From contig CAJFCJ010000014.1 in NCBI GenBank assembly GCA_904063045.1, positions 1,237,643 through 1,301,642 on the forward strand: a DNA stretch of 64,000 nucleotides, in the 5' to 3' direction. Below are positions 1 to 64,000 of the stretch, in pieces. The DNA comes from Dimorphilus gyrociliatus. Its lineage: Eukaryota > Animalia > Annelida. The notes below the pieces were generated by a model. That model saw nothing but the letters and a program-made list of their open reading frames with translations, was not told where the DNA came from and ran no database searches. The position numbers were made by a program, and so were the translations under genes. Numbering within the stretch: the stretch's first letter is position 1; each line of letters opens with the position of its first letter.

Positions 1-102
1 ACATATTCGTTCAACTTTTTGGGAGAAAATATTTTAAAATTGAACACGGAGAGAAATTAAAGCCAGACAAAAAAATAAATTAATTTCATCGTATTGGCCT
101 AT

Positions 103-2322
103 TTAATCAAGTTGTTTAAATAAAAATTTAACTTCTCTTAATTTAGAGGCAGATTTTGTCAAGTATTTTGACTGCTTTGGTGAGTCGATAATGCTACGAA
201 CTTTTAGTAATAGACTATTGCATTCTTTGCATCTTTGAAAACGTTCTTCCCTGGAAATATCTACGGAATTACTACTTGGCGGGGTTGATATGTTGGCTTT
301 GATAACTGAGGCGAAGCACTGAAGTATTGTTCTCACTGATGTAAGACTAACTAAGACATGACTGAAAAAAATTTAAACTATAATGAAAGAAAAGTGTAAA
401 ATCAAAATTCATCTTACTTTTCATATTTACTATTCAATAATTCAATAAGACTTGGTAGAATAATTACGGCAAGATCAAGAGTCCAAAGAGAACTAAAGAA
501 ATAAAAAAAGTTAATGTTTTTTGAAGTATTGTTTTACTTAAAACAAATATACTTTTTCTTTAACACAATTTCTAATAAATCGACAATTATTGAGGGATCT
601 TTCATCCCTATTGCTGTTTCGATAGATGTTCTTATATTTCCTGCAGACCAAAGCACTCTAACGATTTGTAAATTTTTTGCTCTAGCCTGTAAAGCTTCTA
701 TCATTGACGAATGACCTTTGATCAGTGATGCGGGAATTTCTGCTCTTGAAGCATTAGCATCACTATTTGTTTTTGGCATGAAGTCACTCATATTTATCAT
801 TGGTTCCACATTCATCACGTCTTTGTCTTCAATAGGTTCAATGTTCGAATTTGGTTCCGCCTTATGTTCAATCTTAAGAATATTTTTTGTGGGATCCTCT
901 TTTAAGACTTTCACTTTAAATTTATTCTCTGTTTCTTTCGTTTCTTTGTCGGGTTTTTTCGGAGTATAGAGTTTTTGGACAGGAGGAGTTCCTTGATGAG
1001 ATTTCTTTGGCCTAGTTGGTTTATCATCTCGCTTAAAAGGCTTATGCTTCTCAATTAATTCTTTTTCAAAATTTTCTCTATCGTCATTGGAAGCGTTAGG
1101 TCGAAGAAGACTTTGAGTAACCTGATATGTTGCAACATTTGTGCCGGAATGAGAAACTCCCACTATATAATCTTTACAAAATGCCAAGTCGCTTAAATTG
1201 CCCCATCCAGTTTTCACTGAATCTAGATATTCATTAGGTTCCCAACTATATACCTTTAAATAATCATTGCATGCAGCATAAACACAGTTCTCCGTAGAAT
1301 GAAATTTCACACATTTATAATCTGATGTAGTATCAGATGATTTAGATGAACCTAATGATTTAAAAACATCAATATCCCAAAAAGTTAAAGTTCGATCGGC
1401 TGTAGCAAAACATAGAAGGAATTCATTTGGATGAAATGCAACTGCTTTAACTGCAGCATTGGCCGACAACTGCGATATCTGCTTTCCAGAAGTAATATCA
1501 AAAATCCTAACTGTTGAGTCGTCTGAACCAGAACAGAACCATCGTCCATCTGGACTAAACTGAACACAATTGATACCCGCACTATGCCCACGATACGAGT
1601 AGACACAAGCTTTACGTTCTATATCCCAAAATTTAATATTTGTATCGTTACTACCAGATAAAATATAACGATCCGTCCAAGGATGAAAGTCAATAGTTTT
1701 CACGTTTGACTTGTGCCCGCTTAAAGTTCTAACGATTTTGCACTGTTCCAAATTCCACACTTTGAGACAGCCTGAAGACGAACCTGCTGCTATTAATTCT
1801 TCACTTTTGTTAAATTGAACACATTCTACTCCACTAGTATGACCAGAAAGGGTCTGTTTATAAATATTTATATTAATTTTAAACAAACAGTATTTCTAAG
1901 AAAAGAAAATAAAAACTAAAAAAAAGTAAATTTTCAGGAATAGATTTCTTGTATTGTTGCTATTAAAAATATTTTTCTTTTTTTTTTGCAGTTTTGCAGC
2001 AACGTGCTAAATAAACATTCTGTTTTCTCAATCATATAATAAAAATTCTGAAAATGAACTTTTTTTTCTCTAAAAATATCCCTCACCATTAAGCAGTTAG
2101 GTTTATCAGTTGTCCATAAATTTACTTTTTTATCCTGACCCCCAGTAGCCATTACTCTTCCAGAATTTTGGCCCAAAGTCACACAAGTGACTTTTGAGGT
2201 GTGTGCCACAATTTCCTCTAAAAAGTTTCAAAGTTTTTAAGTTAAATAAACAAAGATTTGTATTTGCTATGTTTTAGTTTTGGCTTACGTATATTGGAGC
2301 ATTTATTGGATGATGAAGTCAT
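103..2322 (-). CDS. KATNB1: Katanin p80 WD40 repeat-containing subunit B1 (5 exons, ~599 aa)
   Basis: Exons 2322-2289, 2217-2087, 1853-553, 492-418, 361-103 join in phase with GT-AG introns. N-terminus [29 protein letters not shown]40 repeats ([27 protein letters not shown]), and the con80 C-terminus ([13 protein letters not shown]...[15 protein letters not shown]) match KATNB1. Confidence 0.95.
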
Positions 2323-3685
2323 GTTTTCTGTTTTATATCATATATCCAAATATTAAATCTTTGACAGCTAATATTAAAATAAATTAAGAATTCATAAAAA
2401 CTATAAATTAATAATTGCTTATTTTCAATAAACCCAATATGAAAATATATTTAAAACCATTCCTTTTAATTACTGATTGGTTTAAATTAACAGATCTGAG
2501 CGATTTTGTGAGAACAAACGGTTTGACATGGGAACAGGAAGTTGTCTTAAAGAGTTCAACAGATTTTTCATCTAGCTTAAAATTTTCATTTAATAGACAT
2601 TAATCGAAACAATTTTAATAAATTCTACTAAGAAATATTTCAATTGTATATTTTTGTATAAATTTCGTACGAAAAGAATTATTCATGAAAATATCCGGTA
2701 AAGAAACTGATACTTTTCATAAATGACGGTTTTAATTTTTTAAGTTTTACGCTGTTAGTATATATTTTTAATTATTAAGTCATTGATTATCATATAAATC
2801 GATTCCTTAAAAATTAGTGTGCGTCTCAGATTTGTAAGATTTGTTAAAAATCAATTTTGAGGCAATTATCATCTTGCTGATGGAAAGTTAAATATTTAAA
2901 ATTAAAATTTAATGAAGTTATCATCCAGATTTCTTGTAAAAGCTTAGGCTGTAAAGATATTATCAATCATTCGCTGCAGGAGACAAAATCGATTGGTAAA
3001 AGTTGTAGATTATTCTGTAGAGTTTCTAATATAGACAACGATAATAGGACTACTTGAAGTTAAGCACCTGTCTTTGTTATTTTCCATAATGTACGAATTG
3101 TGTACTTAATCCATTGAAAGGTGTAAAAAAAAAAGAAAATCACTGATAGTGTACAACGTCTGGGGTTGCCGTGTGTACGCTTATGTTTTTCATAATACTT
3201 ATAAAGGGCAAGGTCATATTATGGATTCGTGTATGAATTTTTTTTTCAATTAATTATCCAATTATTCTAGATATTTTTAGGAATTAACGTACTTCTCTAC
3301 ATAGGCAATATTCGATATTTCTGTTAGTCATAAAATCTTGTCTATAGGCAATCATATTCGGTCTATTTTTAGTATTAACGTAGATAAGATTTAATCGATA
3401 ACAGATACTGCTAAAGAATTGGGCAGGTTTTTGTACTCTGGCAGGCAAACTTTGAACCCATTTTAGTTGATACACTATTAATTAAACGCTTTTATGTACC
3501 TGTAAGTAAAGCGTAAAATCAATATATTATCATTGTACAAATGAATGTTTCACACAACATTTAATTATGTGTCTACTTAAGACGCATGTAAGATAATTTT
3601 CTTTTGCCTAATTACAAGTGTTTTATATTCAGTTCTAATAACATCTTCCACGATATTTCTTTCAGGTAAGGGGAGATTATCAAGC

Positions 3686-4102
3686 ATGAAAGTTTACTTA
3701 CGGTTACAAGACGTTGTTCAATGGTTCGGAATGACGAGTCTAGAACTATTGTTCCATGTGTTCTCCGTATTAGCTTTTTCCATTCTAGCTGCATTAAAGC
3801 AAGAAAATATTATCTCCTGGTCTTGGAAACCTATTTTTATACCAATAATAGTTGCCGATGCTTTACAGTTCTACTTGTGTCTTATTATAGCAATAAGACA
3901 ATGCAAGAATCATGAATACAAGAAAGCTGGTATTCGTTTCATATCATCAACCTGCATTACTGTGTGTGTCTGTACATTTAAACTTTTACTCATGACAAAA
4001 TTCGAAGAACCAAAATCTCATAGCTATTCTCAGGTGTTTGCTCCACTCTTTGTTCTTGCTCAGGTACTCATGGTAAAAGTCTGTCATACCTCCAATACTT
4101 AA
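3686..4102 (+). CDS. TMEM203: Transmembrane protein 203
   Basis: Single-exon 138-aa hydrophobic ORF. LQDVVQWFGMTSLELLFHVFSVLAFSILAALK, WSWKPIFIPIIVADALQFY and FAPLFVLAQVLMVKVC align with the human TMEM203 pattern. Confidence 0.85.
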   Translation: MKVYLRLQDVVQWFGMTSLELLFHVFSVLAFSILAALKQENIISWSWKPIFIPIIVADALQFYLCLIIAIRQCKNHEYKKAGIRFISSTCITVCVCTFKLLLMTKFEEPKSHSYSQVFAPLFVLAQVLMVKVCHTSNT

Positions 4103-4190
4103 ATAAAGCATTTTTTCCTTTCTGATTTTAATATAAATTCGTTCAGAATGCATGTGTAACGTTTAAATATACACATTTCATACATTTGAA

Positions 4191-4193
<3 letters not shown>

Positions 4194-4221
<28 letters not shown>
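4194..4221. repeat. (AT)n microsatellite
   Basis: Uninterrupted AT dinucleotide run between the convergent TMEM203 and RXR 3' ends. Confidence 0.9.
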
Positions 4222-4462
4222 GGTGTATATATGTTTATGAATATAAAATAATACTGTATATACATATGTATTAGTATGTATATAAACATTTATTTATTTG
4301 TTTATATTTATAGAATTATATATTTTTTATATGTAGAACATAAATGTAATCAAATAAAAAGATCATTTCACAAAACATGACTAAATGTATGCTCTATAAA
4401 TTTTTAAAAGAAAAAAAAAAGTAATAACACTCTTTAGAAAAGTTACAAAGAGCAAAAAACAA

Positions 4463-5729
<1,267 letters not shown>

Positions 5730-6276
5730 TTATCTGGGTTATAAGACAATATATAGAGTAAAATGCGTAATATAAATAAGGAAAGTATGCTTACAATTGA
5801 TATAATAACTGGAAGCTAGTGGCTAAAATATACTTTTTAGGATTCAAAATTAACAAGAGAAATATTCTATTCGCTTCAGATAATCAAAATATTGGGAGAG
5901 AAATTAATAAATAGTCAGCCTTGCCTGGAATCGCCCTAAACAGGGTTTACCGATAGTGCCCGGATGTTTTTCAGTTTGGGAATTCTTCGATAGATGGCGG
6001 ATGGAGTGATAATATTTAGAGAAAATTTCTGCTAGAAACTGGTAGAGTTAATTCAGAAAATTTTCATTTAACTCTGTCTAGAGATCATATGTACGCAGTA
6101 ACTTTGAAAGGGCTTTTATTAAATATTTGAGAAAGATCATCGTTTAGACAGCTCTGATCATAAGGAACGGTCCTTATTTTATTCTCCTCATTATTTCTTT
6201 AAGAATCTAAGCTCTAAGGGCAGTTATCGCTCAGAGTAATCATAAAACAACGCTGCATTACACAAAGAGCTGGGTC

Positions 6277-7440
6277 ATGAACTCTTCGATTGCTAACGAG
6301 GGGCCGGGTGAGGAGACACTAATTGAGAGGGCTCGTTTAGAAATGCTTAAAAGATTGGCAAGTTCAACAGTATTTGTAAGGAACCAACAACGAAACGAAG
6401 AACCGTTAACAGACCAAGAAAGATTCGAAATTCTTTCCGACATTCTGTCTGCCAAACCAGGGTTATTTATAGAGCGTTACCACGGTGACTTAATTCAAGA
6501 GGATCTCTTGGTGTTTGATAAATTAAAGGAAAGGAACACTTTAGTATCCTATTACTTTGATCAACTTTGTAAGAAATTTAACAAGCAGACTATAACGCTG
6601 CCTAAAGTGAACGTAGTTACAAAAAAAAATCGTCGATATATAGCCTTACAACGACTTATTAAGGAAGGGGATTATTTCTCGTAAGGATAAATATAATATA
6701 ACTACACCTGAAAGAGTCTCGTAATTAAATAAATAAAAAAAATTACCACTTTTCCTTAGGGAAGAAGAAATGAAATCGCGAGCACCTCGCTTATATGAGG
6801 AACTCATTGGTCAATATTTGACTGACAACGAAGCTTGCGAAAAATCTCAGCAATTAAATTCCGTTCAAAACCTTTCGACTTTGTTATTAAAGCAAATGGA
6901 TTATCAAAGAGAGCGGCAGGAAAGGGACGCTTATGAAAGTGAGGAAGAATCGGAAGTATGATATCTTTTGCACGCTGTTATCAATATCATATTAATGAAA
7001 AGATAATCTGAAACTTATAGAAAGAAGACAATGCAAGCGTCTGTTCGGACGAAAGTGAACTCAACGATGAACCGGAAAGGAAAAGCAAAAAAAGTAATTA
7101 TATAAGCAAATTTTTAATTATATTTCTCATAAATACATTTACACTCGTTTAGTTATAAGTCTAGAAGAAAAATTGCAGTTAAGAGAAGAATTTTATAAAC
7201 GGATGCAGGAGAGTTTCTTAAGTGGAAATGATAAAAATGTAGATTATCTGTAAGTAATGTTAAGAACATTTTTAGCTTAATGGCTTATGTACTTGGACAA
7301 GTATTATTGTATATTATATATTCTTCTTGAACAGGAAAATCGATAATGACGCTGCAAATGACTGTATGAACCAATTAGAAATGGATGAACAAGACAAGTA
7401 CTTTGACGATGAAACACCTGAAACAGTGAACAATTATTAG
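6277..7440 (+). CDS. CCDC97: Coiled-coil domain-containing protein 97 (DUF2052), 5 exons
   Basis: Exons 6277-6680, 6760-6955, 7021-7093, 7153-7249, 7335-7440 in phase. Motifs [63 protein letters not shown] and DEQDKYFDDE are CCDC97-like. Confidence 0.9.
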
Positions 7441-7618
7441 TTACTTAAAGTTTGAGCAACCTTTTAGAAATTTAATCTTAAATATACGTAAAGCTAGACG
7501 GCGTTAAATCGTGAATATTGATCGAGAAATGGGTAACGCGCAATTCCGTGACACAAGGTCGCACAGTCTTTGTATAGTAACGGCGAAGCATTTCTTTGCC
7601 TCTCGTTATTTTCACGTT

Positions 7619-8099
7619 ATGGAGCATCCCGTACCTTTCGAATCCGTTAAACGAGAATATCATCCGCCTGATTTTACATCCTGCCAATACGCAACAAGAC
7701 CTAATCCTTGTGCTCATTGCTCACCTAATTATCAACCATCTATATTATATTCGATTCTTACGGGAAATGCAACTAAAGTTGGATACGACTGTAATAATCA
7801 GATAGCAACTCAGCAGCAGCAACAGCAACAACAGCACCACCACCAGCAACAGCCCTATCTTAATAAGTAAGTAAAACCGCTTTATATATCGTAAAAGTTA
7901 ATTAATTGAAAATTATCAACAGTTACACTCCTTATTACGGACACGAAAATTTACCATAAAAAATTGAGATAATCGAAAAACTATCGAAGCCTTTATTCTC
8001 TCTTTCTCCTCTGTCTCTCCATCTATCTATTTATCTATCATCAATCTATCTCTCAGTGGATCTGATAAAATGTTATTTTGTGAATGTAACTTTTATTAA
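7619..8099 (+). CDS. Candidate small protein (~97 aa) with CxxC, SILYSIL motif and polyQ tract
   Basis: ATG at 7619 inside the 7511-7870 ORF, donor GTAAGT at 7867, pyrimidine-rich acceptor ending CAG at 8056, then in-phase exon 8057-8099 (..NNGSDKMLFCECNFY*). The first exon is richer in GC than the flanks. No homolog confirmed. Confidence 0.4.
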
Positions 8100-8262
8100 A
8101 AGAATTAGTTTATTAACTTTTTTATTTGATTGTACAATATATAAAAATTTTTTGAAGATAGATTATTATTCTAAATATCACAGTCATTAAGGAAAAATGA
8201 AGAGCAAAATTTGTAAGGAAAAAATATTCATCTAGAAAGCACTTGAGCTTCTTCTTTATTTA

Positions 8263-11200
8263 TTAAATAACAGCGTTGTGGCCCGAAAATGACAACCTCG
8301 TCTGTAGATAAATATATGTAAATAGCTTAATATAATAAATTTTATCAATGTGAAGAAAAGTGTAGTAAAATAACTAACCCTGTTTATACTATCTAAATAT
8401 CTTCTGTCTTCTGCTGATGTATCCAACAGTGATTCATCAAATCGGCTATTATCGTCTAGTAATATTATTCTGTCGCCGTCCATCGATTGAGAAGTCATTT
8501 CTACTTCACTCTCTTCCTCTATTATCTCAGTTTGTTGTTTAACGAAGTTAATGAAAACCTAATACGTTGAATATTTTAGTCATTAAATACATTGATATTG
8601 CCTACAGGGTGTTTATTATATAAACAATACAAGAAGATATTGTATAATAAGAGATTTTTTTTAAATAAACTTACGTTGTCCAAAGTATTCTGGCTAACTG
8701 AATAATCGATTATGTTCATATCTCTCAAAGATTCTTCCATAACGGAAAATACCAGGGACAGATTTACTGACTTCATTTCGAATTGTACAGAATTGTAATG
8801 AGCTTCCTTTAGAACGGCACCTGCTAATTTATCTAGCACAAATCGTTTCACTCGACGGACATCTCTCTCGTAGTTAGGGCCTTTCAATCTGATTATTAAA
8901 GTATAACCGTCCCCAAAACGATTTTTTAAATGTTGAGCACTACCAAGACATTTTAATTGACCATTTACCATTATGGCCATTCTTGTGCATAAAGTCTCGC
9001 ACTCTTCCATACTGTGGGATGTTAGAACTACACATCGTCCATCTTTAGTCAATTGGTATATAGTATCCCATAAGAATCTCCTAGAATGTGGATCCATTCC
9101 TGTAGTGGGCTCATCAAGCAATATTACCGCTGGATGACCGATTAAAGCGATCGCGGTAGAGAGTTTTCTCTTATTTCCAGCACTGAATGTATCAGACGAT
9201 TTATCTGCTAATTTAATCAGATCTAATTTCTTCAGGGCCCAATTCACTACAGACTTAGTTTCCTTTACAGGAACGCCTCGTAGTCTGCAGAACAATTGTA
9301 AATGTTCTCTAGCAGTTAATTCGTCAAATAAAGCATCGAATTGCGGACAGTATCCTATATTTTGCTTGACTATATTATCTTCCCGTAAATTTCTACCATT
9401 TAAATAAATTTCGCCTGCAGTTTGTAGCAAGTCTGCAGTAAGCATTTTAAAGGTTGTTGTTTTTCCGGCTCCATTTACTCCCAATAAACCAAAACACTCT
9501 CCAGCTGAGACTCCAAAACAAGAGCGATCCACAGCTAGGTGACGACCCAGCCTTCTTGTTATATATATTTTTGTTAGATTATCAACGACCAGTACATCTC
9601 TCGATACACCGTTCTCCCTCACTCGTTTTCTTTCGGCCGCAACGTCTTCGTCTTCAGAGGAATTTTGACGGTGTCTATAACTAGTACACGATCGTCCACC
9701 GACAAAGAATCCGTATTCGCACAGTACTGTGCCACAAAAGTATAAAAGTCCTACTCCTGCCATGGCTACAAGATATCTTGTTGTTAATTCCCATTTAAAA
9801 GGTGAGACAATTTTGTCGTATTGACCAATTTTTAAATAATATTCATTTTTGTACTCGTTGAACGCAATGTCCATCAGTCCTCTCCCCAGACAATAATTTG
9901 GAAAAAAGAGAAAGATATTTTTTAGAACATGATTGGCTTTTCCCAATTGAATGTCTCCGTATATTTCGAATATTTCTAATAGGAAACTGGTTATAATGCA
10001 CGTTAGGCCAATAAATAAATTGATAACTATGAGAAATGTATACGCAGCGCTTGATTCTTGGAAGACAAAAGATATTGGATACATCATTGGGGTAATTGAC
10101 CACCCATAAAGCAAAAAGAGGGATACCACAGCGGGAAAATTTACTTTTGATACGTAAGCTGGTATATCAAATCCCTTTAAAATGACTATGCATACTAAAG
10201 CTGGTATTACATAATTACACATGTCCCATATATAGTTTGCTAACCAATAAGCAACAGGATTGAGTCCAGATAAAAATTGTAAATGTTTCGATTTGCTTGA
10301 TCTCTCTTGAACCAGGAAAACAACGAACGAGGCAGGTACAAAGGACATGGCTATTATGATAAATAAAGCAATCAAAACATCCGTTCCGTTTAATCTAATA
10401 AAAGAAAGAAGCATGACGTAAATACTATTTATAGTTAATATACCTTTGAAATTAGATCAAGAGCAATACATTATAGCTAACTTACATGTAATCCATTGTT
10501 TCTAATCCATTGGTATTTTCCATAGGGTGATTGATGACTGTTATGCCGTACGCCGAAGGGTTTCCCATATCCAAAGGTAAATTGGCTCTTAAAATAGCAT
10601 TGTTTAATGTGTTTAGGTAAGCAGGCATACTATGTAGTCCTTTGTGATTGAACCAAACTCTAGCAATGTTTCTCACAGCTAATCTTTTAAACATTGATGG
10701 AGCATTAGCTCCAAAATCAGTAGGAACATAATCTCTTATCAAGCCAAAAGTAAAAGCTCCATAACGATGTAAACGATATTCGTCAGTTGTGTACAAATAG
10801 TAAGAATTTTCTTTCAAATTTCTTTGGCTTATATTTAACATGATATCTGATGTAGTTGACATAAAATCATCTGGTTTAACGACGTTCGACGAATCGCATT
10901 TAAATCCTGAATTATCCTTAACACAGTGACATTTTGGATACAGAGATGGTGATCGTTTCTTACTTATATTACTAAGTGTTTTAATATGGCCCTTTGATTC
11001 TGCCATTTTAATGATAAATTTGTCAATAGGTAAGCCTTCTACAAAGACGCTTTTGCACGAAGGGTTTGACTCATAAAAACGAAACATATTCCCAAGATTG
11101 TGCTCTAACTCTTTCTTATTACTTGGATTATTAAAAGGGTCTTTAAGAATACAGGTTGCTCCTACGCCAGCAAGTAATTTGAAAGTTTCTGATAATTTTG

Positions 11201-14200
11201 TTGGACTTGCATCCTTGGAATTTTCGGCAAACGGTGGTAATGAATCAACAACGGCAAAAGGTATAAAGTTACCCCTTGGTCTGGTATAATTGAAATACAT
11301 AGCCGGACTGAGAACAAGCGGTGGAAGATCATCCATTTTGGGAGCAGTTAGGGCGACTGTCATAGCAATGAACACGAACACGCTGGGCAAGAGAATTTGA
11401 GTAAACAAGCCTTTCCAATTACGCCTAACGTAGTAGAATCGTTTGACTATAACTGCAAAGAATTGCTGTAAGGTCAATTTATAACCTTCGACCACATAAG
11501 TGCCCCGACCAGGCAAGGATCTATGCTGATCATTAGCCATCGTTGGCTCTTGAGCTGTATGATTTGTTAACAATTCCACATCATTCGCATGGCGCCAATT
11601 TGTAATGTCATCAAGAGGAACATCATCATCATTAATAATTTGACGGCTGGCAGCTTCAGAACTTCTGTTAGATTCATTAGACTGGTTAGTATTGTTATCA
11701 TCATCGATTTTTTCATCTAAGTTACCTGTAACAGGTAAGAAAACATTCATGAGTGAAATAAGAAAGAAAAAAAACTACAAAACTGACTTTCTGATGCATT
11801 CCTTGCTGATTGCGTGACCTTCATAAAAACTTCTTCCAGCTGAGTGTCTTTTATTCCGTAACTAGAAATCTGCAGGTAAAAATTCAGGTATAAATAGAAA
11901 AACATTTCTTTGATTCGGAAATTACCTTCAGATCAGCTATCGACTGATCGAGAGACTCAAATAACCTTTCGAATGACCCCTTGGTAACTTCCGCAAATGG
12001 CAAAATATAGTGAAGTTCCTTTAGGCCATCTTCCTTCAAATAACCGCTTTTAACGTACTTATTGATAAATTTTGTTACCGCCTCTGTTAATAGTGGGCGA
12101 TCTTCTTCGCTCCAACATGTTTTAACCATAAATAAATGATAACCTTCGCCAAAAGTTGTCTTTAGGAAAACTGAGGAGCCACAGCACCTTAGACTGCCAT
12201 TAGATATTATGGCTATCCTATCTCCAAGTATATCTGCCTCATCCATGTAGTGAGTTGATAGTAAGATTGTTCTATTAGCCTTAAATTTGAATAGTAGATC
12301 CCATATGGCTCGTCTAGCGTAAGGATCAACCCCAGCGGTTGGCTCATCTAAGATAACAGTTCTCGAGCCACCAATAAATGCAATAGCAACAGACAATTTT
12401 CTCTTCATTCCTCCCGATAATGCATCGACCTTTGATTTTCTTTTATTGGGTAAGCCTATATCTTTTATCATGGCTTCAGTTTGACTATTTATTTTTTCAT
12501 TTGGCACCCCTTTCAATTTGGAGTAAAAATATAAATGTTCTTCGACAGTTAATTCTTCGAAGAGGACATTGTGTTGAGGGCACATACCCAAAGATTTTCT
12601 TATTTCTTCCATATCAGTACGAATGTCATGATTGTAGACTGTTGCCCTTCCAGACGTTGGTGGAAATAACCCAGTTAATATTGACATTGTTGTCGTCTTA
12701 CCAGCACCATTATGACCAAGAAATGAAGTAATTTGCCCCTCAAACAAATTTAAAGATAAATTATTTACGGCTAATTTACCAGTTTTATATCTTTTAGACA
12801 AATTATCAATGCAAACTCCAACTCGACAATCATTCGGTTCGGTTTCAAAATGTGTCATATCTCTGTTATTCAGAGCACAAGCTTGATCTTCTTCGGTAAC
12901 ATTTAAACCTCTATAACGCCTGAAGCAGTCCATCAAAGAAAAGCTTTGCTGTTGAGCATTCATACGGCCGCACCAGTAGGACTTCGTAAATGGAAAATAC
13001 CAAGGTTTTGGCAATCCATACGAACCTAATTGTACAAAGAGAATGTTTAAATGAAATGTCTGTGATGTTAAAATAGGTAAAAAAAAAAAAAATTCTGCAG
13101 AAATAGCTAATAAGCGTTAATTTTTTGTTTTTTTTTTTTGCGAATTATCAAGAGGAATTATTTTTTAATAACAATTTCCTCTGAGGAAAGTATAAACACT
13201 GAATGGACAAGCGTAATTTCTCTTCGCTAAAATTAAATTACAACAGAAATAATAATGATAACATTTAGAATGGTATGAGCTGCAATTTATCTTTTTAAAT
13301 TTGAATTAGAAAACCTTGTGATTGATTATTTTCTGTCTTGTTATTATTTAATAACTTTAGGAAAGGTTTAAACGGGAAATACCATGGTTCAGGTACTCCA
13401 TAAATACCTGCCATATATTAGTAAATAGAGTTATATATAGTCAAATGATTATAAAAACATTAGTTAGAAATGAAGCTACATCAATAATATAGATTAAATT
13501 CAAAGGAGGTATTTAATGAAATAAGATAGATAATTACTAACCCGGATGAACATTTTCTATATACCAAGTGAGAACCCCATAGAGAATTGTATCGACTATC
13601 ATCATTTCCAGAGCCATAATGAGATTGAAGGCGTCACCTTCAACTGGTGATATATGTAGATTATTCCACTGAACCCCAACCCCTGTAATTTCATAGAAGG
13701 CAAAATATTTGGCTCCTAGGCCAAAAGCTGAAGTTGAGAATAATGACGCAATCGATTTTGCCCAAAAAGGAATATGATCTCCAGCAGCCTCCTCTTTTAT
13801 TGCTACATACATTGACGGTACGTAGGTTAATATATAAATAATACCAGCGCAGGCAGCGGCTAATCTTGCTTTAGAATACCACACGCTTATTAAAAAAGAG
13901 AATGAGATTGTCGCCATAGCGAAGATTTCTAATAAAAGAAATAAAATCCACGGATTACTATAGGCTAAAACTTTTCCTTGATATAGCATTATGGTTAATG
14001 AACCCATCGTGATGGTAGTTTGAAAGAAGACTGTTATGAACCAAGCCAACCAATGAACCGAGTTGTTCAATCCCATCATTTTCATGACTTCCTTTAATCT
14101 TTGCTCTTTTTCATAGACGATGCTCTGAACCAACATTGCAACTGTATAAACCCAACTGATCGTTAATAATAAAGGCATCACATGTTGGACTATAAATAAG

Positions 14201-17200
14201 AATTTATCGTATAAGTAACATGGATATGGAAATTGAGTTAAGTAGCTTCCAGGTTCAATCACGTCATGACCAACGAATGTATCAATGATAGCTCTCTCAA
14301 TAATATCCTGAATCCACACGAATCCCATATGATAATAGTAATAACCATACGTCCTAGGACCAGGAAACCAATACTTTGGCCTTACTAGTTTGGTTGTTTG
14401 AGTAAAAGTTGAATTTTGACGAATTTTATAAATAACATGGCGAGGCAACGTTCCATTTTCTCGTATATTTGTAAAAATCACACCTAAATAGGCGAGAGAG
14501 AAAAACAAGCATTAATTAAACGAAACGGATAATAAAAGTAAGTAAACGAAAGAGCTTAATGTCTTACTTGCGAAAACTGTCGTATTGTCTCTATAGCTAT
14601 CACGTAGGGTATATTTTATAAGTTCTTTTTCAGTTTTAAAACCTTTAAAGACATTCAGCGATATTCCGCTTATTAGTCTTAACCAACCGCAGGCAGCATT
14701 ATCAATTATATCTAATTTTGCCACATAATCTTCAGGTTCAAGAACCGTAAAATTAGATATTAATCTATCGTTCACGTGTTTATTATTCTTTCGTATACTA
14801 GTTTCCAAAAAGAGTCGTAATTTTGGTGAATCAGTTAAATTTTGTTTCATCTATAAAAGCAAGTTATTTCTTGTTTATCATATTATTTGTTAGTAATATA
14901 TAGTTTACTATTAAATATTTTATAATTAAATATAATTACCTCTTTTATAAGTTGTAAATTTACCCTTGTCGAGTTTAAAGACAGATAATTACGTAATTCA
15001 GATGAAACATTCAGCCATATTCTTGCATAGGATGATATTCTATCAATTGTTGCGAACGTGCTGTTTGCCTATTTATTAAAATAGAACTGATATATAATTT
15101 AAATTGATCTGTATATTGTTAAAGGCATTTATATTTCACAATTTGAAACACAAAGGAAATTCTCCTGTTATTAGAAAAAGAGAAAAGCACTATATCGATT
15201 AAAGAAAGAATATAGTACAGTGCATAAATTTTGTCTTCTATCTAGATCAGGAGATAAAAAATCTCTCTTCTCGTTTGTACTGTAGATCTACTCTATCTAT
15301 TTTTCCCTTATAAAATTAGTTTTTAAAAATATTCAAGTAGTTCTATTATAGATTGTACGTATGGAAATTTGTACAAAAGTGTCCTTATTTTTTGAATGCG
15401 TTCTTTTATCTAGAAAATTTTCCTTGTTTTTTTGTTTCTAAAAAGAGAATTCTATTTTTCTTTACAACTTTGTATTGTTGCTAGTAATACATCGATCATA
15501 TCACCCGAGCTGAAAATTGACCTAAAGAACGTGGACGATAAATATGGGGGAATAAGAGAGCGAGAGAGAGAGAGAGAGAGAGAGACAAAGGAAAAAGGGA
15601 GAAAGAGGAAAGGAGGGGGGGGAGTTGATGAGAATGGAATTATGATTAGAATCAATAGACTAGGAATCTCAATATCGACAACGGCAAAAGAGAATTATAG
15701 AATATTATTAACAAACCTTCTGAATAACTTTATCAGCATCAGTACCGTTTGGTGAATAAAGAACCTTTGGATTACTGTAAAGTACGTGTAGCAAAACTCC
15801 TAGATTTCTATGATTTAAAGCAAGAAGTTCGACATTTCCTTTAAAAAGTTAAAAAAAAAATTATATTTTTAGCCTTTTTCCCTGAGTGATTCATTTACCC
15901 AAATTCACTTCTGGTTCGCTATTAAATGCATCAATTCTATCTTGTGTGACGTTATTACCGCAAATAGTTTGTTGCATTTTGAGCCAGAATTTAACGATAC
16001 CACTGTAACGTTTCCTTTTAGCTTTCTCTATCTAAAAATAAAATTAATGGGTAATAGTAAACATCGCTTCAATCGTTAGATAACATTTTAAGTTGAAATA
16101 CAAGTAATAAATTCTTTAAACTCGTTGCCTATGGACTCAAAAAACATTGAAGATAAAACGGTCAAATAGACCAAAGAGCACCTAATCAATTTATTTAAAC
16201 TAGTTTACTCTGGCGTAAACATGGTATTGCAGAGTAACAAGAGTATAAACTGCAAAATAATTATGTTTGTTTTCTTTGGCAAGGATGGAACAACAAGTCA
16301 ATTAGAATTTGTTTATAGAGTATAAATGAAAATAAACATATAGCATAATCATATATAATAAAATAATAAAGCAATTAAAATCATTTTTATATTTATAATT
16401 GATGAGTCATCAAGGTCATATTTTTAATTATTAAACGTTACTCTATTTAGAATGAAGGGATAAAAGAAATTACATAAGAAAAAGTATTTATATGCGTGCA
16501 GAAGAAATATTATCTATTATTTTAAATAATAATTTAAGAAACGATCAATAATTTCTATAAAAAAATAATCAAATAATTGATTTTTCTTTCAAAAATCAAT
16601 AGATTAAATTTACAATAAAAATCAGAAGGCCTCATAATTTTATATTTTATATAATAATAAACTTACACGTTTTTGACGGTCTTTGATTTCCTTGATATTT
16701 AAATTTTTCTATATGCAATTTATAAATTTATAGTACACTTTGTTAAAAAGAAGGTTAAATATAATATAAAACTGTATCTTAAAATGTTCTTATTATATAG
16801 CTATAAAGCTCGTGTTTGTTTGTCTTTTATATTAGAATTGAAAAAAGAGCTATGCATTTGTTGCATGTACTTAAAAATAATTATCGAATAATAATATTCC
16901 TCTTACCTCTGTTTGTTTTTTATCGTCATCATCTTTGGGATTTTCATCGTTTGGCATTTTTGTTGTGGACTCTGTTGCATTTGATATTGTGTCGTTGAGA
17001 CAGGCGTCTTGTGGTAGGTGAATAGCCCACTCAGACAGAGACGACAATTCAGAGTCAAAAAGCGTTAGCTCCTCAACATCTTGGTAAAACTGTTCAACTT
17101 CGCGAACAGTCCCATTTATCCAATCAAGGAGGTTAGTCTATTATTTCAATTGGAAAGAGAACAATAAATTAATCAATATGGAATAATATGATTGATGAAA

Positions 17201-19010
17201 TATTATCAATAGCAGCTGTATATTAATAAAGCAAACCTTATTTAATAGTGGACGGAAACTCATTGATTCATTTGCAAAAGCTGATAAGCTGGCCCATTGA
17301 TCTTCAGGTAATGCACACAAAGTCGTCTTAAATTTTACTAATTCAGGTTTATCCTTTAATAAAATATAATTCAACAGGCCATCTGAACATGTTGCAGTGT
17401 GCAAACCGGTTGGATTAAGAATATGTGACTGAAGCAATTTATAAGATAATGGTACAGTTTGTTGAAATTTTTGTAATTAATAATTAATTTTACCTTCAGT
17501 AAATTATTGATTAAATCAATTTTTGCTGAATCTGATTGATCCAAATAGACAATTTTCACAAATTTCATTATGAATGAATAGTCACTGTTACTGTAAGCAC
17601 TTCTCTTGAAACGGCTTCGTTGGTCGCGTTCATTTGGTAAGCTCAAAGCATTATTGATTTTATCAGCTATTTTTGTTAAATTTAGTTTGGCATTGAAAAA
17701 CGAGTCGATCTCATTGTCTGTCAGATAATGAAACCTTCTTTTCAAGTTATTCCTTGCGGATGTTTTATTTACAATCAATTCTCCTACTGTTACATCATCT
17801 GCAAATAAAGAATACGTTTCTTCTTTTTAAAAAACAAGTTCCTCTTAAAATAGGCTTTCAACTCACATTCTGTAAAACGGGCAATCAATGGTTCTAGACT
17901 TGCAACTTGATCTACGACCCCTTTGTATACTTTAGGTAGACTTTCCATCTCTTTAGGCGTGAAACCAGGAACAAAGAAATTTTTATTTTCCCCTATCCTC
18001 TGCAATCGTTCTAGGAACTGTTTTACGCTGATAAGAGATTGTATTAAAACCAAGTGCTGATAAGTCTAAATAAAGAATACTTAATTAATCAGAAACAAAC
18101 CTAGCATTAGGCCACTTCTCAATTCTTGTTTCGGAATCTATAGTTGACGAATTGCCATGACAAAATTCTTGCATGATTGGAATAATTCCAGATGAAGGTA
18201 AAGCCCGAGTATGGAAACTAACTATATTTGTAGAAATAGATGCTAAATAGAGTAAAGAGGTAATGTTTACAAACCTTCATGATGTCGGACGGTAGGATGT
18301 TTGGCTCGTATGAAGAGCAAAATAATGAATAATGATAATGGTATAAAGAGCTCGAAAAGCAAGACAAGCTAAAAAGAAAAAAATAGATTTTTATTGTATA
18401 TTTATGTTAATATATCTGTTTAGTATTAGATGAAAAACAATCTTTGTAAAATGTTCCTTATGTTATGTATTAGGAAGATAGTATAGAAAGCTCACGCTTA
18501 TTTATATTACTTGTAACTATTTATTTACTTATCTAATCTTGACCTGCCATTGACTCTTTTAAGACTAGTAGACTATATGCTTATATTTAGACATTAAAAA
18601 TTATATTTCCCGTTACTATGTGTGATATGATTGATAGATTTTACCTTATCAGCTTATTGGAGCAATTTGGACAAAAAGGAAGTAACTTGTCTTATAAAAC
18701 AGAATCAATGAAAACAAGATGTATCTTATTAATAATTGTAGCTAATTAAAGCTTAGAGCATCCTTTAATAATTAATAGAAAAAATCCGGTTGACTTTCTT
18801 CATGCAAACAGCATGGTAAGGTCTATCTTCTTTCTAACTTATCTAACTTTTAGCCAGGAAATGCTCCTTACTCATACAGTTTTTATAAATGTATTGTCAA
18901 TCAATCGATAATGATTTCTTTTTAATCTATCAACTACTTACAGGCCGTCTCTTTTTGAGGGTAAAATTCTTCCACAGCAAAATTCTCAGCTGATGAAAAT
19001 AGCCACCCAT
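8263..19010 (-). CDS. ABCA2: ABC transporter subfamily A member 2-like (18 exons, ~2380 aa)
   Basis: Exons 19010-18942, 18368-18275, 18221-18101, 18027-17867, 17798-17494, 17428-17237, 17137-16907, 16031-15899, 15838-15717, 15068-14940, 14850-14568, 14483-13542, 13025-11926, 11869-11788, 11725-10486, 10394-8675, 8558-8379, 8301-8263 all in phase. Starts [23 protein letters not shown]; NBD1 [20 protein letters not shown]2 [13 protein letters not shown]2-specific-looking segments [20 protein letters not shown] and [15 protein letters not shown]. Confidence 0.93.
13295..13407 (-). other. Candidate alternative (duplicated) ABCA2 exon inside intron 12
   Basis: CAG acceptor at 13410-13408. In phase with exon 12 it reads [18 protein letters not shown]...IQI*, paralleling the start of exon 13 ([18 protein letters not shown]). 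Confidence 0.55.
15555..15585. repeat. (GA)n microsatellite in ABCA2 intron
   Basis: Near-perfect AG/GA dinucleotide run. Confidence 0.9.
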
Positions 19011-19493
19011 CTCAACAGCGAATTTGAATTTGGCAGTTTCTAAGAGAATGTTATCCACTTCACACCAATATGCTTATCCTTAAATGTTGTTTTCAAAATA
19101 CAATGATCGCAAATGATGAAAACTTGTTAAAGCTGTAGTATAACTTATTAAAAGCGGTTGATGGTAGACGCTGACAATTCTGTAGCACCACTCAGGAAAT
19201 TTTTTCTCCACTGAATTGTTTCTACGAAATCTACACGCGCCATTTTGTTTTGTTGTGTTCTGATCTGAAAGCTGATTGGCTCGTATATCGGACGAGGAGA
19301 ATCCCTAACCAAGGATTTCCCTAGTCAGCGTTAAATTTTATAAATGAATTGATTAATGTGTGGGTTAAAGCCGCATTAAATATATTTGTTAAGGAGCCTT
19401 CTTTCAGTATTTTTTATTACGCAATATTTATCATTTTCTATGTAATAAGAAATATGAGGTATTGATAGATATTCTGGTCATTCGCGTCTAATC
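19011..19493. promoter_or_regulatory. Likely bidirectional promoter between divergent ABCA2 and F-box paralog 1
   Basis: Divergent ATGs 483 nt apart. CGCCATTTTG (YY1-like) at 19238-19247 and ATTGG (reverse CCAAT) at 19276-19280. Function is inferred. Confidence 0.35.
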
Positions 19494-21020
19494 ATGTCAG
19501 GAGTACAAAAGAAAGCAAAAAAACCACGTTATGGAATTTTAGGAGTTAAGAAAACAGATAGAATATTTTTTTCAGCTGCGGGAGAAGATTGGTCCTCAGA
19601 TTCGGAAGATGACGATTATCACCCACCAGGCGAAGATGAAATTGTTGAAATTAACACAAAGAAACGAAAACAAGAGAGAAGAAAGAAACAAGCTATTATT
19701 AAAGAAGAAAAGAAAAAGGGAAAGATTGATATCAAATTAAAACAGGGGATAACTACGTGGCACCTTCTACCACCGGAAATTTTAGTTAAAATATTAAAAT
19801 TTTGTTCAATGAACGAAGGTCATCTCAGACTTGATGTATTAGGTACAGTTTGTAACGATTGGAAGAGAGTAGCCCGTACAGAATCATTATGGAAGTATGT
19901 TGATTTAGCTAGAGGATCGGAAATGCTAAATAAAAAAGATTTAGAATCAACATCTAAAAAACTTTACCCTCTGATGCGTAAAACAGAAAGAATAGTACTT
20001 AACAAATCAATTACGATGTCGCAATTCACAAATTTGATACGAAATTTCCAAGAAATTCGTGAAATCTCTTTCAAAGGTTGTTCCAAATTAAAACCTGAAT
20101 TATTAACAGAAATTGCGGAATCGGGAAATTTAAAAAATTTACAAGGCGTCGATTTTAATGGAACGTTTCAAGATTTTATTGGATTGAAAGATATGTTTGT
20201 ATTCATCAATAATATCTTACCTAACTTGACAAAATTAGTCTTGTCAAATAACAAGTTTAACAAAAAAACAATAACAGCAATCTTTCAAAAGGTTGCATCC
20301 GATTGCACAAAACTCAAAATATTTGAACTGGAAAATTGCCATTCATCCGCAATACCTCAGCTAGATTACCTAAGCATGTGTAAAAATTGCCGTTCGTTGA
20401 GAGTGTTGAATTTCAACGATACTCTATTCCATCCATTTAATTCGTCAGGAAATAGTCAAAATGATGAAACAACGTATAAACTTAACCTTGAAGAATTCAG
20501 AATGAGTCAATTTCTTCATGTTAATATTTATGTTTCTCCCTCGTTTATTACAGATTTTATTGGGATGTGTGACAATCTAACTTTACTCGATGTTAATCAT
20601 TTGCGTAATTGCAACAGTTTCAACTTTCTACTCAAATTACATGCTCAAAAATTGAAACATCTGTATCTTAGTAATACCTTTACTAAGAATTTGGTCGATG
20701 ATCTAGAAATGGAATTACAAGTTAGACAAGTGTTTTCAAGATGGGGACCGTCTTTGTTAGATTTGGATCTATCCAAGAATCTTTTGCCAAGTACCGTTTG
20801 GGATGCTATTTTTGATAGTTTCGGACCAAATCCCTCATTAATAACATTAAATTTGGAAAGTAGTAATATAGCTATAGACACTTTAGATTATATTATGAAA
20901 ACCTTTCATAAACTACGTTACGTAAATATAAGTTTATGCCGAACTATCAGAGAGAGAGGAATTAAGAGAGAGTATCAAGCCGAAGAGATAAACATCCTTC
21001 GAAGTAAATTCTATTCCTAA
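19494..21020 (+). CDS. F-box/LRR protein, FBXL6-like paralog 1 (intronless, 508 aa)
   Basis: F-box WHLLPPEILVKILKFC...WKRVARTESLWKYVDL followed by LRR strands (LTKLVLSNN, LRVLNFNDT, LLDLDLSKN, LRYVNISLC). Acidic/basic N-terminus with WSSDSEDDDY and KKRK. Confidence 0.85.
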   Translation: MSGVQKKAKKPRYGILGVKKTDRIFFSAAGEDWSSDSEDDDYHPPGEDEIVEINTKKRKQERRKKQAIIKEEKKKGKIDIKLKQGITTWHLLPPEILVKILKFCSMNEGHLRLDVLGTVCNDWKRVARTESLWKYVDLARGSEMLNKKDLESTSKKLYPLMRKTERIVLNKSITMSQFTNLIRNFQEIREISFKGCSKLKPELLTEIAESGNLKNLQGVDFNGTFQDFIGLKDMFVFINNILPNLTKLVLSNNKFNKKTITAIFQKVASDCTKLKIFELENCHSSAIPQLDYLSMCKNCRSLRVLNFNDTLFHPFNSSGNSQNDETTYKLNLEEFRMSQFLHVNIYVSPSFITDFIGMCDNLTLLDVNHLRNCNSFNFLLKLHAQKLKHLYLSNTFTKNLVDDLEMELQVRQVFSRWGPSLLDLDLSKNLLPSTVWDAIFDSFGPNPSLITLNLESSNIAIDTLDYIMKTFHKLRYVNISLCRTIRERGIKREYQAEEINILRSKFYS

Positions 21021-21987
21021 AAAACTTGTTTACAAGAAATATTTTGGCTTACACTTTGGATTTGTTGTTTTTCTTTTATAGATTATAATATTACTACTTT
21101 TACCAACTAGCGCCATCTATGTTATGAAACTGTTAAAGGATATGGTCTATTTATTTTTTATGTTAGATTGATTAGTGGTTTTTAAAAAAAAACTTTGTTT
21201 TTGTAAAGCGTGAAAGGAAAGAGATGATAAAGTATTTGCTGCAAAAAAACGTGTATTTGTTTTTCATGCTGCTGAAATTTTTATTTATTGCGTAATAACA
21301 AAAAAAATAGAGAGAGAGAGAGAGAGAAAGAATGACATTGAAAAATATGTTAATATTTGCATATTAAATATTAAACTTAATTGTGTGGTGTTTTTTCCAA
21401 GAGTTGGTGTGTTTAACAAATTATGTTCTATTTAAGAGAATATTGAGTGTTTTATACGATAATACGATGTTTTCACTAATCCAATTGGAAAAATATAAAA
21501 AATAATTCTTTTTCACAAGTGTTTATAGGTTTAATTGCTTTGCGGAGGTTGAATAACTTACTTTTACTTTTGTTGGAACATTTGTTCAACAAGAGCACTT
21601 TTAATATAATATTCCTTTTATTTTGGTTTTATTTATACTTTTTTTTTATATATTTAATTGAAATGTTTCGTAAATAAATTTATTTACAGTCGATATATTA
21701 TAGGTATTACCAGTTTATAGTTTGTTTATTAGATTATTTTACCTTTATCCGGCTTTAACTAAAGGAAAATTAGTTTTTACTTAAATTTCACTTGAATTAT
21801 TTTAAATTAAACTCTAAAGCTTTTTTAATTTACAGAGTTTTTATATCTTTTTTTTTATCCAACTCAAATAGTGTAATACTCTGACGATACTTGAATATAC
21901 TTTCTAATTTTCGTCAACTTCCTGTTCAATTTTCTGATTTATGGCTTAAAAAAATACCGTTAGAATAATAATACTCATAACTAAAAG

Positions 21988-23430
21988 ATGACTAGACAAG
22001 GAAGAAGACGGCGTGGATTATTAAAGAGAAAATTTAAGGAGACTGAAGAGCAAATGAAAGAAATTAACTATATTAGAGATCTGCATTTGAGAAAAAACCT
22101 GAAGGATGTAGTAGAGATACAATCATGCCTACCTCCTGAAATTTTGGTAAAAATATTCGGCTATTGCGCCACAAACGAGGGAAATTTAAGTCTGTTTAAG
22201 TTAGCCAATGTCTCATCGGGCTGGGAAAAGTTAATCAAGTCTAAATGCTTATGGAAATGTGTGGATCTCGTAGAAGGTGTTGAAAATCTAACAATTGAAA
22301 AATGGAAGTCAATGAGAAAGACGTTTGTACCCCTTCTTAGGGAAAGCAAAAAAGTTCGTCTCAACACATCAATCATAACGACTAGATGGGATAATTTCTT
22401 TTTTAATTTTCCATCCGTCACCGAAATATCATTTGTAGGAACAAGAAATCTTCGGCCGGAAGTTCTTCTCGATATTATTCATTCCAAAATTAAAATTGAA
22501 TCTCTCAACTTTGACGGTGTATTCTTAAGCTTTATCCCGTCAAAGATTATTCGTAAAATGGCTACAACTATATTACCTAGTCTAAAGAAGCTAGTACTAT
22601 CCAACAACTCTTTATATATAACAGCTATTGAAGTACTGTTTAAAGTAGTGGGTCAGAGTTGTGAACAGCTGGAAGTATTGGAATTAGAGAATTGTTTACC
22701 TCCGAATAGGATTGCCGTCCCAGAATTAGATTATAGTTCAATACGTCGTAATTGCCGTTCTTTGAGAGTATTGAATTTTAGTTTTACTTTTATCGATCCT
22801 CAAATTCCCAAAACAGTATATCCACAGAACGATACATTGGATTTACGAGAACTTCATATGGGCAGTACTATCCGTTCTTATCGACGTTTTGGAGATAACT
22901 TCTTACTAGATTTTGTCGGTAATTGTAAGAATTTAGAGACAATCAATGCTAATTATTTACCAAACTGCAATAGTCTACATTTCCTACAAAAAATTAAGGC
23001 GAAAAGAATGAAAAATTTGTATATTTGTAATATTTTTAATGGAAAATACGATATACAAGCTATTACCTCTCAAGCTACAATCGTATTCGGTAGATGGCAG
23101 TCAACACTATTAACGTTAGACCTATCAAGGAATATTATGATAGATTCACTTTGGTTAACAATATTTGAATCGTTCTGTAAAGACTCACCACTTGAAACTT
23201 TATATCTAAATTGTAGTAATATAACAACAAGACCGTTCATAACTGCCATTAAACAATTTACAAATCTATCATATCTTGATACATCGTATTGCACGAATAT
23301 TATCGAAAGAAGTTTAAGGCAAAAGTTTTATAAAGAAGATTGTAAGAAACTTAAAGTAAACTATTTTTGGTTTGACAATCCCTTATATAATATTCAAAGA
23401 AATTCTGAATACTTTATAGACATTATATGA
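21988..23430 (+). CDS. F-box/LRR protein, FBXL6-like paralog 2 (intronless, 480 aa)
   Basis: F-box SCLPPEILVKIFGYC...LWKCVDL and LRRs (LKKLVLSNN, LRVLNFSFT, LLTLDLSRN) collinear with paralog 1. Confidence 0.85.
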   Translation: MTRQGRRRRGLLKRKFKETEEQMKEINYIRDLHLRKNLKDVVEIQSCLPPEILVKIFGYCATNEGNLSLFKLANVSSGWEKLIKSKCLWKCVDLVEGVENLTIEKWKSMRKTFVPLLRESKKVRLNTSIITTRWDNFFFNFPSVTEISFVGTRNLRPEVLLDIIHSKIKIESLNFDGVFLSFIPSKIIRKMATTILPSLKKLVLSNNSLYITAIEVLFKVVGQSCEQLEVLELENCLPPNRIAVPELDYSSIRRNCRSLRVLNFSFTFIDPQIPKTVYPQNDTLDLRELHMGSTIRSYRRFGDNFLLDFVGNCKNLETINANYLPNCNSLHFLQKIKAKRMKNLYICNIFNGKYDIQAITSQATIVFGRWQSTLLTLDLSRNIMIDSLWLTIFESFCKDSPLETLYLNCSNITTRPFITAIKQFTNLSYLDTSYCTNIIERSLRQKFYKEDCKKLKVNYFWFDNPLYNIQRNSEYFIDII

Positions 23431-24148
23431 AGATGTATTGAATTGTTTTTAATTGTCATTTTTTTTTCCTATTAAATAAAGTATGCAAATTAATTGTAGA
23501 CAAAAGAATGAAACAATGTAACTCCTTTTTAAAAGCGAACGAAAAAAGATTACCCTAAAACAAACACTTAAACATATTTGGTAATATCAATGCTTAAAAA
23601 AAGAACAGCGATAATATAACATTCTAAAAGGGAATTCATAGAAAGCGGGAAATATTTTTTTACCAGTTTTTTTTGAAAACTGTCACTTATTGGCTTATTA
23701 CTATTGTTTGCCAATTAAGCCGTTAGGTGTCAGCTGATACAGAAAATCTCGTAAATTTTTTTTTAAATTGTCGGATAAAAGTCAAAGAAGTTGTTACCAG
23801 GTATGTTAAATATTATTATTGAAATTTCTGATTAGTTTTGCAACAAATGCGTTACGCAAAAAAGTTACCGACATTCTAATCACCGGAAAACAACTATTAT
23901 TACAAGGCGGTTGATGTCTAGGATTAAAATGTACGAGAGCACACATTAAAGCTTATAAATTGGTATTTAAATGAACTTTGCATATATAATCAATGTTTAT
24001 ATTTAGAGCTGAGTATTTTTTTTACTGTTATAAACTTTCATTTAGCATATTTCTGTAATTGACGATTTTATGTACCGTCAGCTACCAATCAGCACTTTCG
24101 TACAATTTCCGGTGTCGTTTTCCTGAAGGAGAAAAATTTTGCTTTATT

Positions 24149-25549
24149 ATGACTGGTACAAAAGACAAAACTAGACAAAGACAACGGAGGAAAAAGACTT
24201 CCTATCATATTAAATCTACTAATGATAGATTAAACACGTTTACGATAAAAGGGGAGTCAAACAAGAGCGGTCAATTAGTTCCAGTAGCCAGCTGGAATTG
24301 TTTACCAATCGAAATTCAAGTAAAAATAATTCATCAGTGTGCGTTGAATGAAGGACATATAAGATTGTTTACATTGGCAAACGTTAATAGCGAATGGAGA
24401 CGGATAATCTCAACTGATTCTTTATGGAAAGATGTTGATTTAGCGAAAGGAACTGAAAAAATACCTGAAAGAGATTTGCACCTAATGACTATATATCTAT
24501 ATCCACTGTTGGATAAGAGTCGAATTGTACGATTCAATAGATCGATTACTGATCAAAACCTTCAAAATTTCACAAATAGCTTTAGCAATATCAGAGAGTT
24601 GATCTTTGAAAAGTATAGCTGTCTCCATCAGACAGTATTATTGCAAATTTCTAAAAATAATCTATTCGATCATTTGATATCTCTAAATCTCACAGGAGCT
24701 ATTGAAGGATCCATATCAAGACCGGTAATGAAAGCATTTATCGATCATGTATTACCAAAACTGAAAAAGCTAGTACTGTCAAACAACTTTCATAAATTGG
24801 ACAGTTTTGAAATGCTATTAGAATATATCTGCACTAAAAGTAATAAATTAGAAATTTTGGAATTAAGCAATTGTCTTCCCAGTGATTTGGGTTCGTTTGC
24901 TAGATTTCAATTTCATTTAATGCGAGAGAATTGTGTAAATTTGAAGGTGTTGAATTTAAGTAATACTTATATTAATCCCGTTCCAAGTTCAACCCTCACG
25001 AACACGGGTGAAAATTTTGATCTAAAAGAATTCTATATGAGCCGTTCAATACATTCCAAATGTAATGGTTCTGAAGAATTTCTAGTCGATTTTATAGGCA
25101 GCTGTAAGAACCTAGAAGTTCTTGATGTTAAATATCTGCCGAATTGTTGCAATTTTGATTTTTTACTTTTTTTGCAAACTGATAAATTGAAATATTTATG
25201 CGTTAGTCATGTGATAAGTTCTATTCCTATTGGACAGGATTTTGCTATTATACAAGTTTCTATTGCTTTCGCTAGATGGAGACATACGTTGTTGGTTTTA
25301 GATATGTCTCAAAATGAATTGTATAGATCTAGTTGGATGGCTATTTTGGAGGGTCTTGGAAGGAATCCAGTTCTCAAAGAGCTATATTTAGAGGGCAGTA
25401 ATATAACTTTTGATGCCGTTAAATTCGCATTAAGGAGATTTACTAATCTGGAGTGTTTAGATCTCCGATCCTGCAATAACATAATGTATCCAAAGCTCAT
25501 TAAAAAGTTCCAAGGAGAGAGTCTGAATGCTCTAAGAAGACAGTTTTAG
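24149..25549 (+). CDS. F-box/LRR protein, FBXL6-like paralog 3 (intronless, ~466 aa)
   Basis: First in-frame ATG at 24149 (the ORF track starts at an upstream TTG). F-box WNCLPIEIQVKIIHQC...LWKDVDL and LRRs LKKLVLSNN, LKVLNLSNT, LLVLDMSQN. Confidence 0.85.
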   Translation: MTGTKDKTRQRQRRKKTSYHIKSTNDRLNTFTIKGESNKSGQLVPVASWNCLPIEIQVKIIHQCALNEGHIRLFTLANVNSEWRRIISTDSLWKDVDLAKGTEKIPERDLHLMTIYLYPLLDKSRIVRFNRSITDQNLQNFTNSFSNIRELIFEKYSCLHQTVLLQISKNNLFDHLISLNLTGAIEGSISRPVMKAFIDHVLPKLKKLVLSNNFHKLDSFEMLLEYICTKSNKLEILELSNCLPSDLGSFARFQFHLMRENCVNLKVLNLSNTYINPVPSSTLTNTGENFDLKEFYMSRSIHSKCNGSEEFLVDFIGSCKNLEVLDVKYLPNCCNFDFLLFLQTDKLKYLCVSHVISSIPIGQDFAIIQVSIAFARWRHTLLVLDMSQNELYRSSWMAILEGLGRNPVLKELYLEGSNITFDAVKFALRRFTNLECLDLRSCNNIMYPKLIKKFQGESLNALRRQF

Positions 25550-25790
25550 TGAAATATTTTTGTTATGCTTTGTTCAATTTTGTATCATTCAAGTGTAGAA
25601 TATTTTGAAATCAGTTAGGTACTTTATCATTTCATGATAAGGAGATTATACATTCTGTTAATGTTACGGATTTCAACATACACGTTATTTTAGCTTATTC
25701 TCTTTTTTCTCGTTTAAATAATTTATTAATTCGACAAGCTGTTATCTGAAATCCATACGGGAATTTAGGAGAAATTGGATAAAATAGGAT

Positions 25791-26861
25791 TTACGAATAA
25801 AGCAATGTTTTTAAACAAATAAACAATGTTAATATCAATGACGTTGACGACAAAAAATGTTTTAAGCTACTTTGTCCAGCTTTTTGAAAGGCTACGACGT
25901 CTTTTAAATTGTGTGGTGTGACCTTTAGGTGAACGACCGGGGATACTCCCACTTTTAAATCTTTTATCTCGGCACCACTGCCTGAGCCACTTCCAACATC
26001 GTTATAATCCCCGCTATAATCCCCGCTTTTGTCTTCGCCTGATCCCATTAAATCTTTCAATGTATTATCTCGCACACAATTTTCGGTATCTTCAAGAAGT
26101 TTCATAACAGTTTCACGTTGTTCCTGATACTCATTACAATAGCAACGCGTCTTAAGTTCATTAAGGGTTCTACACCTAATAGGAGGTGTTTGTATTTTCT
26201 GCGCCAAGGTTATACAAATAACATTTATCCTAAAACATCCAGCGACAGTAACTTTCGAAAATTATGAAAAGAGAAAATAATACAATTAGCCCAACATAGG
26301 CTAAATTGAAAGTAAATCGGCATCAGAAAATACACTCACGACAAGAGTCCTGTAGACTTTTAGCTAAAACTTTCGTATATAAATTATCGCAGCGGGTTTC
26401 AATGCATTTGTCCAATTTTGCGCCGTTAGCTAGACAAGTTGATATTGAGTGATTAGACGAGGTCAAATCAGGTAAAATTCTTCGTTGTTCAATATTACAT
26501 TTTCCGCAATTTGCTCGAAATTGCTGAGCTATCATATTGATTTGAAATTGTGCTTCTTGTATACTTAGACCGCTAGCTGGAGATTAAATTTATATAATTT
26601 TTTTATTGTTTATTTAAATAATACAAAAGGTGGATAGGGAAGGAAGGAAAGAGTGGGAGGGAGAGAGAGAAGGGAGATATATAAAATTTGATTAATAATC
26701 AATAAAAATCATTTAGTCACCTAATTAATTAAATAATTAAATTTAAGAAACTAATAAAAGAAAAATATAATAATAAATGAATTAATAAAAATTAGATATC
26801 ACTGACCCAAATAGTAAAGGTTAGTGATAAACAATCCAATAGTTGTTGTTGGGGAAAACAT
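25791..26861 (-). CDS. Small secreted Cys-rich, Ser-Gly-rich protein with GPI-type tail (3 exons, ~250 aa)
   Basis: Exons 26861-26807, 26576-26340, 26251-25791 in phase. Signal-peptide-like MFSPTTTIGLFITNLYYLASG, 12 Cys, acidic SG cluster (GSGEDKSGDYSGDYNDVGSGSGSGAE) and hydrophobic C-terminus (FLSSTSLILTLFICLKTLLYS). Confidence 0.75.
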
Positions 26862-28796
26862 ACTTTAACCAAAAATAGAACAAAAGGTAACAGTATGTTC
26901 TTGAAAGTTTTAAAAATTTAATAATACGTCATTATCCTATATTTAAGTGAATGTGTGCTGTCAATAAGGTTTTTCTATAAATTATTCATTTGATAATTAA
27001 TACGATCTTATCTCGAGGCTTTCTTTCTTCCTTCTTCTTCAGTTTCTTAGCTCATATTAAATATATTTGTGAATTTATCTTAAGTAGTTTCTGAAAGTTT
27101 TCTATAGTCTACTTTCACGGTTTTAAAAGGATCAAAGGTATAATTCTTTCGAGTGTTAATTCTTCACTTGAAAAGGAGAATGATATTACCGGAAGGAGGT
27201 AAAAACATGACACAACCTTTCTGAAGGAAGAAACTTATAAACGAGTTATAATCCTTTACAAAATAAAGATGTAAGGAAATGTATATATGCAGTATATATA
27301 AAAGTAAAAGATTAGTAATTACTTTTTTTTGTAGTCCTTCAATAGGTTTTGTTTGGTGTAAAGAAAACAACGGAAGATTGTATATTTAGCATAAAACTTT
27401 ATGATTTAACAAGAAATAGGCTGGGTCAAACTACGGAGAAAGTAAGAGATTGGTAAAAGATAAAGGAGAAAATTAAAAGAAAACCTGATTAAGAAAATAA
27501 AATCATATTTGTCGGTTCGTTGATTAAAGAATTCGAATAATAACTTCTAAGCTTTTTAGTCAACTTTCTCTCGCTTGATTATTCCCTTTATACCGACAAT
27601 GGCTATCGGCATTTCTCTCTAAAGTGTTCTTATTCAAAACGAAGTATTCAATTAATACATTATGAAAAAAATTTTCAAGTAATATTAAGGATTATCATCT
27701 ATTATCGGTCAATGTGTAAATAATCTGATAATAACTAGATTTTGGAAAAAATAATTACGTTTCTTACATAATTGTGATATAATCAACGAAATTGGATATA
27801 AGACTATTTTATTTACTGCAGTCTACTATTATTTATGAGCTAATCTGATAAGTATTATAAAGAATACTTGAATTATTAGCTGCCTGGGAATTTTTCTTAG
27901 GTAATACAAGTACGCGTTGGTCCGACTATTCTCTCTCTCGATAACGTCCTATAAAAGCTTATCAACGACCGTTGATTGCTTCGATTTTTCTTTATTTTTT
28001 CTTTCAATTTGAAAATAAGGAGATTTTATTAACTTTGAATAGCGACGCCTATTTATTAATTGCAGTTTTTTCTGCTTCTATTTCACGATTAAATGATTGA
28101 TAATACAGTAATTTATTCCTTCAAAAGAAAATGATAAACAATTGAAGACAATTAGTCTGTTGATATACAATCTCAATTTTCGAATATACATATATCGATG
28201 ATTGAAGATTAAGACTTAAGATAAGCTATATCAATTATTTTTAAAGTTTTCGTTATCGGTCAACAAGAAATCATGTATCTATTTTTTCCCTTTATTGTTA
28301 TATTCCTTACTATAAAGTAGAAGTTACAGCGATCAAGTCCTTTTCATTTTCTCCATTCTTTTCGCATACATTCTCACTTCACTCTCTTTCTCTCTCGTTC
28401 TCTTTTATTCAAAATGCTGAGTAGGCTTGTTATATTCTTTATTCTATCTAACATAAGTTTGTCACTTGGTAAACATTTTATCAATTATTTATTCTATAAA
28501 GAATATGAATATTCAGCATATCTAATGTATATATATATATAGTATACACATTACATTCTAAATGTGCTCTATGTATACACAAAAAAACAGGTCTTACTGT
28601 ATAAAAGTATACAAATATTATACACCAATCCAAAGGCTTATGAATTGAAAGAAAGTATATAATACTTACAGGTATATCATATTTATGTTTTGTTATTTTA
28701 TAACAAATATAGGCTTTACTTTACTAGCGCATAAGGAGAGAACCTTATCAATAGGTTGATCCAGCCTTGTGCGAATGATATACAATTACCAATCAA

Positions 28797-30676
28797 TTAC
28801 AAATCAATTTTGAACACTTGGACGATAGATTGCTGACAAGCGGACCGTCTAGCTGACTTTCCATTTGGTTTTCCAGATTGACGTCCGGGAGGCTCCATTT
28901 TAAAGCACTTAATGTCGACTGGTCGCCGACCTATAGCAGGCTGTAATTTACTTTGATCCCTCATTAATACTGTATTTCGATCGTCCTTCTCAAATTCAAG
29001 CATTGCTTCTTCGGCCGCTTTTTGGGCCGCCTCAAATATTTCTTTTTCTCTGTCGGTATGATCTTCTGCTGCAGCGTATTTTTCACTAGCTTGTGTTTCG
29101 GTCTCTTCTATACCGGAATCGCCTAGACGAGATTCATTGGAGCTTACATCCGATAAAGCTGGAGCGGCAATAGGCTCTTCCGCTTTGAAACGGGGTGTCG
29201 ATGGTTTCCTAGGCGTTAATTGTTGTTCATTTGTTGGGCGCTGAATGCGTCTAAAACGGCTTTCCAAACTGGTCGATCTATTAGGCTTTTGTCTGATGAC
29301 GACTGGAGTACTGTAAGTGGATCGGAATCCGAAATTACTTGCGGCATCGTCGATATTTATCCTTGGCAAGGACATAGCTCTAGTCGTTGATAAACGATCG
29401 TTTGATCCGTCTCTAGAACGAATATCATCAGGAAAGACATCGTTCGATTTTGTCTGTAGGTTCGATAATCGAACGTTGATTGTTCTATTAGTTTTTACCC
29501 TTGATCCGTATGACACTTTTGTAGGGCTGCAATTGGCTTTAACCGAAAGAGGTACACTTAAACCTTCAATAGGCTTATCGCTGTCGGCTTTAACTTGTGA
29601 CGATGGTGTCCTAACCGCTCGTCTCGCGGCTGCCGAAGCTTTTCTAATACTTTTAACTTCGTCATTCTGACTCAAGTTCCCGCTGATTAAAGGAAAGTGA
29701 AAAGTCCTCGTTGAAATTTGTTCACTAAGACGAGCTCTTGTAGAATTTGACACGTTCGGTACATTGGAATCGATTTTGTTAGGACGCCTCGTTTTTGGTC
29801 GCGATCGTCCATCCTCCCCTGGTGCTCGGAAGAACATTACCGATTTATTATCATCGATTCGACATGGCTGAGAATCGCTCTCCGTACTAAGTTCTTTACT
29901 CTCTTCAACAAGATGTGGCCTAGTCTTCCTTACTACTTCAGTTTCGGGAACGAAGAAGATATTTGACGGATCGCGCATTGGCGGATCCAACTTTGATGAC
30001 CGATTGGTTTTGGGCAAGGGTTCGAGTTGTTCATTGTGCTTGAGTAATATTAATTTCCTATCCGGATCTGTAGGTGCATGAACATATGCCGTATCCGCTT
30101 TAGAGGAGTTTAATCTATTCCTTATATATAAGGGAGTTTGACTATTCCACCTTGTTGGCGAACCTTCATCATTCCAAACAGTTCGCCTCGATTTCAACAT
30201 GCTGACTGAACGTAGCGGCGCTCTGCTCCAAATATATTCAACCAATGAGAGGCGAGCTGTTCTATTACAGATTAGTAGATAATATACGCCGATTTCTTTT
30301 TTTTGTCAACCTATTTAATTCCTGATATCCTTTTTTTTTAAAAATACAGACCTTGTTCTTCCCCTGTTAGTTGGCAGATAGTTATGAGCTGTGAAAATAA
30401 AAAAATGACAATACGAAGCTTTTTTTCCTTAGCCAATCGATGTTGAATTGTCTCGGCTTGGCGACCGTCCGAAGCTTCGCATTGACAACGGCAATTGAAA
30501 ATTGCCGACTATTAATATTAAATAAGTCCTATATTGTTCGGTAGTAAATAGAAATGAATATAAAGTGATATTCTTTCGTGGCCCCCACTAAGTATTTCCT
30601 CGTAGTTAACAAACTATAATACTCCTAGAAGAGAGCTGAGAGTGCAAAGAAATATAGACTTAATAAAAGTTGTCAT
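28797..30676 (-). CDS. Uncharacterised low-complexity, Ser/Arg/Pro-rich protein (boundaries uncertain)
   Basis: Long open frame 30261-28797. Possible in-phase upstream exons 30388-30352, 30508-30415 and 30676-30623; an internal ATG (MLKSRR) is an alternative start. No recognisable domain. Confidence 0.55.
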
Positions 30677-30996
30677 TGAACAACGGAGGGGGCGGTGTCA
30701 ACGCGTACGACTGTTAAAAGTCAATATTATTTGTCTCGATATTTCTCCTTCCGAAGAGCAAACATTCCGACGAACGCGCTCGATGTTTGACAAAGGTATT
30801 TGTTAGGCCTAAAATCACCGAGTTTCCGATTGCAATTAAACCGATATAGGATTACATCGTTCCATTTACTTTTCTACATATTGAATAACTTTTGATTCAT
30901 TTATTGCAACATTGTAATGTTATAAGCCGGTACGCTTTTAAATTTATTAATTGCACTTCGAGATTAAGTATTAAACAGTTTATTATTAAATAGTTA

Positions 30997-33047
30997 TTAA
31001 CTGCAGTTTGATTCCAAATCGCCCAAATATGAATTCTCCGAATCGGCAACGGAAGTATTATCTTGCGAAGAAGACGGAGTATATGACTTATTTTCACCCG
31101 ATTTAAATGTCTTTTGTCTTACAGCTTTCATAATATCACCCACAATTACGGTGGAGAGGAGATCAATATCACCCATATTATTGACGATAGGATCCCATAC
31201 ATTGCTTGATGTTGTTTGATCCTTCCACACAAGTTCCGATAAAATTTCCTTGTCTCGGAGTATTTTTAACAGGAGATGACCCTTCTCCTCGTCTAATGCT
31301 TGGAATATATCGACTAACTTTACGCAATTGCTTTCTAACATTTCCAACACCAAATCCATATTTGGAAGACGTTTTATGATTTTTATATACGAATCCACCT
31401 CTAACTGCCTCACCTTGCAAAAGGAAACAACAAGAGACACGTGAGAAATCCTAGCTAGACAAACTGCAGCTTTATCGAATAATCGAAGGGAAGTGTATAT
31501 TCTATGCGATAATTGCATGCGCCTACACGTGCAAATCGAATTACACATGCAATTAGCTTCAATTAACTCAGCATCGGCTTCAGATAGATCTAACTGATTT
31601 TGAGTGACCCAATGTGAGAGGGCATCCATATCCTTTTCTTTTAGGGCAGTCTGAACGCACACAGTAGCCAAATAACCAGACACAGGTTGCTTATAAGCCG
31701 GCGACGTTGAACATAGAGCTTCACAAAATATCATCAAAATTTTTGGTTCGTTTATCTCCTTTAGTCTATCGACAGTTTCAGGAATTCGGAGAATACCCTT
31801 AGGGCTAATGGCTGCGTGGTAGGCTGCTGATTCATAAAGTCCTTCATCAAGTAGTTCATTGAAACGGTCAATGTACTCAAGCATTCGTTCAGCTTCCCGT
31901 TCTTTTGTTGGGTCGTCCTCTTCGGCTGCTACATCGTCCTTCATCTCGAAAGAAGTCTTTGCCAAAGCCGACGAGACTGTTTCGCCAATAGTCTGATGAG
32001 GCGAAGGCTGTTTTAAATAATCCTCAGCCGCTTTAACTGCCACTTGAAGCTTGTGACGTTTAATTCTAGCTAATTCCTTCTTCTCCTTCAACTCATCAGC
32101 CTTTTCTACTTTCCTATTAAGTTTAGCTTTCAATTCTTCTTGCCGATTTTTTGGAGCAAATTTAAGGGCCGATGCTTCTTTTAACTTTTCCCAATCGCTT
32201 TCCACTTGCCGTAGTTTTTTTAACAAAACTTCCTCTTGTACTTGTTCTTCTGGTGTTAGGCCTAAAATATAATAAAGTAGTTACAAGTCAACATTACTAT
32301 AAGATTATCAAAAGAAGTAAAAAAAGCTTGTACAAGCGATTTGTATTACCAGGAATATTTCTCCTTTCTTGCTTAACTTCAGGCGGGGGAGGATTTCGTA
32401 ATTTTTCGTCTTCCTGTTCTCTGATTGATCGACGCCTCCTTACATCTTCCAATTTAGTTTTTAACTTTTCGTTGTCATTTTCAATTTTTTCGATTCTTAT
32501 GTAATAAATTATTTAGCTTTTTTATTTCATTAATATTTATTATAAAGGTAAATTACTTTGTCATTAAATCCTTGGACCTTTTCACTAAATTATTTACTGT
32601 AGAGGGTTCAGTTGCCTTCTTTTTCAATTGTTGAGTTAAATATTCCGCCTCTTCTTTACCTAATTTTACAGCTGATATACAATTCTCATATTCGGATTTT
32701 ATAGCAGTAAGTATAGGCTTATACGCTGTCACGTACTCGATTACCTGCAAAACAAATTAAAACGTAAAACCAATTAGGGCAAGGACGTGGGAAAATACTT
32801 GGTCAAAAGCAGCTTTGTGTACGATATATCTCTGCTCTAAATCATCCTCTCCGACTTCTTTTAGTTCATCGTCAATAAACGAGTATATTGATTTTAGAAA
32901 AGCTCTATCCTTTTCGCAGGTAATAATAGGAGGAATAACATAATGCTTGACCGATGACAGCGATCGTGAAGACGAAGAAGAAGAGGGTCTTGTGCTAGTA
33001 TTGGTGTCAACCGAGCGGTAATATGAAGTAGTATCAGTAATAGACAT
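30997..33047 (-). CDS. CLHC1: Clathrin heavy chain linker domain-containing protein 1 (4 exons)
   Basis: Exons 33047-32799, 32744-32557, 32495-32350, 32261-30997 in phase. N-terminal IPPIITCEKDRAFLKSI...AFDQVIEYVTAYKPILTAIKSEYE and clathrin-linker-like YIDRFNELLDEGLYESAAYHAAISPKGILR match CLHC1. Confidence 0.85.
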
Positions 33048-33645
33048 TTTTGGCAAAGTTTTAAAATTTTAGAGCGATATTACAATTTTTCCGCCATTTT
33101 CAAACAGCTGGTAGTAGTCATGCCAACTATTAGGTTATCTTCGTACATTCCCCCATTCGCGGAATATTTTTAAAAGTTATTGGGTGCATTATTGATATGA
33201 CAAATTTAGTTTGTTAACTTAGGATAATTGTTTACAATAGAATATTCAACTTGTTTAACAACAATTAAAAAATTAGTAGAAAATTGAACAGAAAGTATCA
33301 ATTGAAAAATTTACTCTATAGAAGAAACTAAACATTTGCAATCCTTCGATCTTATCTTTATAAGGCAAAAGAATCTGTAAGCGGAAACTAACCAACTCAC
33401 AAACGAACCCTTGATTTATAGAATAAATATAAAAAAATTGCCAATAATCTTAAATATAGTTTGTATAATTAACTATTTTTAGATGATATTTTTATAAGGC
33501 TATCAAAGGAAAAGAAAGAATAAAACTTGCTGAAAAATTTATGTATATATATAAAAAATTCGATAGAGAAAGATAAAGAAAAAAAAGAAGAGAAATTGTA
33601 ATAAATTTCAGTATTAAAATAATTAATATGGAAATGAGCAAATGA

Positions 33646-35010
33646 TCAGAGTTGCTTTCTTAACTCTTTAAGGTTCTCTTCGTAGAATACTCCATCTATA
33701 GATTTTGTAGAACAAATATTATGTTTACTGCAAACATTTAGATAAATTAGCTTTTCAAATCTTTTTACAATGAAACGTATTTGCTCTTGTGGAATGTCAG
33801 TGTCCCTTAACCACAATTTTCTCAGTGCGGGATCTTTGCCAAAACTTTCAAATATGGCAGCCCAAACAGGCTCTAAAAATGTGCTACCCGATATATTTAA
33901 TTCCTCTAGACAATGTCTCCATCTATCGAATATATCTGTTACTTGGCTAATGAGATCAATTTGAGCAGGAAATATAAAAGTAAATAAATAACTAATATTA
34001 AGAGATCGTAGTTTTTTGGTTTTTAAATAAAGTAGAAATTCAAAATTATCCATATGCTTTAGGTTACAGACATTAATAATTTCGAGATTTTTACAATTTT
34101 CGACCAGACCTAATATTCTTTGAGGTGTTTGGTGTAAATGTAAAGCAGTTTTTGAACACAAGTATATCTCTCTTAAATCTAGACAATCTCCTGGGATAAC
34201 GACGCCTAATTCGGCGTCTGGATAATACGCTTGAAATCTCGTACAACTTATGTTGAACACTTTAAGAGATTGGCAGTTTTGACGAAATTCTGCATAATCT
34301 AATTCGGGGTCTGAGAATCCGTTAACATATAAGCAGTTCTCCATTTCAAATACTTCCATTTTTCGGCACTTGGAATTGATCGTCTCGAAAAAGGCTTCTG
34401 CTGCTGTTGCATGCATTTTATTATTCGATATGTTCAATCTTTTAAGCCTCGGCATTAAATCGAAGCAGAAATTCAAGGCTGCCTTGGGAATGATAGATTT
34501 CCGAAAAGTTCCATTTAAATTAATCGATTCTAATGATTCCAAACTACGAGCGTCCGCTAACTCTGTGAGTAAGCCAGACGTTACTCTAGATGCTGCTTGG
34601 AAAGATAATTCTCTTACGTTGTTGAATTTAGGCACCATATCAACAAACTGTCTATTAGTAAGACAATTATTGAACCGTATCGTTTCACAATCAATAAGCA
34701 GAGGGAAGAGATTTCTCGTCATTCTACCCAATTGCTGATTTGTACATTGTTCCGATCCTTTAACGAAGTCAACATTTTTCCAAAATTTCTTCAATCCAAT
34801 AACCTTAGCCCATAAATACGAAACAGATCCAAGTTTCTTCAATACAATATGGCCTTCGTTCCATATACAAAATTGAAAGATTTTCTCAACAATTTCCAAA
34901 GGTAAGAAATTCCAGTCTGGTAAAGAAGGATCTCTTTTCGCTGATTTCTTTCTAAACGTTTGACTATAACATCTTCGTATACTTTTCCGTTTTCTCGTCT
35001 CTCTATACAT
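33646..35010 (-). CDS. F-box/LRR protein, FBXL6-like paralog 4 (intronless, 454 aa)
   Basis: F-box WNFLPLEIVEKIFQFC...FWKNVDF with the shared EGH motif; LRRs LKRLNISNN, LKVFNISCT, LEELNISGS. Confidence 0.85.
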   Translation of the reverse strand: MYRETRKRKSIRRCYSQTFRKKSAKRDPSLPDWNFLPLEIVEKIFQFCIWNEGHIVLKKLGSVSYLWAKVIGLKKFWKNVDFVKGSEQCTNQQLGRMTRNLFPLLIDCETIRFNNCLTNRQFVDMVPKFNNVRELSFQAASRVTSGLLTELADARSLESLESINLNGTFRKSIIPKAALNFCFDLMPRLKRLNISNNKMHATAAEAFFETINSKCRKMEVFEMENCLYVNGFSDPELDYAEFRQNCQSLKVFNISCTRFQAYYPDAELGVVIPGDCLDLREIYLCSKTALHLHQTPQRILGLVENCKNLEIINVCNLKHMDNFEFLLYLKTKKLRSLNISYLFTFIFPAQIDLISQVTDIFDRWRHCLEELNISGSTFLEPVWAAIFESFGKDPALRKLWLRDTDIPQEQIRFIVKRFEKLIYLNVCSKHNICSTKSIDGVFYEENLKELRKQL

Positions 35011-36605
35011 AGCTGAATTGATTTGATAAAAAAAAGCTATAATTTATCAGTTTTGTTCAAAAAAAATGTGTTGTTCATCGAGTCTGTCCAAAAGAAAGAA
35101 TTCGTCTATAATGTTTTCTATAACGAATTTAAATGATAAAAGGCAAGAAACAGTTGACTAGTTCTGTAAAAAGAAAAAAAATGGAGATGTAAACAATAAG
35201 TATAGTGCTTTAGGCCATATTCTTAAACCTCCCTTCTTTTCGAAGGGTAGAGAACATATAATTAAGTCATTCGTAGGACAAAAAAGTGACAGTTATCGTT
35301 ATTATACGTAAATAAATATATTTAGATAGTTAAATGGAGATAGGGATAAAAGACAGAGACCAATAGAGAGAAAGACAGAGAAAGAGAGAGAGAGAGAGGA
35401 CGGGGGAAGAAAGAGAAAATAGAGACTTATGGAAAATACAGAGACAGACAGAAAGAGATATAGAAAGAAAGAACCAGAGTCAGAAAACAAGTGAGCAATT
35501 AAATATTATCTGCTGTGGATTTCTTTTTTCGGGGCTAAACCGCCTTCAAATAGTTGGTACTACACGGTACAATAACCTTCAAACATCATTTTAAGTCTTG
35601 TTGTCCTTTTAAAAAAGTTAATCAGTCTTTTAATTAGCTCTATTAAAGCTAGTTCGAACTCGTGTTAGATAGGTTACTGTACATAATGCCCTACAAAATA
35701 TTACGTAATACATTGTTCTATTAATAAAGATACATAAAGATTTATATACATTTGTATTGTATTTTTGCCTAAACCTGAATTTTTCTATTAAATTTTCTAA
35801 TAACAATGAATAATAATGAAACGTACCTTTATTAACTGATAATTAACACTAGAAAGATGCTGTTAATTCATTTAATTAGTCTGTTATTGGCAATCCGTAA
35901 GATTCCGGCACGTCTTAAAGCCCGATAAACAATAAATCTTCTTAAAGAAGAAACTGGTTATTTCCGCAATCTTTTACTAAAATAATTCCTGGTCATGAGA
36001 GGAGAGTTTATAGGAAAATAACTCTAGGTTCTATATTCCTGTTTGATTATTTTACTTTTATATATCTATAATTAGAAGGGTGAGATCTATGGAATATTCT
36101 TATGGGAAAATGCTTAGGGGTGGAAAGGTGTTCATGTCAGATTTATATTAAACTGTCCCATTAAATATTATTTTTATACTTTAATGTCTTAAATTTTTTG
36201 CTAAAGAATATAACATATATTAATATATATTAATATAAATATGAATATATATACAGTATACATATATTTGAACAGGAAAACCACAAATTTCAATTTAAAT
36301 AAAGATTTAACCTTCACCCTGATTTGCGACGAATCTAAAATGAAGTAAACAATTTTTTATTTGTCGTCTGGAAGGAATTGGACGGTTTAAATCATTTTGA
36401 AATGTTCTAGAATTATAATTTTTGTCAATTATGAAAGAAAAATTCCTCTTTTATTTATGCATTCATTTTTTAAAATTTTTCTAAAGGCTCTTTACCATAA
36501 AATTATATTGTCCTTTTAGAATGTTCCAGACTAATAGGCCTATGATGTAGTTTTTTATCACCTGTCTCACCGGAGCATTTTGAGTTTTACTCATAAAATT
36601 TTGAC

Positions 36606-38748
36606 ATGTTGAGGAGTGTTTGCCAAAGTATATATAAGGAGAAGAAAATTTCTCTCTTCACTTCATATGGCCCACTACTGTTCTTAACGTAAACAGTTAA
36701 GCGTGGAATGGAGCCATTGATGAATAACTACAAGACTTGGAAGATCACGATCGTTGGTTGCGGCAGCACCGGCTGTAAGATCGCGGGTACGTAGAAAAAG
36801 AATATTTGGTTCTTGAAAATTTCTAAATATTACACGTTTTTATTGTTTTGTTAATATCCGTCTCCCTAAACAGGCTACTTCATTAACAATGGATGGGATG
36901 TTAAACTATTCGACCGTTCTCCAACTGTTATTCGTAACGTGTGGAAGATGGTTCAATCCGATATAGAGTATAAGTTTGCTCGCAACCGTTTTGCTGGTAC
37001 CTGTACAGTAAGGAGAATAGATTATTTCTTTTCGAATCCTTAAATATGCCTATTCTATGTCTATTCTGTCGTTATTTTAGGGCGGTTTAATTTGCGCTAA
37101 TGACATTGCTGACGCAGTCAGGCATGCTGATTTAGTTATTGAGGCCATTGAAGATGAACTTCTATCTAAGCAAAATCTATTTGAAAGTTTGTCTTATTTT
37201 TTATTATTACTCAATACTAAAAATGTTTGTCTTCTCTATTAAGTCTTAGGTCGTCATTGTAAGCCAAATGCCATTTTGGCGACTACAACGCACCAATATG
37301 ATATTTCTCAAATTGCTGAAAATACGCGTAATAAAGATGTAAGTAACTATTAATTGGTTAGAATTTCGATAGTAAAACTTATAATATTTTATTTATCCAA
37401 TAGCGTGTTATGGGTATACAATTTATGTGTCCTATTTACGATAATCCTGAAGTAATGGTCACTCCTGCTAGAGAGACTTCGGAGGAGAAGATAAATATTA
37501 GTATGTACATTTTTGTCTTTATTTTCTCGAATTCTAATTAAATACTTGTTGTTTTCTGTTTATTCTTTTTAACAGTTAGCAACTTCCTCTCAAATTTGGG
37601 AAAGCGAGTAGAAGTAAATCATTGGTCTATTTTTTCGGGTAGAACTGTTGAAAATGAAGATCCTGATGTTTTGTGGTCACATAGTAAGTGTTTAACATAT
37701 TAGTCTACACTTAATAATTATCTGTATATTAACGATTTTATTACTATTTTTAGTTAATAGAGTTTTATCTCTTCAAATGAGATCACCAAATTCGGGAAGT
37801 TTACCTGGAATTCCTTTTCCATTACCGAATTTGAATCCAATTCCGAATACGAATATGAATACGAATACGAATATGAATATGAATATGAATACGAATATGA
37901 ATACGAATACGAATATAAACACTAATCCAACTACTAGTTCTATTCCAAGAACCTTATCGAGTCAGACCCCGAATCTTGGTGTGAATGCGAATTTGGGCAT
38001 GAATACGAATCAAAATCGAAGTCGTATTCTCAATTCCAACGAAGAATTATCTTCACTATTGACTCGGGTGTTTGGCTCTTCAGAAGCGCTTCCAACGTTA
38101 CCACCATTTCCTCAGCTAGGTGCTCCTGGAACGCTTCCACCGTTACCACCATTGTCACTACTACCTGAGCTAGCTAGACTGACTAACAGGGCTCCAACGA
38201 CGGCTCCAACGGCGGCTCCAACGACGGCTCCAAAGGCATCCCGGCCCGTTCCTCACATGGATTGGACTTGCGAGGGTGAGTTGAACTTTTTTGCGTCGTT
38301 TGTCTAGACAAGTCAACCAAGTCTTTTTTTTGTGATTAAAAGTTGTTAAACTCGTACATTTAAGTACTCGTTACATAAATGTCAAAGTTAATCACGCTTT
38401 ACTTAAGAGGTCATTGGGTACTGTTTTTACTGAAATTTTTTCTGTAATTTTGGCATTGACGACTAGTTTGACCTTGTCAAATAAATTTAAAGAAAAATTT
38501 ATAGTTTGTTAAGTATTTAAAATATATTCTTCCATAACTTTCCAGATGAAGATAAAGACGACGAGGCGGTTGGCAAGCCACCTCAAGAATGTAGTATATG
38601 TTTGGAAAAGCCAAGAAATTGTTTGTTCAATCCTTGTCATCATATTGTGTCATGCACAAAATGCGCTGGTATACTCTTGAGGAACGGGGCCGGGTGCCCT
38701 TTATGCCGTCAAGTAGTCTCGAATGCTGTTAAGGTTTACTTTGGTTAG
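36606..38748 (+). CDS. 3-hydroxyacyl-CoA dehydrogenase NAD-binding-like domain fused to a C3HC4 RING finger (9 exons)
   Basis: In-phase exons start near 36606 (or ATG 36708), 36697, 36874, 37081, 37241, 37404, 37576, 37754 and 38546. Rossmann motif ITIVGCGSTGCKIA, ADLVIEAIEDELLSKQNLF, LGKRV...INR, a low-complexity linker, and CSICLEKPRNCLFNPCHHIVSCTKC...CPLCRQ ending in TAG at 38748. Confidence 0.85.
37846..37920 (+). repeat. Coding hexamer repeat (AATACG/AATATG)n encoding an Asn-Thr/Asn-Met dipeptide run
   Basis: About 12 tandem 6-bp units in the linker exon of the dehydrogenase-RING gene. A 12-bp GCTCCAACG(A/G)CG repeat (APTT) follows at 38191-38238. Confidence 0.85.
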
Positions 38749-40146
38749 ACAATTTTGTGAAGTTTCTAGTAACGTCTATCTGTTTTTTTTTTTTGGAAAG
38801 TTTAGAAATATCTAATATTCCTTTTTATTATCTCATGAATATTTATAAGAAAAAAAGAAGGATTTTATTTTCTTTTTTGTTAGGTATGAAAAAAATATTC
38901 AGATAAATAATTCAATTCTTTCTATTTTTGGTTATTGACCCAATTTAAAAAAAAAAAATGTATAGTTTTGTTAATTGGATTTAATAGAGTGTATTAAGAA
39001 AAGAAGAAATGAAAAAAAAAATCTATAACTACGTGTAGTTAAGCAAATTATATATTATGTTCTATTGTAATATATAGTTGTTTATGTTTTTGATTCGTTT
39101 TCGTTTGGAAAATGTAAAAGAAACAAAAAAGAGAATGTGTTATGAATTTTTGTATGTTCTATTATGTATTTTTGTTTATCTTTTTCATGTCCTATAAGTT
39201 TGAAAGTTGTTGAAGAGATGTTATATTGAATAAACTTGAGAAAGGTAACTTTATCTAAAATTGCCTTTCTCTTCTTGACAACTATATACAGTTTATATTA
39301 TTATTAATTTATTATTTACAATAACCTTTTCTTTTATTAAGATTATTTGAAGTTATCTAATAAATAACTCTGCTCATTCCAACTAAAGTTATTTTAAATA
39401 AAAGAATGGATTTTAAATCTATACAGTTGAATAATCTAAGTGCTGTATAAGTAATAAGCCGATAAAAGAAGTATATTCCTTATAATATCCTAATTTAGTT
39501 GAAGCTATTGAATTATTGAAGAAAAAGTAAAGGAATTTTTTATGTGTATAGATTTCTTTGTAACATATAATCATTTCTCTTTCTCTCTCTCTAAAAAAGC
39601 ACTGTACAAGCTTGAACTAAATAGATTGACGTTATAGATGTTATAAACAATTTTTAACTGTTTAAGATGACCTTTTGAAATATAAAAAAGTCACTTTTCT
39701 TGTCTATGTTTTGTCCTAGTTACCACAATAAAAAATAAAACAAATGTCAGACAAATCGCCTTTTATTATGAGTTATTTACTCAGTTAATTCGAAAGTAAC
39801 ATTTTTATTAGCCTATAATGATTTTTTCTTTCTGTTATTGATTGTTTTCGTGATTTTCCTATATTCTCCTAATTAAACTCAAGTACATTATTGCTTTCTT
39901 ACTTGAAATTTTTATGCCATGCATACTTATTTCACTTAAAAAACAATGTTTATAATTTAAACAACACTGTCTCCATCTGTTGTTTTTTAATTTATTACAA
40001 GGGAAAAATGACACAAACCGGTCTATCAAAATAATGTACGATGAAACCGTATTGTGTTTATGAATATTAACTGGTAGATAACTTTTTTCCACTTTGAAAT
40101 AATACCAATTTTTTCACCTCTTTAGTCATTCGCCTATTCTAGAAAC

Positions 40147-41400
40147 ATGTGTGAGAATTTCGACATGTTCGACATGAAAGATATTAGTTACGAAGTTTAT
40201 AAGGTTGGTTCAAATATTATGGAAGTTGACCTAGAAGAACTGAGGTTGAAGGTATTCGAAGCCAACCATCCTGTAATAGAAATACCATTAATTTTTCAAA
40301 ATTTTCCTGCTATAGATAAACCTCTAAATCCTTTTCTAAACGTTCACGATCACATTATGATTAAAACATGTTTAGAACCAATTTTCCTCAATATATTATC
40401 CAATTCGAAATTTAGAGAAAAGAGATTTTACAATACACTTAAAGAACTGTACGAAAATGATAATTCACTTAATAAATATGTTACAAGGAGGAAATTAGGA
40501 AGATTTTGTACAGCTCAAGAATATTTCATAAAATATAGAATACTTATGGCAAAAAAATACTTTGAGGAATCATTTTTCGGTTGCGGAAATTCTAAAAATG
40601 TATTTTTAGAATACTTAACGGAAGAAATAAAGAATGATAAGAATTGGGATAAAGTTGAAGAGATACTAATTCCAATTGTTAATCCATATACAACTTTGAC
40701 AAAATCCGTCAGATTAAATGGTATTAACGCTAAACAATATTTCGCTATTCAATACCGAATAATGCATATTATCACAAGACTTATTGAAGATTCTAATCAA
40801 CCATTAGAAGATATTATAAATATAGGATTTTTTGATATTAAGTATAAAGTTTGTTTCAATACAACTGAAATAGTTACATCTATTATCGGTCAATCTGAAA
40901 TAAATCCATTGGCAACCTATAATACTGTATATTTAGGTTCATATAACGAAATTTCAAAGGCATTTCAAACTACAGGATATCATAATAATTACGAAACTAA
41001 CTTGATAATGGAAATGATTATTTTCAGTGCAACTGGAATTCCCATCGATCCTGAAGATATTTTAATATCAAGTTATCCTTGCAAATATACAGAAACATTA
41101 AATGAAATATCTTTTATAGTTTTGTTTGAACAAATCTCGATATGGCTTACAAATTCTGACTTAAGTAATGACTTACGTTTGCCTATAGCTCATGCAAAAT
41201 GTATTCTTCTATTGGAAACTGGTTATCTACAACTAGAAGAAGTCTTTAAAAAGAATTCACTCTACGGTATTTTCTCTAAAGGTGACATCAGAAATAGGAA
41301 TGATAGTATTAAACGTACAATAAAGAGGATAGAAGAGGTTTTCTCTAATAAAATGGGTCATATTACCGACGAAGCAGTACTTGAAAGAGTTTACGGATAA
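40147..41400 (+). CDS. Orphan family member A (417 aa, intronless)
   Basis: Long ORF in AT-rich DNA. Shares GINAKQYFAIQYRI, IFSATG, PIAHAK and the terminal TDEAVLERVYG with the neighbouring ORFs. Confidence 0.8.
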   Translation: MCENFDMFDMKDISYEVYKVGSNIMEVDLEELRLKVFEANHPVIEIPLIFQNFPAIDKPLNPFLNVHDHIMIKTCLEPIFLNILSNSKFREKRFYNTLKELYENDNSLNKYVTRRKLGRFCTAQEYFIKYRILMAKKYFEESFFGCGNSKNVFLEYLTEEIKNDKNWDKVEEILIPIVNPYTTLTKSVRLNGINAKQYFAIQYRIMHIITRLIEDSNQPLEDIINIGFFDIKYKVCFNTTEIVTSIIGQSEINPLATYNTVYLGSYNEISKAFQTTGYHNNYETNLIMEMIIFSATGIPIDPEDILISSYPCKYTETLNEISFIVLFEQISIWLTNSDLSNDLRLPIAHAKCILLLETGYLQLEEVFKKNSLYGIFSKGDIRNRNDSIKRTIKRIEEVFSNKMGHITDEAVLERVYG

Positions 41401-41756
41401 GATCAAACAAACAATTAGCTGACAATAAAATATTTAATTAATATCAGAAAAGATAAATGAATAAAAAACGCTTTTCGTTTATTATAATATAGTCTTTGTA
41501 ACAAACTATAGTCTTTAAATTCAATAGCTACAATCAGTAGTTATAAGGCAAATCAAAGGCATTGTCTAAATCTATGGTTATTCTAATTTTAGTATCCATT
41601 TTGAATCTGATGAATATTGATGATTTATTTTTAGGCCTACAAATTATATTTTGACGAGATATCAACATTAAAACAGTTTCGAGTGTAATATATAATAAGA
41701 CAAGTTAAATTGTACTGATTGTTGAATTAAAAAGCTTTTTTTAAACGATTAAAGTT

Positions 41757-42689
41757 TTATTCGCCAAATACTTTTTCCATATCTTGAATTTGTTGTTGTT
41801 TATCGTCCTTTTTACCATTTAAAACTCTTTTAATATACTTTTTATTAATCTTTTTCATTTTTGCCATAACTAGACAACTTTTACTTTCTTTATCCTTGTT
41901 ATATTTTATCAATGATTTTGATTTCTTATTCCAATTTCTCCATAAATTTTCACCTGTAAATATTCCGTATTTTGAATTTGGAGCAAAGACATCTTTCATT
42001 CTTAACACACCTAATTTAATTAGGATCATCGATCGAGCATGAGCAACTGCAAGAGGTTGATTATAATTTTCGTGTTCTGGTAGAAACCATTGAGGTATTT
42101 CCTTAAAGAAAATCTTAAAGCATATTCTATTGATCTTATCCGTTAGATTTATTAACTTTTCTTCATCGTAGCCAATGCAGATTTTGTTGAGATCTTCTCT
42201 AGAGATTTCTATACCCGTTCTACTAAAGTCTATAAAGTGGCAAACAAGCTTTTGTTCCGTCGATTTATTGTCCTTTGTTATTTCTTTGATTGTTTTAAAT
42301 ATATCGCTATAATCTGCAACGTCTTCAATTAGACAAGAACCTTTTCTATCAGATTCCGAAGTTGTTTTTTGCTGGAATGTTATGCTTGTTGTACCAAATG
42401 TAATCGTTGTGGGTTTAGTATACATCATATTAAGGCTACTCTCCTTATAAGGTAGTACGATGAAATTAGGACAAAGAGTTCTTTTCATCCTCGCATCAAA
42501 GTTTTCCAATAAAACTTTCATCTCGAATGCAAAATATTTCCTGGCGTTGCATCCTCTCAAACTGATAATTCCTTGTAAATATGGTTCATTCGTTTGATTC
42601 CTAATATATAGAAACGATTTCCATATTTTATCGTCATCTTCGTTAAAGTTTCCCAATGGACATTTAACAAATTCAATAACCACTGACAT
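41757..42689 (-). CDS. Orphan family member B (310 aa, intronless)
   Basis: GCNARKYFAFE, DFSRTG, and PLAVAHAR...GVLRMKDVFAPNSKYGIF align with member A (PIAHAK...GYLQLEEVFKKNSLYGIF). Confidence 0.75.
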   Translation of the reverse strand: MSVVIEFVKCPLGNFNEDDDKIWKSFLYIRNQTNEPYLQGIISLRGCNARKYFAFEMKVLLENFDARMKRTLCPNFIVLPYKESSLNMMYTKPTTITFGTTSITFQQKTTSESDRKGSCLIEDVADYSDIFKTIKEITKDNKSTEQKLVCHFIDFSRTGIEISREDLNKICIGYDEEKLINLTDKINRICFKIFFKEIPQWFLPEHENYNQPLAVAHARSMILIKLGVLRMKDVFAPNSKYGIFTGENLWRNWNKKSKSLIKYNKDKESKSCLVMAKMKKINKKYIKRVLNGKKDDKQQQIQDMEKVFGE

Positions 42690-43516
42690 TATCCCCGTTC
42701 AAATCTATTAATCTATTAACTGAGTAAAATAAATTTCTATCTTTATGATAGAAAAATAAATAGAGCGTATCTGATAATAAGAGTTGTAAATACAAGTGTT
42801 TTTTCATTATCTTGCAATGGAATGCTATTATTATTAGTATTAATATCTTTACTAAAAGAGAGTAAAATTGATTCTAGAATTATGTTTATTGTTAGTTTCT
42901 TTTATATTTTATCTTATCATATCAACTATTTATCTATCTTTTTTTATATTCTGTAAAATTAAGGTGTTTGTCAAAATAAAAACAATAAATTTACAACTAG
43001 ATTTATTCAAAGGTGTTTCTTACTATATAATATATTCCAATATATTTTGTAATAGCATATAGAGTCATAGTAAGTGATACCTTTAGATATTATCTTTTAA
43101 GCCTTTTGTTAAAGTAGTGTATTGCATAAATATACATATTCACAGGCTCTACTCAGCAAACAAAACAATAGAATATTTAAATGTCAAGGATATTCTATAA
43201 ATACTTTAGGCTTTTAGACAAAAATTATACCATTATGTTAAATACTACAAACTCAACATTCATGCTTAATTAACGAAAATAAAGTACAACGAAAATTCCT
43301 TTTATATTTGTCATAGTTGCTTTTTTTTACTGACTGAAAAGTATAGAACAAGTACTGATATTGATTATTCAATATACAGTATATACAGTATATATATATA
43401 TATATTTATATTGAACTGTTTAATATTGTTAAATAAACTATTCGAAAATAGGTTGAACATCTAACATATTACTTGTTTTCTCTTGATAAATACTTCATAA
43501 AAACCCCTCATAAATA

Positions 43517-44628
43517 ATGGTAATTATACTATATTCTACAATAATCATAACAATATTGATACATTTCTTTTACAGGATGTATCTACAAAGAAATCTTATA
43601 GTATCGAATCTTATGTGCAAGATCATATTAAACCAATCGAAAGGGATATCATTGGAAAAGACAAAATTAATTTAACAGATATCGCAACAAGTTTCAGCTA
43701 TCATTTTCAATCTAAAGATTGCTTTGTTGGAAACGAAGAGAATATTGGTAAACATCTACAATCAATTTTCTTTCGAATATTACAAAATCGTAAACTTTAT
43801 GAGGAAATTAAGAAGGAAGATATTCAATTTGATAAATGGAAAAAATTCTGTCAAGCTTACGAATATTTCCTTAAATATCGTATTAAACTTGCCAAATATG
43901 ATTTTAATACCATATTTATTAAAAAACAAACAAATGATACATTCCTTAATTATTTAAAACCTGATATTATTGGAGATAAACACTGGGATAAATTAGAAGT
44001 GTTATTATTGCAAAAGATTAATCCAAACTATTCAAAATTGTTCAATTTTATTGGTATGAATGCAAAGATATATTTCGCAATAGAATATCGAATTATGTAC
44101 ATTTTAAGAAGAATTTTAGAAGATGCTCAAGTAATTCCGCAAACTTATATTGAGTTTCAAGATCAGTCCGAGTACGATTATCATTTTATCCTTTTAAATC
44201 ATGATTATGAAATTAGATACGGAAATGCAAAGACTGGTTTTTCCGTGGGGAATATAAGACCGCATACCGCTTGTCTCGATCCAACAACTCCAAAACAATT
44301 TATAAAATTCAGTTCATCAGGAGTAGTTGATAGCATCACTGAAGAAGATATGGCCTGCTTTAAGGTATTATTTGAGAATGTTTCCAAACGAGTTTTTGGT
44401 AAAAATCGTAAATTTGCAACAAACATACCTATATTCTACGCAAAGCATCTGTTACTCAAATATCATAGTTCTTCGGAGAAAATTCAAGAGCATTCGAATC
44501 TTATCTTTCGAACAACCTTGATTAACGCCCTACGCTTAGGAGCAGCTTCTGAAGCTGATTTTGCGATAAACTTAAAAGGAAGAAATCTAACTGATGAAGA
44601 TGTTTTAAAGTTAGTTTACGGCCGTTAA
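43517..44628 (+). CDS. Orphan family member C (~351 aa)
   Basis: Probable ATG-only first exon (43517-43519, GT at 43520) spliced to 43576. Contains WDKLEVLLLQKINP, GMNAKIYFAIEYRIMYILRRILEDAQVI, KFSSSG and LTDEDVLKLVYG. Confidence 0.8.
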
Positions 44629-45199
44629 AAAAGACACAAATAACTAATTTTCTTTGAATGGCATCAATGTTGAATAATTAATTATAAATGATTATATATA
44701 AACTGTAGCAATTGCTTGCGTTCCGCAAAAGTTTACTGTATTATTATAATACATCTTATTATCGGTAGTTCTATATTATTTAGATTAGATTACTGAAAGA
44801 AAAGAAATTACACATTGTTCAGAGATGGATGCAATAAAAGAGTCTTGAATAAGAAGAATACTAACTGTTCAATAATTTAAAATGACTTTTATATTCTTAT
44901 AATACATTCTTTCAATTTTCAAAAGTCTCTATTAAACCTGATCTTTGGATATTTGATATTTTTATTTGTCTTCTTCGATTCATTTCCTCCTCCCTGTCTG
45001 ACCCTTTCTCCAGGCACAAAATTCTTATCTACGTTTGTTTTTTGCGTATAATTACGGTATAAGCCTATTTATGAGACGAAAGTCAAGTGTAATTATATTA
45101 TAATCACATTATCTGTCTATTTTTCATACAGGTAAGATAGAAATTGGTTAGTTCCGTACAGTCAAGCAACTATTGCGTTTATTACATTAAAATACAAAG

Positions 45200-46231
45200 A
45201 TGGACTGGAATTCTATGCTGTCTTGCGCTCAAGAGATTAATAAAGAATTCACAGAAAGTTTTGAATTAACTATAAAAAGTATTATTTTTAATTTTAATCG
45301 ATTGCCTTTGGAAGCTCTTTCTGAAGATTATAGATATATAATAGGAAAGAAACTGTCACCTACATTTTATCGCCTGTTACAAAATCAAAAACTCTACGAT
45401 GTTATAAAATCGCTACAACATGCTCCTAGTATAAAAGAAGATGTAACAGGATTCTTTACGGCTTACGAATGCTTCTTTGCGTATCGTATTCAACTCGCTA
45501 AGCAAGAGTTTGAATCAAAAGTTTCTAAACTGGAAACTTCCGATCCTTTCCTAAAATATTTGAGACCGACAATCATATGTGATGATCATTGGGATAAGGT
45601 TAATGGACTATTATTACAAAAAATTAATCCTTATTATACGAATTCATTCGATTTTAATGGTATGACTGCAAAGATTTATTTTGCAGTAGAATATCGAATT
45701 ATGTATATAATTAGAAGAATTTTCGAAGATGCTCAAGTGATAGAAAAATCAAAAATACAATTCGAAGATACCTCAGATACAGATTATAGCGTTGTGTTTA
45801 CTAATCCCAATTACCAAGTAAATTATAGTTATTTAGATAATCCATTAAAAAGAAAAAATGTTAGAAATAGCACAATAGGAAGGGAACGTGAATCTAAATT
45901 AATAATAACGTTCAGTTCCGCTGGAATTCTTTCTACAAGAACTGATTACGATTGCGTAAGTTTTCTGATAATGTTTGAAACGATTGCAAATTGGGTATTT
46001 GGTAAACAACGAAAATATGCTCAATCTATTCCTTTAACATTTGCAAAGCATTTCTTAATGGAATATCAAACTGAAGAAAAGAAAACTTTAGGTTGGTCTT
46101 TTGAAAATCTAATATACGATTTAGGTGTAACTATACGTGCTGGAGTTGATATTCGTACTAAATTCTTAATTCATTCAAAAATTAAACATCTAGATGATCA
46201 AGAAATCCTTAAACTTGTCTATGGACTTTAA
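45200..46231 (+). CDS. Orphan family member D (343 aa, intronless)
   Basis: Closest to member C: WDKVNGLLLQKINP, GMTAKIYFAVEYRIMYIIRRIFEDAQVI, TFSSAG, LDDQEILKLVYG. Confidence 0.8.
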   Translation: MDWNSMLSCAQEINKEFTESFELTIKSIIFNFNRLPLEALSEDYRYIIGKKLSPTFYRLLQNQKLYDVIKSLQHAPSIKEDVTGFFTAYECFFAYRIQLAKQEFESKVSKLETSDPFLKYLRPTIICDDHWDKVNGLLLQKINPYYTNSFDFNGMTAKIYFAVEYRIMYIIRRIFEDAQVIEKSKIQFEDTSDTDYSVVFTNPNYQVNYSYLDNPLKRKNVRNSTIGRERESKLIITFSSAGILSTRTDYDCVSFLIMFETIANWVFGKQRKYAQSIPLTFAKHFLMEYQTEEKKTLGWSFENLIYDLGVTIRAGVDIRTKFLIHSKIKHLDDQEILKLVYGL

Positions 46232-46552
46232 ATTTTCTTCTATCATAAAGAGAATCCATATTGGAAAGCAAGCTGTCTAATGTTCACTATTTAATTCTTT
46301 AATGATATTTGTAGATAATGAAACTTTAACTGTTAATCCTTCTAATTGAAAATATCACTGAATAAACGAATGGGTTGTTTATCAAATACAATTATTAAAT
46401 ATTTATTGGTGACAAACTTCAATAATTTGCAGGCAAGGAAAAAATTGAAACATCTAATTGGAAAATATTTCAACTTATTTTCCAGTAACAAACACTTTAG
46501 TTAAATTTCTCTACTAATAAAGAAACAAATATATCAACGTTTTTCAAGACTC

Positions 46553-48715
46553 TTATTCTACTTCCGAAACATCACTACTGCCAGATCTTCTCTTTCTCCA
46601 AACATAATACCAAGTTAACCCAGCGAAACCAATAGCTATTGCTCCAGTAACTGCAATAGTTATTCCAATAGCAGCTTGCAGTCTACTCTGCCTTAAGCTC
46701 GATGTTTGTGGTTTATTCTTAGAATCTATTAGACTGCTATTTTTAAATATTACATGTGGGGAAGAACTGTCAGTTACATTCTCTTCATTATTCTTTATAG
46801 CTGCTTCTGCTGTAGTTTCAGCTTCTGCTGCAGAACTTACTTCAGCAGAACCTTTTCCAGTAGCCACTTCATTTTCCGCAGCTGGTGTATTTTCTGCCAA
46901 AGTTTCTGCAGTAGCTTCAGCTTCTGCTGCAGAACTTACTCCAGCAGAACCTTTTCCAGTAGCTACTTCATTTTCCGCGGCTGGTGTATTTTCTGCCAAA
47001 GTTTCTGCAGTAGCTTCAGCTTCTGCTGCAGAACTTACTTCAGCAGAACCTTTTCCAGTAGCTACTTCATTTTCCGCAGCTGGTGTATTCTCTGCCAAAG
47101 TTTCTGCAGTAGCTTCAGCTTCTGCTGCAGAACTTACTTCAGCAGAACCTTTTCCAGTAGCTACTTCATTTTCCGCAGCTGGCGTATTTTCTGCCAAAGT
47201 TTCTGCAGTAGCTTCAGCTTCTGCTGCAGAACTTACTTCAGCAGAACCTTTTCCAGTAGCCACTTCATTTTCCGCAGCTGGTGTATTTTCTGCCAAAGTT
47301 TCTGCAGTAGCTTCAGCTTCTGCTGCAGAACTTACTTCAGCAGAACCTTTTCCAGTAGCCACTTCATTTTCCGCGGCTGGCGTATTTTCTGCCAAAGTTT
47401 CTGCAGTAGCTTCAGCTTCTGCTGCAGAACTTACTTCAGCAGAACCTTTTCCAGTAGCTACTTCATTTTCCGCGGCTGGCGTATTTTCTGCCAAAGTTTC
47501 TGCAGTAGCTTCAGCTTCTGCTGCAGAACTTACTTCAGCAGAACCTTTTCCAGTAGCCACTTCATTTTCCGCGGCTGGCGTATTTTCTGCCAAAGTTTCT
47601 GCAGTAGCTTCAGCTTCTGCAGCAGAACTTACTTCAGCAGAACCTTTTCCAGTAGCTACTTCATTTTCCGCAGCTGGTGTATTTTCTGCCAAAGTTTCTG
47701 CAGTAGCTTCAGCTTCTGATGCAGAACTTACTTCAGCAGAACTTTTCTCAACAGCTGCTGTATTTTCCGCGGCTGGCGTATTCTCTGCAAAACTTTCTGC
47801 AGTTGTTTCTGCATCCACATCGGGAGTAATTTCTTCGAAATCTTCCTCAGTTGTTTCTGTGCTTGCTTTAGGAGTATCGGTTGTGCTTTCAGTTCCTTTG
47901 GGGTAAATAGTTATATCTTTCCACGGTCTGAAGGTATTTTTTATGGGGCCTGTTAGTGCATCGCTATCAATTCCAGAAGAAGATATAACAGAGTTTTCCA
48001 CAAGGGGATATTCGCAAATATATCCATGCGCAGTTCCAGCGTTTGTAAGAGCATAAAGTTCCACTTCACTTTTTCTGAATACTCTTAAGCTGACATATTT
48101 CAAATCGGAACTTTTAGTTAAAGTATTGGCAAAGATAGGAAGTTTAAACTCATAAAAGTCGTATAATCTCTTATTAGTATCCTGCCAAATCCAATGACTA
48201 TTATTGTAATATAAACCAGTCCAAAAGGATACATAATCTGATTTGATACTGGAAAAAAAGATACCTTATTGGAAAAATAGGATAAACAATAAAAAGGAGA
48301 TATTACGTAATAAATTTTAATTCACTCCTTATTGCATCAATAACTATTTTCAGGGAAGATTGATGGTTAAACGTCGCTACTTTTCCAGAATCTAGAGCAC
48401 ATTTATTCTTTGCCTCGTCGTGAGTTTTTGAAATAAAATTTCGCTACAGAATAAAAAAGAATGATGAATTTTTTTTTTGTATTAGAAAATAGAAAAAGAG
48501 TTACTGGAATTGAATTATCAATGCCTATTTTATATCCGAAACATTTATTTTCTAAGGCAATTTGATTATCTATGCAAGAAAAGTGCGAAGTCTGTTCAAT
48601 ACCATCTATAGCAAAACCTTTTGGGAAAACGAAATAGAATGTAATAACTTATAAAACTTTACTCTTTTTGTTTTTAATAAATACCAAACAAATAAATTAG
48701 AAAAAACATCAACAT
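46553..48715 (-). CDS. Type I membrane protein: C-type lectin-like domain, acidic tandem-repeat stalk, TM and short tail (4 exons)
   Basis: Exons 48715-48685, 48617-48505, 48443-48307, 48248-46553 in phase. Signal peptide MLMFFLIYLFG; CTLD hallmarks NKCF, AKNKC, FWTGL..HWIWQD, GYICEY; TM AAIGITIAVTGAIAIGFAGLTWYYVW followed by RKRR. Confidence 0.8.
46812..47812 (-). repeat. Coding 99-bp tandem repeat (9 near-identical units plus 1 degenerate; 33 aa)
   Basis: CTGCCAAAGTTTCTGCAG recurs at 46894, 46993, 47092 ... 47686 with exact 99-bp spacing. Unit: AEAEATAETLAENTPAAENEVATGKGSAEVSSA. Confidence 0.95.
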
Positions 48716-51700
48716 CGTCAGCTTCTTCTAACTTCCTTAAAATGTATTATTAACAACTAAATGACTACTTGAATTCATATGCTGAGTAGTTTTGTATTGT
48801 TTTTTTAATGTTCAACCTAATTCTAAGTCTAGTTGAGGATCTTTCTCTAACGACATCTAGTGTTTTAACTTTATTAATTTGAATTTTTTTGGTTATCGTT
48901 AAACGAATTATAAATATTAGAATTTAGAATTAGATACTGTTCATAGTCCGGTTTTGTTTTTTTAATAGTTTCATATATTAACTGAAGATGGCGTGCTCGA
49001 TTTGTTAAAAAGTCGTTTTAAGAGAGTATAGATGTTACAACTCTTTCAATTCATAAATTTTTTAGTAGAGTTTGAAAGCAATGGTGACTTTTTGAAAATA
49101 TATGAATGGAATGAGCGAGGGTTGCAAGTAACAATACAAAAATTCCTCTATTATTATATTCAAATTATTGTTCAGAAATAACTCTATCTAGGCCTTTCCA
49201 TATCTAGACATTAAAGCAAAGAAGCCTATTTAAAATTGTCGCAAGTTGAAAGTTCAATAAGCAGAATTTCTATCAATAAATATAAAGTAAAGGGAGTTTC
49301 TTTCCCGAAGAGCTTGTGACAAACTGAACAAAGATGAAAAGTTTCCAAGTAAATATCTTCATTAAGCATTAACTATACATATATATATAAAACATTATAT
49401 TTTCAGGTTTTATTCGTTTGTTTACCTACTTTTTCTTGTTTTTCTATATTTTTTAAATAAATTAACGATTTGAATATAAAAGATATAAAGGAAATTTTAC
49501 CTAAGGGAAGAGTAGTTGAAGGTGACGAAGAGATGAATTACGACAACGAAACTATCTCTTAAACCCAAGTACAATTTAAACTTTGCTCTTCTTATTGAAA
49601 GTCAATAAATATGTCAAAGAGACGACTCTCTTTTCAAATAATTCGATATGCAATGAATATTGAGGGCTGATGAGGGGTGGGACAGAGAAGAAGGGAATAG
49701 GAACAGGGCAACACAGAAACTAGTGACTAATCTAACAATTAATGGAAGTATTCCAAGTAAACGTTGTGCGTGAACTAGCAAATTGAATAGAGAACCATTC
49801 AGGTATTTAGCGAGTTAGTTCAAATAAGAAAAATGATAAAAACGCTCTCCAATACGCGTTTAATTCTATTAATACTTCTTATCATTGTTTAAATTAGATT
49901 TTAATGTATGCTTTAGTAATATAAATAATTTATTTATATAGATTCAATTAATATTATACTCATTCGACAAATAAAATTAATAGAAATAGTCATAAATTTC
50001 ATAAAAGTTCTTCCTATTCTATTATTTTTGAATAAGAATATTATAAATAAGAGTTAAATAAAAGAAAAAACAATCTAAATTTTATTAATTTCCATAAATA
50101 TATATATATATATTTGATATATATATACTCTACAGTGTTTATGACCTTTATCGACCTAGTTACACATAAACCTTTTCTATTTTTTTTCTAACACGTATAC
50201 TTTATACTAACTTTGCAATTATTACTATAAATATCTCTTCATTTCATTATCATTTAATCAGTGAAAGAAGATTCATATATATATATATATATAGATTCCT
50301 CGAATAAATAGAAACTAGTAGTCTTTCATTATCTTCTTTGGCTTTTTTTCATTTTCAAGATTCTCCTCTTCTAAATACGATTTAACCGCCTTCTATTCTT
50401 TCATTACTTCCACTTCTCTTGCCTTTTAATTTATATTCTCAAAGTGCATTAACCTTTAGGCAAAAATATATATCATTTATGATAATATAGTCTAAATCAT
50501 ATAATAAATACAGCAGTTTATAAACTATTAATAGGACTATATTGGTTATAAATTAACTAGTTAAGTAATTAAGTAATTAGTTAAATTTTTATGTAAATAT
50601 ATAGATATTTAATTTATTCTAAACTCTATTTTTTTAAACCTTCTCTTGTTCTTCAAACAATGAAATTGATATTTTTTTAATTGATTTTTTACTTCTATAT
50701 TAAATAAAAGAGAGAAAGAATAGACGAAGAAGAAGAAGAAGAGACTAAAGAAGATTGATTGAGTGAATGAAATGAATATTATCTATTCAATCCTAAAACT
50801 TGAAACTATTAGTTAAGTTACTAAGCATTTAAAAGTTTATTTTATAAGACAAGAATAAATATTACTTAATATTTAAACTGTCATTTAACCTTTAAGACAT
50901 TATTCTATACAACTAAAAAGCTTTAATTCTATTTTTAAATAGGCTTTATTACAATATAGTGTTAAAGTAGATCTTTGTTACATCATCTTTATCTATATAT
51001 TGTATAAGTCCCTTTATTCAACAAAATTCACTTTAAATTTGATAACTAGTAATAAAATATATGATTATAACGTAATAAATGCTGCTTTGGTGATGATATA
51101 CGTAATAATTTAATGGATTAAGATGATAAATTGCGGACAGCTTGTATATATTAATTATTTATCTCATATTTTAGAAATATTTTTCATATTTTTAATTAAT
51201 CTTTTCCACCTTTTTTTCTTTCTATTTCACCTCTCTCTCTCTCTCTTTGTTCTCTTTCCTATCATTAATTTCATTTACTATGCGTAAGTTGCAATTCTTT
51301 ATCATTATCAATTACTGTTCGTTGTTGTATTATCGCAAGATTTTGCACTCGCCAAGGTAGATACTATTGCATATCTTAATTAGGAAGGGAAATATTACGT
51401 AGATTTCTATTTTTTAAAAGCTTAGATTGATTTATCTAAAGAATTTCTATTTATAGTTTTTTAAGGAATTTTATGCTTCTCTCTCTCTCTCTCTCTCGCT
51501 CTCGTCAATAATTTTATACCCCAAAGCTAAGATTATCGTTTAAATATATTCAATAGTCTAACGTAATTTGAATAATTATTCAATAGTCTTAAAAATAGGT
51601 CTATTTACTTGTACCGGTAAAAAATAGTTGCCTTGTAATAAAAAAAAGAGAAAAAACAAGAATTATTATTATTAATTAAAGAAGGAAATTACATAATACT

Positions 51701-54700
51701 ATCAATTCTTTTGATGTTCCGACATACAAAAAAAATGAAACAAGCAAAACTATTCTCTAAGTATAAACAACCAAAAAGAACGAGGGAATAAATATTTACC
51801 AGAATTGGTTTTTTTTTCTATTAGTCAATACCTTACTTCCGGTTCTTTATTGTTTTTTAATTAATGAGTAACAATCATAATGATATATACTGTACATAGA
51901 GAAGTATATTTTGGCCATAAGCACAGGTTTCGTGGTTGTTTTTTCTCTCCTTTGTTTACTATTGATTTGTTATCTTAATTAAGATAAGCTTAGTTCAGTT
52001 TTAAATAGATTAAATTTTACTATTTATATATAATGTTCTAAAAAAGAACAAAAAAATTTCACCCATATTTTTTCTCCTTTGGTCTATAATTGATCACTTG
52101 GTAATATACTTTTATTATCAATCGATAATATTACATTTTAGCTTTGACCTCTTATCGATTCTTTTACTTCAAAAGTATTTTAGCAATGGAAAGTAATTTA
52201 CAAGCCTAAAAAGAGATATCTATAAAATTACAATAAATTCAATTTTTTATTGGGGAATTTTATTTATTTTAATGGCCCCCTTATTTTCGCGTTTTAGAAC
52301 CTTTCAAGTAATTATCGAAACTAGTGGCATTTAATTAAATGTTTTGAAAAATAAAGAACGTTCTTTTAACAATTAAACACTAAAAAATGGAAATTATCGA
52401 ACGTAACGTTCGAAAAAAAGAAGAAAACTTTTTTAACGGAATGCTTTCTTTTTTTTAATGTCAAAAAGAGAACGGAACAAATTTCAGTTATTCATTATAT
52501 GGTTATGTTATTCGAATAGTTTTAAGATAATTAAGAGCCTGTTGATAGATATTCCGTTAGGTGTATATGATTGTTGATAGTTTCTTATCGTTATATACCG
52601 TTAGATAAGGAGATAGGAATTTTTGTGATCGTGATTAGTCGGAAAAAAATCTTTATGATTAATTATCGCTGTAGAATATATCTATTTTTCGTTTGTTATT
52701 ATTACTATTAACGATTCAAAGCTGCACATTTTTTCCATTAAATCCTTTTTTTTTAGTGACTTTTTCTATAATTCTGCAATTATGTTATTAAAAGAATTAG
52801 GTCAAGATATCAATAAAAAAAGAAAACCTCTTAACACTATAAAAAAGATTAAGAAGGTAATTACTATTAATTTAAAGTTTTAAAAATTTGTATTATCGCC
52901 CCTGCGCTAAAAAGGCTGCTCTATATTTAAATAATTCAAAGAGTCTTTGATTCGCTTTTATATCCATTGACCTTCCTATTGAAAATTTGTATGATTGCGA
53001 ATATTTATTACTATTTAAACTACGACGTAATCCAACCCCCTTGACTATATATATAGCAAAGTTGAAGCATTGACATATTCTACCGAAATGGCTACTAGGT
53101 CAAATTGTCAAAAGGAAAAGAGAATATTTAAAATTCCAATTGGCTTTCTTTTCAGAAAAAAAATGGAAATTTTTTCTTCTATTTTTTTCTCTTTATTTTG
53201 AATTTAAAAAAGAAAAACGTAAAGTTTATTTCCTTTTAGTTCTTTTCTCATTTTATTTCTTTCTTTATTTCTTTCTTTATCAACCTGTTGTTCCATTTAA
53301 AAATCTAATAGTTTAGAAAGTTTCAAGTGTTTTTGTTCAAGTATTCATGAGCCCACTAGAAAATTCTGTCGAGCTTAAAAAAAAGAACAATAAAAACTCT
53401 AGAAGAAACTGAATATTGTCCCCAATCCATTAGAGAATTGAAAGAGAGAGTACTATACATGTTTTTGAACTCCATCAAAGAGAGACACTTTTGTCCTTAG
53501 ATTACTCCCTTTTTAACACTTGGAATACTTTGGAAAGATTGAAAATTTCTTCTCTTATACTATTATATATATATATGTGTGTGTGTATTCGTGTATATAT
53601 AAACTATAGTAAAGCGATTCAAAGCCATTTGCATTCATTCACTTTTTTCAAAAGAAGGGGAAAAATGGAAAGAAAGAGTAAGTGAGTGAGTAAGAAAAAG
53701 AAAAGAAAGAAGATAGACAGAGAGAGAGAGAGAGAATGAGAGAATGAATGAAAGAAAAAAGTATGAATGAAAGGAATGAAAGAAAGAATAGAAAAAAAAA
53801 GAAATAAACTTCCATCTATCACTGAGCTTTTATATTTCAATTAGTAAATCCTATTAATAAAATTAATACAAAGATATGATTTCAAAATATGCAATAACAA
53901 AAAAAGAAATGATGGAGTGAAAATAATATAAACCAGAAAACCTTGAACGATAGATATGTAAATAGATAGACAGAGGGAAAGAGAGAAAGATAATATTGAA
54001 TAAATAAATAAATAAACAACTAGTAATTGTAGTGAAGGGTCTAATATATTTTATATATTTAAAAAATGTCCTGGTTTAAGCCACCCACATAACGGAACAA
54101 GAATGCAATTCAAATATTGTACTTATCACCGAATATTATTGGTATTCTACTATATCAAATTACATTTGTATATTTCAGTTCTTAAAGGATATTAGGCAAG
54201 ATACTCTCCATTTTCAACAGCTAAAAACTCTATAATAATAAAAGGAAATTTGACTTACCTTTACCACTCTAGAAATGCTTGTATTTAAACTAAAAATACA
54301 TTTTTTTATGACATTATATATATTTACATACTTTATATTTGTTAAATAATTTAACAAAAGAAATGTTTTAAAAAAATTGAAAGCCTATTTAACTAACTTA
54401 ACAGAATGGGGTCCTTAATTAAATATATACAGTGGAAATATATATATAGCTAAAAGATTTCTCTCTTTTTCTTTCTTTCTCTCTTTCTTTCTTTCTTTCT
54501 TTCTTTCTCTCTAGTCTTCCTTTTTTTTTTTAATTGATTAAAACATTAAAATAGTTTCAAGTATTTCTTTAAAATAAACATCTTTTTTTAATGGATTTTG
54601 TCTCTTAATATAATATATAAACTATTCAGAGTAGTTAAAAGATTATACAGTATATACATATATAAATAGTATATATCAGTCTAACTATACGTTTTTCAAG

Positions 54701-55895
54701 GTTTTCTATCATTTTTCAAGTAGTTATTTACAATCGTACAGGAAAAAAACAAGAGAGAAATCAATCGATAATTAAAAATATGAAAAATGGCTATTTATCT
54801 AAATAAAAAAAAAAGAAAAAGGAATTTTCATTGATAAAAGTTTTTTTTTAAAAAAAAACAATCAATCATTTTCATAAACCTAAATATCTTAACTTCAACA
54901 AGAATTATTTAGTCTTTTTTTGAGTTTTTCTATAAATAAATCATCTTATCGTTAAATTAAATAATACGGCTTTTTTTAAAAAGTCACCTAAACAAATTTG
55001 AATTATCTCTATGCAATGATATAATAACATTTAAACAAATTTTTTGATCTGATTTATGGATATAGCTTTGCGTTTCTATTATACTTTTATTAACAACACT
55101 TGAATAAAATATATAAGTAATAGGCCTATTAAGAGTTTATTTCTTCGTGTTTTTTTTCCTATCTTTCGCTCATTCACAACGCTTATATGTCTGTTTTTAT
55201 TTCTGTTTCATTTTCTATTTCTTTCTCTCCTTCTGTATGTCTCTCTCTTTTTATATAGACACATCCTCCTCCCTTTCTCTCTCTGTCTCGCACTCTTCCT
55301 ACTCTTTTTATATACATACGTTATATTCAGTTTTTATTTATATATAAAGTAACTTTATTATATTTATATTGCTCCTGTTCTAAAGATAGCTTTATTTACT
55401 TTTACAAACTACCGTTTAACATAATTGACTATACAATGCGAAAGGGTATTTTTTTAAACTGGGCTTAATGTTTATCTATACAAAAAAAGGAGAGATTGAG
55501 GTGCATAGCTCTTAACGGTATATTTTGTATCGATCAACTTTCCAATCAAAAGTTTAGCCTATATCTTTGAACATTGACGACCTAATAATTGGAAAATTGA
55601 TAACATAGAAAAAGGATAAGGAAAAGAATAGAGCCCGATACAAGAAAGTTAAACTCTTTTACCATAACGTATACAGTACTATCAACCGACTCAAATGCTA
55701 GGTAAACTTACAAGAGCTTGTCTAAACAATTAAGTCACGTACGACTTTTACGTAGCGTACGCAGTATTATGATTTTCTCTTTCCTGTCAGATTCAATGAG
55801 GATAAAGGCTTAGAGTTAGAGAAAAGGGAAAGAGAGCATATAAGTTATAAAGTTTATATTACTTTCCTATTTCCTAAACTTTTTTTTTATCTATT

Positions 55896-55902
<7 letters not shown>

Positions 55903-55930
<28 letters not shown>
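55903..55930. repeat. (AG)n microsatellite
   Basis: Perfect AG dinucleotide run. Confidence 0.9.
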
Positions 55931-55935
<5 letters not shown>

Positions 55936-57097
55936 CATACTGTTTTGTTTTTTAATCTTTTAGCAATTCTAATTAAAGTCTTTATCATATAATTTATTCA
56001 TAAGATATCGAAAAATATCATGTTTTTACTTTTTCCCTTGTTTTTAATGCAACTAATAATTATTAGATGGATATTATTACCTGTTTTTATGAGTATTTAT
56101 ACTTAATTACTATAAATATAATATAAATAGTTTGTTCGTATTAATAAACTAAAAAAGAATAGAATTTATATTCTGAGGTTTAAAAGTTCTCTCTCTCTCT
56201 CTACAAAATTACAATAGTATTCGAAAGTAATGACGATACTATGCTACTCTAGACCTATAATGATAAAGAATTGTTAAAAAAAAGTCACTTGAAATAAAGA
56301 TAACTTATAAATTATTATAGTTATAATCAATATACATATATATATATCAAACACATAGGATATTATAGATATTTTATACATCACATCTCTAACATCCTTT
56401 TTCAAGATTTTTTACTAACTCTACTCTAGTATTTGTATACTTGTTACAGTATTGCTGAATTTCTTCTACAATTCATTTACGTTTTGATAAAGTTTACCTA
56501 ATTGTTAAATTGATAAGAATTCGATAAGGTTTCAACGATGAGAATATCAATATGTATTAAGGAATATCAAAAGAACAAAAAACAAAAATTGCATTAAATA
56601 ATAATAATAAAAAAAAGCGTTCCCTCTTTTTCAAAATTCATTTCTCTCTAATTTTTATATTTTTAGTTTTTTATTCCTTCGCAAAAGATAACTTTATTGT
56701 AATTAACTTCACATTTTTTAAACTTTTTCTCCTATCTCTCTTTAAATATCTTTCCTTTTCTTTTAAATTGATTTTTCCTACTTCACTCTATCTTCATACA
56801 ATAGAATCTTTTCTTTATCTTTTCTTTCTTTTATACTGTATACATAATATTTGAACTCTTTTGTAATTTTTTTCCTAATAATATTAATAACAAGAGCGAT
56901 AAAAATGCAATAAAAAAGAACAAAAGGTCAACGAAGTATTCAAATCGGAAAAGGAAACGCTATGAAAAAAAAATGAAAGAGAAAGGAATAAAAACGATAA
57001 ATGTTTTTACACCTGAATGCTTAATTTCTTCTGTACAGAATCAGTTCATCAAGCAGTCTTTATTGCACTTCCGGCCAAAATAACCGTAAGTCTTATT

Positions 57098-60000
57098 TTA
57101 GGCTTCGGAATCGTTTTTGTTATTTTTTACATATTTATCAAGACCTAAGTCCTTCAATAGGCTGCTCGTAGATTCATTCTCATCGTCAATAGAAAAAAGA
57201 CCGGCAGGGGGTTGAGGCGGGTCAAGACCCACGTAATAGGACATCCCACCGACTGATACCTGAGCTGGACGAGGTGATTGTAGAGTTACATTATCGTTGG
57301 TGTCTTTGATTACGGTTGTTTTACCATCCAACTCTGCCGAATAACGCTTATAGCTCAACGGTGCTATTGTGGGAGATGCTGATTCTTCTATTGGTTCACC
57401 TTCTTTGAGGCTATCGTTATCGGTATCAGGTGAATTTACAGCCTTTACAACCACAGCTTTGACGGCAGTACCATTATCGCCACTCTTTCGCCGAAGAAGT
57501 ATATCCGCCTTCTCATCTGCAACAATTACATCGTCCTCATTTGTTCTTGGAGTAATTGTAGAAGACGGCCTATCCTCTTCCGACGAAGAACTCGATGTTC
57601 TCGACCTTTTCTGCTCATCTACCATAACAACAGTTGTTGAGGATTTAGCGTTAGGCGATAATGCCGACATTCGTTTGGCATCTTCTGGTTCGTAAGACGC
57701 CTTAATTATGTCTAATTTGTCGGCATCAGATAAATGCTTGAATTCAATCTTTTCGCTATTTTCCTGAATCCTAATAACTTCTTTTATGGCTTCTTCTTCA
57801 ATAATTTTTGCAGTTATTTCGGCTTCAGCGACAATTCTAGCCTCATCTGTCATGTCCTTCTTTTCTTCAACAATTATCGCCTCAGGCGTTTCTTCCAGCG
57901 TTTTAGCCATTAACTCGGCCAACGTAGGACCGTCGTGTATTTCAACCACTGTATCATTACTTTCGGAAGATCTCGGCGCCTCCTCAATATCAATTCGGTG
58001 ATCTTGAACAAAAGCGGGAACAACTGGTTGTTCTTCAGCGGCTATATATTCACATTGTGAGCTACTAACGGACTTTTTATCTTCATCTCCGTCTTTATCA
58101 TTTTTTTTCTTGTCGCTATCATTTTCGACCTCGTTAACATTGTGAACTACAACACTAGCTTCAGTTAGAAGCGTTGATTCTATGCTGACATTTTTCTCTA
58201 CCAAGATACTTTCCTCTTTCATTCTTCCTTGCTCAAAATTTGATGATACTTCAGATAGCATTTCGGAACTGTCTAGCTTAACATCGGGAAAGTTAAAGGT
58301 AGTATCAACTGTATCCGTCTCATCTTCTTTTCTTATTTCCTTTTGGCTGAGCACTCTTCTAGTAGTTGCATCCGAATAGGTTGGAGATTTGTTTGTCTTG
58401 TCGATTTGATGGATATTATCCACAGATTGACTTCGGAATAAAGGATTAAATGGAGTTTTAACAAATCTTCCACCAGCCTCTTCTCCTTCGCTTCCATTGT
58501 CTTCTTCGATGTTTTCTTTGGCTTGACTTTTACTTTCTCTTTCCAAAGTGATATCGCAAGGGTGAGTAGATGCGTAACTAATTATAGTTAGAGCATCCTC
58601 CAAAACAATATTCTCAAAGGAGACAGTAAATGATAAAATCTTATCTCCAACTTGTATCTTGCCACTTTCCTTAGCAGGTCCTCTGTTGCCTAATTTACTA
58701 ATATAGACTCCTTTAGTCATATTTCCTTTGATGTCGAAACCGAGCCCCCAAGGATCGTCACTCTTCAGTGGCACACTAAAGACCGTAGGCTTCTTCAAAA
58801 GAATATTAAAGTTAATTATTTATACACTTCATATGCATATAATTTGCATAAAACTTACATTTACTTTATCTTCGTAACATTTACTAAACACAACTCGTTT
58901 GTCGGAAGTCGATCTCTGAAGTGTTTTAACAATTATATAACCATGTTTTGATAATGATTACACCGAATTTCTTTTTTTACATATGATTTGAATAGAAATA
59001 GTTTTTTTTAAAAGGAAGAGAAGAATTTTCTTCTTTTATTCTTTTCTTACAATTATTTTCTATTTTTCTCAAATGTTTACCTACCTTTCTAAGCTTGGTC
59101 GATTCGTCATCTTGAACTGTATGTTTGCCTGTTCAGTAGTAAAGGTAGAATGTTTACAATCACAATCAAAAACCAATAATCGCATTAAGAAATAGGAAGA
59201 AGACGTAAAACATCTGCCATCCTAAAATCTCGATTGATTTTAATATTTTTACGGGTTTTATGCTAATCCTAGCATATTAGGTTTATATTTCTGTTCTTCA
59301 AATTTCGCCAAATTATCAATAAGAAGCAAAATAATTAGAGAAAATATCCCATTATATTAATACCAGTTGTATATATTGATATATATATAATTCGAGCAAA
59401 GTACGAAATATAACTTGATTGAAAAGCTTATGTTATTTATATGTTGGTCTAAAATAGTATAATCGATAGGTTATAAATGAAAGACGTTAGTCAGAAATTT
59501 AATCAGTTTGGCCATTGACGGGACCATTTAGCGGAATGATCGATATAATACTTGATTGCAACAGTGTCGCATAAATCGTTTATGCAAACAAGTTTTTAAA
59601 CTATCTAAACTCTATTAGTGTCTTTACTCCACTTAGCCGATGTCAAACGGGGAAAAGTTTCTATTCTATTATTCCTTCAAAATATTCTCCCTATCGAACG
59701 AATGGAATGCCTAGAATGCTCGGAATTGGCTAACGGCCAAAAAAAAATTTCGTATTGAAATTACCAAAAGTCGGTCTAACTTGTTTCTCCAAAAAGAAAC
59801 GTTTGTAATAGAGAAAAGACTCGTCGTTCATCCGATAGAGTTTGCGTAAGCATTAATAAGTTGATTCAACGTAAATATCAATAATTTCAGGAATGCTCGA
59901 TCGGCACCTAAAGATCTAGGCCTATTTTAAGAATTGAGTGAAAAAGATAAAGAGTTTTTTTCTACATGAAGAAAAGGTAAAAAAAGGGTTATTCACCTTC

Positions 60001-61101
60001 CCATTTAACTTTAGATTTATCTACTTTTCCATTCAAGTTCACGGCCCCTTCTTCGTCCTGTTCGTAGCTTGGGTTGTCAAACGATTGTAGATTTTTCCTT
60101 TTACCGCCCTTTTTACCTGATCGAACAATTGCATCTAATTATTCAACGAAAGCCATGTAATTAAGGCAAATACCATTACTCTTACTCCCTTACAATAGCT
60201 GTCAATAGCTTGAATCTTTTCTACCTACCCCTTTCCCCTTTTACCTCCTTTCTTTAAACATTTCTATTTATACCTAAACGTCTGCGGAAGAAGGCGTAAC
60301 AGGTAACATGGTTTCGCGTGACACTCAAAAAGGCTATGGGAGGAGATTGAGGTGGCAAAAGGAGTAAGAGTGAAAGAAGAGATAGAAAATTATTGAAAAT
60401 TAGTATGAATGAATGAATGAATGTGTGAGAAAGAGTGTGTGAGTGTGTGAGTGAGTGTGAGACAGAGGGAGAGAGAGAGGGAATGAATGATTGACTGAAT
60501 GAATGAACGAGCGAAAGAGAGAGCGCGCGAAGGAAAAAGAAGGGGTAAGATAAGAAAGGGGGAAGAAAGCTCCCCTAAATCTATTCTCAACCCAACTCGA
60601 TTTATACGCTCTCTTGCCCGCCAACAATCATTATGTTTTTACTACGTCTTTTTCATTAAGTAACAATTGACATACTAGTGAAATAAAGAGTCAGTGCATA
60701 TTTTAGTTTAACACTTTGATAAGGTAGAATTTTTTGCTATCATTTCTAACGAGCGCAATTCGGTAGATAAAAACGAAAATTTCTATTATCTCAATTGACA
60801 AAATGTAAATTTTAAATCGCATTTTTACTGAATAACACATCTTGTTTTTGCATTTTAAAGGGACGCTATATTACATAATCAAATTTTACATGTACTCACT
60901 CTCAACTTGCTTAGTAGCTCTTTTCTTTTCTATAATTCTATAGGCGAGGAATGCTAATGCACATAGTATAATCGTTCCGGCAATACATCCAATAGCTATT
61001 CCGGCGGCGATACCTCCCGAACAGGAGGCCGCTTGAACGACGAGAGGTAGAACGGAATAGAGAAGAAGTCGAAAATTGCCCCACCCGGCGCCGTGCATCA
61101 T
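57098..61101 (-). CDS. Single-pass membrane protein with a periaxin/AHNAK-type PDZ domain and acidic disordered tail (5 exons, ~705 aa)
   Basis: Exons 61101-60900, 60116-59997, 59128-59085, 58915-58859, 58792-57098 in phase. Signal peptide, TM IAAGIAIGCIAGTIILCALAFLAY, and PDZ GLGFDIKG..GVYISKL...GDKILSFTVSFENIVLEDALTIISYA. Confidence 0.75.
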
Positions 61102-62175
61102 TCACCACTGAACATTAAAAAAAGAGCTATGAGAGCGACACCTAGTTGTATGAAAGTATTCATTCCGCATAGTTGCGCTTCTTGTGGTCGCGTATTGAAA
61201 TTACTTCCAAACCACATACTTTCTCGATTTTTTATGAATCGAATACTTAAACAGGTAGTAATTCAGTTTTTTTTATTTCTTTTTATGTATTTGACACCAG
61301 GAAAAAATAACGTTTAACGACATGGAAAAGCATACATATTATTATATAATAAATATATATTGTATAGATATTTGCTAGGAGACTGTTAGCTATTTATAAC
61401 GGGAGAAAAAAAAGACAAATTAATAAATTAATACAGAAAAACTTACGACACAAGCATAAATTCAAACACTATCTGAAAATTATCAATGCATGTAAAATGA
61501 TTATAATTTTCGTCTATTTAAAATGTTAAAAGAGGGAGAAACATCTGCTTTTTCTTCCCTCAACAACTGCTTTCTTTTCTAGAACATAGAACAAGAATTT
61601 TTGTCTGTACAAATCTGTACATAATATATACTTTTTATATTATTTGCATATTTTCTTGTAGTTTTGAAGTAATATTTCTTTTGATGGTAGGAAGAGAGAG
61701 AAGAGAGAAGAGAGAGAGGAAGGAGAAATGAAGAGGATGAATAAGTGAATACAGGATTCAATGAGAAAAAGAGATATTAGGATAAGAGAATAAAAGAGAG
61801 AAAGAACAGGGAGCGATTAAGTCGCCAAATTATAAACACTTTCTTTTTTCTTGAACAATTCTCTATCGCCATAAATATCGTTAACAAATAGTTTAGGATA
61901 AATTGGAGAAAAATCCATAAAAACTTTTCATATTTCTAAAGATAGACGACAACTAGAGGAACACCGCAACTACGTACGAATGCGCACACCAATCACACAC
62001 TTGTGACAAGAGGGCATTATTTTTTTAAATGTTTTGCATGACTAGAAAAAAGAGGATAAAGCAGCACTGTTCTGCGCCCGAGAAATTACAAATTATCAAC
62101 AAAAATTTAAAAATTAATTAATAAAAACATACATAGTCTATAGAAAAGATCGTAATAAACGAATTTTTGATGGCA

Positions 62176-63931
62176 TTATATATCGATAACCATTTTCTTA
62201 TGTACATCCAAATTTCCAACAACCTATTTATGGAATAAAAACATTGAATTTTTAGTAAAACGTAAAGTATTAATTCCAACTAGTTTAAACTAAAAAGCGG
62301 TAAAAAAAACCGAAACATTAGTTAAATCGAAATTAAAAGAGTTTCAACTTACTCCACAAAATTCTTCGAACGAAATTTTACCGTCTCCATCCGAGTCAGC
62401 GTAAATAATAGTTTTGTCTACTATTTGCTGCAGTTGTGCATCTTTCAAATTCGAACCAACCATCATCTTAAGTACTTGAAATAATTCACCATTAGAGATA
62501 TAGCCATCCTTATCCATATCATATATCTTAAAGGCAACTGTATAAACGGAAAGGGAGGGGAAAAAAGAATAGATTTTATTTCTTATCTGTTTAATGAACT
62601 AAAAAAATATCTAAAAAAAATATCTAAAAATATACATATATACATATGTATAAAATATATATATATATATATATATAATTGCATAATATATGTTAATAGA
62701 TAATAAATAAATAAAGTGCGTGTTAAACACTCACATCAGTCGACAAAATACTACTAATAAAATAAAAGTGCGTAATATAATCAGAATAGCTGGGAATTGT
62801 AGGAAATCATTAAATGGGATTAAATTACTTTTTTTACGCTTTAAAGCAGCGTTAATAAAACTTTTGATAATTAAGAAAAAAAAATAAAGTGTATAATGTA
62901 AAAACGTATAAAGCTACATGCTAATTTTTTGTTTGTTTTTCTAATATTGAATAACTAAAATCATTGATAAAAGCTATATATGAAAAAATAGATTTATCAT
63001 GCGGGTTATACCACCGCCACAAAAGAACCATAGATAGGCAGTCAGATTTTACTTCTGAAAAAAGATACCATACATTTCGACAAGTTTTACATAGGTAGTA
63101 ATGATTATTACGGATTATACTAATGCCGCTTAAAAGAAAGTTTTTGTTATATTTAATCTCTGCTAATACTAACATCTTAATTTGGATTCCTTGTCACCTT
63201 TAACCGAGAACTGTGACATTCCTTCTATGAATTCTGCAGATTTATATATTCATGCATTAGTATATACTTTTGAATGTTGTCAATAGTCAACTACCTTTAA
63301 AATCAACTTCACCATTGCCATCTGTATCGAAGATATCAATCACTCGCTGAACTAGCGGATTTTGCTGAAGCTCTGGTAATGACATAAACTCTTCTACACT
63401 CAAAGATCCAGAATTATCCAAATCTAACTTCTTAAATCGTTTTCCTAATCGTTTTATTTCATCTGGATCAACTGTAACGAAAAAATAAATGACTCAACCT
63501 TTTTCAATATTTTACCAGTTGCTTCGGGGAGGGCGTGACTTACATACAACGCCTCCTAAAGTTACTTGACTGTTAGCGTTTACTGTAGGCTCCATTGTGC
63601 TACTAAATGCCCGAGCGTTGCGCCTCTACTTATTTTTACCAGCGTTTAAATCGCCATTCGTAACTAAGGTATGCAAAATTAAGAGCAGGGGGCGCACCGT
63701 GTTCGAAATAAAGCTATTCAATCCAACTCTTATATTTCACGGTTAATCAATATTTATCCTTTGTATACAAATTATGCTATGCCAACATACGAAAATAAGA
63801 CCTTAAAGAGGTTGACGAAACGCTACTCATTTTTAAGTGCACAATCTTTAGACGCTCAAGAATCTGACAATAAATCAAGTTCAATACTTACACGTTGAGC
63901 AAAGTTCCAACGGTAATGAAATGTCGTTTCC
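62176..63931 (-). CDS. PPP3R1: Calcineurin subunit B (5'-partial; the ATG exon lies beyond the window)
   Basis: Exons 63931-63892 ([13 protein letters not shown]), 63471-63295, 63233-63174, 62537-62353, 62223-62176 in phase. Four EF-hands ([48 protein letters not shown]); ends [15 protein letters not shown]. Confidence 0.96.
62655..62677. repeat. (AT)n microsatellite in a calcineurin B intron
   Basis: AT dinucleotide run. Confidence 0.85.
63544..63595 (-). other. Candidate alternative first coding exon of calcineurin B
   Basis: ATG at 63595 in context GCACAATGG, 52 nt reading [17 protein letters not shown], then a phase-1 GTAAGT donor matching the phase of the next exon. Confidence 0.5.
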
Positions 63932-64000
63932 CTGAAAATCGATGGTATAAGCATTTATAAAAACGATTGACAAATTTATATATTATTGTTATATCGTACA

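Follow-up and report, generated by a model that had tools for sequence, protein, structure and literature searches.

An expressed annelid gene joins a predicted pseudo-dehydrogenase domain to a C-terminal RING

Few E3 ubiquitin ligases read the state of small molecules directly, and those that do, such as RNF146, the Deltex ligases and FBXL5, are mechanistically informative. Dehydrogenase-derived NAD(H) sensors of the CtBP type link metabolism to gene control. A locus in a 64,000-nucleotide stretch of the genome of the annelid Dimorphilus gyrociliatus (the window, whose numbering is used below) raises the question of whether the two ideas meet in one polypeptide. From the letters of this stretch a first-pass annotation had predicted a 3-hydroxyacyl-CoA dehydrogenase (HADH)-like Rossmann domain fused to a RING, and had read it as a catalytically dead module that senses NAD(H) or acyl-CoA and controls a ubiquitin ligase. 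Here we ask whether this is one gene, whether its dehydrogenase domain could still act as an enzyme, and what such a domain might do beside a RING.

One gene of eight exons

Enumeration of the possible GT..AG combinations yielded open eight-exon models, among which public RNA contigs then fixed the choice. The resulting gene lies on the forward strand with a CDS spanning 36708–38748, and all of its seven introns are of the GT..AG type, the first six measuring 57–87 nt and the last 270 nt (Table 1). Its 447-residue product is identical at every letter (447/447 residues) to the public protein DgyrCDS9941 (CAD5121426.1; UniProt A0A7I8VYK3), which carries no descriptive name and is placed at 1,274,350–1,276,390 of contig CAJFCJ010000014.1 in the published Dimorphilus gyrociliatus genome (PMC7854359). 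Likewise, exon 2 alone, used as a phmmer query against 1.84 billion representative proteins, returned this protein as its single match. As had been noted at first reading, the linker exon is the sole part of the gene appearing as a long open reading frame. The start initially placed at 36606 had to be revised. The ATG there begins an upstream ORF of 28 codons that terminates at a TAA (36690–36692), which shares the frame of the actual start codon at 36708 and precedes it by 18 nt. One unspliced contig of low depth from the source-organism RNA run covers 36000–36737. The region as a whole is AT-rich animal DNA with a GC content of 31%.

The RNA contigs cover all joints of this model. A 1133-nt contig from a coral-tank metatranscriptome, 95–99% identical and derived from a related strain, runs from 36682 through exons 1–7 with introns 1–6 spliced, and RNA contigs from the source-organism run show introns 2–7 spliced. 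The linker-to-RING joint 38275|38546, for which an RNA check had been proposed, is present in a 666-nt contig from the source organism, which spans the joint with 96 nt in exon 7 and then runs on without a gap across the RING exon and into the 3′ UTR as far as 39114. Midway through intron 7 the RNA contig depth was 0, so that no RING-less form retaining this intron was seen. With seven joints present in RNA and a model equal to the public 447-residue protein, the spliced exons encode one Rossmann–linker–RING protein, as predicted, and DgyrCDS9941 is one expressed gene.

The length of the last intron compared with the other six might suggest two distinct genes, one with the Rossmann exons and the other with the RING exon. 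We consider this scarcely credible, as it is already refuted by the contig across 38275|38546 with its 96 nt on the short side, and it is further opposed by the zero depth inside the intron, by the public annotation of the same single product, and by the absence of any gene other than DgyrCDS9941 between 35010 and 40147.

Table 1 Features of the DgyrCDS9941 locus and its neighbours (window coordinates).
Feature	Position	Strand	Content and remarks
Neighbouring ORF	33646–35010	−	Intronless, LRR-like, 454 codons; separate gene
Upstream ORF	36606–36692	+	28 codons plus stop; minor long 5′ UTR, outside the CDS; from translation
Exon 1 (CDS)	36708–36786	+	Start codon, strand β1, dinucleotide fingerprint G17-x-G19-x-x-G22-x-x-x-A26 (36756–36785)
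Exon 2	36874–37007	+	End of strand β2, Asp40 (36912–36914), the NAD-type acidic residue
Exon 3	37081–37186	+	ADLVIEAIEDELLSK, with Glu92, Asp96 and Lys101; Pfam 3HCDH_N profile positions 70–98 for the exon alone
Exon 4	37244–37338	+	AILATTTHQY, His123 at 37291–37293; acceptor 37244 fixed by RNA joints
Exon 5	37404–37500	+	GIQFMCPIYDNPEVMV, with Gln144 (37419–37421), Cys147 and Met156 (37455–37457)
Exon 6	37576–37683	+	Last helix and strand (LGKRVEV) of the NAD-binding domain
Exon 7	37754–38275	+	N/P/T/L-rich disordered linker, residues 207–381
Coding microsatellite	37844–37915		(CGAATA)x12, exon 7
Coding microsatellite	38190–38233		(GGCTCCAACGAC)x3.7, exon 7
Exon 8	38546–38748	+	Acidic stretch, C3HC4 RING C396–C434 (38590–38706), Arg435, tail VKVYFG, stop 38746–38748
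3′ UTR	38749–39114	+	To the end of the source-organism RNA contig
Neighbouring gene	from 40147		Orphan; separate gene

The dehydrogenase domain and its active site

A Pfam analysis of the whole spliced protein, proposed as a check at the outset, recovered both of the expected domains. The 3HCDH_N profile (PF02737) matched residues 12–182 over profile positions 1–174 of 180 with an E-value of 3.8e-31 and 108.8 bits (cut-off 22), and zf-C3HC4_3 (PF13920) matched residues 394–439 with an E-value of 3.9e-12; single exons gave marginal 3HCDH_N matches only. The AlphaFold2 model obtained for residues 1–215 (mean pLDDT 87, pTM 0.82) was confident to about residue 185. A Foldseek search of the PDB with this model retrieved the NAD-binding domains of Hbd and HADH (TM 0.75, rmsd 1.7–2.4 Å, 24–28% identity), and VIA-align superimposed the same domains with Z-scores of 25–27 (rmsd 1.6–2.3 Å, 24–28% identity), indicating a common NAD-binding fold. 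Together with the Pfam match, the confident fold model agrees with the Rossmann fold initially proposed, and residues of about 7–192 are modelled as a well-folded HADH-type NAD-binding domain.

Detectable HADH homology ends at residue 181: an HMM made from the 33 homologues retrieved aligns from residue 9 onwards and stops there. Pfam gave no match to PF00725, the C-terminal dehydrogenase domain, anywhere in the 447-residue protein, and what follows the profile homology is low-complexity and disordered, corroborating the earlier view that the dimerisation domain is missing. DgyrCDS9941 thus differs from HADH and Hbd in the absence of the helical C-terminal dimerisation and substrate domain, in the attachment of a RING, and in having no mitochondrial presequence, because strand β1 starts at residue 12.

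To assign functional positions, we used a phmmer alignment to human HADH (1f12) with the numbering of the literature (indices 137 for Ser, 158 for His and 170 for Glu). MAFFT alignments agreed with this residue map, and the HMM from the 33 homologues also put Gln144 and Met156 at the His158 and Glu170 positions. The cofactor contacts described in the first-pass annotation are all in place. The GCGSTG motif at residues 17–22 provides Gly17, Gly19 and Gly22 for human Gly22, Gly24 and Gly27, followed by Ala26 for Ala31; Asp40 in LFDRS corresponds to Asp45; and the EAIEDE..K segment (92–101) keeps Glu92 and Lys101 for Glu106 and Lys115. The GxGxxG fingerprint, the Asp ending β2 and the ADLVIEA..K motif are therefore features common to DgyrCDS9941 and HADH/Hbd.

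This intact dinucleotide fingerprint coexists with the loss of the catalytic residues, where the alignments confirm each of the substitutions that had been read from the DNA. NTSSL is changed to TTHQY, with Thr121 in place of Asn135 and His123 opposite Ser137; GLHFFNP is changed to GIQFMCP, with Gln144 opposite His158 and Cys147 in place of Asn161; and KLVEV is changed to PEVMV, with Met156 opposite Glu170. Within and next to the cofactor-binding motifs, Met26 is replaced by Thr21 (36768–36770) and Gly29 by Lys24, and Glu110 is conservatively changed to Asp96; these three deviations could weaken or abolish ligand binding. With conservation in ≥80% of the 33 homologues as the threshold, 44 columns qualify; DgyrCDS9941 keeps 27 of them and has lost 17, every catalytic position being among the latter.

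As a possible remnant of the missing region, we considered the INRVL segment (residues 207–211) as a 'VNRLL'-like stretch retaining Asn208. The segment is without statistical support, the profile alignment ending at residue 181, and the terminal helix matches C-domain helices inconsistently in structural alignment, so that the assignment was rejected as unsupported and human Asn208 is left with no supported counterpart.

In HADH, His158 serves as the proton acceptor and is anchored by Glu170, and the catalytic site is located at the interface with the dimerisation domain (PMC10988713, from which the roles of Met26 and Asn208 were also taken). Moreover, the Ser137 equivalent is essential and the C-terminal domain dimerising (PMC6333283). 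The DgyrCDS9941 domain would not be able to act as a 3-hydroxyacyl-CoA dehydrogenase, because the His is changed to Gln, its anchoring Glu to Met and the essential Ser to His, and also because the nicotinamide-stacking Met has become Thr and the C-terminal domain, needed both to complete the active site and to form the dimer, is gone. As judged from its sequence, the domain is a truncated, catalytically dead pseudo-dehydrogenase, as first suggested, with an apparently intact ADP side and a rebuilt nicotinamide and substrate side.

The retained cofactor fingerprint, together with a His at the Ser137 position of a domain that lost its canonical His, might also point to an oxidoreductase with a rearranged active site, acting on some substrate that is not acyl-CoA with, for instance, His123 as the base. 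This reading appears very improbable given the absence of the C-terminal dehydrogenase domain and the additional loss of Glu170, Asn161 and Met26.

The linker and the RING

The predicted low-complexity linker between the Rossmann domain and the RING comprises ~190 residues, is rich in N, P, T and L, bears two coding microsatellites and is predicted to be disordered, with pLDDT values <50 over residues 217–414 of a full-length AlphaFold2 model. The RING is also unfolded in this model, because the underlying alignment held no RING sequences. Comparing the genome with the coral-tank strain, we found 3 mismatches in about 643 nt of exons 1–6 and 16 mismatches in the linker, where ten codons are non-synonymous and the coral-tank strain has an in-frame 18-nt insertion inside (CGAATA)12 as well as an in-frame 6-nt deletion. 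In this comparison with one related strain, whose contig stops short of the RING exon, the reading frame is maintained, and constraint is much stronger on the N-terminal domain than on the linker. The disorder, the fast change and the length polymorphism of the linker argue against tight allosteric coupling in Dimorphilus gyrociliatus.

At the C-terminus, the complete C3HC4 RING initially described is supported by its ligands, by Pfam and by alignment with known RINGs. All eight zinc ligands are present with C3HC4 spacing (C396, C399, C411, H413, C417, C420, C431 and C434), the PF13920 score of 46–51 bits exceeds the cut-off of 27, with an E-value of 1.5e-13 for exon 8 alone, and an end-to-end alignment of the exon was obtained with the RINGs of MDM4, MDM2, cIAP1/2, XIAP and MUL1 (E about 1e-7). 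Arg435 comes immediately after the final Cys, and the tail VKVYFG aligns with the MDM4, cIAP1 and MUL1 tails, standing opposite IKVFIA, VRTF and IPLY. With MDM2/MDM4, cIAP1/2, XIAP and MUL1 the protein hence has in common the C3HC4 spacing, the Arg after the Cys, the aromatic tail and the position of the RING at the very C-terminus. Based on these features, we assign the C-terminus as a complete RING of the MDM2/IAP/MUL1 class and a putative E3, whose competence is predicted from its residues. The best match within this class reaches about 35 bits, making DgyrCDS9941 the orthologue of none of its members, and its partner domain is a predicted dead dehydrogenase, whereas the members of this class carry BIR, p53-binding or transmembrane regions.

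The aromatic residue of the tail contributes to RING dimerisation and to the activation of E2~ubiquitin in MDM2/IAP/MUL1-type ligases. By analogy, the tail aromatic and Arg435, both as in dimeric RINGs, suggest that DgyrCDS9941 pairs through its RING, which would replace the lost dehydrogenase dimer interface.

Putative function and distribution

We propose that DgyrCDS9941 would act as a RING E3 ubiquitin ligase paired through the RING and its aromatic tail, with the dead dehydrogenase domain as a recognition or regulatory module. The likeliest ligand of this module would be NAD(H) or another ADP-containing nucleotide rather than acyl-CoA, since the ADP-side determinants are kept and the nicotinamide and substrate side is rebuilt. 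Considering the long floppy linker, the ligand would more probably gate recruitment by the N-terminal domain than switch the RING allosterically. Taken as a whole, the proposal of a RING E3 with a nucleotide-binding recognition or regulatory module appears to us evenly poised between right and wrong. Regarding its parts, the retained residues make it plausible that the N-terminal domain binds NAD(H) or some other ADP-containing ligand. Acyl-CoA sensing, which the first-pass annotation had also entertained, is unlikely; it is weakened by the loss of the C-terminal domain, which forms half of the acyl-CoA cleft, and by the remodelling of the Met26, Ser137, His158 and Asn208 equivalents.

Precedents exist for either half of this arrangement. 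In CtBP, NmrA/HSCARG and Rex, a Rossmann domain whose catalytic activity is weak or lost has retained its dinucleotide determinants and been put to regulatory use; these proteins belong to other dehydrogenase families (D-2-hydroxyacid and SDR-like) and act on transcription, and to our knowledge none of them is covalently fused to a ubiquitin ligase. Conversely, RNF146 and the Deltex ligases are RING E3s carrying an ADP-metabolite domain, where the RNF146 WWE domain binds iso-ADP-ribose and the Deltex DTC domain binds NAD+/ADP-ribose. Their folds (WWE, DTC) differ from that of DgyrCDS9941, and their ligand domain abuts the RING, compared with the ~190-residue disordered linker of the annelid protein.

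The main rival to a nucleotide-binding module is a dead domain that binds no small molecule and serves as a folded interaction or substrate-recognition module, onto which a RING cassette was shuffled. Such a function would fit the rebuilt nicotinamide-side residues, the changes of Gly29 to Lys24 and Met26 to Thr21 that alter the fingerprint region, and the beads-on-a-string layout imposed by the long disordered linker. RINGs of the zf-C3HC4_3 type are moreover attached to many unrelated domains in invertebrates, so that the fusion alone is no proof of sensing. On the other hand, the residues that stay conserved coincide exactly with the classical set of dinucleotide determinants (G17, G19, G22, A26, D40, E92 and K101), a pattern that is hard to explain if the fold alone matters. 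We accordingly rate the ligand-free module as a serious but somewhat unlikely alternative and retain the nucleotide-binding module as the preferred reading.

Sequence searches beyond Dimorphilus gyrociliatus yielded no close orthologue of DgyrCDS9941 among 5.8 billion or 1.84 billion proteins. Word-indexed searches of the 5.8 billion proteins with the N-terminal domain, the whole protein or the RING, the latter giving 2 candidates only, revealed no second protein combining a RING with 3HCDH_N; they returned canonical bacterial and animal HADH/Hbd proteins only (25–35% identity), with bacterial Hbd-type proteins as the best matches. A metagenome scan with DgyrCDS9941 gave only two bacterial HADH-like loci with 28% identity, and shape searches of the AlphaFold DB clusters and the ESM Atlas with the N-terminal domain model gave, among the matches listed, canonical HADH clusters only. 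In the literature, we found no paper describing the dehydrogenase–RING architecture or DgyrCDS9941; this architecture sits unannotated in public databases.

The lack of close orthologues, along with the microsatellite-derived and fast-evolving linker, could be taken to indicate a chimeric gene of this lineage alone that has hardly any selected function, or none, and is transcribed as an evolutionary by-product. Several observations render this quite improbable: the frame of 447 codons is intact over 8 exons, splicing is clean at high contig depth, the indels of the second strain are in frame with exons 1–6 almost invariant, and both domains occur together in 152 mostly molluscan proteins. These proteins form the ESM Atlas cluster that ranked first when the whole of DgyrCDS9941 was compared by features (score 0.89, 185 of 256 features), a language-model-based likeness that comes with no alignment and counts as a lead only. 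PF02737 and PF13920 are present in 100% of its members, and Mollusca is the phylum most often represented (137 of those known). The N-terminal domain alone, used as an ESM Atlas query, did not retrieve this cluster. Its representative of 266 residues is without the long low-complexity linker and leaves no room for PF00725, and therefore the molluscan proteins would also be without the C-terminal dehydrogenase domain.

The dehydrogenase–RING architecture thus appears not to be unique to DgyrCDS9941 but to recur in a mostly molluscan cluster, and a common origin of the two is probable as far as the feature score tells. DgyrCDS9941 itself is a well-verified, uncharacterised gene, for which metabolite sensing is a plausible hypothesis. 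The wider reading, namely a spiralian (annelid and mollusc) family of RING E3s whose degenerate HADH domain senses NAD(H)- or ADP-ribose-like nucleotides and couples redox or nucleotide state to ubiquitination, as the first such sensor–ligase fusion, is unlikely at present. If the fusion were conserved across annelids and molluscs, it would constitute a simple link from redox or nucleotide state to protein turnover.

Relatives of the dehydrogenase-like domain

For the amino-terminal domain of the DgyrCDS9941 product (residues 1–215), the top-scoring relatives among the retrieved homologues were bacterial Hbd-type proteins, with E-values of 1e-19 to 1e-21 and identities not exceeding 35%, where the word-index sampling of these homologues is biased. 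Animal HADH sequences ranked behind these bacterial proteins, with 29% identity for the nematode and ~28% for the human protein, a ranking subject to the same sampling bias.

Repeats in the linker exon and the minus-strand neighbour

The disordered linker is encoded by an exon harboring two coding microsatellites, listed below together with the neighbouring minus-strand gene. The length of the (CGAATA)x12 tract is polymorphic, as evidenced by an 18-nt in-frame insertion in the related strain represented in the coral metatranscriptome. For the neighbouring ORF we obtained only weak leucine-rich repeat matches (LRR_4, E-value of 4.6e-5), under the Pfam cut-off.

Repeats and neighbouring gene in the window
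Feature	Position	Strand	Location	Encoded product or annotation
Coding microsatellite (CGAATA)x12	37844–37915		Inside linker exon	NTNMN run
Coding microsatellite (GGCTCCAACGAC)x3.7	38190–38233		Inside linker exon	APTT/APTA repeats
Intronless 454-codon ORF	33646–35010	−		Gene in public annotation, no Pfam domain there

Transcripts across and upstream of the gene

A spliced transcript of the DgyrCDS9941 gene, 95–99% identical and covering window positions 36682–38229, was present in a coral-tank metatranscriptome run (X1), which means that the coral sample contained a Dimorphilus-like worm.

Upstream, we observed an unspliced, low-depth RNA contig at 36000–36737, extending 1.3 kb or more beyond the start codon in the 5′ direction, with a depth of ~178 compared to ~4000 for the exons. 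This contig may correspond to a long, minor 5′ UTR that includes the upstream ORF at 36606, or may reflect divergent or background transcription that the minus-strand neighbour shares.

Follow-up and report, generated by a model that had tools for sequence, protein, structure and literature searches.

A tandem gene cluster in the annelid Dimorphilus gyrociliatus with a core domain of probable bacterial origin

Four adjacent genes of the very small marine worm Dimorphilus gyrociliatus share a domain that could be assigned to no family from the sequence, which raises the question of where this domain came from and what it may do in an annelid. The genes, named A to D, lie between 40 and 46 kb of the window, which is the whole stretch of 64,000 nucleotides analysed here (Table 1). 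An earlier note on this DNA had described them as four almost intronless orphan ORFs (+,-,+,+) that arose by local duplication, evolve fast and are possibly of horizontal or viral origin.

Table 1. Positions of the cluster genes and their parts in the window
Feature	Position	Strand	Description
Gene A	40147..41400	+	417 aa, single exon; identical to annotated NCBI protein
Gene B	41757..42689	-	310 aa, single exon
Gene C, exon 1	43518..43520	+	Start codon ATG alone
Gene C, intron	43521..43575	+	55-nt GT-AG spliceosomal intron
Gene C, exon 2	43576..44628	+	ORF 43615-44628; derived copy
Gene D (DgyrCDS9943)	45200..46231	+	343-aa ORF; derived copy, like C
Gene D, in-frame GT-AG segment	46092..46193	+	102 nt

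All four ORFs are present and intact, and stop-free frames of these lengths are not expected by chance, since P(no stop) in AT-rich DNA ranges from 3e-11 to 6e-15. The four proteins align over their full length with approximately 30% identity and 23 invariant columns, and the common motifs that had been proposed are all found in the same order (G-x-N/T-A-K/R-x-Y-F-A, F-S-x-x-G, F-x-V/I-x-F-E/K, P-I/L-x-x-A and a terminal V-Y/F-G), as are the blocks specific to A and B and to C and D. The description as almost intronless is also correct. The model of C with its intron agrees with the annotated 351-aa protein P0002, whose 14 extra N-terminal residues fit this model. The in-frame segment of D is removed as an intron in the public gene model, although coding sequence of C is homologous to it. 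Gene A is composed of a helical N-terminal extension followed by the core domain. An oddity in the alignment had hinted at an internally duplicated N-terminal helix in A, C and D, but this idea was rejected because self-BLAST gave no significant match. The genome-wide check of copy number showed that scaffold C5 carries a fifth paralogue and C90 a degraded fragment. Genes A to D are confirmed as real paralogues in D. gyrociliatus, in support of local duplication.

The worm genes belong to the nuclear genome and are inherited. The cluster is located in the middle of a 2.2-Mb scaffold among genes encoding a nuclear receptor, an ABCA transporter, F-box/LRR and PDZ proteins, and its GC content of 27-30% is similar to that of the flanks, giving the genes a host-like AT content. 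Spliceosomal introns are present in the family (in C, and in D by the public model). Collinear orthologues of the cluster genes are found in contigs of a related species from independent runs, all of them Logan runs; these include orthologues of A and C in L011 (57% and 62% identical, respectively) and a syntenic orthologue of D in L009. The proposal of fast evolution stands in part, as the orthologues are merely 48-62% identical, but their dN/dS of 0.03-0.36, with dS saturated, indicates purifying selection. The cluster genes are also probably expressed. Mean counts for DgyrG9940, 9941 and 9943 are 255-505 in the differential-expression tables of the genome paper, where early embryos and hatchling females show high levels of DgyrG9940 and 9943 and late embryos show low levels (PMC7854359 supplement); placing these gene numbers at the locus relies on DgyrG and DgyrCDS numbers being the same, and the number is directly seen for D alone.

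A profile built from the five worm proteins was searched against 1.84 billion representatives, eukaryotic proteomes included, and it provided 152 matches at E<=1e-3, 39 of them at E<=1e-10. Seven of the 152 are worm-type. The remainder, approximately 145 clusters, consists mostly of proteins of 500-870 aa in which the domain is matched in the C-terminal part, and 32 bacterial-type clusters were matched at E 1e-16 to 1e-10. The only other record filed under a metazoan among the 152 matches is attributed to a rotifer, and it is a bacterial-type, frameshifted copy. Alignment of the four window proteins with nine bacterial domains by hhalign gave a probability of 98.9% (E 1.5e-17), and BLASTP analysis of B showed 30% identity to the bacterial protein P0012 across 185 aa (E 2e-24). 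B exhibits 27-31% identity to many bacterial domains versus 16-27% to its own paralogues. The significant homology covers a core of approximately 250 residues, from an R/K-x-x-[IF]-[TA]-[AIFV]-E motif to a C-terminal I-N-x-L-Y region, and the HMM alignment places the first of the motifs listed above on the bacterial R-x-x-I-T-A-E motif.

No curated library recognises this domain, in line with the earlier note. The worm proteins showed only sub-threshold DUF matches in Pfam, and no match was obtained in NCBIfam, PHROGs or PDB sequence profiles. PADLOC matched a single member to an unnamed candidate model at E 0.002, which was disregarded. The ESM Atlas feature search gave no match for C or for one bacterial domain, and a word-index search with D found D itself only. 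The orphan label nevertheless fails, because the domain recurs in approximately 145 clusters of relatives, of which the members placed on contigs are bacterial. Nor is there support for a viral origin, as neither PHROGs nor the viral structures of BFVD gave a match, and horizontal transfer now explains the family best, the closest non-worm relatives being bacterial with no other animals among them. The domain represents a new family without a Pfam model, found in approximately 145 bacterial-type clusters of mostly uncultured or unnamed sources.

Contigs were identified for five bacterial-type matches; context served for two of them and the record title for four, with one traced by both. Two members are located on contigs of 173 kb and 22 kb with bacterial operons, while a search with nine closer alignment rows gave four carrier loci in MAGs titled Gammaproteobacteria or proteobacterium. 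The four named carrier genomes, of uncultured bacteria, are small (1.1-3.2 Mb) and have Dot/Icm type IVB secretion genes, with IcmL and IcmK clustered in 4/4 carriers versus 0/14 control genomes. The domain is present in one of 86 genomes of one carrier's order, and since G001 alone matched within its own order, the four carriers span more than one order. The bacterial members feature N-terminal TPR/Sel1 or ankyrin repeats followed by the domain, and examples such as P0151, P0012 and P0028 are annotated merely as "hypothetical" or "TPR repeat protein". Secreted host-targeting effectors are usually built in this way, from repeats with a C-terminal domain, and from this architecture we infer that the bacterial proteins are probably of effector type. 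No conserved neighbour or immunity gene was found beside the bacterial homologues across the four loci. The worm proteins differ in that they are without the N-terminal repeats (no TPR, Sel1 or ankyrin repeat was matched in the four window proteins), their genes have introns and a host-like base composition, and A, C and D carry substitutions at the conserved Glu, Arg and Tyr positions.

Nearly invariant among the bacterial domains are Gly, Tyr, Glu, Lys-Glu, Arg, Gly, Phe and Tyr, and all of these are shared by B and the C5 copy. B retains R50, E56, G117, Y127, E145, K196-E197, R219, G227, F235 and Y285, and it is, judged by its sequence, the most bacterial-like copy. In the alignment table used for scoring, whose columns 169-175 are misaligned for A, C and D as a result of the alignment oddity, A retains E283, G359 and F367, with K-E changed to E-Q, R to K and Y to F; C has its conserved Glu replaced (E-N), Arg changed to Lys and the G..F..Y block lost, and D likewise exhibits a replaced Glu, Arg changed to Lys and loss of the G..F..Y block. 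The conserved set of Arg, Glu, Tyr, Glu, Lys-Glu, Arg and Tyr points to a putative enzyme, and the earlier suggestion of an enzyme or effector family is plausible. B and the C5 copy are candidates for retained activity because they keep the full set, while A, and especially C and D, are more probably putative non-catalytic binders or regulators.

Structural prediction and structure searching, which the earlier note had proposed, gave a usable model of B. AlphaFold with the five worm sequences alone reached a pLDDT of 44 and was unusable, whereas the addition of 128 further homologous segments, which are almost entirely bacterial-type, led to a pLDDT of 85.9 for B (model m4db16149c7b3). All structural matches in PDB (Foldseek), BFVD and the atlas (TM<=0.34) were below significance, so the domain has no significant structural relative. 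The sole structural lead is a weak whole-domain resemblance, also below significance, to rRNA N-glycosidases, the ribosome-inactivating proteins or RIPs (PF00161; ricin A chain, saporin, pokeweed antiviral protein). This weak likeness consists of an N-terminal sheet plus helices in the same order and a long central helix that ends in a conserved Glu. For the Tyr/Tyr/Glu/Arg/Trp active site of RIPs, there are hints at the level of sequence. The domain could be a very diverged member of the RIP fold, in which case B and the C5 copy would be toxins or defence enzymes of the N-glycosidase type, but this reading is doubtful. None of 61 members matched a RIP profile in Pfam at E<=10, and PDB sequence searches found no RIP. 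A RIP fold concerns function only and is compatible with transfer from a bacterium to the worm. A further possibility, rather unlikely, is that a new, very diverged RIP-like N-glycosidase branch, or another host-targeting enzyme, serves intracellular bacteria as an effector payload, with B and the C5 copy, catalytically competent after transfer, acting in defence or as toxins in the worm and A, C and D as their partners or antidotes. If that were so, a toxin-antidote or germline-protective system would agree with what appears to be maternal, early-embryo and female expression.

A branch with SH-aLRT 90 (not starred) separates all worm-type rows of the phylogenetic tree from the 126 other, bacterial-type rows. 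Because it has no root and places the worm clade within no particular bacterial clade, the tree is silent on the direction of transfer. Direction, like function, is inferred from the remaining evidence, and the core domain of the worm family was probably acquired from a bacterium by horizontal transfer and then duplicated in the worm. Acquisition of host genes is known for Dot/Icm bacteria, and many eukaryote-like effector domains of Legionella were captured in this way. The domain might thus have arisen in eukaryotes, in dinophilids or in unsampled hosts, and have been captured by intracellular bacteria, a scenario that gains from the single branch between worm and bacterial sequences, which leaves the root open, and from the high divergence of the worm family itself. 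It is improbable, given that the eukaryotes among the 152 matches are limited to dinophilid-type contigs and the one rotifer record, whereas the bacterial members are many and deeply divergent, come from sources that the record titles suggest are unrelated, and include four named carriers from more than one order.

Vertical descent of an ancient animal domain, lost or diverged past recognition outside dinophilids, is very improbable. Rapid divergence could mask relatives, as B and C are only approximately 18% identical, but the same profile detects bacteria at E 1e-17 to 1e-10 and no other metazoan, and losses would be needed in essentially all other sampled animals. Bacterial contamination or an assembly artefact, which would also place the closest non-worm relatives in bacteria, is effectively refuted by the mid-scaffold position amid metazoan genes, the host-matching GC, the spliceosomal introns, the missing bacterial repeat region and the collinear orthologues in independent runs of another species.

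Under transfer from a bacterium, a single event would have brought the domain without its repeats into the worm lineage before D. gyrociliatus split from a related species. The donor was likely of the type of Legionellales-style intracellular Gammaproteobacteria with a Dot/Icm system. Tandem duplication, intron gain, adaptation to the host base composition and divergence would have followed.

Animal genes that originate from bacterial toxins or effectors include the RIP genes of mosquitoes and whiteflies and cdtB in insects. The worm genes resemble these cases in that a bacterial domain of cytotoxin or effector type has become a fixed part of an animal's nuclear genome, where it has acquired introns, been duplicated and stayed restricted to one lineage. 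They differ in that the domain is another, uncharacterised one, the recipient is an annelid and the likely donor is of the Dot/Icm (Legionellales) type. The genome paper discusses no transfer, and the phrase "horizontal gene transfer" is found there in one reference title alone (PMC7854359). The cluster appears to represent a previously undescribed transfer from a bacterium to an animal, into an annelid.

In bacteria the domain is attached to repeat modules typical of secreted effectors. The worm paralogues constitute a natural experiment, in which two copies keep the conserved residue set and three have lost it, and this contrast could inform the role of the domain both in bacterial infection biology and after its probable capture by an animal.

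The four genes (A–D) were found precisely where the earlier note had placed its ORFs, and each of the shared motifs listed there was present in their alignment. The proteins can be aligned over their full length with approximately 30% identity and 23 invariant columns, so the observation as a whole was confirmed. At this base composition, the chance probability of an open frame of 310–417 codons is 3e-11 to 6e-15. The annotated C protein has 14 additional residues, consistent with the one-codon exon model. The public protein entry for D is named DgyrCDS9943 [Dimorphilus gyrociliatus], after the annelid from which the window comes, and the record of a fifth copy is filed under that organism too.

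Coordinates of the family members and other features (window positions unless a contig is named)
Feature	Position	Strand	Description
F-box + leucine-rich-repeat genes	19494–25549	+	Three in tandem; 508, 480 and 496 aa
Gene A	40147–41400	+	Single exon; identical to annotated protein
Gene B	41757–42689	-	Single exon; identical to annotated protein
Gene C	43518–44628	+	Two exons
Gene C, exon 1	43518–43520	+	One codon, then 55-nt GT-AG intron
Gene D	45200–46231	+	
Gene D, in-frame GT-AG segment	46092–46193	+	102 nt; removed by splicing in public model
Repeat ORF	46553–48103	-	516 aa; about nine near-identical tandem repeats, about 33 residues each
Conserved blocks	49211–49957 and 51480–51617		65–85% (translated) against related-species contig L009; downstream of D
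Fifth copy, scaffold C5	L005:1378–2388		B-like paralogue
Fragment, scaffold C90	L006:1498–1915 (G000)		Related to the C5 copy
Rotifer-filed gene	L025:1441–3578		Didymodactylos carnosus contig CAJNOK010003454.1

NCBIfam, PHROGs and PDB sequences provided no match to the family, Pfam gave sub-threshold DUF matches only, PADLOC a single negligible match, and a word-index search retrieved D alone. An exhaustive profile search against a library of 1.84 billion representatives identified 152 proteins at E≤1e-3 (39 at E≤1e-10), which corrects the earlier description of the genes as orphans. The best seven matches comprise the five worm proteins, or gene models of them, and orthologues from another species. 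The remaining matches are mostly 500–870 aa in length, with similarity confined to the C-terminal 170–250 residues; the N-termini of the bacterial-type matches contain TPR/Sel1 repeats or, in one case, ankyrin repeats. Homology of the worm proteins to these bacterial domains is robust: an hhalign comparison of the four window proteins with nine bacterial domains gave a probability of 98.9% (E 1.5e-17), and B exhibits 30% identity to the bacterial member P0012 across 185 residues (E 2e-24). B is 27–31% identical to many bacterial domains, compared to 16–27% to its own paralogues. The worm–bacterial alignment starts at the first motif of the earlier note, the counterpart of R-x-x-I-T-A-E in bacteria, and continues as far as the C-terminal helix, taking in the F-S-x-x-G, F-x-x-x-F-K-E and A-H/Q-A-R motifs.

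Four carriers were identified among the species-representative genomes scanned, with record titles of Gammaproteobacteria or proteobacterium MAGs, genomes of 1.1–3.2 Mb and a GC content of 37–39% at the locus. Two members lie on contigs of 173 kb and 22 kb whose genes are plainly those of bacteria, with a biotin operon, RHS repeats and an ETF-QO gene among them. IcmL/DotI and IcmK/DotH are core components of the Dot/Icm type IVB secretion system, and their genes are clustered in 4/4 carrier genomes versus 0/14 controls. The domain is patchy, occurring in 1/86 genomes of one carrier's order, so the remaining three carriers belong to other orders. No conserved neighbour gene is common to the four carrier loci, and there is therefore no obvious immunity partner. 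Judged by its architecture, the bacterial version fits a secreted host-targeting effector, since it is a stand-alone, patchily distributed gene of Dot/Icm bacteria in which eukaryote-like repeats and a conserved C-terminal module are fused.

In the worm, the genes belong to the nuclear genome, are inherited and evolve under constraint. They lie mid-scaffold amid metazoan genes (those for a nuclear receptor, an ABCA transporter and a PDZ protein, and the F-box/LRR trio), and their GC content of 27–30% is the same as that of the surroundings. Orthologues A' (57% identity), C' (62%) and D' (43–48%) are encoded on contigs of a related AT-rich species, obtained from independent sequencing runs. The contigs and the window are collinear: A' adjoins C', and the conserved blocks recur downstream of D'. 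With dN at 0.25–0.44 and dS saturated, dN/dS is 0.03–0.36 by every estimator, which means purifying selection. In the supplementary tables of the genome paper (PMC7854359), DgyrG9940, DgyrG9941 and DgyrG9943, which represent A, B and D only on the assumption that gene and CDS numbers coincide, have mean normalised counts of 255–505; the counts for DgyrG9940 and DgyrG9943 are lower in late than in early embryos and increase once more in hatchling females.

The conserved blocks downstream of D probably represent exons of a neighbouring gene that is itself conserved. Ala, Glu, Thr and Ser are abundant in the repeats of the 516-aa ORF, which also has a hydrophobic C-terminal segment; the predicted product resembles a mucin-like membrane protein. 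In L009, the syntenic interval is shorter by approximately 1.9 kb, and the related species may accordingly lack this gene or carry a shorter version. With the F-box/LRR trio, the window holds a second local gene expansion. Rfam provided no match within 38–53 kb of the window.

A profile search across the whole D. gyrociliatus assembly identified the fifth paralogue and the C90 fragment, which is short, contains three in-frame stop codons and is a decayed sixth copy. The related species encodes two additional members, P0022 (334 aa) and P0035 (287 aa), on contigs L022 and L023/L024 (runs SRR23372215, SRR23372229 and SRR23372216). Neither has a counterpart in the D. gyrociliatus assembly and the A'–C' interval of related-species contig L011 holds no counterpart of B; copy number therefore turns over between species.

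The AlphaFold model of B (136 sequences) is confident (pLDDT 85.9, pTM 0.87) and predicts an N-terminal part made up of helices and sheet, after which comes a helical part whose long central helix spans residues 176–196. Structural searches with this model returned nothing significant from the PDB by Foldseek (E>2), from BFVD (E≥1) or from the atlas (TM≤0.34). Near-invariant residues of the bacterial domains are a Gly, a helix-opening Tyr and a Glu, together with the Lys-Glu with which the long helix ends, an Arg in the helix after it, and a Gly, Phe and Tyr. All of these are conserved in B and the C5 copy, which on that ground would be expected to have kept any activity that the bacterial domain possesses. 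In A, E-Q replaces K-E (Q-E in A'), Lys replaces Arg and Phe replaces Tyr. C and D have the Glu replaced, Lys for Arg and the G..F..Y block missing; they are probably non-catalytic derivatives.

In an unrooted maximum-likelihood tree of 136 domains, the worm-type sequences all fall on one side of a branch (SH-aLRT 90) with the other 126, bacterial-type rows opposite. A/A', C/C' and D/D' pair as expected for orthologues, and B and the C5 copy are at the base of the worm group. Being unrooted, the tree does not give the direction of transfer, which is instead indicated by distribution: numerous bacterial-type lineages, deeply divergent and drawn from more than one order, with record titles suggesting unrelated sampling sources, versus a single small animal lineage; in the profile-search library, which contains eukaryotic proteomes, no other eukaryote was found bar one rotifer record. 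Transfer from a bacterium to the worm is thus the likely course. The reverse, bacterial capture of a eukaryotic domain, is compatible with the unrooted topology though improbable, and ancient vertical descent is very improbable. The horizontal origin suggested in the earlier note is supported with a bacterial source; the viral source also suggested there was not borne out by PHROGs or by the BFVD search with B.

The rotifer record, from Didymodactylos carnosus, is the only other one filed as animal. A Fringe-like glycosyltransferase gene is located 6 kb from it. The gene encodes a full-length TPR-plus-domain protein, 40% identical to a bacterial member, with the frame broken near L025:3170–3240; the public model bridges the break by a spurious 65-nt intron, deleting the most conserved motif. 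It may represent a recent, separate acquisition, or else DNA of a symbiont.

The fixation and expansion of a bacterial toxin- or effector-type gene in an animal is an event of a known kind; new here are the domain itself, the recipient and the type of donor.
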